The notes under the pieces: model-generated
The model's input: the letters and a program-made list of their open reading frames with translations, nothing else
Database searches by the model: none
Told to the model about the DNA's origin: nothing
NCBI GenBank assembly: GCA_051000345.1
Contig: JBPCOJ010000106.1
Span: 1,775 to 65,774, forward strand
Direction: 5' to 3'
DNA: 64,000 bases
Source of the DNA: Pyrinomonadaceae bacterium
Lineage (GTDB): Bacteria > Acidobacteriota > Blastocatellia > Pyrinomonadales > Pyrinomonadaceae
Position numbers and translations under genes: made by a program
Shown here: positions 1 to 64,000 of the stretch, in pieces
Layout: every line of letters begins with the position of its first letter
Numbering within the stretch: the stretch's first letter is position 1

Positions 1-175
1 CATAGCGCGCCGCAAGCAGATGCACGACGAGCAGGGCAGGCACATTCCACGCGCACGCCAGCAGCGCGCCCGCCGTTTCTCTTCGCGCAGGCTTGCGCCA
101 CAAATACAAGCACCACACAATCATGAGCGGCAACAAAAGCCCCGCCGCGCGTATCAAACCGGGATCAGCAGACAT
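1..175 (-). CDS. membrane protein, N-terminal fragment (gene continues past the left edge)
   Basis: Absent from the ORF track. My reverse-strand translation from the ATG at 175-173 gives MSADPGLIRAAGLLLPLMIVWCLYLWRKPARRETAGALLACAWNVPALLVVHLLAARY, open to base 1. It has hydrophobic helices. The ATG lies 3 nt after the stop of the upstream gene (181-179). Confidence 0.45.
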   Translation of the reverse strand, partial: MSADPGLIRAAGLLLPLMIVWCLYLWRKPARRETAGALLACAWNVPALLVVHLLAARY

Positions 176-178
176 CGT

Positions 179-1252
179 TTATCGCTTCCACTCCTCCGGT
201 TCCGTTATCGCCATCGTCGGCCTCGCTATTGTCGTTGCTGTCGGCGTCGCCGCCGCGTCAATGAGATAACCCGCTGCCTCGCGTGCCGCGTAACGCTCCC
301 AAGGCGCGAAGTACCACGCCGGATCGAGCTGCCTGTCGTAACGCAAACTCCAACGCACCATCGTGTGTTCTTCGTCAATCTTCGTCCAACGAACTTCCGC
401 TTCACGCCAATCGAGCCAGTGGCTGATATGGCTTTTATCCGAGACGACGCGAAAGCGCACCAGTCCCGCTTCATGCTCCGCAACTTCCAACACGAGGTCG
501 CCCGGCTTGCCTTCGCCGCCGGCGAAACGCACGCGCCGCACGTCGCCCACATCAAGCCCCGCACCGCTCGTCGCCACAGGTCTCGGAAATCCCAAGCGCA
601 AATACGCGGGCAGAGTTTTATCGAAGTGCGGTGTTCGGCTCAAAGCCTCTTCGACTGCCGCCGCATTTCCTTCGACGATGCCTTCGGCGACAACTATTTC
701 GGCGCGCGGAAACGAAAGTTTGTGATGCACGCCTTCCATGCTCAAAAGCAGAAACGGCAACATCATCAAGCCGCGCGTGCGCCTGTTTTCTTCGCCCCGC
801 CGTTTCGCGCTATCCATGATCGAACCGACGATAAAAGCGACGAGATAAAAAATCGGCGCGGCCATCACGATGCAAATGAATCCCTCGCCGAGCAGAATGC
901 CGGACATCAACAAAGCAAGCGTCATCGCTTTAATAATCATTCCCGTCGCGCTCTTTGCCTTGCTTGTGCGCGCGACGAGAATCGCCAGAATCGCAGGCAG
1001 CCCGATGAACAGCGCCGACGTTTGCTCTAAATGATTATTGACGAGCAGGCGATAAACGATGCTGCCAGCCGCGAGCGCGATGATAATGCTGGCAAGCGTC
1101 CAACGGGCGCGAGTCGCTTTTCTTTCTTCATCTTCGGCAAACGAATTGTCCGGCTTCGCGCTCCCGGCGTGTCGCAGAATCTCGCGGCAGCGGCTGCACG
1201 TCTGCGCCGCCGAAGAATTCTCATGCCCGCAACTCGGACAGATGAGGCTCAT
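179..1252 (-). CDS. zinc-ribbon membrane protein of unknown function
   Basis: 357-aa ORF. The N-terminus has a CxxC..CxxC ribbon (CPSCGHENSSAAQTCSRC), followed by several hydrophobic helices and a C-terminal soluble domain of about 150 aa (SRPBCC-like by eye only). An AAGGAG SD precedes the ATG at 1252. Confidence 0.6.
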   Translation of the reverse strand: MSLICPSCGHENSSAAQTCSRCREILRHAGSAKPDNSFAEDEERKATRARWTLASIIIALAAGSIVYRLLVNNHLEQTSALFIGLPAILAILVARTSKAKSATGMIIKAMTLALLMSGILLGEGFICIVMAAPIFYLVAFIVGSIMDSAKRRGEENRRTRGLMMLPFLLLSMEGVHHKLSFPRAEIVVAEGIVEGNAAAVEEALSRTPHFDKTLPAYLRLGFPRPVATSGAGLDVGDVRRVRFAGGEGKPGDLVLEVAEHEAGLVRFRVVSDKSHISHWLDWREAEVRWTKIDEEHTMVRWSLRYDRQLDPAWYFAPWERYAAREAAGYLIDAAATPTATTIARPTMAITEPEEWKR

Positions 1253-1554
1253 ACTGATTCTCCTTTGCTTCCGGTGGCACGCGCGCTAAAGCGACACAGC
1301 ACCCGCCGAACACGTCTGTTGAAAACGATTACCGAAACGATTGTTTCAATCTTTGTGCCACAAGCGATGAGGCACATTAAGGAAGGGCTTTTGCGCGTCA
1401 ATGGTTCGCGGACATTGGCAAGCTGCGAGACGCGCTACGAAATTTCTTGCGAAGTGCGAAAAGAACGGAGCTTTAATTCATTAACCGATTCACGCGAAGA
1501 TTTTTCCGGCGCGCGCTTGTCGATAGCTCACTCACATCGCGCCGCAAGAGAACA

Positions 1555-2991
1555 TCAGTCTTCGTCGTGCTCCGTGCCGTTGTAGTGCATCACCACAGGT
1601 TCTTCGTCCGCGATGGTTTCGAGATGAACGGGTCTGCCCCACAAGGTGTAGAGGTGTTCGAGCGTCTTGCGCGCGTAGTGATTATCCAGCTCCGCGTCTT
1701 CGTGAGCGTGGCGCAGGTAAAGCTCGCGGTTGTGGTTGTAGTCGCCGTCAACGACTTCGATATACGGAAAGCCGAAGTTCGTCATGTTCGCAACGAGTCG
1801 GTCGCGCACGCGCTCCCAACGCTTTTCCGTGATCGTCCATTCTTCCCTGTCAATCAGCTCGTAAACAAACAAATCGAGTTCCTCGCACAAGTCTTCGGTC
1901 AGGTAATTGCGCAGAAACGAAACGTCGTTATCGAGTTCGCGCACCTCGAATATTTTCTCGCGCCCGGTGCCTTCACCGCGCCCGAACTTTTTCTTTTCTT
2001 CCGCTGAAGGATTATTCCAGCGCCGCTCTATGTCTTCGAGAATTTTATAGCCGAGATAATACGGATTAAGCTGCCCTTTGTGCGGCGAGACGACGCCCGA
2101 ATGCAAATCCGCAAACTCTATGTGCTGCTCGTCCGGCAAATCGAGTTCACGCATAATTCGTGAATGCCAAAAACTTGCCCATCCTTCATTAATGGTCTTG
2201 GTTTGCATCTGCGGCACGAAGTATTCCATTTCTTCGTGGATCATCGCCATCACGTCGCGCTGCCAATCGGCGAGCGCGGGCGAATTGCGCATGATGTAAT
2301 AAATGATGTCCTTTTCCGGCAGGCGATCACCGTCGGCATCACGCTGCGTTTCGTTTTCATCGGCTACCGTGTCGGCGGGCGCTGCGTTTTTTTCGCCGAG
2401 TTGCCAGAGATCGTCGTAGCGTCCTTCTCTGCGCGAGGCGTGCGCTGTTTTGTCGCGCGCTCTCTCTTGTTGCCGTGTTTCGCGTTTGATGAAAAAGTTC
2501 GGGTCAATGTGTTCTTCGATGGAGAGAACCGCGTCCAGAAATTTCTCGATTGTTTTATGTCCGTATTTGAATTCGTATTCCGTCATGCGCCCCGCGTGCG
2601 ATGAAACGCTTTCGACCATGCGGCGATTGGTTTTTGAAAAGTAAATGTTGTGCTTGAAAAAATCGACGTGTCCGAGCACGTGCGCCATGACCATTTTGTT
2701 CTGCACGGGGCTGTTGGTTTCCATCAGAAAGCCATACGAAGGATTCGTATTGATAACGACTTCGTAAATCTTCGAGAGGCCGAAGTCGTACATCGTCTTC
2801 ATGCGGTGATAAGCCTTGCCGAACGTCCAGTGCGAGTAGCGTCCGGGCAAGGCGTAGGAACCGATCTCGTACATTACTGTGGCAGGCACAATCTCGAAGC
2901 GCGTCGGGAACGGATCGAGGCCGAATTTTTGCGCGGTGTCCCAGATTTGCTGGAGCGCTTTTTCGAGGTCTTTAATTTCGCGGTCGTTCAT
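1555..2991 (-). CDS. spoVR: SpoVR family protein
   Basis: 478 aa. N-terminus [39 protein letters not shown] and [12 protein letters not shown] are typical of SpoVR/YcgB. It is the last gene of the prkA-yeaH-spoVR block. Confidence 0.9.
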
Positions 2992-3008
2992 AAGTCACGC
3001 GCACAATT

Positions 3009-3353
3009 TTAATTTCGAGAATTACCGTCGCGTTTTTCACCGATATAACGTTCGACGGTGTTGATTAAAGCGTTCAAACGCTCATCGGTTTCCTTGCCAC
3101 GTTCGGCCAAAGAGTCTATTTGAATTTGCGTTTGCTTCTGCGCTTGGGAGACTTCACTGGCGAATTCGCTTTGCCGTTCAGAGACAACCACTAACGCATT
3201 GGCAAGCCGCAACATAACGCTTTCAGTCTTGGCCTGCGTTTCCTGCAACTGAACTTGCGCTTCCTGCAACTTCTGTATGTCGGCGGTAAACTGCGCTTGT
3301 TGCTCAACGATGAATTCCATTTTCCGTTGCATTTCATCTTCAGACATAATCAA
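3009..3353 (-). CDS. small coiled-coil protein, unknown function
   Basis: 114 aa, Q/E/K-rich with heptad-like sequence (QKLQEAQVQLQETQAKTE...). Its stop lies 17 nt before the spoVR start, so the two look coupled. Confidence 0.55.
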   Translation of the reverse strand: MIMSEDEMQRKMEFIVEQQAQFTADIQKLQEAQVQLQETQAKTESVMLRLANALVVVSERQSEFASEVSQAQKQTQIQIDSLAERGKETDERLNALINTVERYIGEKRDGNSRN

Positions 3354-3438
3354 TCTCCTTTTATTCTAAGCGCAAAGCAAGAAAGCAAATTCCAAACTAC
3401 GCGCTCCCGCTTCTTCACCAACACATTCTTTTCAACTT

Positions 3439-4611
3439 TCACGCTTCGATGCCGCGCCGCCCGAAGAATTGTTTGAGCGCCGGATATACGTCTTCCTTAT
3501 CGTCTATGCGGACGCCGACGAAGCGATCTTTTTTCTTCAACCGATCATTAAAAATTGACAGCAGCGCGCCGGATGAGCGGCGATAGCTCGTCGCGCCTTC
3601 TTCGCCGATTTCGCCGTAGCCGAACAAATTGCAAGTGGCGATTAATTGATCCGCGAGCCGCGCCGCTTCTTCGTTGTCCGAATAATAATTGTCGCCGTCC
3701 GAGAAATGAAACGGATAAATGTTCCAATCCGCCGGATTAAAGCGCCTCTTGATAATTTCAAGCGCGAGATAATAAGCGCTGGAGACGACTGTTCCGCCCG
3801 ATTCGCCCTGTGTGAAGAATTGTTCTTCCGTGACTTCCTTTGCTTCCGTGTGGTGCGAGATGAAAACGATGTCAACATTGTCGTACTTCGTGCGCAAAAA
3901 ACGCACCATCCAGAAATAAAACGAGCGCGCGATGTATTTTTTGAATTCGCCCATTGATCCCGAAGTATCCATCATGGCGATCACGACGGCGTTCGATTCA
4001 TAGCGCAAGTTTTCTTCCCAAGTCTTGAAACGCAAATCCTCTTTCTTCACATCACCGAAGCGCGCGCTTCCCTTTTCGCGCGCATTGCGTTTGATGTTTT
4101 CAAGAATCATGCGCCGCTTGTCGAGATTCGCCATCACGCCCGTGCGCCGGATTTCGTTGAAGTGCGTCACCTTCGACTGCACGGCTTTTTTCGCTTTCTC
4201 TTCGAGGAAAGGCAGATGCAAATCCTCGAAGATGAGCGCGGCGATGTCGTCTATGTTGACTTCCGCTTCGTAGTATTCGCCGCCCGCGTCTTGTCCCGCC
4301 TGACCCTTGCCTTTACCTTTGCCCTTGCTTTGACCTTGCGGATTTTCGCGTCCGATGACATCGCCGACTTGCGTGTTGCCGTCGCCCTGCCCGACCTGTT
4401 TGCGCTTGCGGTAATCGTAGCGAAACTTATATTCGTCGAGCGCGCGAACAGGCACTTTCACAGTGCGCTTGCCGTCCGACAAAATGATGGATTCGTTAGA
4501 AACAATAGAGCCTAAGTTTTTCTTGATCGCTTCCTTGACGCGCTCTTTGTGGCGATCCTGATCGATGATGCCCTTGCGCTGCAAAGACCAATCGTTGCGT
4601 TGAATAGACAT
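3439..4611 (-). CDS. yeaH: YeaH/YhbH (DUF444) family protein
   Basis: 390 aa. N-terminus QRNDWSLQRKGIIDQDRHKERVKEAIKKNL, a G/K-rich linker and a vWA-like MIDAS motif (MMDTSGSM) match the DUF444 architecture. It lies in a conserved neighbourhood with prkA and spoVR. Confidence 0.9.
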   Translation of the reverse strand: MSIQRNDWSLQRKGIIDQDRHKERVKEAIKKNLGSIVSNESIILSDGKRTVKVPVRALDEYKFRYDYRKRKQVGQGDGNTQVGDVIGRENPQGQSKGKGKGKGQAGQDAGGEYYEAEVNIDDIAALIFEDLHLPFLEEKAKKAVQSKVTHFNEIRRTGVMANLDKRRMILENIKRNAREKGSARFGDVKKEDLRFKTWEENLRYESNAVVIAMMDTSGSMGEFKKYIARSFYFWMVRFLRTKYDNVDIVFISHHTEAKEVTEEQFFTQGESGGTVVSSAYYLALEIIKRRFNPADWNIYPFHFSDGDNYYSDNEEAARLADQLIATCNLFGYGEIGEEGATSYRRSSGALLSIFNDRLKKKDRFVGVRIDDKEDVYPALKQFFGRRGIEA

Positions 4612-4627
4612 CGGTTCTTACCTCGCA

Positions 4628-5656
4628 TTACCTCACGGCGGTGATTATTTTAGCTTCGGTCAACTCGCTTGCCTCGTTTACTGCCGGTTGATGCTTATCT
4701 ATTTTTGAATGAGCGAAGCCCGCGATTACTTCCGTGAACTCGCGCGGATATTCTTCCATCGGCAAATGTCCGCAGCGGCGAAAGATAATCAAACGCGAGT
4801 GCGGTATCTCTTTGAACAAATGCTCGCCGTCGCGCAACGGAATATCCAGATCGTTTTCGCCCCAGACAATCAGCGTCGGCTGTTTGATGAGATGAGCGTC
4901 GAGCGCGATGCGTTCGGCGTCCCATTGCCGAAGGGTGCGCAAAACGGCGCGTTGCGTGCTCGCAGCGCGCAGCGGGCGGTGATGCGCTTCCATTCTTTTT
5001 TCATCCATCAAATGCGGCGAAGAGTTTTCACCGTAAACATTCCGCATACGCCAGCGCACCATCCGACGCGAGTCGAGAAGGAGCGGCGAAAGCAAATCGC
5101 CGACGACGGGTGAGGCGGCCATTCGCATCAATGTTTCTTTTTTGATGTCGTCGTTGATGACCGCGCCGACGAGCACCACTCGTTCAATACGTTGTGCATA
5201 ATCGAGCGCCGCAATCGCCGCCACCGCGCCGCCGTAGGAACTGCCGACAACCGTCGCCCGTTCGATTTTCAAATAATCGAGCAGCCGCACGATCATTCGC
5301 GCTTGCCTCATAATCGAGTATTCGGCGCGGCGCGGTTTCGCGGAAAACCCGTAGCCGACGAGGTCGGGCGCGATCACGCGAAAGCCAGCGTCTGCGAGCG
5401 GCACAAGCACATCGCTCCACACGAAATTCGACGCGCAGAAGCCGTGTATCAACACAATCGCCGGAGCATGTTTATCGCCCGCTTCCTGGTAATGAACGCG
5501 CACGCCGTCCACATTTGCAAAGCGCGATTTCTCCGCGTGATGCAATTCCCCTGCGTGTTCCTTCCAATCAACATCCCGCTTGCGGCTCAAAAGTTTGGCG
5601 GCGAGCGCCGCGCCGACAAAGCCATACATCCCGGCAATCAAGTATCTTTTTTTCAT
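4628..5656 (-). CDS. membrane-anchored alpha/beta hydrolase
   Basis: 342 aa with an N-terminal TM helix, an HG oxyanion motif (LIHGFCAS), a nucleophile elbow GSSYGG, and a C-terminal CGH histidine. Confidence 0.8.
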   Translation of the reverse strand: MKKRYLIAGMYGFVGAALAAKLLSRKRDVDWKEHAGELHHAEKSRFANVDGVRVHYQEAGDKHAPAIVLIHGFCASNFVWSDVLVPLADAGFRVIAPDLVGYGFSAKPRRAEYSIMRQARMIVRLLDYLKIERATVVGSSYGGAVAAIAALDYAQRIERVVLVGAVINDDIKKETLMRMAASPVVGDLLSPLLLDSRRMVRWRMRNVYGENSSPHLMDEKRMEAHHRPLRAASTQRAVLRTLRQWDAERIALDAHLIKQPTLIVWGENDLDIPLRDGEHLFKEIPHSRLIIFRRCGHLPMEEYPREFTEVIAGFAHSKIDKHQPAVNEASELTEAKIITAVR

Positions 5657-5769
5657 CCCTCAAATTTCCGTGTTATGAAACCGACGCCCGCACTTCCAAA
5701 CTGTGGAGAGCGCGGGCGCAAGTTATTTTCGCAAGTTTTCAAAGCAGGCGCACGCGCTTCCGCAGGCGC

Positions 5770-7707
5770 TTAACGCGACAGCAGCGTGCCGACGTAAGTC
5801 AAGAGTTCGTTCGCGCAGACGGGACAATAACCGTGGTCTTTGACGAGACGATCAATCACTTCGTTGATGCGGCGCAATTGATCCGGGTCGGGCGTCTTAA
5901 CGGACGTTGTGATCTTCACGACATCCTTTAAGTCGGCGAAGATTTTCTTTTCAATTGCTTCCTTGAGACGCTCGTGCGAGTTGTATTCAAAGGCGCGTCC
6001 CTTTCTGGCATACGAAGAAATGCGTATGAGAATCTCCTGCCGGAAAGTATTCTTCGCGTTCTCGCTGATTCCGATCTGCTCTTCGATGGAGCGCATAAGG
6101 CTCTCGTCCGGGTCCATCTCTTCTTCTGTGATCGGGTCTTTAATACGCTCTTTGTTGCAGTAGGATTCGACGTTATCGAGATAGTTATTGCAGATCGTGC
6201 GCGCCATTTCTTCAAACGAATAAACAAAGGCGCGCTGCACTTCTGTTTTGGCGAGTTCGTCATATTCCTTACGCGCCGAAGAAATCAGATTGAGATAGCG
6301 TTCGCGCTGCTCGCCGCTGATGCCCGTGTGCTGCTCGAAGCCGTCTTTGATTGCGCGCAAGGCGTCAATCGGATTGATGCAGGTGATTCCGTCGCGCACA
6401 AGCGCGCCCGACAAACGATTGATAATGTAACGCGGAGAAATGCCGTCCATGCCTTCGCGCACGGTTTCATCCTTCAACTCGCGCACGTCCTTCGATTTAT
6501 AACCTTCAACATCTTCGCCATCGTAGAGCTTCATCTTTTTGGCGATGTCCACGCTGGCGCGTTTCGGTTCTTCGAGGCGCGTCATCACGGCGAACATCGC
6601 GGCGACGCGCAAAGTGTTCGGCGCAAGATGAACGCTGCGCATCGCTTCGGATTGATGCAGCAGCTTGCTGTAAATTTTTTCTTCCTGCGAGACGCGCAAA
6701 TTGTAAGGCACGCGCACAAGGATAATGCGATCCTGCAAGGCTTCGGATTTACGATTGCCTGCGAAGGAGACGTACTCGTTTTCGTTCGTATGCGAGAGAA
6801 TCACTTCGTCCGCATAGATCATCGCAAAACGCCCGGTCTTGATGTTCTGCTCCTGCGACAAAGTCAGCAAGCTATAGAGAAATTTCTCATCGACTTTGAG
6901 CATCTCCACGAATTCCATCACGCCGCGATTAGCAATGTTGAGTTCGCCGTCGAAACGATAGGCGCGCGGATCGGATTCAGCGCCGATTTCGCCGATGGTC
7001 GAGAGATCAATCGAGCCTGTCAGTTCCGTAATGTCCTGGGATTTTGGGTCTGATGGCGCGAATGTGCCGATGCCGACGCGCTCTTTTTCGGAGAAGAGAA
7101 TGCGCTCTACTTTAACGTCTTCGTGGCGTCCGCCGTAAGTGTGTTCGAGAGCATAGCGGCATTGCGGGCAGAGATCGCCTTCGATGTAGAGGCCGTAGTG
7201 CTTTTCGATTTCGGCGCGCAGTTCGTGCGGAATCAAGTGCAGCGGCTCTTCGTGCATCGGGCAATCTTTGATCGCAAAGACCGCGCCCTGTTCGATGCGC
7301 GACCATTCTTCGAGGCCGCGCTTGAGCAAGGTAACGATTGTGGATTTGCCGCCGCCGACAGGCCCCATCAGAAGCAGAATTCTTTTTCTTACTTCGAGGC
7401 GTTGCGCGGCGCTTTTGAAATATTCGACGATGCGCGCAATCGGTTCTTCGATGCCGTAGAGTTCGTCTGCGAAAAAGTTGTAGCGTGTGGTTTCGTCGCG
7501 CGCGCCTTCGTTTAATTTCTCGACGCCCGCGTGGTGAATCATGTTGTTGACGCGCGCGTGCGAGAGTTCGGCAAGACGAGGATTCTGCGAGACGAGTTCA
7601 AAGTAGTCACGGAAAGTGCCTTCCCACTGAAGCGCTTCGCGTTCGCGGCGCAGGTCGTCGAGCCGCTCGCTGATATTGAATTTGTGGTTGCCATCGTGCT
7701 GTTGCAT
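5770..7707 (-). CDS. prkA: PrkA family serine protein kinase (AAA+ N-domain)
   Basis: 645 aa with Walker A LLLMGPVGGGKST. Full-length similarity by eye to PrkA/YeaG. Confidence 0.92.
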   Translation of the reverse strand: MQQHDGNHKFNISERLDDLRREREALQWEGTFRDYFELVSQNPRLAELSHARVNNMIHHAGVEKLNEGARDETTRYNFFADELYGIEEPIARIVEYFKSAAQRLEVRKRILLLMGPVGGGKSTIVTLLKRGLEEWSRIEQGAVFAIKDCPMHEEPLHLIPHELRAEIEKHYGLYIEGDLCPQCRYALEHTYGGRHEDVKVERILFSEKERVGIGTFAPSDPKSQDITELTGSIDLSTIGEIGAESDPRAYRFDGELNIANRGVMEFVEMLKVDEKFLYSLLTLSQEQNIKTGRFAMIYADEVILSHTNENEYVSFAGNRKSEALQDRIILVRVPYNLRVSQEEKIYSKLLHQSEAMRSVHLAPNTLRVAAMFAVMTRLEEPKRASVDIAKKMKLYDGEDVEGYKSKDVRELKDETVREGMDGISPRYIINRLSGALVRDGITCINPIDALRAIKDGFEQHTGISGEQRERYLNLISSARKEYDELAKTEVQRAFVYSFEEMARTICNNYLDNVESYCNKERIKDPITEEEMDPDESLMRSIEEQIGISENAKNTFRQEILIRISSYARKGRAFEYNSHERLKEAIEKKIFADLKDVVKITTSVKTPDPDQLRRINEVIDRLVKDHGYCPVCANELLTYVGTLLSR

Positions 7708-7889
7708 AGCCGTATTTAATACCTCATTTCAGGCCAGAGAGCGCGCACACTTGGGGCGACGTGGGGAAGTCACGCCTTGCATTGCTCAAGCGCCAAAGGA
7801 CAAGGCGTTTCAAGCGAAAGATTTTCGCGTGACGTTATGTCCTTCGTTGCCTGAAGGATTCGATCCCGATGCGCGTCTAAATTAAAGAA

Positions 7890-7913
7890 CGCCTGCGCGG
7901 TAGGCGGTTTTTT
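7890..7913. terminator. short GC hairpin flanked by an A-rich segment and a T-run; probable truB terminator (bidirectional shape)
   Basis: cgcct-gcgcggt-aggcg followed by gtttttt on the plus strand; the reverse strand reads stem + ttctttaattt. It lies about 170 nt downstream of the truB stop. The stem is only 5 bp. Confidence 0.35.
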
Positions 7914-8084
7914 GCGCGCCGTCGAGACCTTCGGAAAACTTCAATGAGCTGCTGATGGTTTCAAGCAAGAGCGGGAAGGAACAAGAGTTTTAGCCGTCGG
8001 CGGGAAAGCAGCCCGCTCATACACTTTCCTCGAACGGCTTCTGTTTCGGATTATAACATAGGCTGTAGGGCGGGAAGTCAAGGC

Positions 8085-9047
8085 TTATTCTTCGACACGA
8101 ATCAACACGCGCGGATGCAACAGCATTTTCGCGGCATCGCAAATGCCGATTGCTATTAACTCGCCCGAAGCATCGCGCAAACGCATATAACGCCCGTCTG
8201 TCAATCCGGCCTTTTTCAACGACGCTTCATCGATTCGCACGGCGACGCCGTTACGCACCGCCTGTTCTTCCTGCGCCGTTAGATGCAAGGCAGGCAATTC
8301 CGGGAGCGCTGCGTTTGGCGAAAAAAACGCCGCCGATTCCGTGTTCGTCTCGCGCAGTCTTTGCAATTCGTCGAGACCGATTGCGTGCGTGAGGTTGAAG
8401 GCACCGGCGCGCGTGCGTCTAAGCGAGACGAGATGCGCGCCGATGCCGAGCTTTTCTCCGACTGCTTCGGCGAGCACGCGCACATACGTTCCGGCGGAAC
8501 ACACGACGCGCGCGCGCAAATCAATCGTTTCGTCTTCGTTGAGATGAAGCAACGCGCCGCCATCATGCTTGATCGCTTCAAATTCGCGGACGAAGACAGG
8601 CACGGCGACGCGTTCGATTTCGACGCCCTGCCGCGCAAGTTCATATAACTTTTTTCCGGCAACTTTCTTCGCTGAATACATCGGCGGCACTTGCATCTGT
8701 TCTCCGCGCAATGAATCAAGCGCCGCTTCGATTCGCTTTTCGCTCAATAGGGCGAAATCCTTTTCATCGAGCAAGCGAAATGTTTCCTGCCGTAATGTTC
8801 CCGTCGCGTCGCCCGTGTTTGTCGCATAACCGAAACGAATAATCGCTTCATATTCCTTTTCTGCGCCGGAAAGAAATTGCGCGAGCTTTGTGGCGCGCCC
8901 GACGAGCACGACCAGCACGCCCGTCGCAAACGGATCGAGCGTGCCTGTGTGACCGACGCGCCGCTCATGCAAGATGCGCCGCACACGCGCCACCACGTCG
9001 TGCGAAGTAAAGCCTGCGGGCTTATCAATAATTACGACGCCGTTCAT
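8085..9047 (-). CDS. truB: tRNA pseudouridine(55) synthase
   Basis: 320 aa. NGVVIIDKPAGFTSHDVV and GHTGTLDPFATGVL (catalytic Asp motif) are present. Confidence 0.92.
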   Translation of the reverse strand: MNGVVIIDKPAGFTSHDVVARVRRILHERRVGHTGTLDPFATGVLVVLVGRATKLAQFLSGAEKEYEAIIRFGYATNTGDATGTLRQETFRLLDEKDFALLSEKRIEAALDSLRGEQMQVPPMYSAKKVAGKKLYELARQGVEIERVAVPVFVREFEAIKHDGGALLHLNEDETIDLRARVVCSAGTYVRVLAEAVGEKLGIGAHLVSLRRTRAGAFNLTHAIGLDELQRLRETNTESAAFFSPNAALPELPALHLTAQEEQAVRNGVAVRIDEASLKKAGLTDGRYMRLRDASGELIAIGICDAAKMLLHPRVLIRVEE

Positions 9048-9214
9048 TGTCGTTCACGAAGAGTTCGGGATGCGCAATCGATTCTTTGCGAGTCGAATAA
9101 TTGTAAATCAAGTTTTAATTTTTGTTTCATCAATCGCAAATCTAAAGTCGCGTCTACGAAATAGCAAGGCGGTTTTTCAAAGGCTGCGGCGTTCGTGTTA
9201 AAATATGAGCATCA

Positions 9215-9796
9215 ATGAGAAAACGTAAGTGGAAATCGAACGCAACGCAGATTAACGAAGCGGAAACGGAACGCCCCGCGCGCATCCTCGATCCTGAAAA
9301 GGCGCGCGTCAAGACGATGAAGCGTGCAGGCAATCTGCTCGCCGCCAAGCCGCGTTCGATCAACGAACTGCGTGAAAGACTGTTGGAGAAAGAATGGACG
9401 AACGAGGAAATTGTCGAAGCGGTAATTGCGAAACTCGGCGAGTATGGTTATGTGAATGACGAGCGCTTCGCTTTCGGTTACGCTTCTTCGCGCGTGCGCC
9501 AGAGACCTTTAGGGCGCGGACGGCTTCTGCGCGATTTGCAACTAAAAAAGGTTGACCGCGAAACGGCGGATGAAGCCGTGCGTCTTGTCTTTGAAGAAAC
9601 GCCCGAAGAGGAATTGATTGACCGCGCGATTGAAAAAAGAATGCGCCTGCGAGGTGTGCCGCAAACGCGCGCCGAAACCAAAAGTTTGTTCGATCATTTG
9701 CTGCGGCAGGGATTCTCTTTCGATCTGGTGATACGGCGCGTGCGCGCGGCGGTGGACGGCGCAGCAATAGATGAGGATGAAGCGGCGGGCGAATAG
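9215..9796 (+). CDS. recX: recombination regulator RecX
   Basis: 193 aa with three-repeat helical RecX-like sequence (RSINELRERLLEKEW..EEIVEAVIAKLGEYGYVNDERFA). Confidence 0.85.
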   Translation: MRKRKWKSNATQINEAETERPARILDPEKARVKTMKRAGNLLAAKPRSINELRERLLEKEWTNEEIVEAVIAKLGEYGYVNDERFAFGYASSRVRQRPLGRGRLLRDLQLKKVDRETADEAVRLVFEETPEEELIDRAIEKRMRLRGVPQTRAETKSLFDHLLRQGFSFDLVIRRVRAAVDGAAIDEDEAAGE

Positions 9797-9821
9797 TCGC
9801 GAAAAGCTTTTGTTTGAAAAG

Positions 9822-9862
9822 AAAAAAGCGGGCGCGTCATGGTATAGACACGCCCGCTTGTC
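9822..9862 (-). terminator. Rho-independent terminator of the giant surface-protein gene (also closes recX)
   Basis: Stem aagcgggcg / cgcccgctt. On the minus strand it is followed by ttttttctttt. It sits between convergent genes. Confidence 0.7.
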
Positions 9863-9901
9863 GTATGCGCAGCCGCTTTCGCTGCTGCCGACTAAATACT
9901 A

Positions 9902-12900
9902 TTACGGTTGCCCGCACTCGGCGTCAGAGCGTGTGACGACGGAACTGAAGCGCTCTTGATATTCTCTCGAGGTGAGAAAAGCACACACCATCGCGCGGTA
10001 ATTATTGGCGACGCGCGTATTCAAAACGTTGAGCCAGAATTGATAGCCCGCTTCGTCCGGGTCACGCCTGAGGTAACCGAAGTATTCCATCAACACAAAC
10101 GCGCGATTATATTCGGCTGCCGCAAACGCCGCGTCATCCGTCACAAGACGCAGTACACGCCCGCGATTATTATTGGCATCGTAATCTGCGGTCAAAGCCG
10201 CGCGTTGACTTGAAAGATCGACGCCGGACGTGTCCTTCACGCTCTTAATCAATGCGTCAACGAATTCGCTGTGGCTCAAGTTCGGCGAATACTTTTGCGT
10301 GAATTCCGTGCGTTGCGCAAACTCTTCGGTGAGCGATTGTTTGTTTGCATTCAATTCAGAAGAGGCTATGAGACGGCTGCGGTCGCGCGTGAATTCCACG
10401 TAGGACGGCCTGCGCCCGTAAGCCGCTTTGTAGAGACGATAAACGAACGCGCCTGTTTGCTGAAATTCCTGTTCGATGAAGAATGCGGCGGAAACGCTGA
10501 TGCGGCGCTCGCGTATGCAGCGCGCGTCCGTGCCGCACTGCGCGATTAAATTTGTCCAGTAGTCGAAGCCGCCCGCGTCCGGCAAGCGATTGAGAAAGTC
10601 CGCGTAGTGCTGGCGAACAAAGAAGCGTGTGTCTTCAACAGGATTGCTCGAAGGCTGTGCGGTGTCGTTGTCTTTGATTGTCAGCACTGCCGCGAGCGGA
10701 GCGCCGAGGGCTGTGCCGACAGTTGGATTCCGCAGAATGAGATTGACGGTTCTGTTGCCTTCCACGAAAGCGTTGTCGGTGACGAGCACGTTGAAGGTCT
10801 TGCTCGTTTCGCCGGGCGCGAAGCGAAGGGTGCCGGACGCGGTCGTGTAATTGGAACGCTCCGTAGCAGTGCCTTCGTAGGTGGCATAGTCAACTGTTGC
10901 GGCGCGCGAAGCATCGCCCGTTCTGGTTACAGTAACGGAAGCGCTGCCGCCATCTTCGGCGACGCTGTAGGTGGCGGCGCTGAATTGCAGACTGCTGGCG
11001 GCGGAGTCTGCAATCTTGAGAACAAAAGGACTGAGCAGATTATCATCGTTTGACCGTGTCGGTTCCAAAGCCGGGACGGAGCCTGTATGGATGATGCCGA
11101 CTACCGTTCCGACACTTGCAACTCCTGTGACGTAGGCGCTGCCTGCTGCGTCAACGGCGATGCCTGTTCCACCTTCATCGTAGTTGAGCGCGCCATAATA
11201 AGTTGAGTAGGCGAGAGAATTTGCGCCCGAACTATTTGTATTTATTTTCGTCACGAAAGCGTCCGTGTCATTTCCGCCACCGTGTTTATTTCCCTGTAAG
11301 GCGTCTTTCGTTGGAAAATCGCTTGAGGCAGTTGCTCCCGTCACATAAGCATTGCCTGAAGAATCAGCGGCGAGACTTCCACCGACATCGTAGCGGCTGC
11401 CGCCTAAATAGGTAGAATAGAGCAGTCCCGTGCCAGCGGCATTCAATTTCATCACAAAGGCATTGGATAAACCGCCGCCGTAGCTCGTCTGAAAACCGTT
11501 TACCGTTTGCAGGCCGGGTGAATCACTAAACCCTGTGACATATGCTTGACTCGCCGAATCCACAGCGATAGCGGTCGTATGAGTTCCCAAGAAGAAGTTC
11601 GTTCCGGTGTCCGGCAAAACGAAAGAGTAGACCAACGCAGAACCCGTCGGATTCAACTTCTTGACGAGCGCATCGCCCGTCACATAAGAGTTGCCTGAAG
11701 AGTCCACCGCGACATGAACGTTGTAGGGAGATTTGATGTCGAAGTAGGTCGAGTAAACGAGTGAAGCAGCGCCCGAAGCGTTCGTGTTTATCTTTGCGAC
11801 GAAACTATCGTTATCGTCAGAGTTGCGAAGGCTGATGGTTCTGCGGAAAGCGCCGGGCGTCGTCGGGAAGTCGCTTGAATTTGTATTGCCTGCGATATAG
11901 GCATTGGCCGAAGAATCTATGGCAATGCTTAATCCGAAGTCACGACTGCTGCTGCCACCCAGATACGTCGAATAAAGCAAGTCGCTGCCGGTGGCATTCA
12001 GCTTTGCGACAAAGGCGTTAGTGAAGCTGCGAAGAGCCGGTTGAAAAGCGTTTCGGGTGGGAAAGTCGCTCGAACCCGTTGAGCCTACAACGTAGGCATT
12101 GCCCGCCGAATCCACAGCGATCCCCGAACTGTTGTCACCGCCGCTGCCGTCAAGAAAAGTGCTGTAAACGAAACCGGAACCATCGGCATTAAGTTTTGTG
12201 ACGAAGATTTCGCGGCTGCCGAAACGGTTATTCACTGTTCTTTGAAAAGCGCCGGGCGTCGTCGGGAAATCGGGCGAAGCTGTAAACCCTGTGACGTAAG
12301 CATCGCCCGCAGAGTCTACCGCGATGCCGCTTGTTCCGCTTTGATTTAGACCGCCGTTGCCAAGATAAGTCGCATAAACAAGCACAGGGTCAATCACAAG
12401 CGGCTTCGTCGCATCATATGCGCCGATTGCAAAGCCGACTTCGCGCTTGGAGTTCAGCACATAGCAGCCTGCGACTTCGCGCCGCGCGCCGCTGTTTGAT
12501 TCCTGATAAAGCACGGGCTTGCGTTGACGAATTTCATCTTTACCTGTGCGGAGAATGAGATCGCCCGTCGCACCGATTTTTATTTCGTCAGCGCCCGCAA
12601 AGTCGAGCCGGATGGCTTTCGGATCAGCGCCCGGCGCAACGATGAAATCGTATTCGAGCTGGTTGTGGTTGCCGTAGTAAATCATATCCACGCCCGCGTA
12701 AACATTTTCGTATTTCACTTGGCGATAGGCGGCAATGTTTGTTTGCCAACGCTGCGGATCGTTACCGGTCAGATAATTAATCTTGCCGGGCAATTCTTCC
12801 AGCCCTGTCACGCGCGCTTGGGGATTGGCGTTCATTAGCTTCATACGCAAAGTTGTTTGCGATGCCGGACGCGGTGCATGAAAGGCGGCACTTGAATTGT

Positions 12901-13330
12901 TCAGCTCTTTGTTGCGCTGACTATTTCCTTCTTTGCGACTTCCATTTTTATGCAACGCCAGCACGGTTTCCGTCGGAGTCAAAAAGAGATTGTAGCCCGC
13001 CCCGCGCGCTAAGAATTTGACCGCCGCGTTTGACTGTCCGCGATTTGCTTCAAAACTCAAAGGCAACTCGCCGTAAGCCTGATTGATGCGCGCACGGGTT
13101 GACTGCTCTGTTGCAGAGGGTGCGGAGCGAGTCGAAGCCTTGGCGCTCTTGCCGGAAGCGTTCGCCGAATCATTTGCTGACTTTGCGAGCTTCGATAGGG
13201 CGACTGCTTGCGGCGCGGGTTTACTTCGATTGAGAGAATAGCCCGGCAAAGCAATCGAGTTTATTAAACCGATCAGCGCTAATGCAGCGGCGACGTGTGA
13301 TATGTGCCCTCTTCTTGAATACTTCATCAC
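9902..13330 (-). CDS. secreted giant protein: SBBP beta-propeller repeats + Calx-beta + two DUF4214 domains
   Basis: 1142 aa with a signal peptide. It has many repeats of the type G.A.D..GNAYV.G.T.S.DFPT (SBBP), then a Calx-beta-like block (LQFSAATYSVAEDGGSASVTVTRTGDAS..TVDYAT..GTA...DY), then two DUF4214-like motifs (FVRQHYADFLNRLPDAGGFDYW and YFGYLRRDPDEAGYQFW). Confidence 0.8.
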   Translation of the reverse strand: MMKYSRRGHISHVAAALALIGLINSIALPGYSLNRSKPAPQAVALSKLAKSANDSANASGKSAKASTRSAPSATEQSTRARINQAYGELPLSFEANRGQSNAAVKFLARGAGYNLFLTPTETVLALHKNGSRKEGNSQRNKELNNSSAAFHAPRPASQTTLRMKLMNANPQARVTGLEELPGKINYLTGNDPQRWQTNIAAYRQVKYENVYAGVDMIYYGNHNQLEYDFIVAPGADPKAIRLDFAGADEIKIGATGDLILRTGKDEIRQRKPVLYQESNSGARREVAGCYVLNSKREVGFAIGAYDATKPLVIDPVLVYATYLGNGGLNQSGTSGIAVDSAGDAYVTGFTASPDFPTTPGAFQRTVNNRFGSREIFVTKLNADGSGFVYSTFLDGSGGDNSSGIAVDSAGNAYVVGSTGSSDFPTRNAFQPALRSFTNAFVAKLNATGSDLLYSTYLGGSSSRDFGLSIAIDSSANAYIAGNTNSSDFPTTPGAFRRTISLRNSDDNDSFVAKINTNASGAASLVYSTYFDIKSPYNVHVAVDSSGNSYVTGDALVKKLNPTGSALVYSFVLPDTGTNFFLGTHTTAIAVDSASQAYVTGFSDSPGLQTVNGFQTSYGGGLSNAFVMKLNAAGTGLLYSTYLGGSRYDVGGSLAADSSGNAYVTGATASSDFPTKDALQGNKHGGGNDTDAFVTKINTNSSGANSLAYSTYYGALNYDEGGTGIAVDAAGSAYVTGVASVGTVVGIIHTGSVPALEPTRSNDDNLLSPFVLKIADSAASSLQFSAATYSVAEDGGSASVTVTRTGDASRAATVDYATYEGTATERSNYTTASGTLRFAPGETSKTFNVLVTDNAFVEGNRTVNLILRNPTVGTALGAPLAAVLTIKDNDTAQPSSNPVEDTRFFVRQHYADFLNRLPDAGGFDYWTNLIAQCGTDARCIRERRISVSAAFFIEQEFQQTGAFVYRLYKAAYGRRPSYVEFTRDRSRLIASSELNANKQSLTEEFAQRTEFTQKYSPNLSHSEFVDALIKSVKDTSGVDLSSQRAALTADYDANNNRGRVLRLVTDDAAFAAAEYNRAFVLMEYFGYLRRDPDEAGYQFWLNVLNTRVANNYRAMVCAFLTSREYQERFSSVVTRSDAECGQP

Positions 13331-13391
13331 TTACTTCCTTTCGTTCGTTCATTTCCCAACTCCAATGAGAAACGTCATGCTTTGATTTGTA

Positions 13392-14513
13392 TTAACGTTT
13401 GCGTATCAGGCTACGCTTGCGCGGCGTCGCAGGGACTCTCACGGCAAGCAATTTTGTATGTTTATTTTTAAGCAGAGAGTTCAGCGAGCCGTGATCGTCG
13501 AAGCCTAAAAGTTTGGCGGCGTGCGAGACTCTTCCTTCCGCTTCCTTGAGCGCGCTTTCGATGTAGCGTTCCTCCATGCGGCGCACTTCATCTTTGAGCG
13601 AAAAGTTTTCCCAAGAATGGACTGTCTCGCTTTCCGGCAGTTGCTCCGTCGCCGTTTGCTTATCTGCCTGTACGCTTTGCACGACAAGCGCGCGGCGTGC
13701 GGCACGGCGCAGGCGTTCGAGAATTTCGAGAGGCGGCGCGGCGGCAAGCAATTCGTCTGCGCGACGATAGCTAAATCGGATTTCATCTGCACTCAAGTGA
13801 TCGCCGAGTTCTTCGATCATCGTGAGCAACGCGAGGCTTGCGCCTTCGGCGTTGCCCGATTGCACGGCTATTTCAACGGCGCGTTCGAGCGCGGCCTGTG
13901 CGGGCAAACGTCTGGCGTTTCTGGCGAGCGTCACCGCGTGCGTCGTCAGGGCTTCGGCAAGAAGCGCGTACTCGTCGCCCTTCATCAAAGCGTTGACGGC
14001 CTGCCGTGCAATCTTTTCGGCTTCGGGAAAACGTCGCTCGGCGAGCAGCGCACGCGCACGCGTTTCGTTTACCTGCGCCGTGTGTACGCCGTCCTTGAGA
14101 CGCGCGAACAAACGCCTCGCGCGTTCGAGATGTTCGTGCGCTTCCGTGAACCGCGCGGCGTTGAAGAAGAGAAAACCCAGATTGTTTTCCACCGCCGCTT
14201 GATAACGCGTGTGCCGCGCTTGCTCGAAGTGAAAGCCTGCGGCGGCGTATTCAAGGAGCGCGCGGTCTCTGTAATCTTCGCGGTGCTCAATGCCGCTTAA
14301 GACATTAAGGACGCTCGCGAGTTCGTTGTGAAATTTGCCTTTGAGCGCGTGGCTGTTGCTTTTCTCAAAGAGCGGCGCGGCACCCGTCAAGATACGCAAC
14401 GCATCGCTGTAACGAGTCGCGGAAGCTTCGATGATCGCGCCGCGCAGCAAAGCGATTGACTTTAATTCGTTTTCGCCGTCGCCTAATTTGCCGAGCACCT
14501 CGCGCAGCATCAC
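13392..14513 (-). CDS. TPR-repeat protein with C-terminal Fis-type (HTH_8) DNA-binding domain; apparently 5'-truncated
   Basis: 373 aa with TPR-like helices throughout. The C-terminus RVSHAAKLLGFDDHGSLNSLLKNKH is an HTH_8 signature. TPR-like reading frame continues 30 codons upstream of the first start codon with no start (see findings). Confidence 0.6.
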   Translation of the reverse strand: MMLREVLGKLGDGENELKSIALLRGAIIEASATRYSDALRILTGAAPLFEKSNSHALKGKFHNELASVLNVLSGIEHREDYRDRALLEYAAAGFHFEQARHTRYQAAVENNLGFLFFNAARFTEAHEHLERARRLFARLKDGVHTAQVNETRARALLAERRFPEAEKIARQAVNALMKGDEYALLAEALTTHAVTLARNARRLPAQAALERAVEIAVQSGNAEGASLALLTMIEELGDHLSADEIRFSYRRADELLAAAPPLEILERLRRAARRALVVQSVQADKQTATEQLPESETVHSWENFSLKDEVRRMEERYIESALKEAEGRVSHAAKLLGFDDHGSLNSLLKNKHTKLLAVRVPATPRKRSLIRKR

Positions 14514-14667
14514 GCGCGCTTCATCGAGCGCGCCTTCGCGCCAGTAGCAATAAGCGAGTTCGATTTGCGCAGAGAACTTCTTTATTAAGTATTTGGTAGT
14601 GAGTCAGTTTCACTGAAAACCGGTAAGCATTATCTCGGAATTTCAAACTGGCTCACGACTGTTTACG

Positions 14668-14696
14668 TTGACATTGTCTCATAGGATAGATACGAT
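14668..14696 (+). promoter_or_regulatory. sigma70-type promoter of the mini-protein gene
   Basis: TTGACA (14668-14673), 17-nt spacer, TACGAT (14691-14696). It lies about 65 nt upstream of the ATG at 14762. Confidence 0.5.
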
Positions 14697-14761
14697 ACTT
14701 TATCGGTCGTACTTAGTTCGCAGAAGATTATTGTTGCTAAACAAAAAGGAGAGATATTGAT

Positions 14762-14974
14762 ATGCGCAAAACCCTTGGTTCTCTGGTTCTAATCTGTGTT
14801 CTCTCGGTCAGCTCACTGGCGGGGATAATACACACGGGAATAACCGATTCTGATAGCGGAAGCACTGATACTCCGCAAACCGCCGGAATAATACACACCG
14901 GTGTTGCCGATGATAGCGGTACGACCCTTTCTTTATACGTTGTATCGTTACTCGGACTTCCTTGGAATCTATAA
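14762..14974 (+). CDS. secreted 70-aa mini-protein with two tandem AGIIHTG repeats
   Basis: An AAGGAGAG SD sits 8 nt before the ATG. The signal peptide is MRKTLGSLVLICVLSVSSLA|G, followed by two 21-aa repeats (aa 20-40 and 41-61) and a hydrophobic tail. Nucleotide differences inside the repeated 7-codon motif are all synonymous. Confidence 0.6.
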   Translation: MRKTLGSLVLICVLSVSSLAGIIHTGITDSDSGSTDTPQTAGIIHTGVADDSGTTLSLYVVSLLGLPWNL

Positions 14975-15195
14975 GCTATAGCAATTTGAGAGGTGTCAGT
15001 CGGGGTAATTTTGGGCGACCACTTCACACTGCTACTTTCAAGCGTTTGATTCTAAAGACGTTCTCTTTCTGAGTGAACGTCCATCCCATCATGCTCTAAA
15101 TTCCTTTTGCCTAACAACTCATTCAAGCAGAATCAAATTTCACTGTTAAATTTGCATAATGCCTAGAACTATCTCTTACTGACCTCGGATTTCCG

Positions 15196-15212
15196 TTGCA
15201 CTTTAAGTGCAA
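15196..15212. promoter_or_regulatory. perfect 7-3-7 palindrome TTGCACT-TTA-AGTGCAA
   Basis: Read directly from the sequence in the non-coding stretch upstream of alaS. Function unknown. Confidence 0.3.
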
Positions 15213-15250
15213 TACAATACCGGTGCGCTTTAAGGCATAGATCGAGTAAT

Positions 15251-15307
15251 GTCCTAGTTTGAAAATCTTAGCCCGATAAACATTGGCCTATATTTTCAAA
15301 CTAGGAC
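15251..15307. promoter_or_regulatory. perfect 16-bp inverted repeat (25-nt spacer) about 80 bp upstream of alaS
   Basis: gtcctagtttgaaaat (15251-15266) pairs with attttcaaactaggac (15292-15307). No T-run follows, so it is not a classic terminator. Confidence 0.5.
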
Positions 15308-15388
15308 ACTACCCATAGTCGGTATCGCTTCTTTCATCTTCGTCCAGCGTGTTACACTTTATGTTTTAGACCAACGTGAAGTGAAGCA

Positions 15389-18073
15389 ATGACGATGACC
15401 GGAAAAGAAATCCGTGAAAAGTTTTTAGAGTATTTCGAGCGGCACGGGCATACGCGCGTGGCGTCTAGCCCCTTGCTGCCCGCAAACGATCCGACGCTGC
15501 TGTTCGCCAACGCGGGCATGAATCAGTTCAAGGATGTGTTCACGGGCGCAGAGCTTCGTGATTACACGCGCGCCGCTTCGTCGCAGAAATGCATACGCGC
15601 GGGCGGCAAGCACAACGACTTGGACGAAGTCGGCAAGACCGCGCGTCATCACACTTTCTTCGAGATGCTCGGCAATTTTTCCTTCGGCGATTACTTCAAG
15701 CGCGAAGCCATAGAGTTCGCGTGGGACTTGCTTTTGAATGTTTATAAACTCCCTGTCGAACGGCTCTGGTTTACGGTTTATAAAACCGACGAAGAAGCCG
15801 CGCGTTTATGGATTGACGTGGGCGCAGCGCCTGATCGCATACTGCGCTTCGACGAGAAGGATAATTTCTGGCAGATGGGCGACACGGGGCCGTGCGGCCC
15901 GTGCAGCGAAATCCATTACTACATGGGCGAAGACCCGCATGACCCTGCGAAGAATCGCGCAGAGTTCGTCAACGGAGCGGGCGACACGACGATGGAGATT
16001 TGGAATCTAGTCTTCATGCAATACGAACGCGACGCTTCCGGCACGCTCACGCCCTTGCCGAAGCCTTCGGTTGACACGGGCATGGGACTCGAACGCCTCT
16101 GCGCCGTGCTGCAAAACGTGCCGACGAACTACGACACGGATTTGCTGCGCCCGATCATCGAATTCACCGCGCAACTCGCGGATATAAATTACACGCCCGA
16201 TTCGCCCGAAGGCTTTGCGATGCGCGTCATCGCAGACCACGCGCGCGCCACAGCCTTTGCGATTGCCGACAACATTTTGCCCGGCAACGAAGGCCGCAAT
16301 TATGTGTTGCGCAAAATCATGCGCCGCGCAATTTATCAAGGCCACCACACGCTTCATTTTGAAGATGCGTTCTTCTACAAAGTGACTAACTTTGTCGTCG
16401 AAACGATGCGCGGCGTGTACACGGAACTCGAAGCCGCGCGCGAATTCATCGAACGCATGGTCAAACTCGAAGAAGAACGCTTTAGCTCGACTTTAACCAT
16501 CGGCCTGCAAAAACTCGATGCGCTTTTCGCGTCCAACGAAGAAGGCAAGCTCCCGGATTACAAGGAACTCGCGCGCCTTTACGATACCTTCGGCACGCCG
16601 CGCGATTTAATTCGCGTCAGCCTTGAAGGACGCGGCTTTAAGCTTGAGGAAGAATCTTTTAATGAAAGTTTCGAGACGGCGTTGCGGGAGATTCAGCGCG
16701 CCAGCGTGCAAGACAAAGCACAGGCGCGCACGAAAGCCAAGCCCGTCTATGCGCAGATAAGCGAACGAATTAATCGCCGCACGGAATTTACCGGCTACGA
16801 AGGCACGCGCCTTGATGATGTGCGCGTTGCCGCCATCATCAAAGGTGAAGAAGAAGTTGCGGAGTTGCGCGAAGGCGAAGAAGGCGAGGTAATTTTAGAG
16901 CGCACGCCGTTTTACGCGGAGTCCGGCGGACAAATCGGTGACACAGGCACGTTCGTCAACACATCGACGCGCGTTGTCATCAACGATACGGTTGCGCCCG
17001 TTTCAGGATTGACAGTCCACCGTGTAAGCGTTGAGCGCGGCAGTTTGCGCGTTGGTGAGATATTGACGGCGCAGATTGACGCTGAGAAACGCGATGCGAC
17101 GAGGCGCAATCACACGGCCACGCATTTGCTTCATGCGGCATTGCGCGAACTTTTGGGGACGCACGTTAAGCAGGCCGGGTCACTTGTTGCGCCGAATCGT
17201 TTGCGTTTCGATTTTTCGCATTTTCAACCTTTGACGCGCGACGAAGTGGCGGAGATCGAGCGGCTCGTTAATTATCAGATCCTGCGCAACGAACCCGTGG
17301 AGACGGAGATTGTGCCGCTCGAACAAGCGATGCAGTCGGGCGCGATGGCTTTGTTCGGCGAAAAGTATGCGGAGCAAGTGCGCGTCTTGACCATTCAGGG
17401 CTTCTCCAAAGAATTGTGCGGCGGCACGCATGTGCGCGCGACGGGCGACATCGGCTTGTTCAAGGTCGTGCGCGATGAAGCAGTCGCGTCCGGCACGCGT
17501 CGCATAGAGGCCGTGACGGGCGCGGATGCGTTCATGCGCTTTCAGGAAACAGAGGCGCTTGTGGATCGAGTTGCGGCGGAACTTCGCACATCGCGCACGG
17601 GGATTCCGGCGACAGTCGAGCGGTTGCAGGAAGAATTGAAAAAGGCCAGACGCGAAGCCGATGAACTGCGTTTGAAATTGGCGACGGGCGCGGGCGGCAC
17701 AGATGGTGCGTCAAACGGCAACGCGGCGCGCGAAGTGGCGACGGGCGTGCGCGTGCTGGCGCGCGTCGTCGAAGGACTCGATGCCGCGGGGATGCGGCAA
17801 TTGTCGGACACTTTGCTTGCCCGATTAAACGGCTCCGGCGTGGTCGTTTTAGGGCGTAGCGGCGATGACGGCAAAGTTTCGCTTATCGTGCGTTCGTCAG
17901 CGGATTTAATGAAGCGCGTTCCGGCGGGTCAGGTGATTAAAGAGATTGCGCCGATAGTGGGCGGGCGCGGCGGCGGCAAGCCCGACATGGCCGAAGGCGG
18001 CGGCACTCAACCGGAGAAATTAGCGGAAGCACTGGAAGCGAGCTATGCAGTTGTCGAGCGTTTGCTGAATTGA
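15389..18073 (+). CDS. alaS: alanine--tRNA ligase
   Basis: 894 aa. FLEYFERHGHTRVASSPL, FFEMLGNFSFGDYFK, editing-domain HTATHLLHAAL and CGGTH are present. Confidence 0.97.
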   Translation: MTMTGKEIREKFLEYFERHGHTRVASSPLLPANDPTLLFANAGMNQFKDVFTGAELRDYTRAASSQKCIRAGGKHNDLDEVGKTARHHTFFEMLGNFSFGDYFKREAIEFAWDLLLNVYKLPVERLWFTVYKTDEEAARLWIDVGAAPDRILRFDEKDNFWQMGDTGPCGPCSEIHYYMGEDPHDPAKNRAEFVNGAGDTTMEIWNLVFMQYERDASGTLTPLPKPSVDTGMGLERLCAVLQNVPTNYDTDLLRPIIEFTAQLADINYTPDSPEGFAMRVIADHARATAFAIADNILPGNEGRNYVLRKIMRRAIYQGHHTLHFEDAFFYKVTNFVVETMRGVYTELEAAREFIERMVKLEEERFSSTLTIGLQKLDALFASNEEGKLPDYKELARLYDTFGTPRDLIRVSLEGRGFKLEEESFNESFETALREIQRASVQDKAQARTKAKPVYAQISERINRRTEFTGYEGTRLDDVRVAAIIKGEEEVAELREGEEGEVILERTPFYAESGGQIGDTGTFVNTSTRVVINDTVAPVSGLTVHRVSVERGSLRVGEILTAQIDAEKRDATRRNHTATHLLHAALRELLGTHVKQAGSLVAPNRLRFDFSHFQPLTRDEVAEIERLVNYQILRNEPVETEIVPLEQAMQSGAMALFGEKYAEQVRVLTIQGFSKELCGGTHVRATGDIGLFKVVRDEAVASGTRRIEAVTGADAFMRFQETEALVDRVAAELRTSRTGIPATVERLQEELKKARREADELRLKLATGAGGTDGASNGNAAREVATGVRVLARVVEGLDAAGMRQLSDTLLARLNGSGVVVLGRSGDDGKVSLIVRSSADLMKRVPAGQVIKEIAPIVGGRGGGKPDMAEGGGTQPEKLAEALEASYAVVERLLN

Positions 18074-18158
18074 TATTGAAACGGAAGCAGTAAACAGGCG
18101 TCGGCGATGAACGCAAAAGCTTCTCATGGTCTGAACTAACTTCATTTGTCGCAATACG

Positions 18159-18210
18159 AAAAGCGCGGGCATATTCTCTCAAGAGAAACGCCCGCGCTTT
18201 TGCGCTTTTT
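18159..18210. terminator. bidirectional Rho-independent terminator
   Basis: Stem aaaagcgcgggc / gcccgcgctttt with T-runs on both strands. It sits between convergent alaS and the 18239-18613 gene. Confidence 0.75.
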
Positions 18211-18238
18211 ATCTTCGGCTCACCGTTAAAGAAAACTG

Positions 18239-18613
18239 TTACATGGCTTTTTGTTTATCCGTTAAGGTGATGCTCATCTTTTCGAGCGTCAGGCGATTGA
18301 GCGTGCCTGTTACTTTAATGCTCTCCGCCGTTTGATATTTCTTCAAGCCCTCGCGTGTCGCATCATCCAATTTTCCTGTTTGCTCGCCCGTGTAAAAGCT
18401 GCGCTGCTTGAGAAGCGCCTGCGCCTGTTTCACTTGATCCTTATTGGCGCGAAAAACAGGGCCGCGCTTTTTTGCGGTGGTGTTCGAGTTAGCGGCGCTC
18501 GCGCTTTTCTTCGTGCGCGTTTTAGCCATATTGCCGGAGTCGGTGTTTTGCGTTGCGAGGGCAAACGTGCAGACAAGCAACGACAAAAGTGCGGACGTAA
18601 ATAGTCTTTTCAT
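18239..18613 (-). CDS. secreted peptidoglycan-binding (PG_binding_1-like) protein
   Basis: The track ORF extends to 18709, but the ATG at 18613 has an AAGGAG SD and begins a signal peptide (MKRLFTSALLSLLVCTFALA). The C-terminus LLKQRSFYTGEQTGKLDDATREGLKKYQ resembles a PG-binding repeat. Confidence 0.65.
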   Translation of the reverse strand: MKRLFTSALLSLLVCTFALATQNTDSGNMAKTRTKKSASAANSNTTAKKRGPVFRANKDQVKQAQALLKQRSFYTGEQTGKLDDATREGLKKYQTAESIKVTGTLNRLTLEKMSITLTDKQKAM

Positions 18614-19009
18614 GTTGGTCTCCTTTGAGAGGTGAGGCGCGCAAAGTTTGACAATGCGACGCGGGATTAGAGGACAGAGTGAGCCGTTGAGAAAAAGCCT
18701 GAATATCATACTCTACATGTCAAGCCTAATGTTTTCTTCATCCTAAACAGCCATAATTCTCCCATTGCACTATCACAATCGTTCCACCGTCGCGTTTTCT
18801 AAGCTGGTAAATTATTTAGAGAACACCACTTATGAACTTATTATGATGTGTGCATAAATTTCGTTGTTATAAATTTAACATTGTGTTACTCTGTTTAAGC
18901 GTTCTTGATGGGCGCTTTTAATCAGGCATTTCCCGCTCTGGAACATGCTCCTCAAGGCCTTCGATAATGTTCGCAACATTCCCCTTGATACTCAGTTTCC
19001 CCGGATCAA

Positions 19010-19852
19010 ATGGTGAGTAAGATGAAAAAATTTCCCTTGGCGCTTTTATTAGCGCTGGCCTGCTTCGCCCCCGCCTTATCGCAAACGAAGGCGCGCAATT
19101 ACTTTGACGACTTCGATAGACCGAGCGGCGTCCGCATTCGCGTGGAAAGTGTGGCGACGACGGCGACGCTTCCGCCCTCGAAGACCGTTCGCCTGACATC
19201 CAAAGCCGTCACCAAAAACGGCAACGCGAGCGCGCAGCCGACTTCCGGCGTTCTCATACAGCCGCGCGGCAACACTTCGATGGCGGCAAGCAAATCGCTT
19301 GACGGGTTCACGACCGGCGATGCGCGCGTCGATTCCTTTATAGTCGATTCGGGCGCGCGCAATGGCGTCGATCCTGTGCTTTTATATTCTGTGATGCATC
19401 AGGAATCTTCGTTTAAGCCGGGCGCGATGTCGAACAAAGGCGCGCGCGGGCTGATGCAACTAATGCCATTGACGGCGGCGCGTTTCGGCGTCGGCAATAT
19501 TTTCGATCCGCGCCAGAACATCGAAGGCGGCGCGCGTTACATACGCCTGCTGCTCAACATGTTCGATGGCGACGTTTCCTTGGCTCTCGCCGGTTACAAT
19601 GCGGGTGAAGGCGCGGTGCTCAAATATGGCCGCCAAGTCCCGCCCTACCGCGAGACGAAAGAATATGTGCGCCGCATTTCGGAGCGTTATAATTTGATGC
19701 GCAACCCGCTAACGCAACGCAACGCGCGGACGGTTACGCGAACGGAAGTCGCCGTCGTTAAGGCCGAAGAGCCTGTGCCTTTGACCGTCTATGAGCAGAA
19801 CGTGTTCGCCGTGCGATTGCCGAACGGAAAGCTGCAACTCGTCAGCCAGTAA
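19010..19852 (+). CDS. lytic transglycosylase (SLT domain)
   Basis: [28 protein letters not shown] and [10 protein letters not shown] are SLT motifs. The alternative ATG at 19022 starts the signal peptide [21 protein letters not shown]. Confidence 0.85.
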
Positions 19853-20033
19853 ACGATTCAGCGAGTGGTTTTCAAAAGTTTTGCGAAAGCTTAAGCGGGG
19901 CGGAGATTTTCAAGTAGAATCTTCGCTCCGTTTTCCGTTTCGGCGTGCGCGTTATTTTATGTATGATAAGAAGCGCGTCGCAGCAAAATGGTAATCAAGC
20001 GGCGCATGGATTTCAGTAGGAGGCCTCGCTTTC

Positions 20034-21662
20034 TTGTCTAACCCGGCTCTCAATAATTCCGCTTCGCACGCGAGCGGCGTCGCGCGGCCTCGCCGCGCCT
20101 TGATCGTCGCAAACGCCGCAACCACGTCGCTGCAATCGCACCTCGCCGCGTCCGGCTATGAAACTTACACGGCGGTGGCAATTGACGCCACGCGTTTGAT
20201 AGACGAATTTGCGCCCGACATTTTAATCATCGAACTACCGCCCGCAAAAACAGATGAAGCAGGCAACGCGATTGGCGACGATAACGAGTTGGCGCTCGCG
20301 CGCAGGTTGCGCGCGGAGGCCGCGACGTATGCGCTGCCGCTTATCTTCGCTTGGAACACGGATGAGCGCGCGATGCGCAACGCCGCTTTGAACATCGGCG
20401 TCGATGATTATTTTCCGCTCTCGATTCCGCCCGCGCAAATGCTCGCGCGGCTCGATTCGCTTTTCTGGCGCATCGAAGCGGGACGCCGCGCCGCTCCCGT
20501 CGTCGGCGATCAACGCGGCGAAATAGATAATTTCATGTTGATGCTCGATTCCGTGCGCGAAGAAATCACAAGCGGCGCGCGCGGCACGCTGGCGCTCGTC
20601 TACGCAGTTTCGCGCGACGGCAAAGCGAGCATCGACAAAGCGGCGCGAGACCGCACGCTCGCCGAAGCACACGGTTTTCTTAAACTCAATTTGCGCCGCA
20701 TCGACGCCGTCGCCTTCTACGGCCCGACGACGCTCTTCGTTTATCTGCCGCGCATGGCGACACGCGCCGCCGTCGCTGCATTGACACGGCTTCGCGGCGA
20801 GTTTTTGAATGAACGTTTGAACAGCGACATCGCCATCGGCCTCGCTTCGTTCCCGGAAGACGGCGAAGATGTGGAAACGATGATCGAAAAGGCTGAAGCC
20901 GCCGCCGAAGCCGCTCGCGTCAGGGGCGCACACGCGCGCGTCGTGGCCTACACGATGCCGGAGCAAACGCCCGCCGCCGCGCCACACGAATTTGCAACGC
21001 AAGGCCAAACAGCGCTACAGCAAATGCCGCACGCGCCCGCCGCGTCATCATCGCCCGAACCGGCTTCGCAGAGAGAACAGGCCACGCCGCCGCCCGTGCC
21101 GCAGGCCGCAACGCATAAAATCAGTTCCGGCGTCGTTCGGGAAACGCGTATGGCGGATGATGTCGCGCCGGGAATCGTAATGCCCGTGCATAGCAGCCAT
21201 CGAATGCAGGCCAACGGCGTAGATGTCGCGCACGCCGCCGCCGAAGCCGCCGCGCGCGAACGCGAACGTCGTTCAAGCGGAGCCGTCATGCCGCGCCGCC
21301 TTTTGCTGACCGTTTCGGATGCGGCGCGCATGGCGCAACTCAATTCGCTGATACGCTCCGCCGGTTACGAAGCGCGCGCCGCCTTTGACGGTCAACAGGC
21401 ACTCGATTTACTGCGTATCGAACGCCCGGACTTGCTTGTGCTCGATCAGGAACTGCACGGTATCGACGGCGTTGAAACTCTGCGCCGTTTGCGGCAACAA
21501 GGCGGCGGACGGCTCACCTTGCCCGTGCTGCTGTTGATGCCGTCGAACAACGAGAACGTCCGCAGCGAAGCGCTCAAACTCGGCGCGCGCAGCGTGGTCA
21601 CGACTCCCTATGATCCGGCGGACTTGCTGGAAAACGTGCGCATCGCCGGAAGCGTCGAGTAA
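20034..21662 (+). CDS. pseudo-receiver / degenerate GGDEF-like / receiver three-domain signalling protein
   Basis: 542 aa with a TTG start after a GTAGGAGG SD. The N-terminal REC-like fold has E instead of the acceptor Asp (DILIIELPP). The central GGDEF-fold lacks the GGDEF signature (AFYGPTTLFVYLP). A P/A-rich linker follows. The C-terminal REC carries an acceptor Asp (DLLVLDQELHGIDG). Confidence 0.7.
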   Translation: MSNPALNNSASHASGVARPRRALIVANAATTSLQSHLAASGYETYTAVAIDATRLIDEFAPDILIIELPPAKTDEAGNAIGDDNELALARRLRAEAATYALPLIFAWNTDERAMRNAALNIGVDDYFPLSIPPAQMLARLDSLFWRIEAGRRAAPVVGDQRGEIDNFMLMLDSVREEITSGARGTLALVYAVSRDGKASIDKAARDRTLAEAHGFLKLNLRRIDAVAFYGPTTLFVYLPRMATRAAVAALTRLRGEFLNERLNSDIAIGLASFPEDGEDVETMIEKAEAAAEAARVRGAHARVVAYTMPEQTPAAAPHEFATQGQTALQQMPHAPAASSSPEPASQREQATPPPVPQAATHKISSGVVRETRMADDVAPGIVMPVHSSHRMQANGVDVAHAAAEAAARERERRSSGAVMPRRLLLTVSDAARMAQLNSLIRSAGYEARAAFDGQQALDLLRIERPDLLVLDQELHGIDGVETLRRLRQQGGGRLTLPVLLLMPSNNENVRSEALKLGARSVVTTPYDPADLLENVRIAGSVE

Positions 21663-21665
21663 GAA

Positions 21666-22289
21666 ATGACGTTTTATTGCCAGACGTGCGGCTCGAGCAT
21701 TGCGCCCGGCGCGCGTTTCTGTTCCGGGTGCGGAAGCATCGCCGTCGATCCCGAAACAACGCGCATGGCTGCCGTCAATGTCGCTGCGCCGACTAACTCT
21801 GTGCGCGACACGTTGCCATCCCAAACGCGCAACGCAGAATCGAACGAAGTCGAGCGCGCCGTCTTCACGATAAGCCCGACGCGGCTCTTCGTTAAGACGG
21901 GCTACGCGGCGGCAGCAATGTGCTCGATTATGCTGATTGTGCTGCTCGCGCTCGTCAACGCTCCGCCGCTCGCATCCGTGCTATTCGGGCTGTCGCTTCT
22001 GCTCGTTCCCGCTTTTTATCATTTTCGCCTGAACACGATTCGTTACACGTTGACTGATTCTAAAATTGAAATCAGCGAAGGACTTTTCGCCAAGACGACG
22101 CGCAATATTCCTTTGCGCAATATTCAGGACGTGACCGTTTCCGCGAGCATCGCGCAACGCCTGCTCGGTGTCGGCAACATACTGATCGACAACGCGAGCG
22201 AAGCGGGCGGCAAAACAATCTTGCGTAACATACGCAACCCGCGCCGCCACGCCGATCTGCTTTTGCGCGAACTCCGCCGCTGGCGCTAA
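21666..22289 (+). CDS. zinc-ribbon + bacterial PH (bPH_2/YdbS-T-like) membrane protein
   Basis: 207 aa with CQTCGSSIAPGARFCSGCG, two TM helices, then YTLTDSKIEISEGLFAKTTRNIPLRNIQDV, which is typical of bPH_2. It starts 4 nt after the preceding stop. Confidence 0.6.
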   Translation: MTFYCQTCGSSIAPGARFCSGCGSIAVDPETTRMAAVNVAAPTNSVRDTLPSQTRNAESNEVERAVFTISPTRLFVKTGYAAAAMCSIMLIVLLALVNAPPLASVLFGLSLLLVPAFYHFRLNTIRYTLTDSKIEISEGLFAKTTRNIPLRNIQDVTVSASIAQRLLGVGNILIDNASEAGGKTILRNIRNPRRHADLLLRELRRWR

Positions 22290-22402
22290 TCGCTTCTTCG
22301 CAATGTTTTATGCGCAACCGCGCGAACGGCGTGGAACATCTAACTTCTTCCGGTGTCTAAACAATTTTGCTTGTTCGATGATTCCCGCGCGAGAGGTCTA
22401 TT

Positions 22403-23584
22403 TTGCTGATTCAACGTTTATCGAAACTGCCTTTTATACTCCTGTTGCTTTCGTATCTTTGTGTGCTGGCGACGGCAAACACCTTCGACCAATCCGGTGA
22501 GGCAGCGAAGATGCTGCCCGAACGCGTCGGGGAGTTTCGCGCGCAGGCCACAGCACATTCTTTCAGCGCTCAGGATTTCAATGCTGTATCCGGCGCATCG
22601 CGCGAGTATCGATCCGCGAAGGGCGAGAGAGTGAAAGTCACTCTTCTTAAAACGCGCTCCGATTCCAGTGCTTACGCGCTTTTGACAGTCCCGTTATACA
22701 AAACAGATGAAAAGGAACAGAGTTTCAATAAAATTTCACCGCTACAGCTTACAAAAACAAATGAAGCAGGCACCGCCAGCATCGTGTCGCCGGGTAATAT
22801 TATTTTTTTCAAAGGCGCGAATGTAGTGGTCGTAGATGCGATAGCCAAAGATACGAACTCTGCGGAAACTGCGCTCGCCTTTGCGCGCCCTTTTGCGCAA
22901 ACTCTTGAGGCTAACGAAAACGAAATTCCCGTGCTCGTCAAACATCTTCCCGATTGGGAAACGGCGCAGGCGCACGCGGCTTATGCCGTCAGCCTCGCTT
23001 CGCTGAAAAATATAATCGAAGGCCAGCCCGTGCTCGATGCTCTTGATTTTATAGAGGGAACCGAAGCCGTCGTCGCGCCTTATGATTCGTCGCAACTCGC
23101 CATCTTGGAATACACGACCCCGCAGATTGCAGCGGACAACGATGCACGCGTGAAGGAATCTATCAACAAATTGCGCGGCGAAAATCAGCCTGCGCCTTCT
23201 GCTTACAGGCGCGTCGGCAACTATTCAGTTTTCGTTTTCAATGCGCCGAACGCACAGACAGCCGAAAATTTAATCAATCAGGTTCACTATGAACAGCTCG
23301 TGCAGTGGCTCGGCGATAATCCGCGCGCATTGCAGCGCGCCCAGCATGAATATGCGGCGACAACCGCCGCAGTGATTTTGTCGGTGCTCAAAGCTTCCGG
23401 CCTCGCGCTCATCTTGTGCCTCGGCGTCGGCGTGATGTTCGGCGGCATAGTTTTTCGCCGCCGCCGCGCCCAACAGACGGCAAACGCCGCCTATACGGAT
23501 GCAGGCGGGCTGATGCGCCTCAACCTCGATAATCTGTCAGCGCAAACAGACCCCGCCAGATTGCTCGGTAAAGGCGAAAATTAA
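22403..23584 (+). CDS. secreted protein with C-terminal TM anchor, unknown function
   Basis: 393 aa with a TTG start after a GAGAGG SD. It has a signal peptide and a C-terminal hydrophobic helix (AAVILSVLKASGLALILCLGVGVMFGGIVF) followed by RRRR. Confidence 0.6.
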   Translation: MLIQRLSKLPFILLLLSYLCVLATANTFDQSGEAAKMLPERVGEFRAQATAHSFSAQDFNAVSGASREYRSAKGERVKVTLLKTRSDSSAYALLTVPLYKTDEKEQSFNKISPLQLTKTNEAGTASIVSPGNIIFFKGANVVVVDAIAKDTNSAETALAFARPFAQTLEANENEIPVLVKHLPDWETAQAHAAYAVSLASLKNIIEGQPVLDALDFIEGTEAVVAPYDSSQLAILEYTTPQIAADNDARVKESINKLRGENQPAPSAYRRVGNYSVFVFNAPNAQTAENLINQVHYEQLVQWLGDNPRALQRAQHEYAATTAAVILSVLKASGLALILCLGVGVMFGGIVFRRRRAQQTANAAYTDAGGLMRLNLDNLSAQTDPARLLGKGEN

Positions 23585-23609
23585 ATTGCGGTGCAAGCTT
23601 CGGTCATAG

Positions 23610-23651
23610 AAAAAGCGGCGTTAAGGTCAACCACCTTAACGCCGCTTTTTC
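23610..23651 (+). terminator. Rho-independent terminator
   Basis: Stem agcggcgttaaggt / accttaacgccgct (14 bp) followed by ttttt. It lies 25 nt after the stop at 23584. Confidence 0.85.
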
Positions 23652-23674
23652 TATGTACCCTTAAAAAGTTTGCG

Positions 23675-23732
23675 GGTTGCCGGTCTTCCTGTAAGGCTCC
23701 CCCAAGCCTGTTCAGGACGATGACCGGCAACC
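23675..23732. other. long imperfect hairpin within a 480-bp non-coding gap (candidate sRNA 3' end on the minus strand)
   Basis: Outer arms ggttgccggtc / gaccggcaacc (11 bp, perfect). Inner helices tcctg/cagga and aggct/agcct. On the minus strand the hairpin is followed 7 nt later by TTTTT (23667-23663). Confidence 0.5.
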
Positions 23733-24130
23733 TAGCAACTTAATGCTCTTATGACCGCTTTGCGATTGATGACCCCGTTCCCCCGAAAGAGCCATCATTT
23801 GCTTTTTAGAATGAGAGAACGCCTCCCCCAAAGCCTTCACTCATTGCCGTCGTTCGAGCCTACCCACTCTAACCCCTTAATCTACTCTTATCATTTTAAC
23901 CGTTTTGCCCTAGTGCAACGCCCGTGCCATGCGGCTTGTGTAGCAAGTAACAGCAAGCTCTTGCACGTTTTCCTAGTAAAAACTATTGCTATGAAAGTCG
24001 ATAGTTAGAGACCAACTACGGCAGCTAAGAGTAAATTGCACTTTTCTAATACAAGAGCACCGTATCTCTGAATTATTTTAATTCACGAAAAGCAAAGGTC
24101 GCAGTTATGTGATTGAAGCAAGCTAAGCAA

Positions 24131-25255
24131 TCAGGGCAAAGCATTGATGAGCGCGTCTATTTCGCCAGCGTTATTGTACATGTGCGGCGAAATCCGCAGG
24201 CGTTCTCCGCGTGGCGCGACGATGATATTTTGTTGCTGAAGATGTGCGTAGAGCGCCTTCGCCGTGTGGTCTCCCTTGTGGCGGATGCAAACGATCTGCG
24301 ATTTTTCACCGACACTCCGCGAACTAATAATTTCGTAATCGCGCCCGCGCAATCCTTCGCACAAATAATCCGTCAAGTCATTCAAGTGCGCGGCAATGGA
24401 TTCGATGCCCGTTTCGTGCAGCAGTTTCAAGCTCGCTTCAAGCCCGTGAATTAAGGCCGTCGCCGCCGTGCCTGTTTCCCACGCGAGCGCGCCCTCGCTC
24501 CACTCCTGCTCGAAATTGCTGTAATCCTCCGGGTCACGCACGCTGACCCAACCGACGAGCGTCGGCTCGATTCTCTCTCTCGCGCGGTCAGAGAGATACA
24601 GCACCCCGACGCCTTCCGGCGTCAGCAGCCATTTGTGGCAAGCGCTCGCGGCAACGTCCACCAGTTCAGCTTCGACATCGATCGGCAGCACGCCGAGCGC
24701 CTGAATTACATCGACCACCAGCAGCGCATCGTGCGCCCGCGCCGCACGTCCGAGACGCTCTAAATCCGCGCGAAAGCCTGAAGCATACTGCACCCAGCTA
24801 ATGGCGACGACGCGCGTGCGCCCGTCAATCAAATTGATAAGCTCGTCCAAATCTATGCGCCCGTTTCGTTCCTCGCAAAAGCGAATTTCGACGCCGTATA
24901 CTTCGCGCAAACGCAGCCATGGATAAATGTTCGACGGAAATTCGCCGCGAAAAGTGACGATGTTATCGCCCGCCTGCCAGCGCAAGCCGTTGGCGACAGT
25001 CGAAAGGCCGTCCGAAGTATTGCGCATAAAAGCAATCTGCTCCGGGCGCGCGCCGAGCAGCGCCGCCATTAATTTTCGCGCATTCTCTTTCACCGCCACC
25101 CAGCGCCGGTAGTGCAGCGAGCCGTTCCGCGCCACATCTTCCAGATGCGCTGTGACGGCTTGGATGGTCGGCGCGGGCGGCGGAGAGACAGCCGCGTGAT
25201 TCAAATAAACCGTATGCTCCGAAATAGGAAAAAGCGCGCGCAAATCTTCGTTCAT
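24131..25255 (-). CDS. class V aminotransferase / cysteine-desulfurase-like PLP enzyme
   Basis: 374 aa. YLNHAAVSPPP and the SACHKWLLTPEGVGVLY PLP-lysine motif are present. Confidence 0.85.
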   Translation of the reverse strand: MNEDLRALFPISEHTVYLNHAAVSPPPAPTIQAVTAHLEDVARNGSLHYRRWVAVKENARKLMAALLGARPEQIAFMRNTSDGLSTVANGLRWQAGDNIVTFRGEFPSNIYPWLRLREVYGVEIRFCEERNGRIDLDELINLIDGRTRVVAISWVQYASGFRADLERLGRAARAHDALLVVDVIQALGVLPIDVEAELVDVAASACHKWLLTPEGVGVLYLSDRARERIEPTLVGWVSVRDPEDYSNFEQEWSEGALAWETGTAATALIHGLEASLKLLHETGIESIAAHLNDLTDYLCEGLRGRDYEIISSRSVGEKSQIVCIRHKGDHTAKALYAHLQQQNIIVAPRGERLRISPHMYNNAGEIDALINALP

Positions 25256-25353
25256 AAAAACTCACAAAAAGCTTTTTGTCTGCACATTCATAATTTTTAG
25301 CCGGGCAGATTACTCGCGCCACGAGGCTCTCGCGGAATTAGGCTTTCGCGTCG

Positions 25354-26418
25354 CTACGTGTTCGCTTTCCTTGATAATTCAAACGCTGCTCTGATTTCGC
25401 CGACTATATCGCCGCGATGATTCTGCACGGGAAAGCTGCTGTAAGGAGCAAGCTCGTGGAGCGCTTCAGCGGAAAGCACGCCGAGCTGCCGCAGGGCTTC
25501 GATAACGACTGTCGGGCGTCCGCGACGATCTTCGCCATCTTCGATTTTGAGCGCGAGACCCAGACCGCGCGGCCACTCTTTTGAAGGCAGCACGCCGACG
25601 GTGTACACGCCCTCCGCGCCGACTTTTGAAATGAGTCGTCCATCTGTTGCGCGCATTAATTCCGTGTCGAGGCGTTCGATTGTGCCGCCGACCATTTCGG
25701 GATGCGTCGTCATTGCCGAAACGATTCGCTCGCACGCCACGCGCGTTTTGCCGTCGAAATCTTCCGGCGGCGCGACCAACCGCGCGTACATCAAGGCCAT
25801 CGCCTGAACCGGAATGCCGAAGACAGGCACGCCGCAACCGTCCACGCCAATCGCAATTTCTTCAATGGCAACATCGGAAAACTCTGCCACCGTTTCCCTT
25901 ATCGTTTTTTGCACGGGATTGTCCGGCGAGTCGTAGCTTTTTGTTTCTGCTCCGAGATGAAGCGCCAGCGCGAGCATTCCCGTGTGCTTGCCCGAACAAT
26001 TATTTTGCAGCACGTTCGGGCTGATCCCGCGCTCCTGCATTTCGCGCGCGACTTCGCGGCTGAACGGTTCATGCTTGCCGCACTTCAAAGCGCTTTCGTC
26101 GAGACCTATTTTATGAAGCATCGTCGCCACGGTTTGCGTGTGGACGGGTTCGCCGCTGTGCGAGCCGCAACAGATCGCAATCTCCTGCGCGGTGAAATTG
26201 AATCTATCCGCCGCGCCGGAAGCGACGAGTGGAACGGCCTGATGCGGCTTCGCAGATGAGCGCAAATAGGTCGTAATTTCGGGCGCGCCGAGTTGCGCGA
26301 TAATCTGCCCGTCAGCATCGACGGCGACGAGATGCCCGCGATGGCGCGATTCGATAAGATGGCCGCGCGTTACTTCGACGAGCGGCGCGGGCGTCGGAAT
26401 CTGTTTTACCTTCATCAT
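25354..26418 (-). CDS. asparaginase II family protein
   Basis: 354 aa. VEVTRGHLIESRHRGHLVAVDADG and NCSGKHTGML resemble Pfam Asparaginase_II. Confidence 0.8.
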   Translation of the reverse strand: MMKVKQIPTPAPLVEVTRGHLIESRHRGHLVAVDADGQIIAQLGAPEITTYLRSSAKPHQAVPLVASGAADRFNFTAQEIAICCGSHSGEPVHTQTVATMLHKIGLDESALKCGKHEPFSREVAREMQERGISPNVLQNNCSGKHTGMLALALHLGAETKSYDSPDNPVQKTIRETVAEFSDVAIEEIAIGVDGCGVPVFGIPVQAMALMYARLVAPPEDFDGKTRVACERIVSAMTTHPEMVGGTIERLDTELMRATDGRLISKVGAEGVYTVGVLPSKEWPRGLGLALKIEDGEDRRGRPTVVIEALRQLGVLSAEALHELAPYSSFPVQNHRGDIVGEIRAAFELSRKANT

Positions 26419-27687
26419 CTATTCATCGGCGACGGGCAAATTCGGCGTCATGGTTTTCGCGCGCGGCGGGCGCACGCCGCCTGTACGCTCGTACAATTTG
26501 CGTCCCTTCCACATCACGCCGCTGCCGGTCGCAATTTTAATGGTCGAGTTGGCGAGGATGGCGACGAACAAAGCATGTCCGAGCGGCACAGTGAAAGCAT
26601 ACGAGATCGGCACACCGCACCTTTTATTAACAATCGCAAAAATCGAAACTTGAATTATCCACACCAGCGCCATCGGCACAAACACGCGCAGCCAACCGGT
26701 TCCCGCCTGCGTGCCGTTCGCCATGCCGACGATTACGCACCACAGCGCGATGAACAGCGGCGCGACGGCGAAGATCAGCACGCCGATGCCGCCCGCCGCC
26801 GCCTTGAGCAACGAAAACTCCGCGCCCGCAAACAGATTTTTCGTGAAGCCTTCCCATATTTCACTGAAGTTGGTTTGCATTCTGGTGCTGCACAAATCCG
26901 GCGCGTACTCTATGCGCAGCCGCGCGCCCGAACGCTTCAAGGCTTCCGCCATGCGCAAGTCTTCCGCCACTTCCGCGCGCACCGCATTGTATTCGCCGAC
27001 GCGCTGCAAAGCTTCGCGCCGCATTAGAAAAAAACCGCCGATGCCGATTGCCTCGCGCCGCTTCGGATCGTTGACGCGGTGAACGGGGAGCGCGACGACC
27101 ATGAACCAACCGAACACGGGCATAAACACGCGCTCCCAAAACGACAAGCAATCGACGCGCGGAATAAACGTCACCGCATCGTAAGTGCCTGTTAGCGCCG
27201 TCACCATCGCCGTTCGCAATGCGCGGCGTTCATAAATCATATCGGCGTCTGTCGCAAGCACCCATTCGCCGCGTGATGCCGCAAGCGCCTGCTGCATCGC
27301 GCGCGGCTTGCCGAGCCATCCGTCCGGCAGCGGCGCGCCGTCGATCCCGCGCAGGCGTTCGTTTGTCTTCGCCAGCGCGTGCAACATTTCTCCGGTTCGA
27401 TCCGTCGAGCGATCATCAACCGCGACGATCTCGAAATTTCCATAATCCTGCGCGAGCATCGAATTGATTGCCGCGCCGAGCACGCGTTTTTCTTCGTTGC
27501 GCGCCGGAACGAGAATGGAAACAAGCGGCGCATCGCTTTGTTTTAAGTTCTCAAAGTCGTTCGCAACGGGCGCAAGCGATGGTTGGCGCGCTAAGCCGCG
27601 CAACGTCAAAAAAGCGCCGATCAGCCATAGCGCAACCGTCACCCATGCGATGCCCGCAAGCCAGTTAAGCGCAGTCAACTCGAACAT
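26419..27687 (-). CDS. family 2 glycosyltransferase, membrane-embedded
   Basis: 422 aa with ILVPARNEE, VDDRSTDRT and ATDADM motifs. TM helices flank the catalytic domain. Its stop abuts the next gene's start. Confidence 0.8.
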   Translation of the reverse strand: MFELTALNWLAGIAWVTVALWLIGAFLTLRGLARQPSLAPVANDFENLKQSDAPLVSILVPARNEEKRVLGAAINSMLAQDYGNFEIVAVDDRSTDRTGEMLHALAKTNERLRGIDGAPLPDGWLGKPRAMQQALAASRGEWVLATDADMIYERRALRTAMVTALTGTYDAVTFIPRVDCLSFWERVFMPVFGWFMVVALPVHRVNDPKRREAIGIGGFFLMRREALQRVGEYNAVRAEVAEDLRMAEALKRSGARLRIEYAPDLCSTRMQTNFSEIWEGFTKNLFAGAEFSLLKAAAGGIGVLIFAVAPLFIALWCVIVGMANGTQAGTGWLRVFVPMALVWIIQVSIFAIVNKRCGVPISYAFTVPLGHALFVAILANSTIKIATGSGVMWKGRKLYERTGGVRPPRAKTMTPNLPVADE

Positions 27688-27860
27688 AATTTAAGAATTC
27701 ACAACGAGAAAACGACGAGAAAATTTAGAGGCTCATCTTACCATGCCTGCCATGCTCCACGAATGTTGCGGCTTCACCGCACCTTATGCCATTTGCAAAT
27801 GCGAATCGCTATAAACACACCACGCGTGAAGACGTGAATTGAACAAACAACATTCCGAAC

Positions 27861-27893
27861 ATAAGAAAAGGCCGCTGACTTATACAGCGGCCT
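27861..27893 (-). terminator. Rho-independent terminator of the 3D-domain gene
   Basis: Stem ggccgctg / cagcggcc. On the minus strand it is followed by ttttcttatgtt. Confidence 0.65.
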
Positions 27894-27928
27894 CTTTATA
27901 AAATTCTCCGGCAACAATAGCGAGCGAA

Positions 27929-28558
27929 TTAACTGCCGCGTGAATTGCGTGCGCTGCTGGCACGTTTTCCGCCGTAGCTCAACACCGTCAGCCGAACGCT
28001 GCGGCGTCCGAAGCGGCGTGCTTCACTTGTCGTAGGAACCCACACATCTATTCTTCGCCCGCGCACGCCGCCGCCCGTGTCCGTCACAAGGTAAACGCCC
28101 GTGTATGAACCGGCTTCGATGCGCACGCTCGATCCGAGCGGCAACACTGTGCGATCCGTCGCAATCATGCCCTTGCCGACGACAAGCCCGCTGGCGGTTC
28201 GTCCTTGCAAGCAGTAAGCGGTGGCAACATAGTTTTGCGCGGCGGCGGCCCGTGGCGTAGCGTTCGACGCCGAAACAGCAAGCGGCATCATTTCGCGTGT
28301 GGCCTTCGGCGCAGTTGTTTTATGAATTGTCTTTGAAACTTTTGCCGTTGCATCGACTGTCGCATCGACGTGAAGCGCGTTGGAAGCGAGCGATGCTTTC
28401 GTTATCGTCGCGGCAAAGGGAATGTCTTGCTCTTGTCGATTTAGGGTTTGGTGCGAAGCGGCGTTCGGTTCGGCAACGAGCGGGCGAGCGTAAAAAGCGA
28501 ATGAGCCTAAAAGCAGCGCGGTGGTCAAAGCGGCACTGCCGCTCAAGAGGGATTTCAT
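27929..28558 (-). CDS. secreted 3D-domain (MltA/RlpA-like fold) protein
   Basis: 209 aa with a signal peptide. The C-terminus is YVATAYCLQGRTASG..GMIATDRTVLPLGSSVRIE..YLVTDTGGGVRGRRIDVW. Confidence 0.75.
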   Translation of the reverse strand: MKSLLSGSAALTTALLLGSFAFYARPLVAEPNAASHQTLNRQEQDIPFAATITKASLASNALHVDATVDATAKVSKTIHKTTAPKATREMMPLAVSASNATPRAAAAQNYVATAYCLQGRTASGLVVGKGMIATDRTVLPLGSSVRIEAGSYTGVYLVTDTGGGVRGRRIDVWVPTTSEARRFGRRSVRLTVLSYGGKRASSARNSRGS

Positions 28559-28715
28559 ATCAGAGGGTCTCCTGTCCGGGTCAAATAATTCTTTCCAACG
28601 AACGCGCCGCGCGGGTCTGATACTTTCTGTGACACGACCTTCAGCTCTAGGAGTAATCGAAAAAAGTCAGCCGAAGTTGGGGGCTTGCATCCTTGATGCA
28701 GCGCGTGGAAAGAGC

Positions 28716-28752
28716 AAAAACAAAAACAAGCGAACTGTTCAAGTCCGCTTGT
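28716..28752 (-). terminator. Rho-independent terminator of dapF
   Basis: The minus strand reads acaagcggact-tgaac-agttcgcttgt (11-bp stem) followed by ttttgttttt. Confidence 0.8.
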
Positions 28753-28855
28753 TACAAAAAAGAGACTAACATATTGCGAAAGTGTTGTCTAGCCCGAACC
28801 GTAATAAATTTTACAAACTCTTCGCTTTTCCAACTCAACTGCCGTACTCACACGG

Positions 28856-29713
28856 CTACACGCCGCCCAACCATTTGCCGCTGTAAACCACATCGGCCTT
28901 GCCCGTCAACACCACCTGATCGTCTGATTCACGCCACACGATTTTAATCAAACCGCCCTGCGTCCAGACGTTTACATCCCGCTCCGTTTTACCGTTAATT
29001 ACGGATGCGACAACCGCCGCGCACGCGCATGTCCCCGAAGAAAACGTCTCGCCCGCGCCGCGCTCCCAGATACGCAACTCTATGTTATGCCGGTCACGCA
29101 CGCGCACGAATTCAACGTTCGTGCGTTCTGGAAACGATTCGTGTTTTTCCAACGCGCGCCCGATTCGTCGCCAATCCATCCTCTCGAAATCCTCGACAAA
29201 CACAGCACAGTTCGGATTGCCCATCAAGAGCGCCGTCACACGAACAGTTTCGCCTTCAATTATCAACGGGTAATCCGTGACACGTTCAAGCACCTTCTCC
29301 GTCAACATCGGAATTGCTATGCTCTCGAATTTCGGTTGTCCGAGTTCAGACTCGAACAAAAAATGCCCCGCCGCATCGTTCTCGCGCAAGTGATAAATCA
29401 CCATGCCCGCGCGCGTTTCCAAACGCAAGGTTTCACCTGCCCACAATTTCCTGTAATAAAGATACGCCGCCGCGCAACGTGTTCCATTGCCTGACAATCC
29501 GGCCTCGCCGCCGTCCGGATTAAAGATACGCACCACGAAATCCGCGCTTTCATCCGCTGCTTCAGAGATCAATGCGACTCCGTCCGCGCCCGCTCCGTAA
29601 TGCCTGTCGCACACGCGCCGCACCAAATCATTCAACGATCCGACTGCGGCAACCTGACTTGCCTCGACGACAATGTAATCATTGCCGAAACCTTGAAATT
29701 TAATGAAGCGCAT
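28856..29713 (-). CDS. dapF: diaminopimelate epimerase
   Basis: The track ORF extends to 29809, but the ATG at 29713 begins MRFIKFQGFGNDYIVV. Both catalytic Cys motifs are present (GNGTRCAA, SGTCACAA). Confidence 0.92.
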   Translation of the reverse strand: MRFIKFQGFGNDYIVVEASQVAAVGSLNDLVRRVCDRHYGAGADGVALISEAADESADFVVRIFNPDGGEAGLSGNGTRCAAAYLYYRKLWAGETLRLETRAGMVIYHLRENDAAGHFLFESELGQPKFESIAIPMLTEKVLERVTDYPLIIEGETVRVTALLMGNPNCAVFVEDFERMDWRRIGRALEKHESFPERTNVEFVRVRDRHNIELRIWERGAGETFSSGTCACAAVVASVINGKTERDVNVWTQGGLIKIVWRESDDQVVLTGKADVVYSGKWLGGV

Positions 29714-29859
29714 AGAAGGTAGATACCGGATATTAGATGCCGGATGTGAGAGAGAGTTCTGACGAAAACTTTCTTTACTAAATGCAAAGCAATTTAACGC
29801 TCGAAGCAAGTTGCCGCGCGTACAGCGAAATTACACGCGAGTTTCCGGCGAGAAGCAAA

Positions 29860-30423
29860 CTAACTCGCGGTTGGCTCGACAGAATCGCTAGATTGCGCCT
29901 TTCGCTTAGAATTCAGGCTTCTGAACATCAACTCTCTTATTAGCAGCACGGCTAAAAGTATAGGAACGAATACAACCAACTCAATTAGGCTTGCCTTTAT
30001 TACTTCCTTCAAACTAAAGCCGACAGGAAATTCAGAAAATCCAATTAGTCCTGACTTGAATCTTTCTCTTAAGAACGGCCACAGTAACTCAACGCCGCCG
30101 CCTCTTTTGGTAGTCAGGAAATCCAGCAAGCCGTGTGAAAGGAAAGCGGCTCCCAAAGCCAGAACATTTCTAAGATGTGAGATACCCAATACGGCTAACA
30201 TCGAAGCTGTAACAATAAATGCCGCCAGAATTGAATGGCTAAACCCTCGATGCAATCCCCGACCAAAATGTAGCCCCCGAATGAGAAAGAAATCAAAATC
30301 AGGACTGATAGCGAAAACCGATCCCAAGAGGAGTACGTGCCAATCACGATTTAGCGTACTCTGAGGCCGTCCAAGAGCGACAATGGTTGCGCCAACAAGT
30401 CCGTGGGCGATGGGTAATGGCAT
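29860..30423 (-). CDS. membrane-bound metal-dependent hydrolase (YdjM/DUF457-like)
   Basis: 187 aa, polytopic, with N-terminus MPLPIAHGLVGATIV and conserved His/Asp residues. Confidence 0.7.
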   Translation of the reverse strand: MPLPIAHGLVGATIVALGRPQSTLNRDWHVLLLGSVFAISPDFDFFLIRGLHFGRGLHRGFSHSILAAFIVTASMLAVLGISHLRNVLALGAAFLSHGLLDFLTTKRGGGVELLWPFLRERFKSGLIGFSEFPVGFSLKEVIKASLIELVVFVPILLAVLLIRELMFRSLNSKRKAQSSDSVEPTAS

Positions 30424-30474
30424 ATAATCTACCGAACACGAAGCAATTCAACGCGTATTAATCTAACTTCCGGT

Positions 30475-32160
30475 TTATGATCGTCCGTTAAAGGAGGCGA
30501 GCAGTTCGGCGATGGCGTCTATATATGAGCGACGCACGTCCGCGCCGCCCGGATAGTTGTTGACGATGATGGAGAAGACGAGGCGCTCGCCCGCCGCGCT
30601 TGTCGCGTAGCCAGAGAGCGAGGAAACGGCTTCGACTGTGCCTGTCTTGGCGCGGACGTTGCCCGCTGCCGCCGTGCCTTTCATGCGATTGGCAAGCGTG
30701 CCGTCAACTCCCGCCAAGGGCAGCGCGTCGCGGAAGACGTTCGAGAATGGAAGTCGGCTGATGTAAGCGAGCAGCTTTACGCTCGCGTCGGCAGTTACGA
30801 AGTCGTGGCGCGAGAGGCCGGAGCCGTCGTTCATCACGACGGCGTCCGCGCCCGCGCGTTGCAAAAAAGCTTTGACGACATTAATGCCTGCTTCCGCGCT
30901 CGTCGAGCGTGCGCTTGATTGTGCGGTGCGCTGTTGATCGCCGCCGGAGATGGATAAAATGGGGACTGCCGCAATTCTTCCCTTTTGTTCGCCGAGCGTT
31001 CGTAAGGTAAGTTCCGTGTAAAGATTCTGGCTCGGCTTCAAAGTCTTCGCCGCGATGAAGCTCAAAGGCGGCGATTGCCGTTTGGCTAACTCAAAGAGTT
31101 TCGACGTGTCGAGCGGAATGTTCCGGCGCGCGCGCGCATCAATAATTTGCGATTGGCCTGCGACGGTGACGCCGCGACGCGAGAGCGAGGCGCGCAGTAA
31201 ATCAACAAACATTTGCGCCGGGCGCGCGACGGCGATTTCTCCCGTATAGCCTCTGTCGTCGAGCGGCAGGCTTCCGCCGACTTCAATCGTGTTTGCGCCC
31301 AAGTCCCGATAGACGCTCAACTCTCTGCGCGTGCCGCGCGCGGTGGTCGTCGTCAGGTTCTTGATCGTGATGTGCGGCAATTGGGCTGGCCCCGTCGCAA
31401 TCGTACACGATGAGCCGACGCTTGCGCCGGGTTTGACGAAGAGATCAATCGAATTATCGTTGACCGTGAGCGCGCTTACTTCCGCGCCGTAGTACCATTG
31501 CAGATCGTCCCATTCCCAGCCTGCGCCGTAGGGCGCGCCCGTGAAATAACTTTCGTCACCAACGAGAGCGCCTTCGACGCGGCGCACGCCCGCCGCCGCA
31601 ATCCTTTCCGCAAGCTCGTCAATCGCCTTCGTGTAATCGCCGTCGTTAAAGCTTGCCGCGATGGACGGATCGCCGCGCCCGTAAACAATCAAATCGCCGC
31701 GCAACGTGCCGGACGCGTCCGGGCGATTCGCGGCGTAAACGGAAGTCGTCCAGCGAAATTCCGGCGTGAGCCGGTCAAGCGCGGCGGCCATCGTGTACAT
31801 CTTCATGTTCGAGGCAGGAACTAAAAGCTTTCCGGCGTTTTCCTCAAAGAGCGTGCGCCCCGTGTCGAGCGAAACGACTTTGACGCCGACGAAGGCGGGC
31901 GCGAGTTGCGGGCTGCTCAAAATTTGGCGAATGCGCGAACGTAAGTCTTCAATCGTCTGCGACGCATTCGCGGAAGCGGCACGCACAGTCGCGGAAGCTG
32001 TGGGCGTTGTAGAAACGGCGGGCGTTGCGGAAACAACTCTGCGCCCGCGTTGTTGCTGCGGCTCTTGTGCGAAGACGTTGACGACGACTGCGCCGGAGCC
32101 GAACGAACAAAGCAGCACTAAGCAGATTAGTGTGGAGACGCGCTCTTTATTAAGTGTCAT
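30475..32160 (-). CDS. dacB: D-alanyl-D-alanine carboxypeptidase/endopeptidase (PBP4, peptidase S13)
   Basis: 561 aa with a signal peptide, SxxK (PASNMK), DGSGLSRHD and KTGT motifs. Confidence 0.85.
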   Translation of the reverse strand: MTLNKERVSTLICLVLLCSFGSGAVVVNVFAQEPQQQRGRRVVSATPAVSTTPTASATVRAASANASQTIEDLRSRIRQILSSPQLAPAFVGVKVVSLDTGRTLFEENAGKLLVPASNMKMYTMAAALDRLTPEFRWTTSVYAANRPDASGTLRGDLIVYGRGDPSIAASFNDGDYTKAIDELAERIAAAGVRRVEGALVGDESYFTGAPYGAGWEWDDLQWYYGAEVSALTVNDNSIDLFVKPGASVGSSCTIATGPAQLPHITIKNLTTTTARGTRRELSVYRDLGANTIEVGGSLPLDDRGYTGEIAVARPAQMFVDLLRASLSRRGVTVAGQSQIIDARARRNIPLDTSKLFELAKRQSPPLSFIAAKTLKPSQNLYTELTLRTLGEQKGRIAAVPILSISGGDQQRTAQSSARSTSAEAGINVVKAFLQRAGADAVVMNDGSGLSRHDFVTADASVKLLAYISRLPFSNVFRDALPLAGVDGTLANRMKGTAAAGNVRAKTGTVEAVSSLSGYATSAAGERLVFSIIVNNYPGGADVRRSYIDAIAELLASFNGRS

Positions 32161-32182
32161 TATCGAGTGCCATTATCGAGAA

Positions 32183-33190
32183 TCATTGTTTTTCTTCGAG
32201 CGGCTCGAAGGAGTTGATAAGTTCTTCTGTGCTGGCAGTCGCTGTGCCGACTTTGCCGACGACGATGCCTGCCGCGTGGTTGGCGAGCGTTGCGGCGTCA
32301 AGCATCGTCACTCCGGCGCTAAGCGCACAGGCTAGCGTGGCGATCACGGTGTCGCCCGCGCCGGTCACGTCGTAGACTTCACGCGCGACGGTTTCGACTT
32401 GAACGGGCGCGCCGTTCGATTCCAGCAACATCATGCCGCGCTCGCCGCGCGTGATAAGCACCGCATCGCAACCCAGCCGCGCCTGTATCATGCGCGCCGC
32501 TTGTTCAAGCCCTTCGTTCGTGTCCGCTTCCGTATTCGTCAAACGCAGTGCTTCGTGATGATTCGGCGTAACGAGCGTCGCCGGGCGATAAGCATCGAAG
32601 TTGCGTATCTTCGGGTCGATCAATACGGGAATGCCGCGTTCACGCGCGAACGGCAGAACTTCTGCGAGAACGCGCGTCGTGACAGCGCCTTTGTCATAAT
32701 CGGAGACGACAAACGCGTGCGCGTCCATAAGCAATTTTTTCAACGCGTGGATGATGCGGTCTTCCGTTTCCGCCGCGACGTGCGTGCGACGCTCGCGGTC
32801 TGCGCGGACGACGAGTTGGTTGTGCGCGATGATGCGCGTCTTGATTGTCGTCGGGCGACTTTCATCAACGATGAGAGTTTCATACGCCTGCGCTGCGCCC
32901 GCGTTTTGCAGTTCCCTGCGCAGATTTTCTCCGGCGCGATCATTGCCAACAACGCCGACCACCGCCGCGCGTGTGCCGAGCGCCAGAAGATTCGCCACGA
33001 CGTTGGCCGCGCCGCCCAAGTGAACCGACTCGCGCTGAATGTCCACGACAGGCACGGGCGCTTCCGGCGAAATGCGCGTCACCTCGCCCCACACGAATTC
33101 ATCTAGCATCACATCGCCGAGCACGACCACAAAACGCTCACGCAAACGCCGCGTCAATTCCGCCACCGCTTGCGCTGTCAGTTGCTTCAT
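32183..33190 (-). CDS. D-glycero-beta-D-manno-heptose-7-phosphate kinase (RfaE domain I, PfkB family)
   Basis: 335 aa. GDVMLDEFVWGEVTRISPEAPVPVV and DVTGAGDTV are present. Confidence 0.85.
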   Translation of the reverse strand: MKQLTAQAVAELTRRLRERFVVVLGDVMLDEFVWGEVTRISPEAPVPVVDIQRESVHLGGAANVVANLLALGTRAAVVGVVGNDRAGENLRRELQNAGAAQAYETLIVDESRPTTIKTRIIAHNQLVVRADRERRTHVAAETEDRIIHALKKLLMDAHAFVVSDYDKGAVTTRVLAEVLPFARERGIPVLIDPKIRNFDAYRPATLVTPNHHEALRLTNTEADTNEGLEQAARMIQARLGCDAVLITRGERGMMLLESNGAPVQVETVAREVYDVTGAGDTVIATLACALSAGVTMLDAATLANHAAGIVVGKVGTATASTEELINSFEPLEEKQ

Positions 33191-33257
33191 AAATTAAGTT
33201 TCTTCGTTGCCGGAACAAGCGAAGACGAAGGCTATTTTATTTTCCCGGCACGCGTTT

Positions 33258-34478
33258 CTATTTTTCCAATACGCGTTCAATCGCCGCTGTGACTCTCTCG
33301 ACGGAAACGCGGCGGATACATTCGGGCGCATCGAATTGCCCGCATGTATAGCCGGGACACGGCGCGCACGGCATCGCTTCGCGGACGACTTCGTAAGCGG
33401 CGCGCGTCCAAGGATGCCAGCGCGCGACGCTCGATGAACCGAAGATGATGACCGACGGCGCGTTGACGGCTGCCGCGATGTGCGCGATGCCGCTGTCGTT
33501 GCCGACGAAGAGGCGCGCGCGCGCGGCAAGCGCAGTTACTTCCGGCAGCGAAAGATTTGTCAGCATAGTAATCGGCGCACGCGATTGTTCGATGAGCACG
33601 TTGATGATTTCCGTTTCGTGCGGAGCGGCAATCGCAACGACTTCGAGGCCGCGCGCGTGAAGAGTTTCGGCGACGCGCGCGAAGTTTTCCGTTGCCCACT
33701 GCTTCGACGCGAAGGCCGCCGCCGGATGAAGCAGCGCGAAGGGTTTGCCGTTGTCGTTCGCGGTGTAAGCTTCGCAATCTTCGTTGATACGTGCAGCGCG
33801 TAGTTTCGCATTGACGCTCGCCGACGCAGCGTTTGTGACGGCGAGATGCGTCGGCGGCAAATCCGTCACAGGCACGCCCGTCCAGCCGAGCAGCGCGAGT
33901 TGATTTTCAACCGAGTGCGTATCGTCTCTCTTCCAGATTTCATGCGCGGGCGGCGCTTGGTGGTTGTGCAAACGCCCGTAGCGGTATTCAGCGTAGCCGA
34001 CGCGTTGCCTTGCGCCCGAAGCTCTCGTGAGAAACGTCGCGGTTGTGCCGCCGTGAAGATTGAACGCGACATCGTAGCGCGCCGCGCGAAGCTCATGCAC
34101 GACACGCGCGCGCGCCGCCGTCGAACGCCCTTTGATCGTGATGACGCGGTCAACGTCAGCGAATCCGTCGAGCACGGGCGCAACCCAGTCTTCTAATAGA
34201 ATGTCTATGCGCGCGCGCGGCAGAAATCTTTTGAGCGCGTGCAGGGAAGGCGTGGCAAGCACAGTATCGCCGATGGAGCGCAGGCGCACGACGAGCACAC
34301 GTTCGACGCTTTGCCAATCCCAACGCGCGGGCGCAAGAAGAAGCGGCTGCGCCGGAAAAATCGTGTGCGGCACAGTCGTTTCATCATCGCGCAGCATCGC
34401 GGCGGTGGATTGATAAAGAATCGGCGGCGATTCAAGTTGTGCGTGTGGAGTCCTCATCCTCAATCGTTGCTTCATCAA
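33258..34478 (-). CDS. family 9 glycosyltransferase (LPS heptosyltransferase-like)
   Basis: 406 aa. RLRSIGDTVLATP and FVGNDSGIAHIAAA are present. The true start may be an internal Met (e.g. 34397), because the long ORF overlaps the upstream gene. Confidence 0.8.
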   Translation of the reverse strand: MMKQRLRMRTPHAQLESPPILYQSTAAMLRDDETTVPHTIFPAQPLLLAPARWDWQSVERVLVVRLRSIGDTVLATPSLHALKRFLPRARIDILLEDWVAPVLDGFADVDRVITIKGRSTAARARVVHELRAARYDVAFNLHGGTTATFLTRASGARQRVGYAEYRYGRLHNHQAPPAHEIWKRDDTHSVENQLALLGWTGVPVTDLPPTHLAVTNAASASVNAKLRAARINEDCEAYTANDNGKPFALLHPAAAFASKQWATENFARVAETLHARGLEVVAIAAPHETEIINVLIEQSRAPITMLTNLSLPEVTALAARARLFVGNDSGIAHIAAAVNAPSVIIFGSSSVARWHPWTRAAYEVVREAMPCAPCPGYTCGQFDAPECIRRVSVERVTAAIERVLEK

Positions 34479-34623
34479 TCAGCATCACGGGAATATCATC
34501 GCGGATCGGATATACGCGGCGGCACTCTACACACTTGAGACTGTTTCCGTCCGGCTGCACTTCGACTTTCCCTTTACACGCCGGGCACGCCAGAATCTCC
34601 AACAAATCTTGACTGATCGCCAT
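34432..34623 (-). CDS. Trm112/UPF0434 family zinc-ribbon protein
   Basis: MAISQDLLEILACPACKGKV...LKCVECRRVYPIRDDIPVMLIDEA. The ATG at 34623 is preferred over the GTG at 34641. Confidence 0.75.
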   Translation of the reverse strand: MAISQDLLEILACPACKGKVEVQPDGNSLKCVECRRVYPIRDDIPVMLIDEATIEDEDSTRTT

Positions 34624-34917
34624 AACTTTTTTGCCTTTCACTTTGCGTTTTCAAGCTTAACAGCTTCGCAAAGAAGCGGGCAAGCAAGAGTCACCTCCGA
34701 GCGGGCGCTTTGAAGGCGAGCGAGATAGATATGTATGCCAACGCGCTGTCCCATTTCGGTTTTCATAAGGCAATCGCAGCTTGAAAATTATTATCGCGCG
34801 CACAGTTTCGCGGCTCTCTCGATGGCGCGCTTGCCGCGCGGCGCGTTCGTGTGTTAGTGATAATGAAATCGCTGATTGCTATGTTTTCGCGTTGCCTGTA
34901 AGTGAGGTGAAGAAGGA

Positions 34918-35679
34918 TTGTCTTTAGAATTTGCCGTTCAATTCGCGTGTCCTTTGCGGGCGCGTTATTCGGAAAAACATCTGCGCGCGTGGGGCAGTCT
35001 CGGGAACATTCACACGCGTTTGACGACGGGTGACAAGGGCGTGCCGGACGCGGACAAACTGCGCTTCATCGAGAATTCGCGCGACGAAATAGAAACGATG
35101 CAAAGGGAAACGATGATTTGCCCTTCGTGTCCGGCGTGCTTGCCGAAGGAAGCGGCGGGCGAAGGCGAATCCGTCGGCTGTTTAGGGCGCGTCACGTACC
35201 CGATTGAAGGGCAGTTTGAAAAATTCATGGCAGACCGCGTGCAGCTTCTGCTGGACACGCTCGACGCGTGCGATCAACCGCGCCTGCTGCGCATTCTCGT
35301 CGATGCGGAATCGCCATTCGACGGCGAAGGCACAAAGGAATTGCGGCGCGTCACGACCACGCAGGGCTTGCGTTTCTTTGAACTGCGCTTGCCGATTCGA
35401 TTGACGCGCGAAGCGGCGCATCTCACGACGGACAATATTTTCGATTTGCTCGCGGGCTTTCGCTCCGACGACCACGCGCGCACAACTTACACGCGCGAGA
35501 TTTCCGGCGCGGCGATTGCCGACTATTACGACTTTTTAGACTTCGTTTTGCGCAACGATATTTCCACATCCGAACAAGCCAGACTCCACGCGCGCGGGCG
35601 CAACTACGCTCAATATCTGCGTTTGCTCGCCGCACACGAACGCGCCGAAGCGCTTGGCGCACGCGTGCTGCTTGATTGA
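34918..35679 (+). CDS. hypothetical protein with CxxCxxC..C cluster
   Basis: 253 aa with a TTG start after GAGGTG. It contains MICPSCPACLPKEAAGEGESVGC. I recognise no family. Confidence 0.55.
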   Translation: MSLEFAVQFACPLRARYSEKHLRAWGSLGNIHTRLTTGDKGVPDADKLRFIENSRDEIETMQRETMICPSCPACLPKEAAGEGESVGCLGRVTYPIEGQFEKFMADRVQLLLDTLDACDQPRLLRILVDAESPFDGEGTKELRRVTTTQGLRFFELRLPIRLTREAAHLTTDNIFDLLAGFRSDDHARTTYTREISGAAIADYYDFLDFVLRNDISTSEQARLHARGRNYAQYLRLLAAHERAEALGARVLLD

Positions 35680-35715
35680 ACTGTTGCCGGATTGAACAAC
35701 GGAGGTTGGAGCCGG

Positions 35716-36435
35716 TTACATATTCTCTTCGTCGAACTGCCGCAATGAATCGAGTATGAGGTTGGTGTTGCTGGCGGCGTTGATGGTGATGGGAAAGGCT
35801 TCCGCGTGTCTTTCAAAATCGAACGCGCCGGATGTCGCTTCGACGATTTTGCGGAACGCTTCTTCGGCAATCAAATCTCCGCTCTCCGCGCCGACGATGC
35901 GTCCTTCGTTAAATAAAATTCTTCCCTGCACGGCTTCGTTCATGATTGAGAGCGAGCCGGTCAAGCGCGCGTTCTCAAGCACCTGCACGGCGTCGAAGAT
36001 ACTGATTGCGGAAAGGTCGCCCGCAAATATGGAAGCGGGGCGCAGAGCGGTTGCCGATTGCGCTGGCGCGGCGAGCGGCGAAAAATCCGGGCGGCGCGCG
36101 CGGCGTATGGCTTCGAGTCCGGTGGCGATGGAGATGCGCGGGTCTAGCTGTTTGGCTTCGAGCAGGCGGTCATGCGCGGCTTCCAAATCTTCGCGCTCGA
36201 TGTAGAGGCTGGCAAGCGCAAGGCACTGGCGCGCGGCCTCGTCCGAGTGTTTATGTGTGGCGGCGATTTCGCGCAAACGCTCGCGCAGCGGCAAGGAGCG
36301 CGGGCGGCGTTCGAGAGCCGCATGAAGGCGCTTGATAGCGCGCTCCGGCGCTCTGTATTTGATGAATAGTTCGGCGTCGAGCAATGCCGTCTCGACTTCT
36401 CCCTCGCTGTCTGCGGGCGGGTGCGCTTCGCTCAT
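35716..36435 (-). CDS. DUF4388 (PatA-N-like) domain protein with N-terminal TPR-like helices
   Basis: 239 aa. GDLSAISIFDAVQVLENARLTGSLSI...GRILFNEGRIVGAE is the DUF4388 signature. Confidence 0.65.
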   Translation of the reverse strand: MSEAHPPADSEGEVETALLDAELFIKYRAPERAIKRLHAALERRPRSLPLRERLREIAATHKHSDEAARQCLALASLYIEREDLEAAHDRLLEAKQLDPRISIATGLEAIRRARRPDFSPLAAPAQSATALRPASIFAGDLSAISIFDAVQVLENARLTGSLSIMNEAVQGRILFNEGRIVGAESGDLIAEEAFRKIVEATSGAFDFERHAEAFPITINAASNTNLILDSLRQFDEENM

Positions 36436-36766
36436 TGATCCAACCTTATGGCTGCGGGATTAAACAATTGGTCGGGAATCAAAGCGGCGAGTCTATCACA
36501 AGTCGAAAACCAGTGAAATTTCATGTGGTGCGTGTGTTCTTTGCCGCTATGCAAGCACGATTCCGTGTACACGCCAAATCCATCATCACGCAAACTCGTT
36601 CACTTTGACAATGCAACGCCGCCTTTAATGCTTCAATATACTTCACGTACAATCTCAGCTTACGGCTTACAACTTCGGGCGATTTAGACTTTAATTGTTT
36701 TGTCTTCGCTTTTGAAGGCAAATAATTTTACCGCTGTGCGCAATTCTCGCGGAGCGCGCGCAAACG

Positions 36767-36782
36767 TGGCACGCTGAATGCT
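36767..36782 (+). promoter_or_regulatory. sigma54 (-24/-12) type promoter upstream of the HD-GYP gene
   Basis: TGGCACgctgaATGCT versus consensus TGGCAC-N5-TTGCW. GG and GC are at the canonical spacing. It lies about 50 nt before the ATG at 36831. Confidence 0.5.
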
Positions 36783-36830
36783 CTCTCGCTTATTGAAAGC
36801 AATTTCTTCAAAGCGTAAGGAGCAACGTAG

Positions 36831-37517
36831 ATGCACGATCAAACGGTGCTGGACAGCGTTAGCGCGTCAACGATCCGATTAGTGAATGGCGACTGGGCGA
36901 ATTATCTGCAACGCGTTTGTCATAGCCTGCGTTCAATCGGTCAGATTTGCTGCGGCGACGGCGCGGAGGTTCTGCTAAGGCGTCTCAAGCGCACGCGTCC
37001 TTCGACTTACGGGCATAGCCTGCGCGTCGCCAGATTTTCGCGCGCCACAGGCCAGGCCTTCGGCTTTGACGATACGCGCTTGAAGCAATTGGGCAAGGCC
37101 GCCGTGATGCACGACATCGGCAAACTCCTTGTGCCTGAAGCCGTGCTCAGCCGCCCGCGCAAGCCGACGGCGACTGAAATGTTCGTGCTGAAAAAACATC
37201 CCAGCTTCGGCGCGATGCTAACATCCTATTTCAAGCTTCCGAGGGAATTGAGCATACGCACGCAGCATCACCACGAGCGTTGGGACGGCAAAGGCTACCC
37301 GGAAGGCTTGGCTGGCACGGATATTCCGCTGATGGCGCGCATCGTTCAAGTCGCGGATACTTATGACGCGATGACGGCAACGGATCGCCCGTACCGCAAA
37401 CCGCACACGCACGCGGAAGCGATTGCAGAATTACGCAAGCAAGCGGGCACACAGTTTGACCCGCGCGTGATAGAAGCCTTCACGGATACGTTCCCGGAAC
37501 AGCATTCGTCGCACTGA
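36831..37517 (+). CDS. HD-GYP domain c-di-GMP phosphodiesterase
   Basis: 228 aa. HSLRVA, MHDIGK and HHERWDGKGYPEGL are present. An AAGGAG SD precedes the start. Confidence 0.88.
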   Translation: MHDQTVLDSVSASTIRLVNGDWANYLQRVCHSLRSIGQICCGDGAEVLLRRLKRTRPSTYGHSLRVARFSRATGQAFGFDDTRLKQLGKAAVMHDIGKLLVPEAVLSRPRKPTATEMFVLKKHPSFGAMLTSYFKLPRELSIRTQHHHERWDGKGYPEGLAGTDIPLMARIVQVADTYDAMTATDRPYRKPHTHAEAIAELRKQAGTQFDPRVIEAFTDTFPEQHSSH

Positions 37518-37676
37518 CAAGCCTGTTTTCTGGAGCGCGGCGCTTGTTCATCATTTAACTTTATTAGTGAGCGCGATAAACTTTCCCGGCGCAAGATGCG
37601 GAGATAGTTTTCGCGCTCTTCTCGTATAAGCTTTTTGGTGAAAACTATCGAACGCAATAATTCTTTAGGAGCGCCG

Positions 37677-38654
37677 ATGTCATATCCCGTTATGCAACCT
37701 CTATCTCCCATAGATTTCACAGACTTCAAGAACCTGATCGAACTCGGCACGGACGAGATTGCGCAGCGCTGGATTGATGCCGTGCGCGCAGACCACGAAG
37801 TACCCTCGACGGAAGGCATCGCCGAGCCGCTCTTGATGGATTCTGTGCCACTCGTGCTGCGCGAAATATTGCGTGTGATCGAACTCGACGAACAAAAAAT
37901 TGAAGGCGCGCACATTGTCACTGCCGCCAAGCATGGCCGCGTTCGCGCCCGTCAACATTTCGATGTCAAAGAACTCGTGCGCGAGTATCAATTGCTGCGC
38001 GAACATATTTTTCTTTACTTGCAGGAGCATCTCGCGCAATTTGCGGGCGGGCGCGATCCCGCCAAACTTTTAGCGATATATCGTCGCGTCGGTCTCGCCA
38101 TTGACGAAGCGACGCGCTCGACCATCGATGCCTTTGTCGAAGAACACACGGGCGAACTGCTTCACCTTTCGCGCACAGACAGTTTGACGGGGCTATACAA
38201 TCACCGCACTTTTTACGAGCGGCTGGCGGAAGAAGTCAAACGCGCCGCGCGTTATCAGAGTCCGCTCTCGATTGCGCTCATCGATCTGGATGATTTCAAA
38301 CTCGTCAACGATACGCGCGGGCATCAATTCGGTGATCGCCTGCTCGCCAAATGCGCCCGCTCGCTCGATGACGCCTTGCGCGAAACGGATATTATCTGTC
38401 GCTACGGCGGCGACGAGTTCAGCGTGATTCTGCCGGAAACGGAAAAAGAGGATGCCGTTCAGTTGATGCAGCGCGTGCAGGAAGCGTTCAGTGAATCCGG
38501 CGCGAAAGAGGGCGCGCCCGCATCCTTCGGCATGAGTTACGGCATCGCTATCTATCCAGCCGACGCTTCGGAACCAGAAAACCTGATTCGCGCGGCAGAC
38601 AATCAATTGCTCGGCAAAAAGAAACAGCGCCGCGATAGCGAACAAGCAAAGTAA
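37677..38654 (+). CDS. diguanylate cyclase (GGDEF) with N-terminal sensory helical domain
   Basis: RYGGDEFSVILPE and the LTGLYNHRTF half-site are present. The ATG at 37677 has an AGGAG SD; the track ORF begins at a TTG at 37635. Confidence 0.88.
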   Translation: MSYPVMQPLSPIDFTDFKNLIELGTDEIAQRWIDAVRADHEVPSTEGIAEPLLMDSVPLVLREILRVIELDEQKIEGAHIVTAAKHGRVRARQHFDVKELVREYQLLREHIFLYLQEHLAQFAGGRDPAKLLAIYRRVGLAIDEATRSTIDAFVEEHTGELLHLSRTDSLTGLYNHRTFYERLAEEVKRAARYQSPLSIALIDLDDFKLVNDTRGHQFGDRLLAKCARSLDDALRETDIICRYGGDEFSVILPETEKEDAVQLMQRVQEAFSESGAKEGAPASFGMSYGIAIYPADASEPENLIRAADNQLLGKKKQRRDSEQAK

Positions 38655-38705
38655 CGTTATAGAGACACCGCTTCCGCGTGCGCCGCTGATTCAACTTTAT
38701 TAAAA

Positions 38706-38737
38706 AGGCCGCCTTCAAATCGAAGGCAGCCTTTTTA
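38706..38737. terminator. Rho-independent terminator (bidirectional shape)
   Basis: Stem aggccgccttc / gaaggcagcct, flanked by aaaaa and ttttt. Confidence 0.75.
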
Positions 38738-38800
38738 TGTTTCGTGTTCCGTTTACGATTGCTTGTCCTATATAGCCGCTTGCAAATGAATAAGAATGTT

Positions 38801-38871
38801 GTAGGGGCAGGGCTAGTCCCTACCCGCTTTCTTTCACATAAAACACGGGCAGGGACAAGCCCTGCCCCTAC
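38801..38871. repeat. REP-like palindromic element, copy 1
   Basis: Arms gtaggggcagggctagtccctacccg and cgggcagggacaagccctgcccctac (2 mismatches) around a 19-nt loop. It is the same element as at 60961-61034. Confidence 0.8.
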
Positions 38872-38907
38872 ATAAATCCGCCTTTCTATTGATGCTGAAA
38901 TTTTATT

Positions 38908-41900
38908 TTAGAAATCGATGCGCACGCCGAGCCGTATCATGCGCGGGCGCAGCGTGCGCGTCGTGACGAGAAAATTGTCGATAAAATTCTGGCGCGTGGC
39001 GGCGCTCGCCGTCGGGCTAAAGGCGTTGAAGTCTATGAACTGCGTGCCGAAGCTAAAGACGGTTTTATTAAGCACGTTGTTGAATTCAATGACGGGACGA
39101 AGCCGCACGCTGTCTCTCACTTTGAATTCGCGCGTGACATTCAAGTCGAACAGAAAAAGTCCGGGGCCTAATCCTGCGTTGCGCGGCAGATTGCCTGTTT
39201 GCCCGATGCTCGGCAGCGCGAAGAAATTCAGGATCGACGGATCGGGCGGCTCGCCCGGACGCCGCGCCTTTAAGAGCTTTGTGTCGCCCGTAAAAATCGG
39301 GCGGTCATTGCTTACATCATCGAGGTTGCGGTCAATGCCGCCGACGGAAATATTAAAGGGCGCGCCGGATGCGACACGAAAGATCGGCGAGAAGCGCAGC
39401 TTGCCGAAATAACGGGGCGTGTCGAACGTGCCGGAAACCACAAAGCGATGACGGCGATCAAGCAAACTGCGTGAACGTTCACCGCGAAAATCTCCCGCCA
39501 CGAGCGCATCCGAAGTATTAACGATGCCGTCGTCGATCAAACGCGAGAGCGTGTATGCAGCGCGGTATGAATAACCGAAGCCGTCTTTGCTGCGCTTGAA
39601 ACGACGGCGCGCTTCGAGCGTGAAGCCATGATAAAAACTGTTGCCGATGGAAGCGAGTTGTTGTAGGTCGGCGCGCGTCTGGTCTGGGCGCAAATTATCG
39701 ACGGCGCTCAAGGCGGCGTTGAGCGCTGTCCTCGAATTGACGCTGTTGAGATTGATAACGGAAATGGGTAAGCCGAATTCGACGATGCGATTAATGTTGT
39801 TCGCGTCGCTCGTCGTCGCAGAGCCGAGCACGAAGCGCACGAGTTCTCCGGCGGGCGCAGTCGAGCCGGACGTGTTGTAGAGCGGGCGCGGCAATCCGCC
39901 GCTGCGGAAGTTCGTGAAATCGCGCGAGAGCAGATAGTCCGTAAAGTTTTTGAAGCCCTTTGGCAGCATCGGCGCGTTGACGTTGAATTCCCGGAAAAGA
40001 TGTATGCCGCGATTGAACGTATAGTTGGCTTCGACGACAAACGAACGGCCTACTTCGCGCTCGAACCCGATGTTAGCTTGATAGGATTCCGGGATGCGAA
40101 GAGTCGGATCGAGGCGACGCGAAAAACTTGTTTGCAGTCCGCCGAGACTTGCGACGAGCGGCGATCCGGCGTTGAGCGTCTGCGGAAAATTGATGTTGTT
40201 GATAACGAAGGTGCGCAGATTCAGTTGGCCTGCGTTTGAAGTGCGCTGGCTGCTCAAGTTGGTTTGCTGCGCGGGAGTCAAACGCTTGCCGCTCACCGGA
40301 TCGAGCGCGCGGTCTGTGTCAAGGAAAAGACGCTGCTGCCCGAGCGTAAAGTCGTCGATTGTTCTAAGAAGCGCGCGATTATAAAAGATGCCCGCGCCGA
40401 GACGTATGACGGTTTTGCCGGAGCGAAACGGATCGTATGCAAGCGCGACGCGCGGCGCAAAGTTGTTGCGGTCACGAATGATTGTTTCGTTTTCGTAGCG
40501 CACGCCGTAGCTGAAGGTAAGGTTGGGACGCACGCGCCATTCGTCCTGCGCGAAGAAGCCCGTGTAGGTGTTGCGCTGTGTGGATTCGGTTAGAAAATTC
40601 TGGCGAAAGCGCGAGGGCAAGCCCGCCAGAAAATCGCCCGCGCTGTCGAAATCGAAAGTGCCGGAAGCGTCCGCGAGATCGATAAAAATCGAGCGAATGC
40701 GCTGCACGTCTGCGCCGAATTTCAAAGAGTGCGCGCCGCGAACATAAGAAAGCGTTTCCTGAATTTGAAAGCGGTTTTCGCGGCGGTCACTCGCGCCGGT
40801 GGTCGATGAACCGGCGACAAGCGTGCCGTCGCGGTTGGCTGCATTGTCGGACGGCAAAGGATCGTTGATTCTTATCAGCACGACGGGACTTGCGGCGTTG
40901 CTTGTTTGAACGGCGGGCGTCAGACGCGAAATTTGCAGGCGCAGTTGATTGACGAGTTTAGGCGAGAAAATGTAGTTGTCGGAATAAGCGAGCGCATCCG
41001 TGTTACGCGTTCTGCCCTGAAGCGCTTCGGCAAGACGACTGCCTCCGCCGAACTGCCGCAAGTTTTTCAGCCGCCCAAATTGGTAAAGAAACGAGTCGTT
41101 GTGCGCGTCCGTAAAGGTGTGGTCGATGCGCGCCGTGAAAATGTTGTTGCGCTGCGGCGTGCTGATGCTTTGCACGAAGGGCGCAACCTCCTTCTGCAAA
41201 CTCGGGGCGCTGACGACTTCAAGGCGACGGCCTTCGAGCGTCGTCGGCTGCGGCAGCGGAAAAAGACTGCTTTGCTCAACCGGCACAAGCGTGTCGATTA
41301 AAGCCGTGTCGAGCAAGGTGTTGTTTTCGTATGCAGCAAAGAAAAATGTTTTGCTGCGCCCGCTCGAAAAAACCTTGCCGCCGTCGCCGAAGCGCGGCAG
41401 CGGAAGCGGGCCGCTCAAAGTAAAGCCGGGATTTTGTTCTTGTAGCGGCAGTCGCTTGAGGCCGCGCGTGTTATTGAAAAATGTGTTGGCGTTTAAGCTC
41501 TCATCTCTGAAGAAATAAAAGAGGCGTCCGCGATATTTCTGCGAGCCGCCGCGTGTGCGCAGGTTGACGCGCCCGCCGGAAGCGCGCCCGTATTCGGCGG
41601 AGAATTGATTGCGTATGACCTGCACTTCATCGATGGCTTCGATGGATGGTTGAAAGCGTTCGCGCGCGGAGCGGTCATCGTTGTTGTCGAGTCCGTCAAT
41701 CGTGATGTTGTTGGACGAAGCACTGCCGCCGGAAAGAGCGAAGAGTCCGGCTTCTTCTGGCGTCGAGCGCGGATTCTGATTGCGGTCTTCAGCGAGGTCG
41801 CGCGTCGAGAGAGGTTCTTCAGTGACGCCGCCGAGCGTAAAAATAAGATCGAGCGGCGAGCGCGTTGAAACCGGCAAAGATTCTACTTCTTCGCGCGTGA

Positions 41901-42363
41901 CAGTGCCACCAACGACGGTGCGCGTCGTATCGACAAGCGGCGCGACATCTTCGACAATAATGGGATCGACATTCGCCGCTGCCACATCAAGCGTAATATC
42001 GAGTTGCACGTTTTGCGCGGAGATGGTTGTAACATTCAGCGGCACGACGGCGAAACCGTTGGCTGTGACACGCAATGTGTACGCGCCGGGTTCGAGTTGA
42101 ATCAAGCGATAACGGCCTTCAGCATCGGATGTAACGCTGCGTTCAACGTTCGTCGTGTTGCGCACTGCCGTGATAATTGCGCCCGGAATGACCGCGCCGT
42201 TCTGGTCGAAAATGCGCCCGCCTATCGTCGCGTTGTCGAGGTCTTGCGCGCGCACGTTTGATGGCACGAGCGGCGTCACAACAAACAGCAGCATCCACAT
42301 CGACGAACAAACAAAGAGAGTGGTGCGCGATGGGAAGGGCGTGATGGCGATATTTTTTTTCAT
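38908..42363 (-). CDS. TonB-dependent receptor with N-terminal carboxypeptidase-regulatory-like domain
   Basis: 1151 aa with a signal peptide. GGRIFDQNGAVIPGAIITAV...GRYRLIQLEPGAYTL is a CarboxypepD_reg signature. Plug and barrel regions follow, and the protein ends in an aromatic residue (RIDF). Confidence 0.85.
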   Translation of the reverse strand: MKKNIAITPFPSRTTLFVCSSMWMLLFVVTPLVPSNVRAQDLDNATIGGRIFDQNGAVIPGAIITAVRNTTNVERSVTSDAEGRYRLIQLEPGAYTLRVTANGFAVVPLNVTTISAQNVQLDITLDVAAANVDPIIVEDVAPLVDTTRTVVGGTVTREEVESLPVSTRSPLDLIFTLGGVTEEPLSTRDLAEDRNQNPRSTPEEAGLFALSGGSASSNNITIDGLDNNDDRSARERFQPSIEAIDEVQVIRNQFSAEYGRASGGRVNLRTRGGSQKYRGRLFYFFRDESLNANTFFNNTRGLKRLPLQEQNPGFTLSGPLPLPRFGDGGKVFSSGRSKTFFFAAYENNTLLDTALIDTLVPVEQSSLFPLPQPTTLEGRRLEVVSAPSLQKEVAPFVQSISTPQRNNIFTARIDHTFTDAHNDSFLYQFGRLKNLRQFGGGSRLAEALQGRTRNTDALAYSDNYIFSPKLVNQLRLQISRLTPAVQTSNAASPVVLIRINDPLPSDNAANRDGTLVAGSSTTGASDRRENRFQIQETLSYVRGAHSLKFGADVQRIRSIFIDLADASGTFDFDSAGDFLAGLPSRFRQNFLTESTQRNTYTGFFAQDEWRVRPNLTFSYGVRYENETIIRDRNNFAPRVALAYDPFRSGKTVIRLGAGIFYNRALLRTIDDFTLGQQRLFLDTDRALDPVSGKRLTPAQQTNLSSQRTSNAGQLNLRTFVINNINFPQTLNAGSPLVASLGGLQTSFSRRLDPTLRIPESYQANIGFEREVGRSFVVEANYTFNRGIHLFREFNVNAPMLPKGFKNFTDYLLSRDFTNFRSGGLPRPLYNTSGSTAPAGELVRFVLGSATTSDANNINRIVEFGLPISVINLNSVNSRTALNAALSAVDNLRPDQTRADLQQLASIGNSFYHGFTLEARRRFKRSKDGFGYSYRAAYTLSRLIDDGIVNTSDALVAGDFRGERSRSLLDRRHRFVVSGTFDTPRYFGKLRFSPIFRVASGAPFNISVGGIDRNLDDVSNDRPIFTGDTKLLKARRPGEPPDPSILNFFALPSIGQTGNLPRNAGLGPGLFLFDLNVTREFKVRDSVRLRPVIEFNNVLNKTVFSFGTQFIDFNAFSPTASAATRQNFIDNFLVTTRTLRPRMIRLGVRIDF

Positions 42364-42647
42364 GGTGAGGACGCTCTCCTAAAGTTAGAGATGGGGCCGC
42401 CGTTTCGCGTAGGTAAGGCGCGAAGGTCTCCGCGAAGCGAGAACAGCGCGGGTATTGCGGGCGGACTAAGTTTTCGAGATAGCGATTAAGCCGTTGCGAT
42501 GATTAACGCGAGGCGCATTTTGTAAAGGCTTGCTGCGTGAGCCAGAATCAGCCATTCCAACTTGAGTTTAGGCGAGACGCGTCGCAACGCAATGGAGAGC
42601 GAACTTTACCACCGCCCGCAAGAAGAAGACAAGTTTTATGTTTGCGT

Positions 42648-43055
42648 TTAGTGTTGGCCGCGAGAGAGATTGCGGCGGCGCAAAGCAGTGTTGCGCGTGG
42701 ATGGCACGAGCGCGCCGGGCGGTGCGTCCTGCGGGGCTTCCGTGAAACGCGTGAAATCGTCTGCGTGCGCTTGCAGGTAATCGAAAAACCGCTCGAACTC
42801 CGACTGCATCGCGTCCATTTTTTCGCGCATATTGAGAATTATTTCGACGCCCGCGAGATTAACTCCGAGGTCGCGCGTCAGCGACAAGATAACTTCGAGG
42901 CGTTCGAGGTCTGCATCCGTGTACAGCCGCGTATTGCCTTCGGAACGCGACGGCGCTAAGAGTCCTTCGCGTTCATACAAACGCAAGGTCTGCGGATGAA
43001 TATCATATTCAGTCGCCACCGCGCTGATTGTGTATGTGCGGATTTTCTGTTTCAT
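42648..43055 (-). CDS. hspR: MerR-family heat-shock repressor HspR
   Basis: 135 aa. YTISAVATEYDIHPQTLRLYEREGLLAPSRSEGNTRLY is present. It lies directly downstream of dnaK-dnaJ. Confidence 0.85.
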   Translation of the reverse strand: MKQKIRTYTISAVATEYDIHPQTLRLYEREGLLAPSRSEGNTRLYTDADLERLEVILSLTRDLGVNLAGVEIILNMREKMDAMQSEFERFFDYLQAHADDFTRFTEAPQDAPPGALVPSTRNTALRRRNLSRGQH

Positions 43056-43125
43056 AACTTTAGGAGTCAGGAGAAAAACTTTATTCGTCTTTCATTCTGT
43101 CTTCTGGCTCCTGACTTCTGAATAC

Positions 43126-44328
43126 TTATTCTAACCCCATCTCGACGCGCGGATTTTCCGGATTCATTTGCGCGTAGCGACGCAGTAAATCCTTTGTTTC
43201 TTCGGAAACTAATTTCGGCAGCGTGACCTGCACTTCGACGAATTGATCGCCGCGCGCCTGCGGGTTACGCAAACTCGGTGCGCCGCGTTCGCGCAAACGA
43301 AACTTTTGCCCGGACTGCGTTCCGGGAGGAATACGCAGTTGCGCTTTGCCTTCAACCGTCGGCACTTCTATCTTCGCGCCGAGTGCCGCTTCCGGCACGG
43401 TCAAAGGCACAATCACGTAAATGTTGTCGCCCTTGCGCGTGAAAAACTTGTGGCGTCCGACGTTCGTGATAATGAACAGATCGCCGGGCGGCGCACCGAG
43501 TCTGCCGCCTTCGCCTTTGCCCGGAATACGCACGCGCGAGCCTGTGTCAACGCCCGCAGGAATACGCACCTTTACCGTTTCGGTTTTCGGCACAACGCCT
43601 TTGCCGTTGCAAACCGAACAGGGCTGGCGACGTTTGCCCGTGCCGTTGCAATCCGGGCATTCCTGCGAAAATTTCAAACGCCCGCCCGTCCGCTGTACTT
43701 GTCCTGCACCCTTGCACGTCGGACAAACGACGACGGGGCCGCCCGTGTCGCCCGCGCCGTTGCAGCGCGGACACTGCTCGGAACGTGTGACGGTAATGTT
43801 CGTCGTCATGCCTTTGACGGCTTCCTCGAAGGAAAGCGCGAGCGGCATTTCGATGTCTGCGCCGCGCTGCGGTTGCGGGCGCGCGGGTTCTCGTTCAACC
43901 GTTCGTGCGCCGCCGCCTGCGCCGCTGAAAAGGTCTGCGAAGATGTCCCGAAAGCTGGAGCCGCCCGTGCTGCCGGTTGCGCCGCCCGCGCCGGAAACAT
44001 TGCTCCAATCGAAGCCTTCAAAATCGAAGCCGCCCGCCCCCGCTCCCGTGCGTCCGCCGCCGCCACCACCGCCCGCCGCACCGCGCGCCGCCGCGTCCGC
44101 GAGGTTATCGGAATACTGCCCGAAGCGATCATAAACCACGCGCTTCTTCGGATCGGAAAGCACATCGTGTGCTTCCGTAATCAGCTTGAAGCGTTCTTCC
44201 GCAGACTTGTCGCCGGGATTTACGTCCGGGTGATACTTGCGCGCAAGCCTACGGTAAGCCTTCTTAATTTCTTCGGGCTTGGCGTCGCGCTTGATGCCGA
44301 GCACTTTATAAAAATCTTCTTTTGCCAT
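43126..44328 (-). CDS. dnaJ: molecular chaperone DnaJ
   Basis: 400 aa with a J-domain (YHPD), a G-rich linker and four CxxCxGxG repeats. Confidence 0.97.
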
Positions 44329-44350
44329 CTTTTGATTGTGGATTGCGGGA

Positions 44351-44413
44351 TGCGGAATGCGGATTAAGAAGCAACTCGTCTTTCAATCCACACTCCCCAA
44401 TCCGCATTCCGCA
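44351..44413 (-). other. dnaK-dnaJ intercistronic hairpin built from GCGGAAT/GCGGATT units
   Basis: tgcggaatgcggatt (44351-44365) pairs perfectly with aatccgcattccgca (44399-44413). A nested pair gtggatt / aatccac is also present. Confidence 0.7.
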
Positions 44414-44417
44414 ATTG

Positions 44418-46355
<1,938 letters not shown>

Positions 46356-46483
46356 GTCTTTCTTCTTCTCCAGATTAAATTTCAGGCCGACCCGATAGTA
46401 TGAATCGGTTGAGAGGCGTTCCATTCGGCTTTGCACCGGCAAAGCCAGATAAAATAGAATCAACCCAACTTGAACGCATGGAC

Positions 46484-46513
46484 AATATAATACTTGAGTG
46501 CGCTATTGTCAAG
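46484..46513 (-). promoter_or_regulatory. dnaK promoter overlapped by a HAIR-like HspR operator
   Basis: The minus strand reads CTTGACA-ATAGCGC-ACTCAAG versus the HAIR consensus CTTGAGT-N7-ACTCAAG. The same TTGACA serves as a -35 element, followed by a 17-nt spacer and TATATT (46489-46484). Confidence 0.6.
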
Positions 46514-46609
46514 TTTTGTCTGTGGACATTCGTATAGTTTGATTTAGGATTGAGCCAACTGTTGAATTTTAAGGGCTTAACAAAGAATTCGGACTCTGAT
46601 AAGTAACTC

Positions 46610-47203
46610 TCAAGAACCGTTATGGCGGTCTTCACCAAGCAGGCGCGAAACGAAAAAGGCGTAGTGGACGCCGGAAAAAAGCGCGAACGCGAAGACTAGA
46701 ACGTAGATTGTCGGAAGATAATAGCCGCTGCCGTTTGGAAATATGGCTGCGAAGAGAATGGCGACGACAGCAAAAATCTGCACCGTCGTGCTTGTTTTGC
46801 CGAGCCATGACGGGCGAAAGCCACGAAAGCCTGTCACGATGTTGATTGCCGCCGCGCCGACGATGATAAAAATGTCGCGGCTCAAAACGGCTGCCGTCAC
46901 CCAGAACGGCACAGGAAAGTGCGCGGGCTTCGGCTGCGGGCTAATCGAAGGCAACGAAAGCACTATGAAGGATGTGACGAGAAGAAGTTTATCGGCAATC
47001 GGATCGAGAATTGTGCCGAGTTGCGATTTCTGGTCGAAGCGTCTGGCTAATAACCCGTCCAAGCCGTCGGTCACCCCTGCCAGCACAAAGACGCCGAGCG
47101 CTGTCCCGAATCGCCCGTAAAAAAGCAGCGTCACGAAAACCGGCACGAGCACCATGCGAAACACGGTGAGCACATTCGGCAGGGTGATGATTCGTGAGGA
47201 CAT
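46610..47203 (-). CDS. pgsA: CDP-diacylglycerol--glycerol-3-phosphate 3-phosphatidyltransferase
   Basis: The ATG at 47203 begins MSSRIITLPNVLTVFRM. The CDP-alcohol motif DGLDGLLAR....G..LDPIADK is present. The track ORF start (TTG at 47278) lies inside a repeat hairpin. Confidence 0.85.
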   Translation of the reverse strand: MSSRIITLPNVLTVFRMVLVPVFVTLLFYGRFGTALGVFVLAGVTDGLDGLLARRFDQKSQLGTILDPIADKLLLVTSFIVLSLPSISPQPKPAHFPVPFWVTAAVLSRDIFIIVGAAAINIVTGFRGFRPSWLGKTSTTVQIFAVVAILFAAIFPNGSGYYLPTIYVLVFAFALFSGVHYAFFVSRLLGEDRHNGS

Positions 47204-47216
47204 AGAAGAATTTGCG

Positions 47217-47301
47217 ATTTTTGATTTGCGATTTTCGATTGGAAGCAGACTGAAGGTTCTCTGAATTTCAAATCGCAAATTGGCAATCGCAAATCAAAAA
47301 T
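47217..47301 (-). other. intercistronic hairpin built from TTTGCGATT units
   Basis: atttttgatttgcgatt (47217-47233) pairs perfectly (17 bp) with aatcgcaaatcaaaaat (47285-47301). There are two direct and two inverted copies of the 9-mer. Confidence 0.7.
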
Positions 47302-47302
47302 A

Positions 47303-48187
47303 CTATGCGGCGCAACGCAGTTCGAGCAGTGTGACTTCGGGCGGAGAGCCGTAGCGAATCGGCAGCACCACTGTGCCGAGGCCGCGCGAAACATAGATTT
47401 GCGTATCGCCGCGTCGCCCCAGCCCGCGCAGTATGCGGCGGCGCGGTTTGCCCGAAGCGCTTCGTTCCGAGCGCCACGCGACTTGCCCGCCGTGCGTGTG
47501 GCCGCTGAGCACAAGATCAACGTTAGCGCGTGCGGCGCGGCGCAAAATAGTCGGATTATGCGCGAGCAGCAGTTTCATTTCGTCTGCTTGCGAGCCTGCC
47601 AGCGCGAGCGGCAAATCCTCGAGGCCGACCATCGTATCGTCCACGCCCGCGAGCCAGAAACTCGCGCCCGCCAACTCGAAACGCAAGCCTTCGTTAATCA
47701 ACACGCGAATGCCTTCGGCGCGAAAAAGGTCTGCGACGAGCGGCGCATCCGTCCAGTGATCGTGATTGCCGAGAACGGCGAAGACGCCGTGTTTTGCACG
47801 CAGACGCCCGACGAGTTCGGCGCACGGCGCGGCGTATTCGCGTTCGTGCGAAACGTAATCACCCGTCAAGGCGATGATGTCCGGCTTCAGGCTGTTGGCT
47901 GTTTCAATCGCGTGCTCGAGTTGCCCGCTGCCTGTAAAAGGGCTGTGGTGCAAATCCGTTAATTGAACGATGCGCAAGCCGTTGAGGATGCGCGGCAGTC
48001 GCGGAAGACTTATGGCGTGGCGCTCCACCGTCAACGCAAACGGTTCGGCAAAGGCGGCGCGCGCGAGTTGCGCTAAACCGGGAGCGAGATTGGCGGCGAG
48101 CGCGCGCAAGGGCATTGCTTCACGCCGCGCATTTCGGTTGCCGATTCTGTTATTGCGTCGCTGCTTCCAGAGGAGATTTGTTGGCAT
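47303..48187 (-). CDS. metallophosphoesterase (YaeI/YkuE-like)
   Basis: 294 aa with QLTDLHH, LTGDYV, GNHD and GHTHGG motifs. Confidence 0.8.
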   Translation of the reverse strand: MPTNLLWKQRRNNRIGNRNARREAMPLRALAANLAPGLAQLARAAFAEPFALTVERHAISLPRLPRILNGLRIVQLTDLHHSPFTGSGQLEHAIETANSLKPDIIALTGDYVSHEREYAAPCAELVGRLRAKHGVFAVLGNHDHWTDAPLVADLFRAEGIRVLINEGLRFELAGASFWLAGVDDTMVGLEDLPLALAGSQADEMKLLLAHNPTILRRAARANVDLVLSGHTHGGQVAWRSERSASGKPRRRILRGLGRRGDTQIYVSRGLGTVVLPIRYGSPPEVTLLELRCAA

Positions 48188-48349
48188 GACTTATAAAATG
48201 TTCGGGGGCTGATAGAACTGATTAAAGCGTGTTCGCTTCCATGGACGCACATGCTTTGGAAAAGTCCGCGTATTATAAAGACGAAGATTCCGAAGCGCAA
48301 ACCCGCAGGCGATTACTTACAAGGAAATTTCGAGGGTAGTTTCAAGCAA

Positions 48350-49384
48350 TCAATCGAAAAGACGTTGCGGCGTGGCAGTCTTGGCTTTCTTCGCGGCGCA
48401 CTTTTTTTCTCTTTCCGCGCCCGCCGAGCCGGGATAATGCGCGAGATGCTCGGCGTTAAAGCCCAGTTCGCGCAGGCTCGCGGCAAACTTCGGCTCGCCG
48501 TGCATCGTGATGATTCTTTCCGCGCCGGATTCGCGCGCGAGTCGCACGAGTTCGTCGTAGTCCGCGTGATCCGACAGGGGCAAAATCAAGTCCACGTTTT
48601 TGTACATGTACGGCGCGCTTTTGTGCAGCGCCCAGCCCGTCAGCATAATCACGTAACGCCGCTCTATGTTCATCACCATCGCTTGCTTGCGGCAACCGGG
48701 CGGCGCAACAAGAACGCGCCCGCGCAAATGTTCGCGGTCATATTTTTCGTATGTGCCGGAAAACTCCACGCCGAGTTCCCTGTAAATTTCCGACATATTC
48801 CAGACAGACCCGTGCAGCGTCACGCGATAACCGCGCCGCAACAGAAGTTCGAGCGCCTCTTGCCCCTTGCCTAAAGCATAGCCGAGCACCACAGGCACTC
48901 TGTCATCCGAAAGCGCGCGGTCAACGCCCGCATAAAGGCGATCAAACGTCGCCACATCCGGCGGAAAACGATAAAGCGGATCGCCGAACGTCGATTCCAT
49001 GATGAGCGTATCGCACGGCACGATGACCGCGCTCTCCGCCGTTACGTTCGGGCGCAATTTTATATCGCCCGTGTAAACAAGCCGCTCCCCATCTGCTTCA
49101 ACGAGCACTTGCGCCGAGCCGAGACAATGACCCGCCGGATACATTGTCAAAGCGTAACGTCCATAATCTCTGCGCTCGCCGTAATTTAGAATTTCCGTTT
49201 CCGCATCGCCGCGACGGTGGCGAAAAATACGCGCGGTTTCCGGCGTGGCGATAATCGCTTTGTGCTCCGCTATGTGATCCGAATGCCCGTGCGAAATCAC
49301 GCAGCGCTCGCGCCCGCCCGCCGCATCGATCCATAAATCCAGATCGGGCAAATATAATCCATCATGGTATTCAACTCTCAGCAC
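48350..49384 (-). CDS. MBL-fold metallo-hydrolase resembling the ligase-associated DNA-damage-response exonuclease family
   Basis: 344 aa. N-terminus GLYLPDLDLWIDA....CVISHGHSDH and C-terminus ITMHGEP are present. The family assignment is from memory of the TIGR04122-type architecture. Confidence 0.7.
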   Translation of the reverse strand: MLRVEYHDGLYLPDLDLWIDAAGGRERCVISHGHSDHIAEHKAIIATPETARIFRHRRGDAETEILNYGERRDYGRYALTMYPAGHCLGSAQVLVEADGERLVYTGDIKLRPNVTAESAVIVPCDTLIMESTFGDPLYRFPPDVATFDRLYAGVDRALSDDRVPVVLGYALGKGQEALELLLRRGYRVTLHGSVWNMSEIYRELGVEFSGTYEKYDREHLRGRVLVAPPGCRKQAMVMNIERRYVIMLTGWALHKSAPYMYKNVDLILPLSDHADYDELVRLARESGAERIITMHGEPKFAASLRELGFNAEHLAHYPGSAGAEREKKCAAKKAKTATPQRLFD

Positions 49385-49555
49385 TTAACACGCGCCTTTC
49401 CTTACTAACAAGCGACGGCGAAACGGTATGGACATTTTTCGCGCACGCTCGTTCAAAATTTTCGACGGTTTATCTTTCGCAGCGCATCACGCGTATATTA
49501 TAGTGCAGTCGAGAAAGGCACGCCACGACATGCTTCCGTTGTCAGGATCAATTTA

Positions 49556-50134
49556 ATGGACGAAAAAATTTTAATGAATCGCGCAGACGTTCCGGTTGAA
49601 ACTGCCGTCAAAAGCAGGAAGCCCGAAAAGGCGCTCAAGGCGGGCTTGCGGACGATAGCGATTTTCGAGGCGACCAAAGGCGTGATTGTGCTCATCATCG
49701 GCATCGCTCTTTTGACGCTTATTCACCGCGACGCGCAGAATGTGGCTGAAACAATCGTGCGCTATTCGCACCTCAACCCGGATCGCAGATTCCTGCGCCG
49801 CTTCGTCGAATTTGCCGGAACAGTCTCGGACGCGCGCCTGTGGCTGATGGCGGGAATCGCGCTCGTGTATTCGACGATTCGCTTCACGGAAGCTTATGGA
49901 TTGTGGCGCGCGCGTGCGTGGGCGGAATGGTTCGCAATCATCTCCGGCATGGTTTATGTGCCAATCGAAATTTACGAACTCGCGCGCCATCCGAGTCTTT
50001 TCAAAGTGGGAGTGCTTCTCTTCAACATCGCAATCGTCGCTTACATGATCTACGTTCGCTGGTACGCAGGCCACGATCCTGAAACGACGGCGCGCCTGCA
50101 AGGTAAAACGCCCAACTCAAACAATTACCTTTGA
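49556..50134 (+). CDS. DUF2127 family membrane protein
   Basis: 192 aa with four TM helices. LRTIAIFEATKGVIVLIIG is present. Confidence 0.65.
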   Translation: MDEKILMNRADVPVETAVKSRKPEKALKAGLRTIAIFEATKGVIVLIIGIALLTLIHRDAQNVAETIVRYSHLNPDRRFLRRFVEFAGTVSDARLWLMAGIALVYSTIRFTEAYGLWRARAWAEWFAIISGMVYVPIEIYELARHPSLFKVGVLLFNIAIVAYMIYVRWYAGHDPETTARLQGKTPNSNNYL

Positions 50135-51759
50135 TGATTGGAAAAAAGCTTCGTCTCTGGACGTTCGGCGCGTTCATCCTCATCGGCGCGCTCGCGTATT
50201 CAAACATCGCGGGGGCGTTTTTTCTTTCCGACGATTTCGATCAAATAGGCAAAGTGCGCGCGGGCAATCTGGCTGTGACGTGGGGACAGGAGCACGGCGG
50301 ATTTTTTCGCCCGCTCTTTATCTTGAGCTACTTCGTTGACGTGAAATTGTGGAACGCCGCGCCGCTCGGATTTCATTCCACCAACATCCTGTTTCACACC
50401 GCTAACGCATTTCTCGTCTTCCTTTTATCCCAAAGCTTAATCGAAGAATTTTGTGCGCAGTCGAGCCGGGAAGAAGCGCAAAGGGTTTCGCTCGCAGCGG
50501 GTTTGATTTTTCTGCTGCATCCTTCGCACACCGAAGCCGTTTCATGGATTTCGGGGCGTGCCGATTTGATTGCAGCTTTTTTCAGTCTCTTGTCTTTGAC
50601 GTTTTACGTTTCATGTTGGCGAACGAAGAATTCGGCGCGCATCTTTTTTTCACTTCTTTTCTTCGCGCTGGCATTGCTCGCCAAAGAATCCGCCATCTGC
50701 CTTCCGTTCGTCGTACTCCTCATCGAAGTTACTCGCGCTTGGCAGCAAAGAAACAAAGAAATTTTCCGGCGCGCGATAAAAACAGTCGCGGCATTCGTCG
50801 CGTTGCTGCTCGTTTTTATTGCGGCGCGTTACCTTGCGATAAATTCTTTAATCGGCGGCTACGGCGCATCGCAGCACTTGAATTTCTCCCCGTCATGGAT
50901 TCGTGACCGGCTACTGCAATTTTCTCTGCGCGCCATGTTGCCGCCATTGCCCACGCAACTCTCGGCGATATTATTGAAGCCGCTCAAATCGCCCGTGTTC
51001 GTTTTGTTCGCCATTGTTTGCGCCGCGCTCATCGCCGCCGTTGTTGCTCATAGACACAAACGACAATCAATCGACGCGCGCAGGCCGCAGAACATTTTCA
51101 TGTGGCTGCTCGTCGCATCTTTTCTGTGCTCTTTGCTGCCGGTTATCAATTTGCGCTTGAGCTTATACGACACGCAGGGCGAGCGTTTTTTGTATCTGCC
51201 TTCCGCGTTCTCGTCCATCGCGCTCGCGTATGTTTCGATGATTCTTATTCGCCGCACAAGATTCTGGATGTTGTTAATCGGGTGCTTGTTGATTTTCTAT
51301 TCGTCGGCGCTTTATCGCAGCAATGAAAATTGGCGCGAAGCGGCGCGGCTTTCGCAAACGATTTTGGACGACCTCGCAACGTCATCCGAACACAACAGCA
51401 TATTGATCGTGAACGCGCCCGACAATCTGAAGGGCGCGCCCGTGTTTCACAACGGACTAGCGGACGCGCTGCAAAACTTTCAAACCGCAAGGCAGTTCAC
51501 AGACGTGCGTCTCGTTGCGCTGCACAGCATTCAATCGGTGAACGATCCGATTGAATCAGCGGCAAATCATCAATCAATCGCCGTTCGCTTGCCCGATGAG
51601 GCAAACGAGTTCGGGCGCGTTGACGAACATCTTCAATGCGTCGAAATTATCGATCACACGAATTTTTTTCTGCGGCTTCGACTCGATAACTGTCCGGCGG
51701 CAATGGACGTATTCGTATTCGATAAAGGCCGTATGCAAAGAATTGCAACGCTTCCTTAA
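50131..51759 (+). CDS. polytopic membrane protein, GT-C/PMT_2-DUF1736-like putative glycosyltransferase
   Basis: 542 aa with more than 8 TM helices. FRPLFILSYFVD..GFHSTNILFHTANAFLVF...LLHPSHTEAVSWISGRADL is present. Its ATGA start overlaps the previous stop. Confidence 0.6.
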   Translation: MMIGKKLRLWTFGAFILIGALAYSNIAGAFFLSDDFDQIGKVRAGNLAVTWGQEHGGFFRPLFILSYFVDVKLWNAAPLGFHSTNILFHTANAFLVFLLSQSLIEEFCAQSSREEAQRVSLAAGLIFLLHPSHTEAVSWISGRADLIAAFFSLLSLTFYVSCWRTKNSARIFFSLLFFALALLAKESAICLPFVVLLIEVTRAWQQRNKEIFRRAIKTVAAFVALLLVFIAARYLAINSLIGGYGASQHLNFSPSWIRDRLLQFSLRAMLPPLPTQLSAILLKPLKSPVFVLFAIVCAALIAAVVAHRHKRQSIDARRPQNIFMWLLVASFLCSLLPVINLRLSLYDTQGERFLYLPSAFSSIALAYVSMILIRRTRFWMLLIGCLLIFYSSALYRSNENWREAARLSQTILDDLATSSEHNSILIVNAPDNLKGAPVFHNGLADALQNFQTARQFTDVRLVALHSIQSVNDPIESAANHQSIAVRLPDEANEFGRVDEHLQCVEIIDHTNFFLRLRLDNCPAAMDVFVFDKGRMQRIATLP

Positions 51760-51769
51760 AATTTTTGTT

Positions 51770-53491
51770 TCAGTTCGGCAGCAAGCGCCAATTGTTCGTC
51801 GGCTCCGGCGGAATAACTTTGTGACGCTCGACCCAATCAATAATCAGATCGCGTATTTCTTCACTTGAGCGATAAACGACGGGCGCATTTTTGTACATCG
51901 TGAAGCCGCCGCCGCCGTTGATGCGATAGTTGTTTGTGACGAGCCGCAGCTTTTGCGCCGGTGTAACAGGCTGATTGTGAAAGCGCAGATTTTCGATGCG
52001 CCCGCCGAGTGGTTTGCTTATATCGAGGTCATATGTGACGCCTTCGGCGATGTCGAAATTATAGCCGGGAATTTTTTCATCGACGAGATCGGCAGCCGCT
52101 TTGTTCGGCACATAGGCGCGAAAATATTCCGCCGAATGTTCGAGCGCGTCCTTTAATTGTTTGCCCGTCACTTCGAGGACGGCAAGCGTGTTTTCGTATT
52201 CGTAAAGCCCTGCAATGTCACGCACAGTAACGTCCCCGCGCGGAATGCGCGCCTGCGGATTAAAGCTCGCTGCCATTGAAACATCCGCCTTTCCCGCTTC
52301 GAGCTGCACGCGCTGAATCAAATCGAGAATCGCCGTATCACGAAAGCGCGCGTCGCGCGCCGTGAGTTCCGCAGACGATTCGCCGATCACGCGCCCGAGC
52401 CAAGCCTGTGTTTCGCGGTCATACGGCTGAACGATTCTGGAAATTTCTTCGTCCGGTTTGACGCGATCATCAACGGGAATCGTGCGCGCCGATTTCGCCG
52501 CGACACGCCAGCGCCCACCGCCATCGGCATTGGCAGCCGCTTCGCGTTCGAGGTACAGGTCAACGCGCGCGACGCGGCGCGCCCATTTATCCGCCTGCGT
52601 TAGAAGCACGCCGTTGATGTAAACGCCCGGCACTTCGCGGTGCGTGTGTCCCATCAAAATCACGTCCACGCCCGGCACTTGTTCAGCAATAGAGACAGCG
52701 GCGTTTTCGTTCTTGACTTGTCCGGGATCGACTTTGCCTGTGCGCAAATCTTCTTCCAAGCCCATGTGCATGGCGATTACGACGACATCTGCGCGCTCTT
52801 TTTCGCGCAAGATTTTCACCCACTTGCGCGCTTCGGAAACGGTTTCACGAAACTCAAGGCCAGCGTAGTTTTCCGCGTTCTCCCAATTCGGAATGCCCGG
52901 CGTCGTCAAGCCTAAAATGCCGACGCGCACGCCGTTCGCTTCCTTGACGAGATACGGGTCATACGCCGTTTGGTCTGTTCCCTTTTTATAAGTATTCGCG
53001 GAGAGCCAAGGAAAGTTCGCTTCGCGGCGTGCCTTGCCTAAAACGTTCAGGCCGAAATTGTATTCGTGATTGCCGACGGCCATCGCGTCGTAGTGCAGCG
53101 CGTTCATGGCGAGCATCATCGGATCGGGCGGAGCGTTGTTTTTTTTGTTGTGGTAATAAACGAGCGGCGTTCCTTGAATCGTGTCGCCGGAATCGAGCAG
53201 CAGCAAGTTCGGATTCTCTTTGCGTGCTTGCTTAATCACCGTTGCGGCTAAAGCAAGCCCGCGCGCATCAGGTTTGTTCGCGTAGTAATCAACGGGCAAG
53301 ATGTTGCCGTGCATATCAGTGGTCGCAAGAATCGTGATTTGCGCGCGCGCCGTGTTGCCTTGAATAATTATCGGCGCGGCGGCAGTCGAACGCGTCAGGC
53401 AAATGCTCATTGCGCATAAAGCAAAGAGTAATAGCGCCATCAAAAATAGCGATAACGATTTGACGCGAAGGAATTTATTTTTTGTTTTCAT
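51770..53491 (-). CDS. bifunctional metallophosphatase / 5'-nucleotidase (UshA/CpdB-like)
   Basis: 573 aa with a signal peptide and TDMHGN, GDTIQG, GNHEYN and GHTH motifs, plus a C-terminal nucleotidase domain. Confidence 0.85.
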   Translation of the reverse strand: MKTKNKFLRVKSLSLFLMALLLFALCAMSICLTRSTAAAPIIIQGNTARAQITILATTDMHGNILPVDYYANKPDARGLALAATVIKQARKENPNLLLLDSGDTIQGTPLVYYHNKKNNAPPDPMMLAMNALHYDAMAVGNHEYNFGLNVLGKARREANFPWLSANTYKKGTDQTAYDPYLVKEANGVRVGILGLTTPGIPNWENAENYAGLEFRETVSEARKWVKILREKERADVVVIAMHMGLEEDLRTGKVDPGQVKNENAAVSIAEQVPGVDVILMGHTHREVPGVYINGVLLTQADKWARRVARVDLYLEREAAANADGGGRWRVAAKSARTIPVDDRVKPDEEISRIVQPYDRETQAWLGRVIGESSAELTARDARFRDTAILDLIQRVQLEAGKADVSMAASFNPQARIPRGDVTVRDIAGLYEYENTLAVLEVTGKQLKDALEHSAEYFRAYVPNKAAADLVDEKIPGYNFDIAEGVTYDLDISKPLGGRIENLRFHNQPVTPAQKLRLVTNNYRINGGGGFTMYKNAPVVYRSSEEIRDLIIDWVERHKVIPPEPTNNWRLLPN

Positions 53492-53574
53492 TTGACTTTA
53501 GATGTGATTGCCGGAAATTAGTTTTGTCGAACAGCGCGCGTTGAAACTGGCAAACGTGCAATGCTGCTTCGCGC

Positions 53575-54678
53575 TTAACCTTCGCCTGTCGCGGGACGAG
53601 CGGAACCGCGTTCGTCGATTGCTGCGGCGGAAATCTGCTCGGCTTCTTCCGTAAATTTCCGCAGAGACAGTCCGCGCCGGACGAGAAACATCACGCCGAT
53701 TGCCGCCCAAGCGATGACGCGCGCCTTGCGTATAATGGCGAGCGTGACGCCGATGCCCGTGCCGATAGCAAGCGCGCCTGACAGAAATCCCGTCACCGCT
53801 TCGTCCACGCCGATGCGCAAAGGCACGGGCTTAAAAACGACGTTGACGAGACGGTTGATCCATTCGAGCGCGAAGGCCGTGAGCAGAGTCGGCGGCGTGT
53901 CGCTGATAAAAAGCAGCACGACGTAAATCTCCGCGACGCCCGCGAGATGAAAGCAACATTCGAGCAGCAGTATAGGGAGAAAGCGCGAACTGTTTTCGGC
54001 GTAGAAACTGTATATTTTATCTTCGACGGCGCTCGCTCGCGGGTACGCCTTCGCAATCCACTTTTGCCCTAGCCCACGCCGCTCCAAACTCTTGAGCGCG
54101 CCGCTGACAAACTTTATTTGACGGCGCATAGCCCAGTACGCCAAAGGCAAAAGAACGACGACGGCAACGAGCGCGCCGATGCTTGCGATGCGCAGAATCT
54201 TCGGCAGCGAAAAATTGAGCAGCAGCGTCAACGCGCCTGTGAAGATAACGAGCGCCACCGACAAAGTGTAAAAAAGCAGTTCGACGGCGATGGCGGAGAC
54301 GGCTGGCACAAGCGGCACGCGGTCACGCACGAACGCCGCCTTCGCAGGCTCCGTGACGACCATATTAAGCGGCCCCGCGATGTTGCCGACGGCGTCGCTT
54401 GTGACAAAGGTTTTGAAGGCGTCGCGGAAACGCAGCTTGTAAGGCGCTTCAAAGCAGCGCATCCACGCCAGCGCGCGCACCGCGAAACGGATTCCGGCGA
54501 TGAGAAAGACCAGCAGAAAGCCCGCGCCGAGGCGTTTGATGCCGCCCGCGATTTCGCGCACGCCCGCCTTTTCCACAAAGTAAACAAAGAGCACGACGCC
54601 CAGCACCGCAAAGGCGATGCCTAGATACGTCCACTTCTTGTTCGAGCTTTTTTTCAAATCAACAGCTTGGCTCATCAT
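53575..54678 (-). CDS. UPF0104 / lysylphosphatidylglycerol-synthase-TM-region-like flippase-type membrane protein
   Basis: 367 aa with about 8 TM helices. The N-terminus has a K-rich segment followed by a TM helix, as in this family. Confidence 0.6.
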   Translation of the reverse strand: MMSQAVDLKKSSNKKWTYLGIAFAVLGVVLFVYFVEKAGVREIAGGIKRLGAGFLLVFLIAGIRFAVRALAWMRCFEAPYKLRFRDAFKTFVTSDAVGNIAGPLNMVVTEPAKAAFVRDRVPLVPAVSAIAVELLFYTLSVALVIFTGALTLLLNFSLPKILRIASIGALVAVVVLLPLAYWAMRRQIKFVSGALKSLERRGLGQKWIAKAYPRASAVEDKIYSFYAENSSRFLPILLLECCFHLAGVAEIYVVLLFISDTPPTLLTAFALEWINRLVNVVFKPVPLRIGVDEAVTGFLSGALAIGTGIGVTLAIIRKARVIAWAAIGVMFLVRRGLSLRKFTEEAEQISAAAIDERGSARPATGEG

Positions 54679-54929
54679 TTGGTCTTAACAGCGCGCAGGA
54701 AAATTTTGCCACAGAGTCGGGCAGTTTCCAGTAGCTAAGGCGGCGGCTTCGTGCCATGAACTCAAAATTGAAAACTGCTTTCCCCTCGCCCGGTCATTCT
54801 ACGTTTAAGCGCGTGCGAGCGAAAGCGGCGCGCGTAAAGAAATAGTTGCGAGGCGTGGATTGATCGGTCTTTAGTTGTGCCTTCCCTGCTTTCGTTTCGG
54901 TTCATGCGCGCAAGGTTGACCGTGAGTGT

Positions 54930-54958
54930 TTGGATAAGCGATGCTACGTTGCTAAAAT
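54930..54958 (+). promoter_or_regulatory. sigma70-type promoter of the acyl-CoA dehydrogenase operon
   Basis: TTGGAT-N17-TAAAAT, 39 nt upstream of the ATG at 54997. Confidence 0.4.
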
Positions 54959-54996
54959 CAATTCAATTTAACGCGGAACGAAATTCTTAAATTCTT

Positions 54997-56205
54997 ATGA
55001 GCCAAACAAAAACGGATCACACAGTTTCCGAACAAACGACAAGCGCGGCCTTGACCGTGCTTTCCGAAGACGAAGAAATGTTTCGCTCAAGCGTGCGTGA
55101 GTTTGCCGAAGGCGAATTGCGCCCGCGCGTCGAAGCGATGGACGAAGCGGGCAAGCTCGATCCGGCGCTCGTCAAACAGTGTTTCGGACTCGGGCTGATG
55201 GGCATCGAAACGCCGGAAGAATACGACGGTGCGGGCGCTAAGTTTTTTACAGCGATTCTCGCCGTCGAAGAACTCTCGCGCGTCGATGCTTCAGTCGGCG
55301 TCTTCGTCGATGTCCAAAACACGCTCGTCAATAATTGCATTCTGCGATGGGCGAATGATGAGCAGAAAAAGAAATATCTGACGCAACTCGCAAGCGATAA
55401 AGTCGGCGCGTATGCTTTGAGCGAGGCAGGCTCCGGCTCCGATGCCTTCGCCATGCAGACGCGCGCCGTCGAACAAAGCGATCACTACGTTATCAACGGG
55501 CGCAAGCTCTGGATTACGAACGGCAACGAAGCGGAAATCTTCGTCGTCTTCGCCAACGCCAACCCGGAAGCGGGCTATCGCGGCATCACCGCCTTTATCG
55601 TCGAGAAAAATTTCAAAGGCTTGTCAGTCGGCAAAAAAGAAAACAAGCTCGGCATACGCGCGTCGTCAACCACCGAAATTATTTTAGAAGACGTACATGT
55701 GCCGAAAGAGAATGTGCTCGGCGAAGTCGGCAAGGGATACAAAGTTTCCATCGAAACCCTGAACGAAGGGCGCATCGGCATCGGCGCCCAGATGATCGGC
55801 ATCGCGCGCGGAGCCTTGGGCGCGGCGCTTCGCTACACGGGCGAGCGCGAGCAGTTCGGCAAGCCTATACGCGATTTTCAAGGCGTGCAATTTCAACTTG
55901 CGGAAATGGCGACGCAATTAGAAGCCGCGCGTTTGATGGTCTACAACGCCGCGCGCTTGAAGGATGCGGGACTTTCCTTCGTCAAAGAAGCGGCGATGGC
56001 GAAACTTTACTCGTCGCGCGTCGCCGAAGCGATTAGTTCCAAAGCGATAGAGCTTTACGGCGGCTACGGCTTCGTCAAAGATTACCCTGTCGAAAAATTC
56101 TGGCGCGATTCCAAAATCGGCGCAATCTATGAAGGCACTTCAAATATGCAATTACAGACCATTGCCAAACTCATTACTACGGGCAGGCAACCGCTGACGG
56201 ATTAA
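54997..56205 (+). CDS. acyl-CoA dehydrogenase (short/branched-chain type)
   Basis: 402 aa. ALSEAGSGSDA, ITNG and IYEGTSNMQ are present. Confidence 0.92.
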   Translation: MSQTKTDHTVSEQTTSAALTVLSEDEEMFRSSVREFAEGELRPRVEAMDEAGKLDPALVKQCFGLGLMGIETPEEYDGAGAKFFTAILAVEELSRVDASVGVFVDVQNTLVNNCILRWANDEQKKKYLTQLASDKVGAYALSEAGSGSDAFAMQTRAVEQSDHYVINGRKLWITNGNEAEIFVVFANANPEAGYRGITAFIVEKNFKGLSVGKKENKLGIRASSTTEIILEDVHVPKENVLGEVGKGYKVSIETLNEGRIGIGAQMIGIARGALGAALRYTGEREQFGKPIRDFQGVQFQLAEMATQLEAARLMVYNAARLKDAGLSFVKEAAMAKLYSSRVAEAISSKAIELYGGYGFVKDYPVEKFWRDSKIGAIYEGTSNMQLQTIAKLITTGRQPLTD

Positions 56206-56208
56206 AAG

Positions 56209-56529
56209 ATGACCACATCGCGCATTGAAACATTCACGCAGATGCTCGCGGGCGATCCCGAAAACGCGCTCGTGCGCTTCGGTCTCGCCAACGAACTCCT
56301 GAAGGCCGAACGCTACGAAGAAGCGATTGCGGCGCTCAAGGAATATCTCGCGCAGGCAGACGACGAGGGCGCGGCTTACGGAATGCTCGCGCGCGCCTAC
56401 GAAAAAATGAATCAACGAAATGAAGCCCGCGCTGCTTACGAACAAGGCATCGCTACGTCCGAATCTCACGGGCATCCGTCGATGGCAGAAGACTATCGCA
56501 TGACGCTCGCCAGCGATTACGAAGATTGA
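56209..56529 (+). CDS. small TPR-like protein
   Basis: 106 aa. ANELLKAERYEEAIAALKEYL....AYGMLARAYEKMNQRNEARAAYEQGI is present. It starts 3 nt after the previous stop. Confidence 0.6.
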   Translation: MTTSRIETFTQMLAGDPENALVRFGLANELLKAERYEEAIAALKEYLAQADDEGAAYGMLARAYEKMNQRNEARAAYEQGIATSESHGHPSMAEDYRMTLASDYED

Positions 56530-56603
56530 TTGGCGCGCCGCAACTTTGAATTACCGGAAGCTTGCTTTTCTCAAACGCACGCTTCACTCGCAAGGAGATT
56601 ATT

Positions 56604-58562
56604 ATGCAGGCAAAGCACCTCATCGCTTCAACGGCACTCTCTCTTTTAGTTTGTTCCTCAAACGCTTTTGCGCAAATGCCCGTACCCACTTCCACGCCCG
56701 CGCCGACAGAGCAGCAAAAGCAAGCGCAAAAAGAGGTCGAGAAAAAGGCGCTCGCGCTTCTCGAAGACACTATCGCGGACGCGCAGTCGCTTCGCGTTCC
56801 CGAAAACCGCGCGCTCGTCACGGCAACTGCCGCCGATCTGCTTTGGACACGCGACGAAAAACGCGCCCGCTCGCTTTTCACAGACGCGCTCAACGCATTA
56901 GCCGCCGCCCGCACCGCAAGTTCAGGAGCGAACAACGCAGAGGACGGTGAAGGCGCGGGGCGCAACTACGCAAACTATGCTGGCTACATGGCCTCCGCCC
57001 TACGGCAACAATTGTTGCAGATGGTCGCACGCCACGATGCCACGCTCGCGCTCGATCTGCTGCGCGCCGGAAGTTCTGTTAAGCAAGCGCCCGCATCCGA
57101 CGCGTCCAAAGTCGCCGCGCCCGCGCAAGCGAATCAAAATCGTGGAATGATGGATGAAGACGCGCGGCTCGAACAAACTTTGATTGCGCAGATTGCCGCC
57201 ACCGATCCGAAAACGGCGCTTCGCATCGCCGAAGAAAGTTTAGCGAAGGGCGTTTCACCGAATCTGCTTTCCACACTCCGCGTGCTGCAAAGAAAGGACG
57301 CGGAGGCGGCGACAAAACTCGCGGGCAGCATTGTCGAGCGTCTCCACAACACCAACTTTCAAACCAACCCGGAAGCGGCATTCGTCGTGATGCAGTTGTT
57401 CGACATAAGCGCGCATCCCGAACGCTACGGCTCACGCCAAGCGGCTACGGGCGATACCGCCGCCGCAACCGCTGAAGCTGCAAAGAAGCCGCAATCGTTG
57501 CTCAGTGAAACGGCGTCGCGCGATTTGGCAGACATCGCCGCCTCTGCACTGCTTAACAAAGGCGTGACGGGAGGCATCCTTTATCAAGACACGGCGCTGC
57601 TTCCGTTTATCGAAAAGTATGCTCCGGCACGCGCCCCGCAAATACGTCGCAAACTCGCCGACATTAAAAAAACGATTGATCCGCAAGAGCAAGCACTTAT
57701 GAAATATCAAGAGCAGTTTCAGAGCGGCACGATTGACGGTATGTTGCAGGCTGCATCCGAAGCTCCGGCGTCGGTGCGCGCTGCGCTTTACCAAAGTGCC
57801 GCATGGAAGGCTCTCTCGCAAAACGACACGACGCGCGCGCGCCAGATTATTCAGGACAAAATAACCGACACGCAGGAGCGCGCTCAACTGCTCACGCAAA
57901 TAGACCGACAGGCGCTCACGCAAGCATTGCGGCTTGGCAAGCTAGATGAAGCCAGACAAATGCTGCGCGAACGCGGCACGCGCTCAAAGAAGGATCAAGC
58001 GATGATGCTCGCCATGCTCGCGCAGGTGGCGGCGAAGAAGGGTGATCGTAAATTCGCGCTCGATGTCCTAGACGAAGCGCGCCAGCTCGTGCCTAATTCG
58101 CAAGCGCAAAATCAAGATCAAATAGACGCGCAACTCGCCGTCGCTGCCGCTTACACCTTCGTTGAACCGGCGCGCAGTTTCGAGATCATCGAGCCGATGA
58201 TCGACCAAGCGAACGAACTCATACGCGCGGCGGCGCTGCTCGATAAATTCGGCAATTCCGGCCAGAGATTTTTCCGTAACGGCGAATTAATGCTCTCGAT
58301 GTCAGGCGGTGCTTCGTTTGCGATTCGCAGCCGCTACGGGCGCGCTCTTACGCTTCTTGCCAATGCCGATTTTGACCGTGCGCGCGCTGCCGCAGACCGC
58401 TTTCAGCAACCCGAACTGCGCGTGATGGCGCGGCTTCTTATTGCGCAGGGCGCGCTCGACACAGCAGCGCCGCAATCGACACTGCCGCCGTCGGAATTAG
58501 ATTTTATGCCGGGCGAAATGAACTCGTTTGGCGGCGGCACAATGGTTATCGGCAATCAATAA
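56604..58562 (+). CDS. secreted all-helical repeat protein, unknown function
   Basis: The ATG at 56604 has an AAGGAG SD and starts a signal peptide (MQAKHLIASTALSLLVCSSNAFAQ). The rest is a long A/L/Q/R-rich helical sequence. Confidence 0.6.
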   Translation: MQAKHLIASTALSLLVCSSNAFAQMPVPTSTPAPTEQQKQAQKEVEKKALALLEDTIADAQSLRVPENRALVTATAADLLWTRDEKRARSLFTDALNALAAARTASSGANNAEDGEGAGRNYANYAGYMASALRQQLLQMVARHDATLALDLLRAGSSVKQAPASDASKVAAPAQANQNRGMMDEDARLEQTLIAQIAATDPKTALRIAEESLAKGVSPNLLSTLRVLQRKDAEAATKLAGSIVERLHNTNFQTNPEAAFVVMQLFDISAHPERYGSRQAATGDTAAATAEAAKKPQSLLSETASRDLADIAASALLNKGVTGGILYQDTALLPFIEKYAPARAPQIRRKLADIKKTIDPQEQALMKYQEQFQSGTIDGMLQAASEAPASVRAALYQSAAWKALSQNDTTRARQIIQDKITDTQERAQLLTQIDRQALTQALRLGKLDEARQMLRERGTRSKKDQAMMLAMLAQVAAKKGDRKFALDVLDEARQLVPNSQAQNQDQIDAQLAVAAAYTFVEPARSFEIIEPMIDQANELIRAAALLDKFGNSGQRFFRNGELMLSMSGGASFAIRSRYGRALTLLANADFDRARAAADRFQQPELRVMARLLIAQGALDTAAPQSTLPPSELDFMPGEMNSFGGGTMVIGNQ

Positions 58563-58674
58563 AATCGGCGGCAAGACGCGCGAATTCGTGCGTGCGGGCA
58601 GGAGCGTGGTTTGTCACCTGAAAGTTAATACGCTAAATTTAACGAACGAGATAAGTAAAGACGAGGAATAAACA

Positions 58675-60795
58675 ATGGCGACGGCTCTAAAAACACGCGA
58701 GTATAAAGGTCTCGACCGCGAGCAGATGATTTCCATCTATCGCACGATGTATTTATCGAGGCGCATCGACGACAAAGAGATTCAATTAAAAGGCCAGAAC
58801 AAAATCTTTTTTCAAATCAGCGGCGCGGGGCATGAGGCCGTGCTCGTTGCGGCGGCAATGGCTTTGAAGCCCGCTTACGATTGGTTTTACCCATACTACC
58901 GTGACCGCGCGCTTTGTTTGCAACTCGGCATGACGCCGCTCGAACAACTCCTTTCGGCAGTCGGCGCGGAAGCAGACCCGAATTCGCACGGGCGACAAAT
59001 GCCTTCGCACTGGGGACACACGGAACTGAATATCGTTTCGCAGTCTTCGCCGACCGGCACGCAGTTTCTGCAAGCCGTCGGCTGCGCTGAAGCGGGTTAT
59101 CGCGCAACGCTCGTCGAAGAATTGCAATCGCTCGTCAAAGGTTTTCAGAAAGACGAAGTCGTGTACGTTTCGACAGGCGACGGCACGACGAGCGAAGGCG
59201 AATTCTGGGAAGCTTTGAACACGGCATCGAACTTGAAATTGCCCGTGCTGTTTCTCGTCGAAGACAACGGCTATGCCATCAGCGTGCCCGTCGAAGTGCA
59301 AACGGCGGGCGGCGATATTTCCAAACTCGTCGCAGGTTTCCCGGATTTATACATTCAAAAATGCGACGGCACAGACCCGATTGAATCGCTCGAAACTCTG
59401 CGCCGCGCCGTTGATTATTGCCGCGCGCGCAAAGGCCCCGCGTTCGTACATGCGCAAGTGATTCGCCCGTATTCGCATTCGCTTTCCGACGACGAAAAAC
59501 TTTATCGCCCGGATGAAGAACGCACTTCGGATGCGGAACGCGATCCCGTCAAACGCTTCGGCGCGCTGCTTATCGAAGAAGAATTTTTGACGCAGGACGA
59601 GTTGCAAAAAATCAAAGATGAAGTTGACCGCGAAGTCTTGGAAGCCGCAGACCTCGCGCTCTTAAGCCCGCAGCCTGCGCCGGAAACGGCAACGCAATTT
59701 GTTTACTCGCCGGACGTCGATCCGACGGCAAAAGAATTCGATTCCGAAGAAGGCGCGGAGCTTTCCGGCAACGCTGGCACGATGGTCGATCTCATCAATC
59801 GCTGCTTGCATACGGAGATGGCGCGCGATAATCGCATCATCGTCTTCGGCGAAGACGTGGCGGATGTTTCGCGCGAAGAGAACTTGGAAAAAGTGAAGGG
59901 TAAGGGCGGCGTCTTTAAGGTGACGGCGAACTTGCAAAGAAAGTTCGGCAGCGCGCGTGTCTTTAATTCGCCGCTCGCCGAAGCCAACATTATCGGGCGC
60001 GCCATCGGCATGGCGACGCGCGGCTTAAAGCCCGTCGTCGAGATTCAATTCTTCGATTATATCTGGCCTGCTTATCATCAACTGCGCAACGAAATGGCGT
60101 TGATGCGCTGGCGCTCGGCGGGAGATTTCAGCTGTCCTGTCGTGGTGCGCGTGCCTGTCGGCGGCTACTTGAAGGGCGGCGCAATTTATCACTCGCAATC
60201 CGGCGACACGCTGTTCACGCATATTCCCGGCTTGCGCGTCGTTTATCCTTCAACTGCTTTGGATGCCAACGGACTTCTGCGCACGGCGATTCGCACGGAC
60301 GATCCCGTAATCTTTCTCGAGCACAAACATCTCTATCGTCAGGCGTACAACAAATCGCAGTATCCGCCCGACGATTTTATGATTCCGTTCGGCAAAGCAA
60401 AGACGGTGCGCGAAGGCACGGACATTTCCATTATCACCTTCGGCGCGCTCGTCCAGCGCTCCATCGTTGCCGCCAAGCAAGCCGAGCAGCAGCAAGGCAT
60501 CAGCGTCGAAGTCTTAGACCTGCGAACACTCGCGCCCTATGATTGGGAAGCAATCGTCGCCACCGTGAAAAAGACCGGCAAGGTTATCATCGCGCACGAA
60601 GACGCGCTCTCGTTCGGCTACGGCGCGGAGATGGCGGCGCGCATCGCAGATGAATTGTTTGAATATCTGGACGCACCCGTTCGCCGCGTCGCCGCACTCG
60701 ATACTTTCGTCGCCTATGCGCCGCAACTCGAAGACGCGATTCTGCCGCAAGTCAACGACGTCGCACAGGCGATCACACAGCTTTATAAGTATTAA
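58675..60795 (+). CDS. fused alpha/beta E1 component of a 2-oxoacid (branched-chain type) dehydrogenase
   Basis: 706 aa. The N-terminal half is TPP-binding E1-alpha ([15 protein letters not shown]). The C-terminal half is transketolase-like E1-beta ([13 protein letters not shown]). Confidence 0.88.
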
Positions 60796-60960
60796 TTTTT
60801 CCCGATAAAGATACACGGTAAAGATAAAAGAGAGGCAGCCGGATTAACGGCTGCTTCTCTTTTTCTGCGGGATAATTCTGATGCGAAAACGTCGTTATTC
60901 TCTCCGTCAGCAATGACACTTCCATAGCGATTTTCGATTGCGCACGAGGCAAAAATAATT

Positions 60961-61034
60961 GTAGGGGCAGCAGCTTGTCCCTGCCCGCCTTGCGATTCCA
61001 CAAAGCACGGGCAGGGACAAGCCGCTGCCCCTAC
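60961..61034. repeat. REP-like palindromic element, copy 2
   Basis: Arms gtaggggcagcagcttgtccctgcccg and cgggcagggacaagccgctgcccctac (1 mismatch) around a 20-nt loop. Confidence 0.8.
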
Positions 61035-61165
61035 ATAACACAATCGCCTAAGCCAACGAAAATCTTATCTCAAGTCGGCGCATTGCCGTACACTCAATGT
61101 ATTGTTATACGTCGTTTCGCGCGCTTTTATAGGAATTCTTGGGCAATTTACTTAAGTTTTGCAAA

Positions 61166-61181
61166 CGGCATAATCCTTGCT
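61166..61181 (+). promoter_or_regulatory. sigma54 (-24/-12) type promoter upstream of the 61250 gene
   Basis: cGGCATaatccTTGCT versus consensus TGGCAC-N5-TTGCW, with canonical GG/GC spacing. It lies about 70 nt before the ATG. Confidence 0.55.
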
Positions 61182-61249
61182 CTATGCTGTATCGAAATCT
61201 GTTACTTCTCTCCCGACGACATAAATTCTAAAAAAAGGAAATCAAACAA

Positions 61250-62224
61250 ATGAAGAAACAACTACTTTGTATCGCGGGCAGTTTTACTCTTTCGCTAGTC
61301 GCTGCTGGCGCGACGCTTGCGCAAGATACAATGCCACAGCAGCAGACCACTACCACAACCACCACACAGACAACTCAAACAACCCAAAACGCTGACGGCA
61401 GCTATACGGTAATTCAGTATCCGACGGACAAGGAAGTGATGGTCAATCTCTCGCCGACGACGATGATTCCCGGCGCTTCCGGCACAGCAAAGATTATGCG
61501 CAGCGGCACGAGCACCGCCGTCGATCTTAATCTGATAGGCTTGACCGGCGACACAACCGGCTACAATGTTTATGCCGTTGATTCATCGGGCAAAGCTACT
61601 TTACTCGGCCCCGTGACGGTTGATAACGGCACAGCGAAACTGACCACGACAACGCCGCTCGACAAGTTTATGCTGGTGCTCTCGCCCGAAGCGAATCTGA
61701 CGACAGTCGGCGCGAACAACAACGTCGTGTTGCGCAGTGCAGTACCCGAAGGTTTTGCGGTTGTGCCTGTCGCGCAAAGCGGCCCGAAGGATGGCGCGCC
61801 CATTGGCGAACGCGTCGTAGCGACCACTACGGCGGGCGCAACTTCTGTTTATAACGCTCCGCTGCTCGGCATTCCTAACTTTCGTCGCGGCACGGACACG
61901 CACCTCAAAGTAAGATTTGCGGGCGCAATGTCAGGCACGCGCGCCAATGTTTTTCTAGAGCCGCGCAAAGACGGCCCGACTGAAATCAAGATGCGTTTCC
62001 ACGATCTTAAACTCGCTCCGGCGAATTCCAGACTGATTCTGTGGGCGGTTGCTCCCGATAACACCTACACAAAAATCGGTCAGGTAATTAACACGGGCGG
62101 ACGCAACGAAACGGAAATCAAAGGCGAAACAGCGCTCAAGGATTTCGGCCTCTTCGTAACTGCCGAAACCACCGACGCACCTTCGCCGACAAGCCCGATT
62201 GTCGGAACCATCGTCGTTCGTTAA
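61250..62224 (+). CDS. secreted protein with Thr/Gln-rich linker, unknown function
   Basis: 324 aa with a signal peptide (MKKQLLCIAGSFTLSLVAAGATLAQ), a QQQTTTTTTTQTTQTTQ linker, then beta-rich sequence. Confidence 0.6.
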   Translation: MKKQLLCIAGSFTLSLVAAGATLAQDTMPQQQTTTTTTTQTTQTTQNADGSYTVIQYPTDKEVMVNLSPTTMIPGASGTAKIMRSGTSTAVDLNLIGLTGDTTGYNVYAVDSSGKATLLGPVTVDNGTAKLTTTTPLDKFMLVLSPEANLTTVGANNNVVLRSAVPEGFAVVPVAQSGPKDGAPIGERVVATTTAGATSVYNAPLLGIPNFRRGTDTHLKVRFAGAMSGTRANVFLEPRKDGPTEIKMRFHDLKLAPANSRLILWAVAPDNTYTKIGQVINTGGRNETEIKGETALKDFGLFVTAETTDAPSPTSPIVGTIVVR

Positions 62225-62276
62225 GCCAAACACGCAACAAAAACCCGTTCGCAGTCGAGCGAGCAAACAAGCAAAT

Positions 62277-62313
62277 AAAAAGAGGCCGCCTTGAATTAAG
62301 GCGGCCTCTTTTG
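62277..62313. terminator. bidirectional Rho-independent terminator
   Basis: Stem agaggccgcctt / aaggcggcctct (12 bp), flanked by an A-run and a T-run. It sits between convergent genes. Confidence 0.85.
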
Positions 62314-62363
62314 CTACGCCGGTTAAGACTCGAAAACACTGAACGCAACTCAACGATTTGCTT

Positions 62364-63800
62364 TTAATTTCCCGCCGTGTTCGTGAAGAGTTTTTGGTCT
62401 ATGCGCGCCGGATCGCCGATTACGACAAAGCGTATGTTGCGCATGTAAAGACGCGCGACGCGCTCGACATCGGCGGGCTTGACGGCACGCACTTTTTCAA
62501 TAAAGTCGAGCGAGGTGCGCCAGCCGCCGCCGATAAGTTCATAGCGCGCGAGTTCTCCGACCTGTGCTCCGTTGGTTTCCTGATCGAGATAATAATTCGT
62601 CAAAAACTGCGCGACGATGGCGGTTACATCTTCCGTCCCGATGGGTTCATGTTGCAGCCGCGCGATTTCGTCGAGCATCACGCGCGTCGCTTGATTAGCG
62701 TCAACGGCTGTCACGTAGATGCCGCCGATGTTGGCATCCTGACTGCCGAGAAAAGCGTTCGGCGCATACGAGAGATTTCGTTTGACGCGCACTTCCTCAA
62801 ACACTCGGTCACGCAGAATGCTGGAGGCGACGCGCATCGCATAAATGTCCGGCGAGGTCAAGGGCGGCGCGGCAAATAGTCCCTGTATGTAGTTGGTCGG
62901 CAGGCCGCGCTTCGTCACTTCAACCGACGGCGTATTAAAGGCGAGAGGCGGCGCGGGTTGCTGATGATAATCGCCGCGCGGCAGCTTGCCGAACGAATCA
63001 GCAATGCGCCCGCGCAAGGTCGCCGCATCTAGGTCGCCGACAATCACGAGCAGTAATCTGGATGTTTGCAAAAGCTGCGTGTGATAGCGCCGCAAATCGT
63101 CTGCGGTCAAGCGCGCGACTGATTCAACTGTTCCCTGCGGGCGATTGCGATACGGATGGTTGGCGTAAGCGACGTGTTCCTGTAAGCGCTGCAAATAAGT
63201 ATCCGGGTCGTCCGTGTCGTCGCTAAGCGCGGTGACGGTGCGGCTGCGCTCGCGCTCGACATCGTCGGGGGCGAACGCCGGACGAAGCGCGATGTCCGTG
63301 AAGATTTCCCAAGAGCGATCAAAGTTCCGGCGCGTCGTGCCGAGCGTCAGCGCAGAGTAATCATAGTTTGCGCCGGAGCCGATCACGGTTCCCATGCGCG
63401 CGAGTTCGGAGCGCAATCGTTCACGCGGAAAATTCCGGCTCGCTTCCGTCGCGGCGTCGAGCATTAAGGCTTCGATGCCTGCGTTCTCGGCAGTGATGTT
63501 GCGCGAGCCGCCGCGTATAAAAAGCCCTGCGGAAACGGTCTGGCTGCCCACGCGTTTTTTAACGAGCACTTTAAGGCCGTTGACTTCAAACTCTGTGACG
63601 AGCGCCGCTTCCTTTGCGGCAATGCTTTTCTCGGCGGGCGTGGCAACGGTTTGTTGCTGCTGCTGCGTAGTCGCCGATTGTGTGGCGATTGATTGCGCGG
63701 GCGTTGTTGCTGCTGCTGTCGCCGCCGCGAGAATTAAAGCGAGGCAGAAAGCGGCGGACTGCGCTGACCGCGCCGCGCGCTGGTGAAATTTATTTATCAT
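62364..63800 (-). CDS. M16 (pitrilysin) family peptidase, probably the non-catalytic subunit
   Basis: 478 aa with a signal peptide and the M16 two-domain fold by eye. No HxxEH motif is visible. Confidence 0.8.
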   Translation of the reverse strand: MINKFHQRAARSAQSAAFCLALILAAATAAATTPAQSIATQSATTQQQQQTVATPAEKSIAAKEAALVTEFEVNGLKVLVKKRVGSQTVSAGLFIRGGSRNITAENAGIEALMLDAATEASRNFPRERLRSELARMGTVIGSGANYDYSALTLGTTRRNFDRSWEIFTDIALRPAFAPDDVERERSRTVTALSDDTDDPDTYLQRLQEHVAYANHPYRNRPQGTVESVARLTADDLRRYHTQLLQTSRLLLVIVGDLDAATLRGRIADSFGKLPRGDYHQQPAPPLAFNTPSVEVTKRGLPTNYIQGLFAAPPLTSPDIYAMRVASSILRDRVFEEVRVKRNLSYAPNAFLGSQDANIGGIYVTAVDANQATRVMLDEIARLQHEPIGTEDVTAIVAQFLTNYYLDQETNGAQVGELARYELIGGGWRTSLDFIEKVRAVKPADVERVARLYMRNIRFVVIGDPARIDQKLFTNTAGN

Positions 63801-64000
63801 TGCCGATTAGTTCTTCCGGTTTGAGTCCTGTTTTCGTTGCGGCGTCTTCGCTCATTATGGCGAGTCCGACGTGCGGTTTGCCTTGAATATAATTTGCCAC
63901 GTAGCGGCTGATGTCGGCGCGCGAAGTGGCGCGCAGATTTTTCAGATAGCCGCGAAAATAATCCAGCCCCGTCGAAGCCCACCAGAAACTGATCGTATGC
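63790..64000 (-). CDS. M16 family peptidase, C-terminal fragment (gene continues past the right edge)
   Basis: Missing from the ORF track in this frame. My translation gives HTISFWWASTGLDYFRGYLKNLRATSRADISRYVANYIQGKPHVGLAIMSEDAATKTGLKPEELIGNDK*. Its TAA stop (63792-63790) overlaps the downstream ATG (63800) in ATGATAAATAA. Confidence 0.7.
   Translation of the reverse strand, partial: HTISFWWASTGLDYFRGYLKNLRATSRADISRYVANYIQGKPHVGLAIMSEDAATKTGLKPEELIGNDK

Follow-up and report, generated by a model that had tools for sequence, protein, structure and literature searches.

What a 70-residue reading frame in which the hexapeptide GIIHTG stands twice is for, and why the same hexapeptide recurs in a giant surface protein encoded nearby, is the question raised by this locus, which was analysed within a window of 64,000 nt of DNA from a Pyrinomonadaceae bacterium. 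The reading frame, its expression signals and its parts were located as follows.

14762..14974, plus strand: mini-protein gene, product P0001 of 70 aa, a divergent family member (open reading frame, translation, leave-one-out family HMM)
14746-14753, plus strand: Shine-Dalgarno sequence AAGGAGAG, read from the sequence, 8 nt before the ATG
14668..14696, plus strand: sigma-70-like promoter candidate TTGACA-N17-TACGAT, inferred from a consensus scan (10/12)
14762..14821, plus strand: predicted signal peptide MRKTLGSLVLICVLSVSSLA, aa 1-20, with a predicted signal peptidase I cut after S-L-A (rule-based)
14822..14839, plus strand: motif copy 1, GIIHTG, aa 21-26, the predicted mature N-terminus (family PSSM, 19.4 bits)
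14885..14902, plus strand: motif copy 2, GIIHTG, aa 42-47, a direct repeat (family PSSM, 19.4 bits)
14915..14971, plus strand: C-terminal hydrophobic tail SGTTLSLYVVSLLGLPWNL, aa 52-70 (AF2 helix, weak HMM alignment, hydropathy)

The translation, read directly, matched exactly the 70-aa sequence quoted in the initial annotation, which had been made from the DNA letters alone, and the identical protein was carried by 5 contigs of independent assemblies; the samples with P0001 include JGI 3300050298, SRR33880239 and SRR22260521. The Shine-Dalgarno sequence named there was found in its place, and the proposed promoter was present too, but promoter-like sites around the mini-protein gene were not enriched (3 observed vs 1.8 expected in shuffles), so that TTGACA-N17-TACGAT alone is not evidence of a promoter. 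On the minus strand, a promoter-like site was noted at 15077-15049. In the signal peptide a basic N-terminal region precedes a hydrophobic core, positions -3 and -1 carry small residues, and AF2 placed a helix over residues 3-20. A non-coding RNA in place of a gene was considered and rejected: a permissive Rfam search over 13000-16000 returned spurious miRNA matches on a palindrome, and the mini-protein transcript folded no better than its shuffles (z = -0.41). Collectively, these results demonstrated that the frame at 14762..14974 is a real gene for a predicted Sec-exported mini-protein.

The two hexapeptides lie in a direct repeat (14819-14848 and 14882-14911) with a spacing of 63 nt, or 21 codons. 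What had been described as two 21-aa tandem repeats is a seven-residue motif recurring at that spacing, the remainder being merely similar in composition, and the small-x-Ala context reported before both copies applies to copy 1 (S-L-A|G), while copy 2 (Q-T-A|G) fits it at -1 only. The 21-nt AGIIHTG stretches differ at four positions, three of them in the six GIIHTG codons and the fourth in the preceding Ala codon, and all four are synonymous third-codon changes (GCG/GCC, GGG/GGA, ACG/ACC, GGA/GGT), as had been claimed; by random placement, all 4 of the 21 positions would fall on third positions with P = 35/5985 = 0.006. The middle of P0001 is disordered in the AF2 prediction, and the tail (LSLYVVSLLGLPWNL) is hydrophobic (mean hydropathy 1.32) and predicted to be helical, with low confidence, over residues 52-65. 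It aligned weakly by HMM to the tail consensus of the family described below and has a helical moment of 0.66 vs a family mean of 1.35; it may correspond, in divergent form, to the family's amphipathic helix. A D-D-S-G followed by a hydrophobic segment at the C-terminus recalls the PEP-CTERM/VPDSG-CTERM exosortase signals, and a weak HMM match covered residues 51-66; an identity with VPDSG-CTERM was rejected at 13.3 bits vs a cut-off of 22 for TIGR03778 and 13.4 vs 25 for PF18205. Unlike those signals, the P0001 tail has no terminal basic cluster, the last 6 residues include K or R in only 10/316 members of the family, P0001 not among them, and no more than 33/316 tails have the hydrophobicity of a membrane helix.

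P0001 had been called an orphan with conserved homologues still to be sought, and this was overturned by profile searches. A family HMM built without P0001 recovered it at 41.9 bits (E 5e-15), aligning residues 1-64 of 70; a word-indexed profile search gave 116 family matches, and an exhaustive one gave 1,922 cluster representatives at E<=1e-3, 298 of them at E<=1e-10. Members are 55-120 aa long, mostly 60-90 aa, and share a layout of signal peptide, motif at the predicted cleavage site, Pro/Thr-rich linker, 0-3 extra motif copies and a C-terminal amphipathic helix. The family belongs to soil Acidobacteriota, mainly Pyrinomonadaceae. Pfam and NCBIfam gave nothing above cut-off for P0001 or six other members, and the literature searched contained no paper that mentions the motif in such a context, nor one on RRNPP-type systems in Acidobacteria; the family is thus large, unnamed and undescribed, outside any Pfam or NCBIfam model or paper. 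In the C-terminal helix, Leu stands at -2 in 265/316 members, and among the mature parts identity is 0.66 in this helix, 0.70 in motif copy 1 and lowest, 0.44, in the later copies; the linker and tail of P0001 depart from the family consensus. A lipoprotein was rejected as a reading of the family, the lipobox L-[AS]-[GA]-C being absent, C12 of P0001 standing in L-I-C-V and the signal peptides of many members having no Cys; type IV pilin-like, ATCUN and other metal-site readings were rejected as well, Cys and His not being conserved at the relevant positions.

The hexapeptide has the family form G-[E/I/D]-[I/M]-x-[T/N]-[P/G], with GIIHTG in the window and GIIHT[GP] among the commonest forms across the family. 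In 302/316 members its position is exactly that of the predicted signal-peptidase site, preceded in 201 of those 302 by A-x-A; its Gly is invariant (302/302), and position 4 is H in 112/302, with P, Q, L, S and G also common. Extra copies occur in 48% of members vs 1% of shuffled sequences, are preceded family-wide by D, N or G rather than A-x-A, and mostly end in a last copy 25-29 residues from the C-terminus. Copy pairs identical at five or more of the six positions made up 11.6% of pairs within a protein vs 2.9% between proteins, and identical residues in different copies used different codons in 76/143 cases; across six perfect pairs (GIIHTG, GEMDTG, GEIPGP, GEMQTT and GQISTP twice), 20/36 codons were synonymously changed. 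These results demonstrated that selection holds the copies within a protein identical while the motif differs between lineages.

The mini-protein gene does not stand alone. The initial annotation had proposed to tabulate its neighbours, with radical-SAM enzymes, peptidases and other maturases in mind, and none of these proved conserved; a regulator with TPR repeats and a helix-turn-helix domain did.

13392..14573, minus strand: regulator gene, TPR_12 and C-terminal Fis-type HTH_8 (Pfam, alignment to 492-aa homologues, tblastn)

This partner, and its truncation by a transferred island, had not been noticed before. Among the loci found from the mini-protein side, a divergent regulator lies upstream in 11/11, with an ATG-to-ATG distance of 114-122 nt, and among those found from the regulator side a family gene lies divergently upstream in 61/64. 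ORF clustering in 12 loci with flanks of up to 10 kb, together with the downstream genes of 40 more, revealed no other conserved neighbour, and no import permease was linked to the cassette in the locus neighbourhoods. The regulator, of 488-494 aa at full length and matching TPR_12, TPR_2 and TPR_19, is cytoplasmic, with no membrane segment and a maximum 19-residue hydropathy of 1.24, and its HTH, of the PF02954 type, is C-terminal. A profile search of all PDB sequences matched it only to kinesin-light-chain TPRs and to HTHs of the FleQ/ZraR/NtrC/Fis type, with no RRNPP receptor among the matches; an AF2 model from the single sequence, at pLDDT 58, was of too low quality for a fold comparison. 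The family is therefore one half of a self-contained two-gene cassette with a divergent cytoplasmic TPR and Fis-type HTH regulator. The cassette was absent from viral contigs, and a phage origin was rejected on this ground.

In the window, the regulator homologue is likewise upstream of and divergent from the mini-protein gene, but 5′-truncated. Its 373-aa copy, which matches TPR_12, lacks about 114 N-terminal residues; homology extends to 14573, the first in-frame start is a GTG at 14513, and by tblastn the window matches regulator residues 115-490. In the sister lineage L059 the gene is full-length. The truncation coincides with an AT-rich island.

14571..15325, no strand: AT-rich island of about 755 nt with the mini-protein gene (comparison with L059, GC, divergence)
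15236..15313, no strand: 78-nt palindromic MITE-like insertion within the island (indel flanked by CATAG on both sides)

The AT-richer island seen in the initial annotation was borne out, its GC being 0.40-0.45 vs 0.52-0.63 in the flanks. It has no homology to L059, both flanks align to that lineage at 85-91%, and what it replaced, as seen in L059, is the 5′ third of the regulator gene and some of the spacer between regulator and alaS. Compared with locus L017, the window shows 6 substitutions in 875 nt (14514-15388), whereas the flanking genes diverge by 10-22% and other spacers by 6-38%, and the distribution of the island conflicts with the regulator gene tree. These results indicated that the island recently moved laterally between lineages and truncated the regulator. 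Purifying selection could not be read from the strain comparison, since the island is near-identical even at synonymous and non-coding sites, which points to recent transfer and not to constraint on the protein. By the same token, the truncated regulator's omega of 0.14 is uninformative on its function after truncation. The truncated regulator may be inactive, and a regulatory loop may not operate in the window. The MITE-like insertion has 28-nt inverted arms that are 86% complementary and drew spurious palindrome hits only from Rfam; the window has it and so does L013, alone among the fetched loci, whereas it is missing from L012 and L014-L017. As a side result, a 0.75-kb island spreading laterally between lineages was thus found to remodel a regulator.

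The shared hexapeptide was then placed in the giant protein.

9902..13330, minus strand: giant secreted DUF7948/SBBP/Calx-beta/DUF4214 protein, 1142 aa (Pfam domains)
11081..11098, minus strand: GIIHTG at giant aa 745-750, preceded by V-V, in the linker that joins the last SBBP blade to the Calx-beta domain (orthologue comparison)

The giant gene follows the regulator on its strand after 61 nt, an order common to the window, L017, L059 and L037 and kept in all three regulator-bearing lineages with a giant gene. The reported GIIHTG was present as described, on the minus strand, and the possibility that it occurs at chance frequency with no fixed position was contradicted: by amino-acid composition 1.3e-5 occurrences are expected in the giant protein and 3.3e-4 in the window's long open frames, and the hexapeptide does not change among 5 orthologues of 51-75% identity, in contrast to some 10 variable residues on each side. 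These five orthologues came from regulator loci; a homology search with the giant segment was swamped by generic SBBP-repeat proteins of up to 550 aa and yielded one extra orthologue fragment, P0311. The giant accompanies the regulator in one sub-clade only, which is otherwise without the mini-protein gene, a motif common to mini-protein and large neighbour was seen only in the window's lineage, and at other loci mini-proteins and neighbours shared no 5-mers of note. The earlier suggestion of a tag shared with the giant protein gains support from the invariance of the hexapeptide in the orthologues, but a role of the giant protein as a general partner of the family was not supported.

The signature of RRNPP systems, as set out in PMC10075063, comprises five criteria: a pro-peptide of 10-100 aa, Sec/SPase I export, a receptor of 250-500 aa, TPRs and adjacency. 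The canonical cassette combines a pro-peptide and a receptor of these sizes with TPRs and adjacency, and its Sec signal is predicted by rule from the basic N-region, hydrophobic core and A-x-A pattern in the family. Like the RRNPP/RRNPPA systems (Rap-Phr, NprR-NprX, PlcR-PapR, PrgX, Rgg-SHP and AimR-AimP of Firmicutes, phages and plasmids), it sets a small predicted Sec-exported pro-peptide beside a cytoplasmic TPR protein of 250-500 aa with a DNA-binding domain, and its peptide sequence is lineage-specific. Short peptide units are repeated in one pro-peptide, as in Rap-Phr, where pheromones are tandemly duplicated within a pro-peptide (PMC11343458). We regard an RRNPP-like pair of exported pro-peptide and TPR receptor as the best reading, with a probability of roughly 0.4. 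The earlier idea of a signalling or recognition motif is supported by the position at the cleavage site, the recurrence, the copy identity and the TPR and HTH regulator as sole conserved neighbour.

Under this RRNPP-like reading, the mini-protein would be exported as a pro-peptide, and its hexapeptide units would serve as a recognition code specific to each lineage. The first unit would be exposed by signal peptidase, further cuts after the D, N or A before each Gly would expose or release the others, and the TPR domain of the adjacent regulator would sense the peptide and set transcription, in a loop like Firmicutes RRNPP quorum sensing. In the regulator sub-clade of the window the mini-protein gene had been lost, and the giant surface protein encoded right after the regulator has a single invariant GIIHTG in a linker that is exposed. 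The AT-rich island later introduced, in the lineage of the window, a mini-protein gene with two GIIHTG units, deleted the first ~114 codons of the regulator and spread laterally between related lineages.

Several features set the cassette apart from RRNPP systems, and some of them weaken the RRNPP-like reading. Its host is a diderm acidobacterium and not a member of the Firmicutes, so that a released peptide would have to pass through the outer membrane and be taken up again, with no permease linked to the cassette, and the reading is further weakened because the regulator has no detectable sequence relationship to the Rap, NprR, PlcR, PrgX, Rgg or AimR receptors. In the cassette receptor, the TPRs are N-terminal and the HTH_8 of Fis type C-terminal, vs an N-terminal XRE-type HTH in RRNPP; the putative active unit stands at the N-terminus of the mature peptide and not at its C-terminus; nothing in RRNPP systems corresponds to the conserved Pro-rich linker and C-terminal amphipathic helix, and a bare hexapeptide-pheromone model does not account for either; and, unlike RRNPP systems, the cassette was not on viral contigs. 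Peptide quorum sensing through cytoplasmic TPR receptors is treated as a Firmicutes trait in PMC10075063 and PMC9765709. The further claims that the cassette is the first peptide-pheromone and cytoplasmic TPR-receptor system outside Firmicutes, with a hexapeptide code G-x-[I/M]-x-[T/N]-[P/G] in 1-4 copies, and that the giant linker of the one sub-clade would be a cryptic unit from which surface proteolysis feeds the regulator, are together rather unlikely.

The conserved helix that the pheromone model leaves unexplained would be accounted for if the mini-protein itself were the effector, a periplasmic or surface peptide of ~50 aa, acidic and rich in Pro and Thr, that is anchored or acts through its C-terminal amphipathic helix. 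The TPR-HTH regulator would then sense something else, and the hexapeptide would be a docking or processing site for a partner outside the cytoplasm, for instance a protease, a sorting factor or a beta-propeller. Regulators and their targets are often divergently encoded, a spacer role suits the Pro-rich linker and the disordered middle, and no import system linked to the cassette was found; an extracytoplasmic reader of the hexapeptide would also explain the motif in the giant surface protein, whose linker is exposed, and the giant GIIHTG does lie between two extracytoplasmic domains. We hold this explanation to be only slightly less probable than the RRNPP-like reading. Against it, the cassette moves as a two-gene unit without a conserved third partner, the lineage-specific identity of the copies calls for a co-evolving reader, for which the sole linked candidate is the regulator's domain of peptide-binding type, and no known envelope-peptide family matches. 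A pair with a similar plan is zraP-zraSR of E. coli, in which a regulator and a small periplasmic protein are divergently encoded; it resembles the cassette in having a small exported protein with His-containing motifs and a divergent regulator with a Fis-type HTH, that of ZraR having been matched in the PDB search, but the regulator here has no receiver, AAA+ domain or partner kinase, His is not conserved in the mini-protein motif (112/302 at position 4), and the mini-protein shows no similarity to ZraP.

The multi-core pro-peptide of the initial annotation, in its RiPP version, would make the hexapeptide copies cores for modification and excision by maturases whose genes lie elsewhere, with the C-terminal helix as follower or recognition sequence. 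The layout of several variable cores between conserved flanks is in keeping with this, as in the cyanobactin PatE-type, fungal Kex2-processed and plant cyclotide/orbitide precursors, which share near-identical short cores, spacers and conserved flanking recognition regions with the mini-protein, and the D, N or G before later copies recalls, by analogy, plant peptide precursors, whose repeated cores are excised in an Asn/Asp-directed way. This version is nevertheless highly improbable: no conserved radical-SAM, cyclase, peptidase or transporter gene was found near any of ~90 loci, so that the cassette, unlike those precursors, has no linked maturase or protease, and it has instead a Sec signal peptide, atypical for bacterial RiPP precursors, with which the precursor would exit the cytoplasm before cytoplasmic maturases act. 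Nor does it seem probable that the window gene is incidental cargo, non-functional or selfish on a recently spread island, with the truncated regulator a fresh pseudogene and the likeness to the giant protein a coincidence. The island is only 0.8% divergent between lineages whose flanking genes have a dS of ~0.4, so that selection on the window copy has not had time to become visible; the regulator lacks its native promoter besides the ~114 codons, the P0001 linker and tail are off consensus, and GIIHT[GP] is a common motif form, all of which fits cargo. Against it, the reading frame is intact with a strong Shine-Dalgarno sequence, the motif copies differ at synonymous sites only (the P of 0.006 above), and this specific hexapeptide recurs in the giant neighbour against an expectation of 1.3e-5 and is invariant in giant orthologues, whose genes occur in linkage with regulators of this family.

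Acidobacteria rank with the most abundant bacteria of soils, and to our knowledge almost nothing is known of signalling or of the regulation of social behaviour in them. A regulator-linked mini-protein family with a selected, lineage-specific hexapeptide would give this diderm phylum a concrete and cheaply testable signalling candidate, and the family of ~2,000 clusters, at present labelled 'hypothetical' or not called at all, becomes usable by genome annotators. Should the signalling reading be wrong, there would still be a new short linear motif common to mini-proteins and giant SBBP surface proteins.

The mini-protein of the window is a somewhat atypical, recently transferred copy of a very large, undescribed Acidobacteria cassette consisting of a mini gene and a TPR regulator gene. 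The initial annotation had regarded it as an orphan, which was incorrect, as it scored 41.9 bits (E 5e-15) against a family profile built without it. The initial homology search gave just two weak relatives, both with the complete mini-protein architecture; a profile from these two and the window protein retrieved 116 small proteins, and an exhaustive profile search over 1.84 billion cluster representatives returned 1,922 matches at E<=1e-3, of which 298 reached E<=1e-10; almost all were 55-120 aa long. No Pfam or NCBIfam model matched the family, no literature on it was found, and the named genomes carrying it are Pyrinomonadaceae or unclassified Acidobacteriota MAGs. The signal peptide frequently starts with MRKTL and ends in small-x-small (A-x-A in 201/302 members), and is directly followed by the motif G-[E/I/D]-[I/M]-x-[T/N]-[P/G/D], with an invariant opening Gly, and an acidic, Pro/Thr-rich linker. 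One to three further motif copies were found in 48% of the members vs. 1% of shuffled sequences, the last usually 25-29 residues before the C-terminal end, and the C-terminus is a Leu-rich amphipathic helix ending in L-[L/F/P]. Mature proteins have a median length of 52 aa and nearly no Lys/Arg, and AF2 with the family alignment predicted one helix for the signal peptide and another at the C-terminus, with disorder in between. Between moderately related family pairs, conservation was higher in the signal peptide (0.74), the first motif copy (0.70) and the tail (0.66) than in the linker (0.54) and later motif copies (0.44). At least two Cys occur in the mature part of 15/302 members, and a sub-family (e.g. 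GETSTPPCAPPEPGETQTPPC; loci L055, L058, L071, L072, L074, L076, L083, L087, L089, L093 and L095) carries the repeat unit G-[E/D/Q]-x-x-T-P-P-C, whose paired cysteines suggest a disulfide-linked variant.

All loci recovered from the mini-gene side (L001-L011) divergently encode a ~490-aa protein with TPR_12-type repeats and a C-terminal Fis-type HTH_8, the two ATGs being 114-122 nt apart, and clustering of all their ORFs revealed no other conserved gene. The regulator alignment recovered 80 metagenome loci, and 61 of the 64 with sufficient upstream sequence carry a divergent upstream family mini gene; L069, a locus with less upstream sequence and outside the 64, carries a more divergent look-alike under the HMM threshold. 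Genes 3′ of the regulator vary among loci, and viral contigs carry essentially no copies of the cassette. The regulator lacks a membrane segment; in a PDB profile search its TPRs matched kinesin light chain and its HTH matched FleQ, ZraR, NtrC and Fis, and no receptor of the RRNPP peptide quorum-sensing systems of Firmicutes was matched. One locus has a second family mini gene (L028:5453-5686) ~1 kb downstream of its regulator with no space for a regulator of its own, so some genomes may carry additional unpaired copies. On the regulator sense strand of the L001-L011 spacer (e.g. L002:189-307), a GC-rich hairpin plus U6, situated ~55 nt 5′ of the regulator ATG, resembles an intrinsic terminator; a second hairpin shows compensatory changes in 9 pairs, and at its base a U-run is paired with the regulator Shine-Dalgarno GGAAGG. 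The two hairpins together resemble, by sequence, a conserved regulatory leader or attenuator, which the window has lost to the island.

The peptide motif differs from lineage to lineage, and motif copies identical at 5/6 or more positions made up 11.6% of same-protein pairs vs. 2.9% between proteins. In members with DNA available, codons differ at 76/143 residues identical between copies, and six perfectly identical copy pairs from different lineages (GIIHTG, GEMDTG, GEIPGP, GEMQTT and GQISTP twice) show 20 synonymous changes across 36 codons. Hence the copies are old as DNA but have been kept identical as peptide. As far as sequences can tell, this is how a recognition code with a putative co-evolving reader would behave. 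Family-wide, the residue in front of later copies is D, N or G (mostly Asp/Asn among internal copies), and an A-x-A context is missing there; signal peptidase is therefore unable to expose them, and their exposure, if any, must need another protease. D-G and N-G junctions are chemically labile and also fall within the specificity of Asn/Asp-directed endopeptidases, and Asp/Asn before internal copies is a possible processing rule.

The features of the window are as follows.
9902-13330, minus strand: giant protein gene (1142 aa, DUF7948/SBBP/Calx-beta/DUF4214)
13392-14573, minus strand: truncated regulator gene
14571 to ~15325: AT-rich island, without counterpart in the sister-lineage locus L059
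14668-14696: promoter-type sequence TTGACA-N17-TACGAT
14762-14974, plus strand: mini gene
15236-15313: 78-nt MITE-like palindrome, 28-nt inverted arms 86% complementary, CATAG on each side

The mini ORF translates into the 70 residues originally given, AAGGAGAG lies 8 nt 5′ of its ATG, and the region is AT-richer (GC 0.40-0.45 vs. 0.52-0.63 in the flanks), as initially described. Its two AGIIHTG stretches, spaced by 63 nt, do differ at four positions, each third-codon and synonymous (P = 0.006 under random placement by our own calculation). Promoter-like matches around the gene were not enriched (3 vs. 1.8 expected), the region matched no known RNA family, and folding of the mini-gene transcript was not unusual. 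An antisense promoter-like site (15077-15049, minus strand; TTCACT-N17-TAGAAT, 9/12) points through the mini gene towards the truncated regulator and giant genes, both deprived of their native promoter by the island.

L059 has the order alaS, 236-nt spacer, full-length regulator and giant gene, and no mini gene; relative to it, the island takes the place of 402 nt of regulator coding sequence and ~96 nt of spacer. Regulator homology in the window extends to 14573 and then runs into a stop codon, with ~114 N-terminal codons missing and the first in-frame start being a GTG at 14513. The same island occurs in a second lineage (L012, L014-L017), with 6 substitutions (0.8%) and a single 78-nt indel relative to the window over 875 nt (14514-15388), whereas divergence is 10-22% in the flanking genes (dS 0.41-0.74) and 6-38% in other spacers. 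In the regulator gene tree, L017 groups with island-free L059 (dS 0.185) and not with the window (dS 0.41). This low divergence and the conflict with the gene tree indicate that the island has recently been transferred between lineages; the ends of the low-divergence tract lie ~20 nt inside the flanking gene on either side, as homologous recombination would be expected to leave them. The palindrome occurs in the window and in L013 and is precisely missing from the near-identical island of L012 and L014-L017, and gave the only Rfam matches (spurious MIR8001, both strands). A third, weaker terminal-repeat copy (14638-14660, 74% complementary) lies just 5′ of the mini-gene promoter, so that the mini gene is bracketed by repeat-like sequences, which may be fortuitous or may reflect how the island moved. 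Elsewhere, the PrkA-like kinase gene at L017:1-2929 contains an intein with a LAGLIDADG endonuclease domain (Pfam), and the window gene (5770-7707) is intein-free, with 1,341 indel columns in their alignment.

The recurrence of GIIHTG at aa 745-750 of the giant protein was confirmed, with 1.3e-5 occurrences expected from composition. The three mini-less regulator loci, L059, L037 and L046, are the closest to the window regulator (88%, 65% and 59% identity), and a giant-protein orthologue directly follows the regulator gene in L059, L037, L017 and the window. These four giant proteins and the orthologue fragment P0311 all carry GIIHTG unchanged in the linker that joins the last SBBP blade to the Calx-beta domain, and ~10 residues on each side vary freely. 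Since a short peptide is invariant in a variable exposed linker and the gene is tied to the same regulator family, comparison of these proteins points to a functional linear motif, and the recurrence is probably no accident. The initial proposal, a functional peptide in several copies with a link to the giant protein, was largely borne out. Across the family in general, the giant protein is no partner.

PMC10075063 gives five criteria as the RRNPP signature: a small pro-peptide, a Sec signal, a 250-500-aa receptor, receptor TPRs and adjacency. The canonical cassette fits these five, the Sec signal being predicted, and Rap-Phr systems have tandem pheromone units within one pro-peptide (PMC11343458). 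Because of this fit and precedent, we rank first, tentatively and at a probability of about 0.4, an RRNPP-like loop by analogy, in which an exported pro-peptide would release hexapeptide units that would be sensed by the adjacent TPR regulator. The cassette does not belong to the RRNPP family, however: its receptor has no detectable homology to RRNPP receptors, the HTH is of another type and at the opposite protein end, and the host is diderm.

The RRNPP-like loop also does not account for the conserved linker and C-terminal helix of the mini-protein. Its main rival, which we rate only a little lower, is that the mini-protein itself is an envelope or secreted effector under regulator control, the motif being read outside the cytoplasm. 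A RiPP precursor is very improbable, as no maturase is linked to the cassette. That the window copy is an inert passenger on a mobile island is unlikely; its truncated regulator may or may not have kept its function, and strain comparison is uninformative on selection on this mini-protein because the transfer is recent. The key prediction of the RRNPP-like loop, binding of the hexapeptide by the TPR domain, is cheaply testable.
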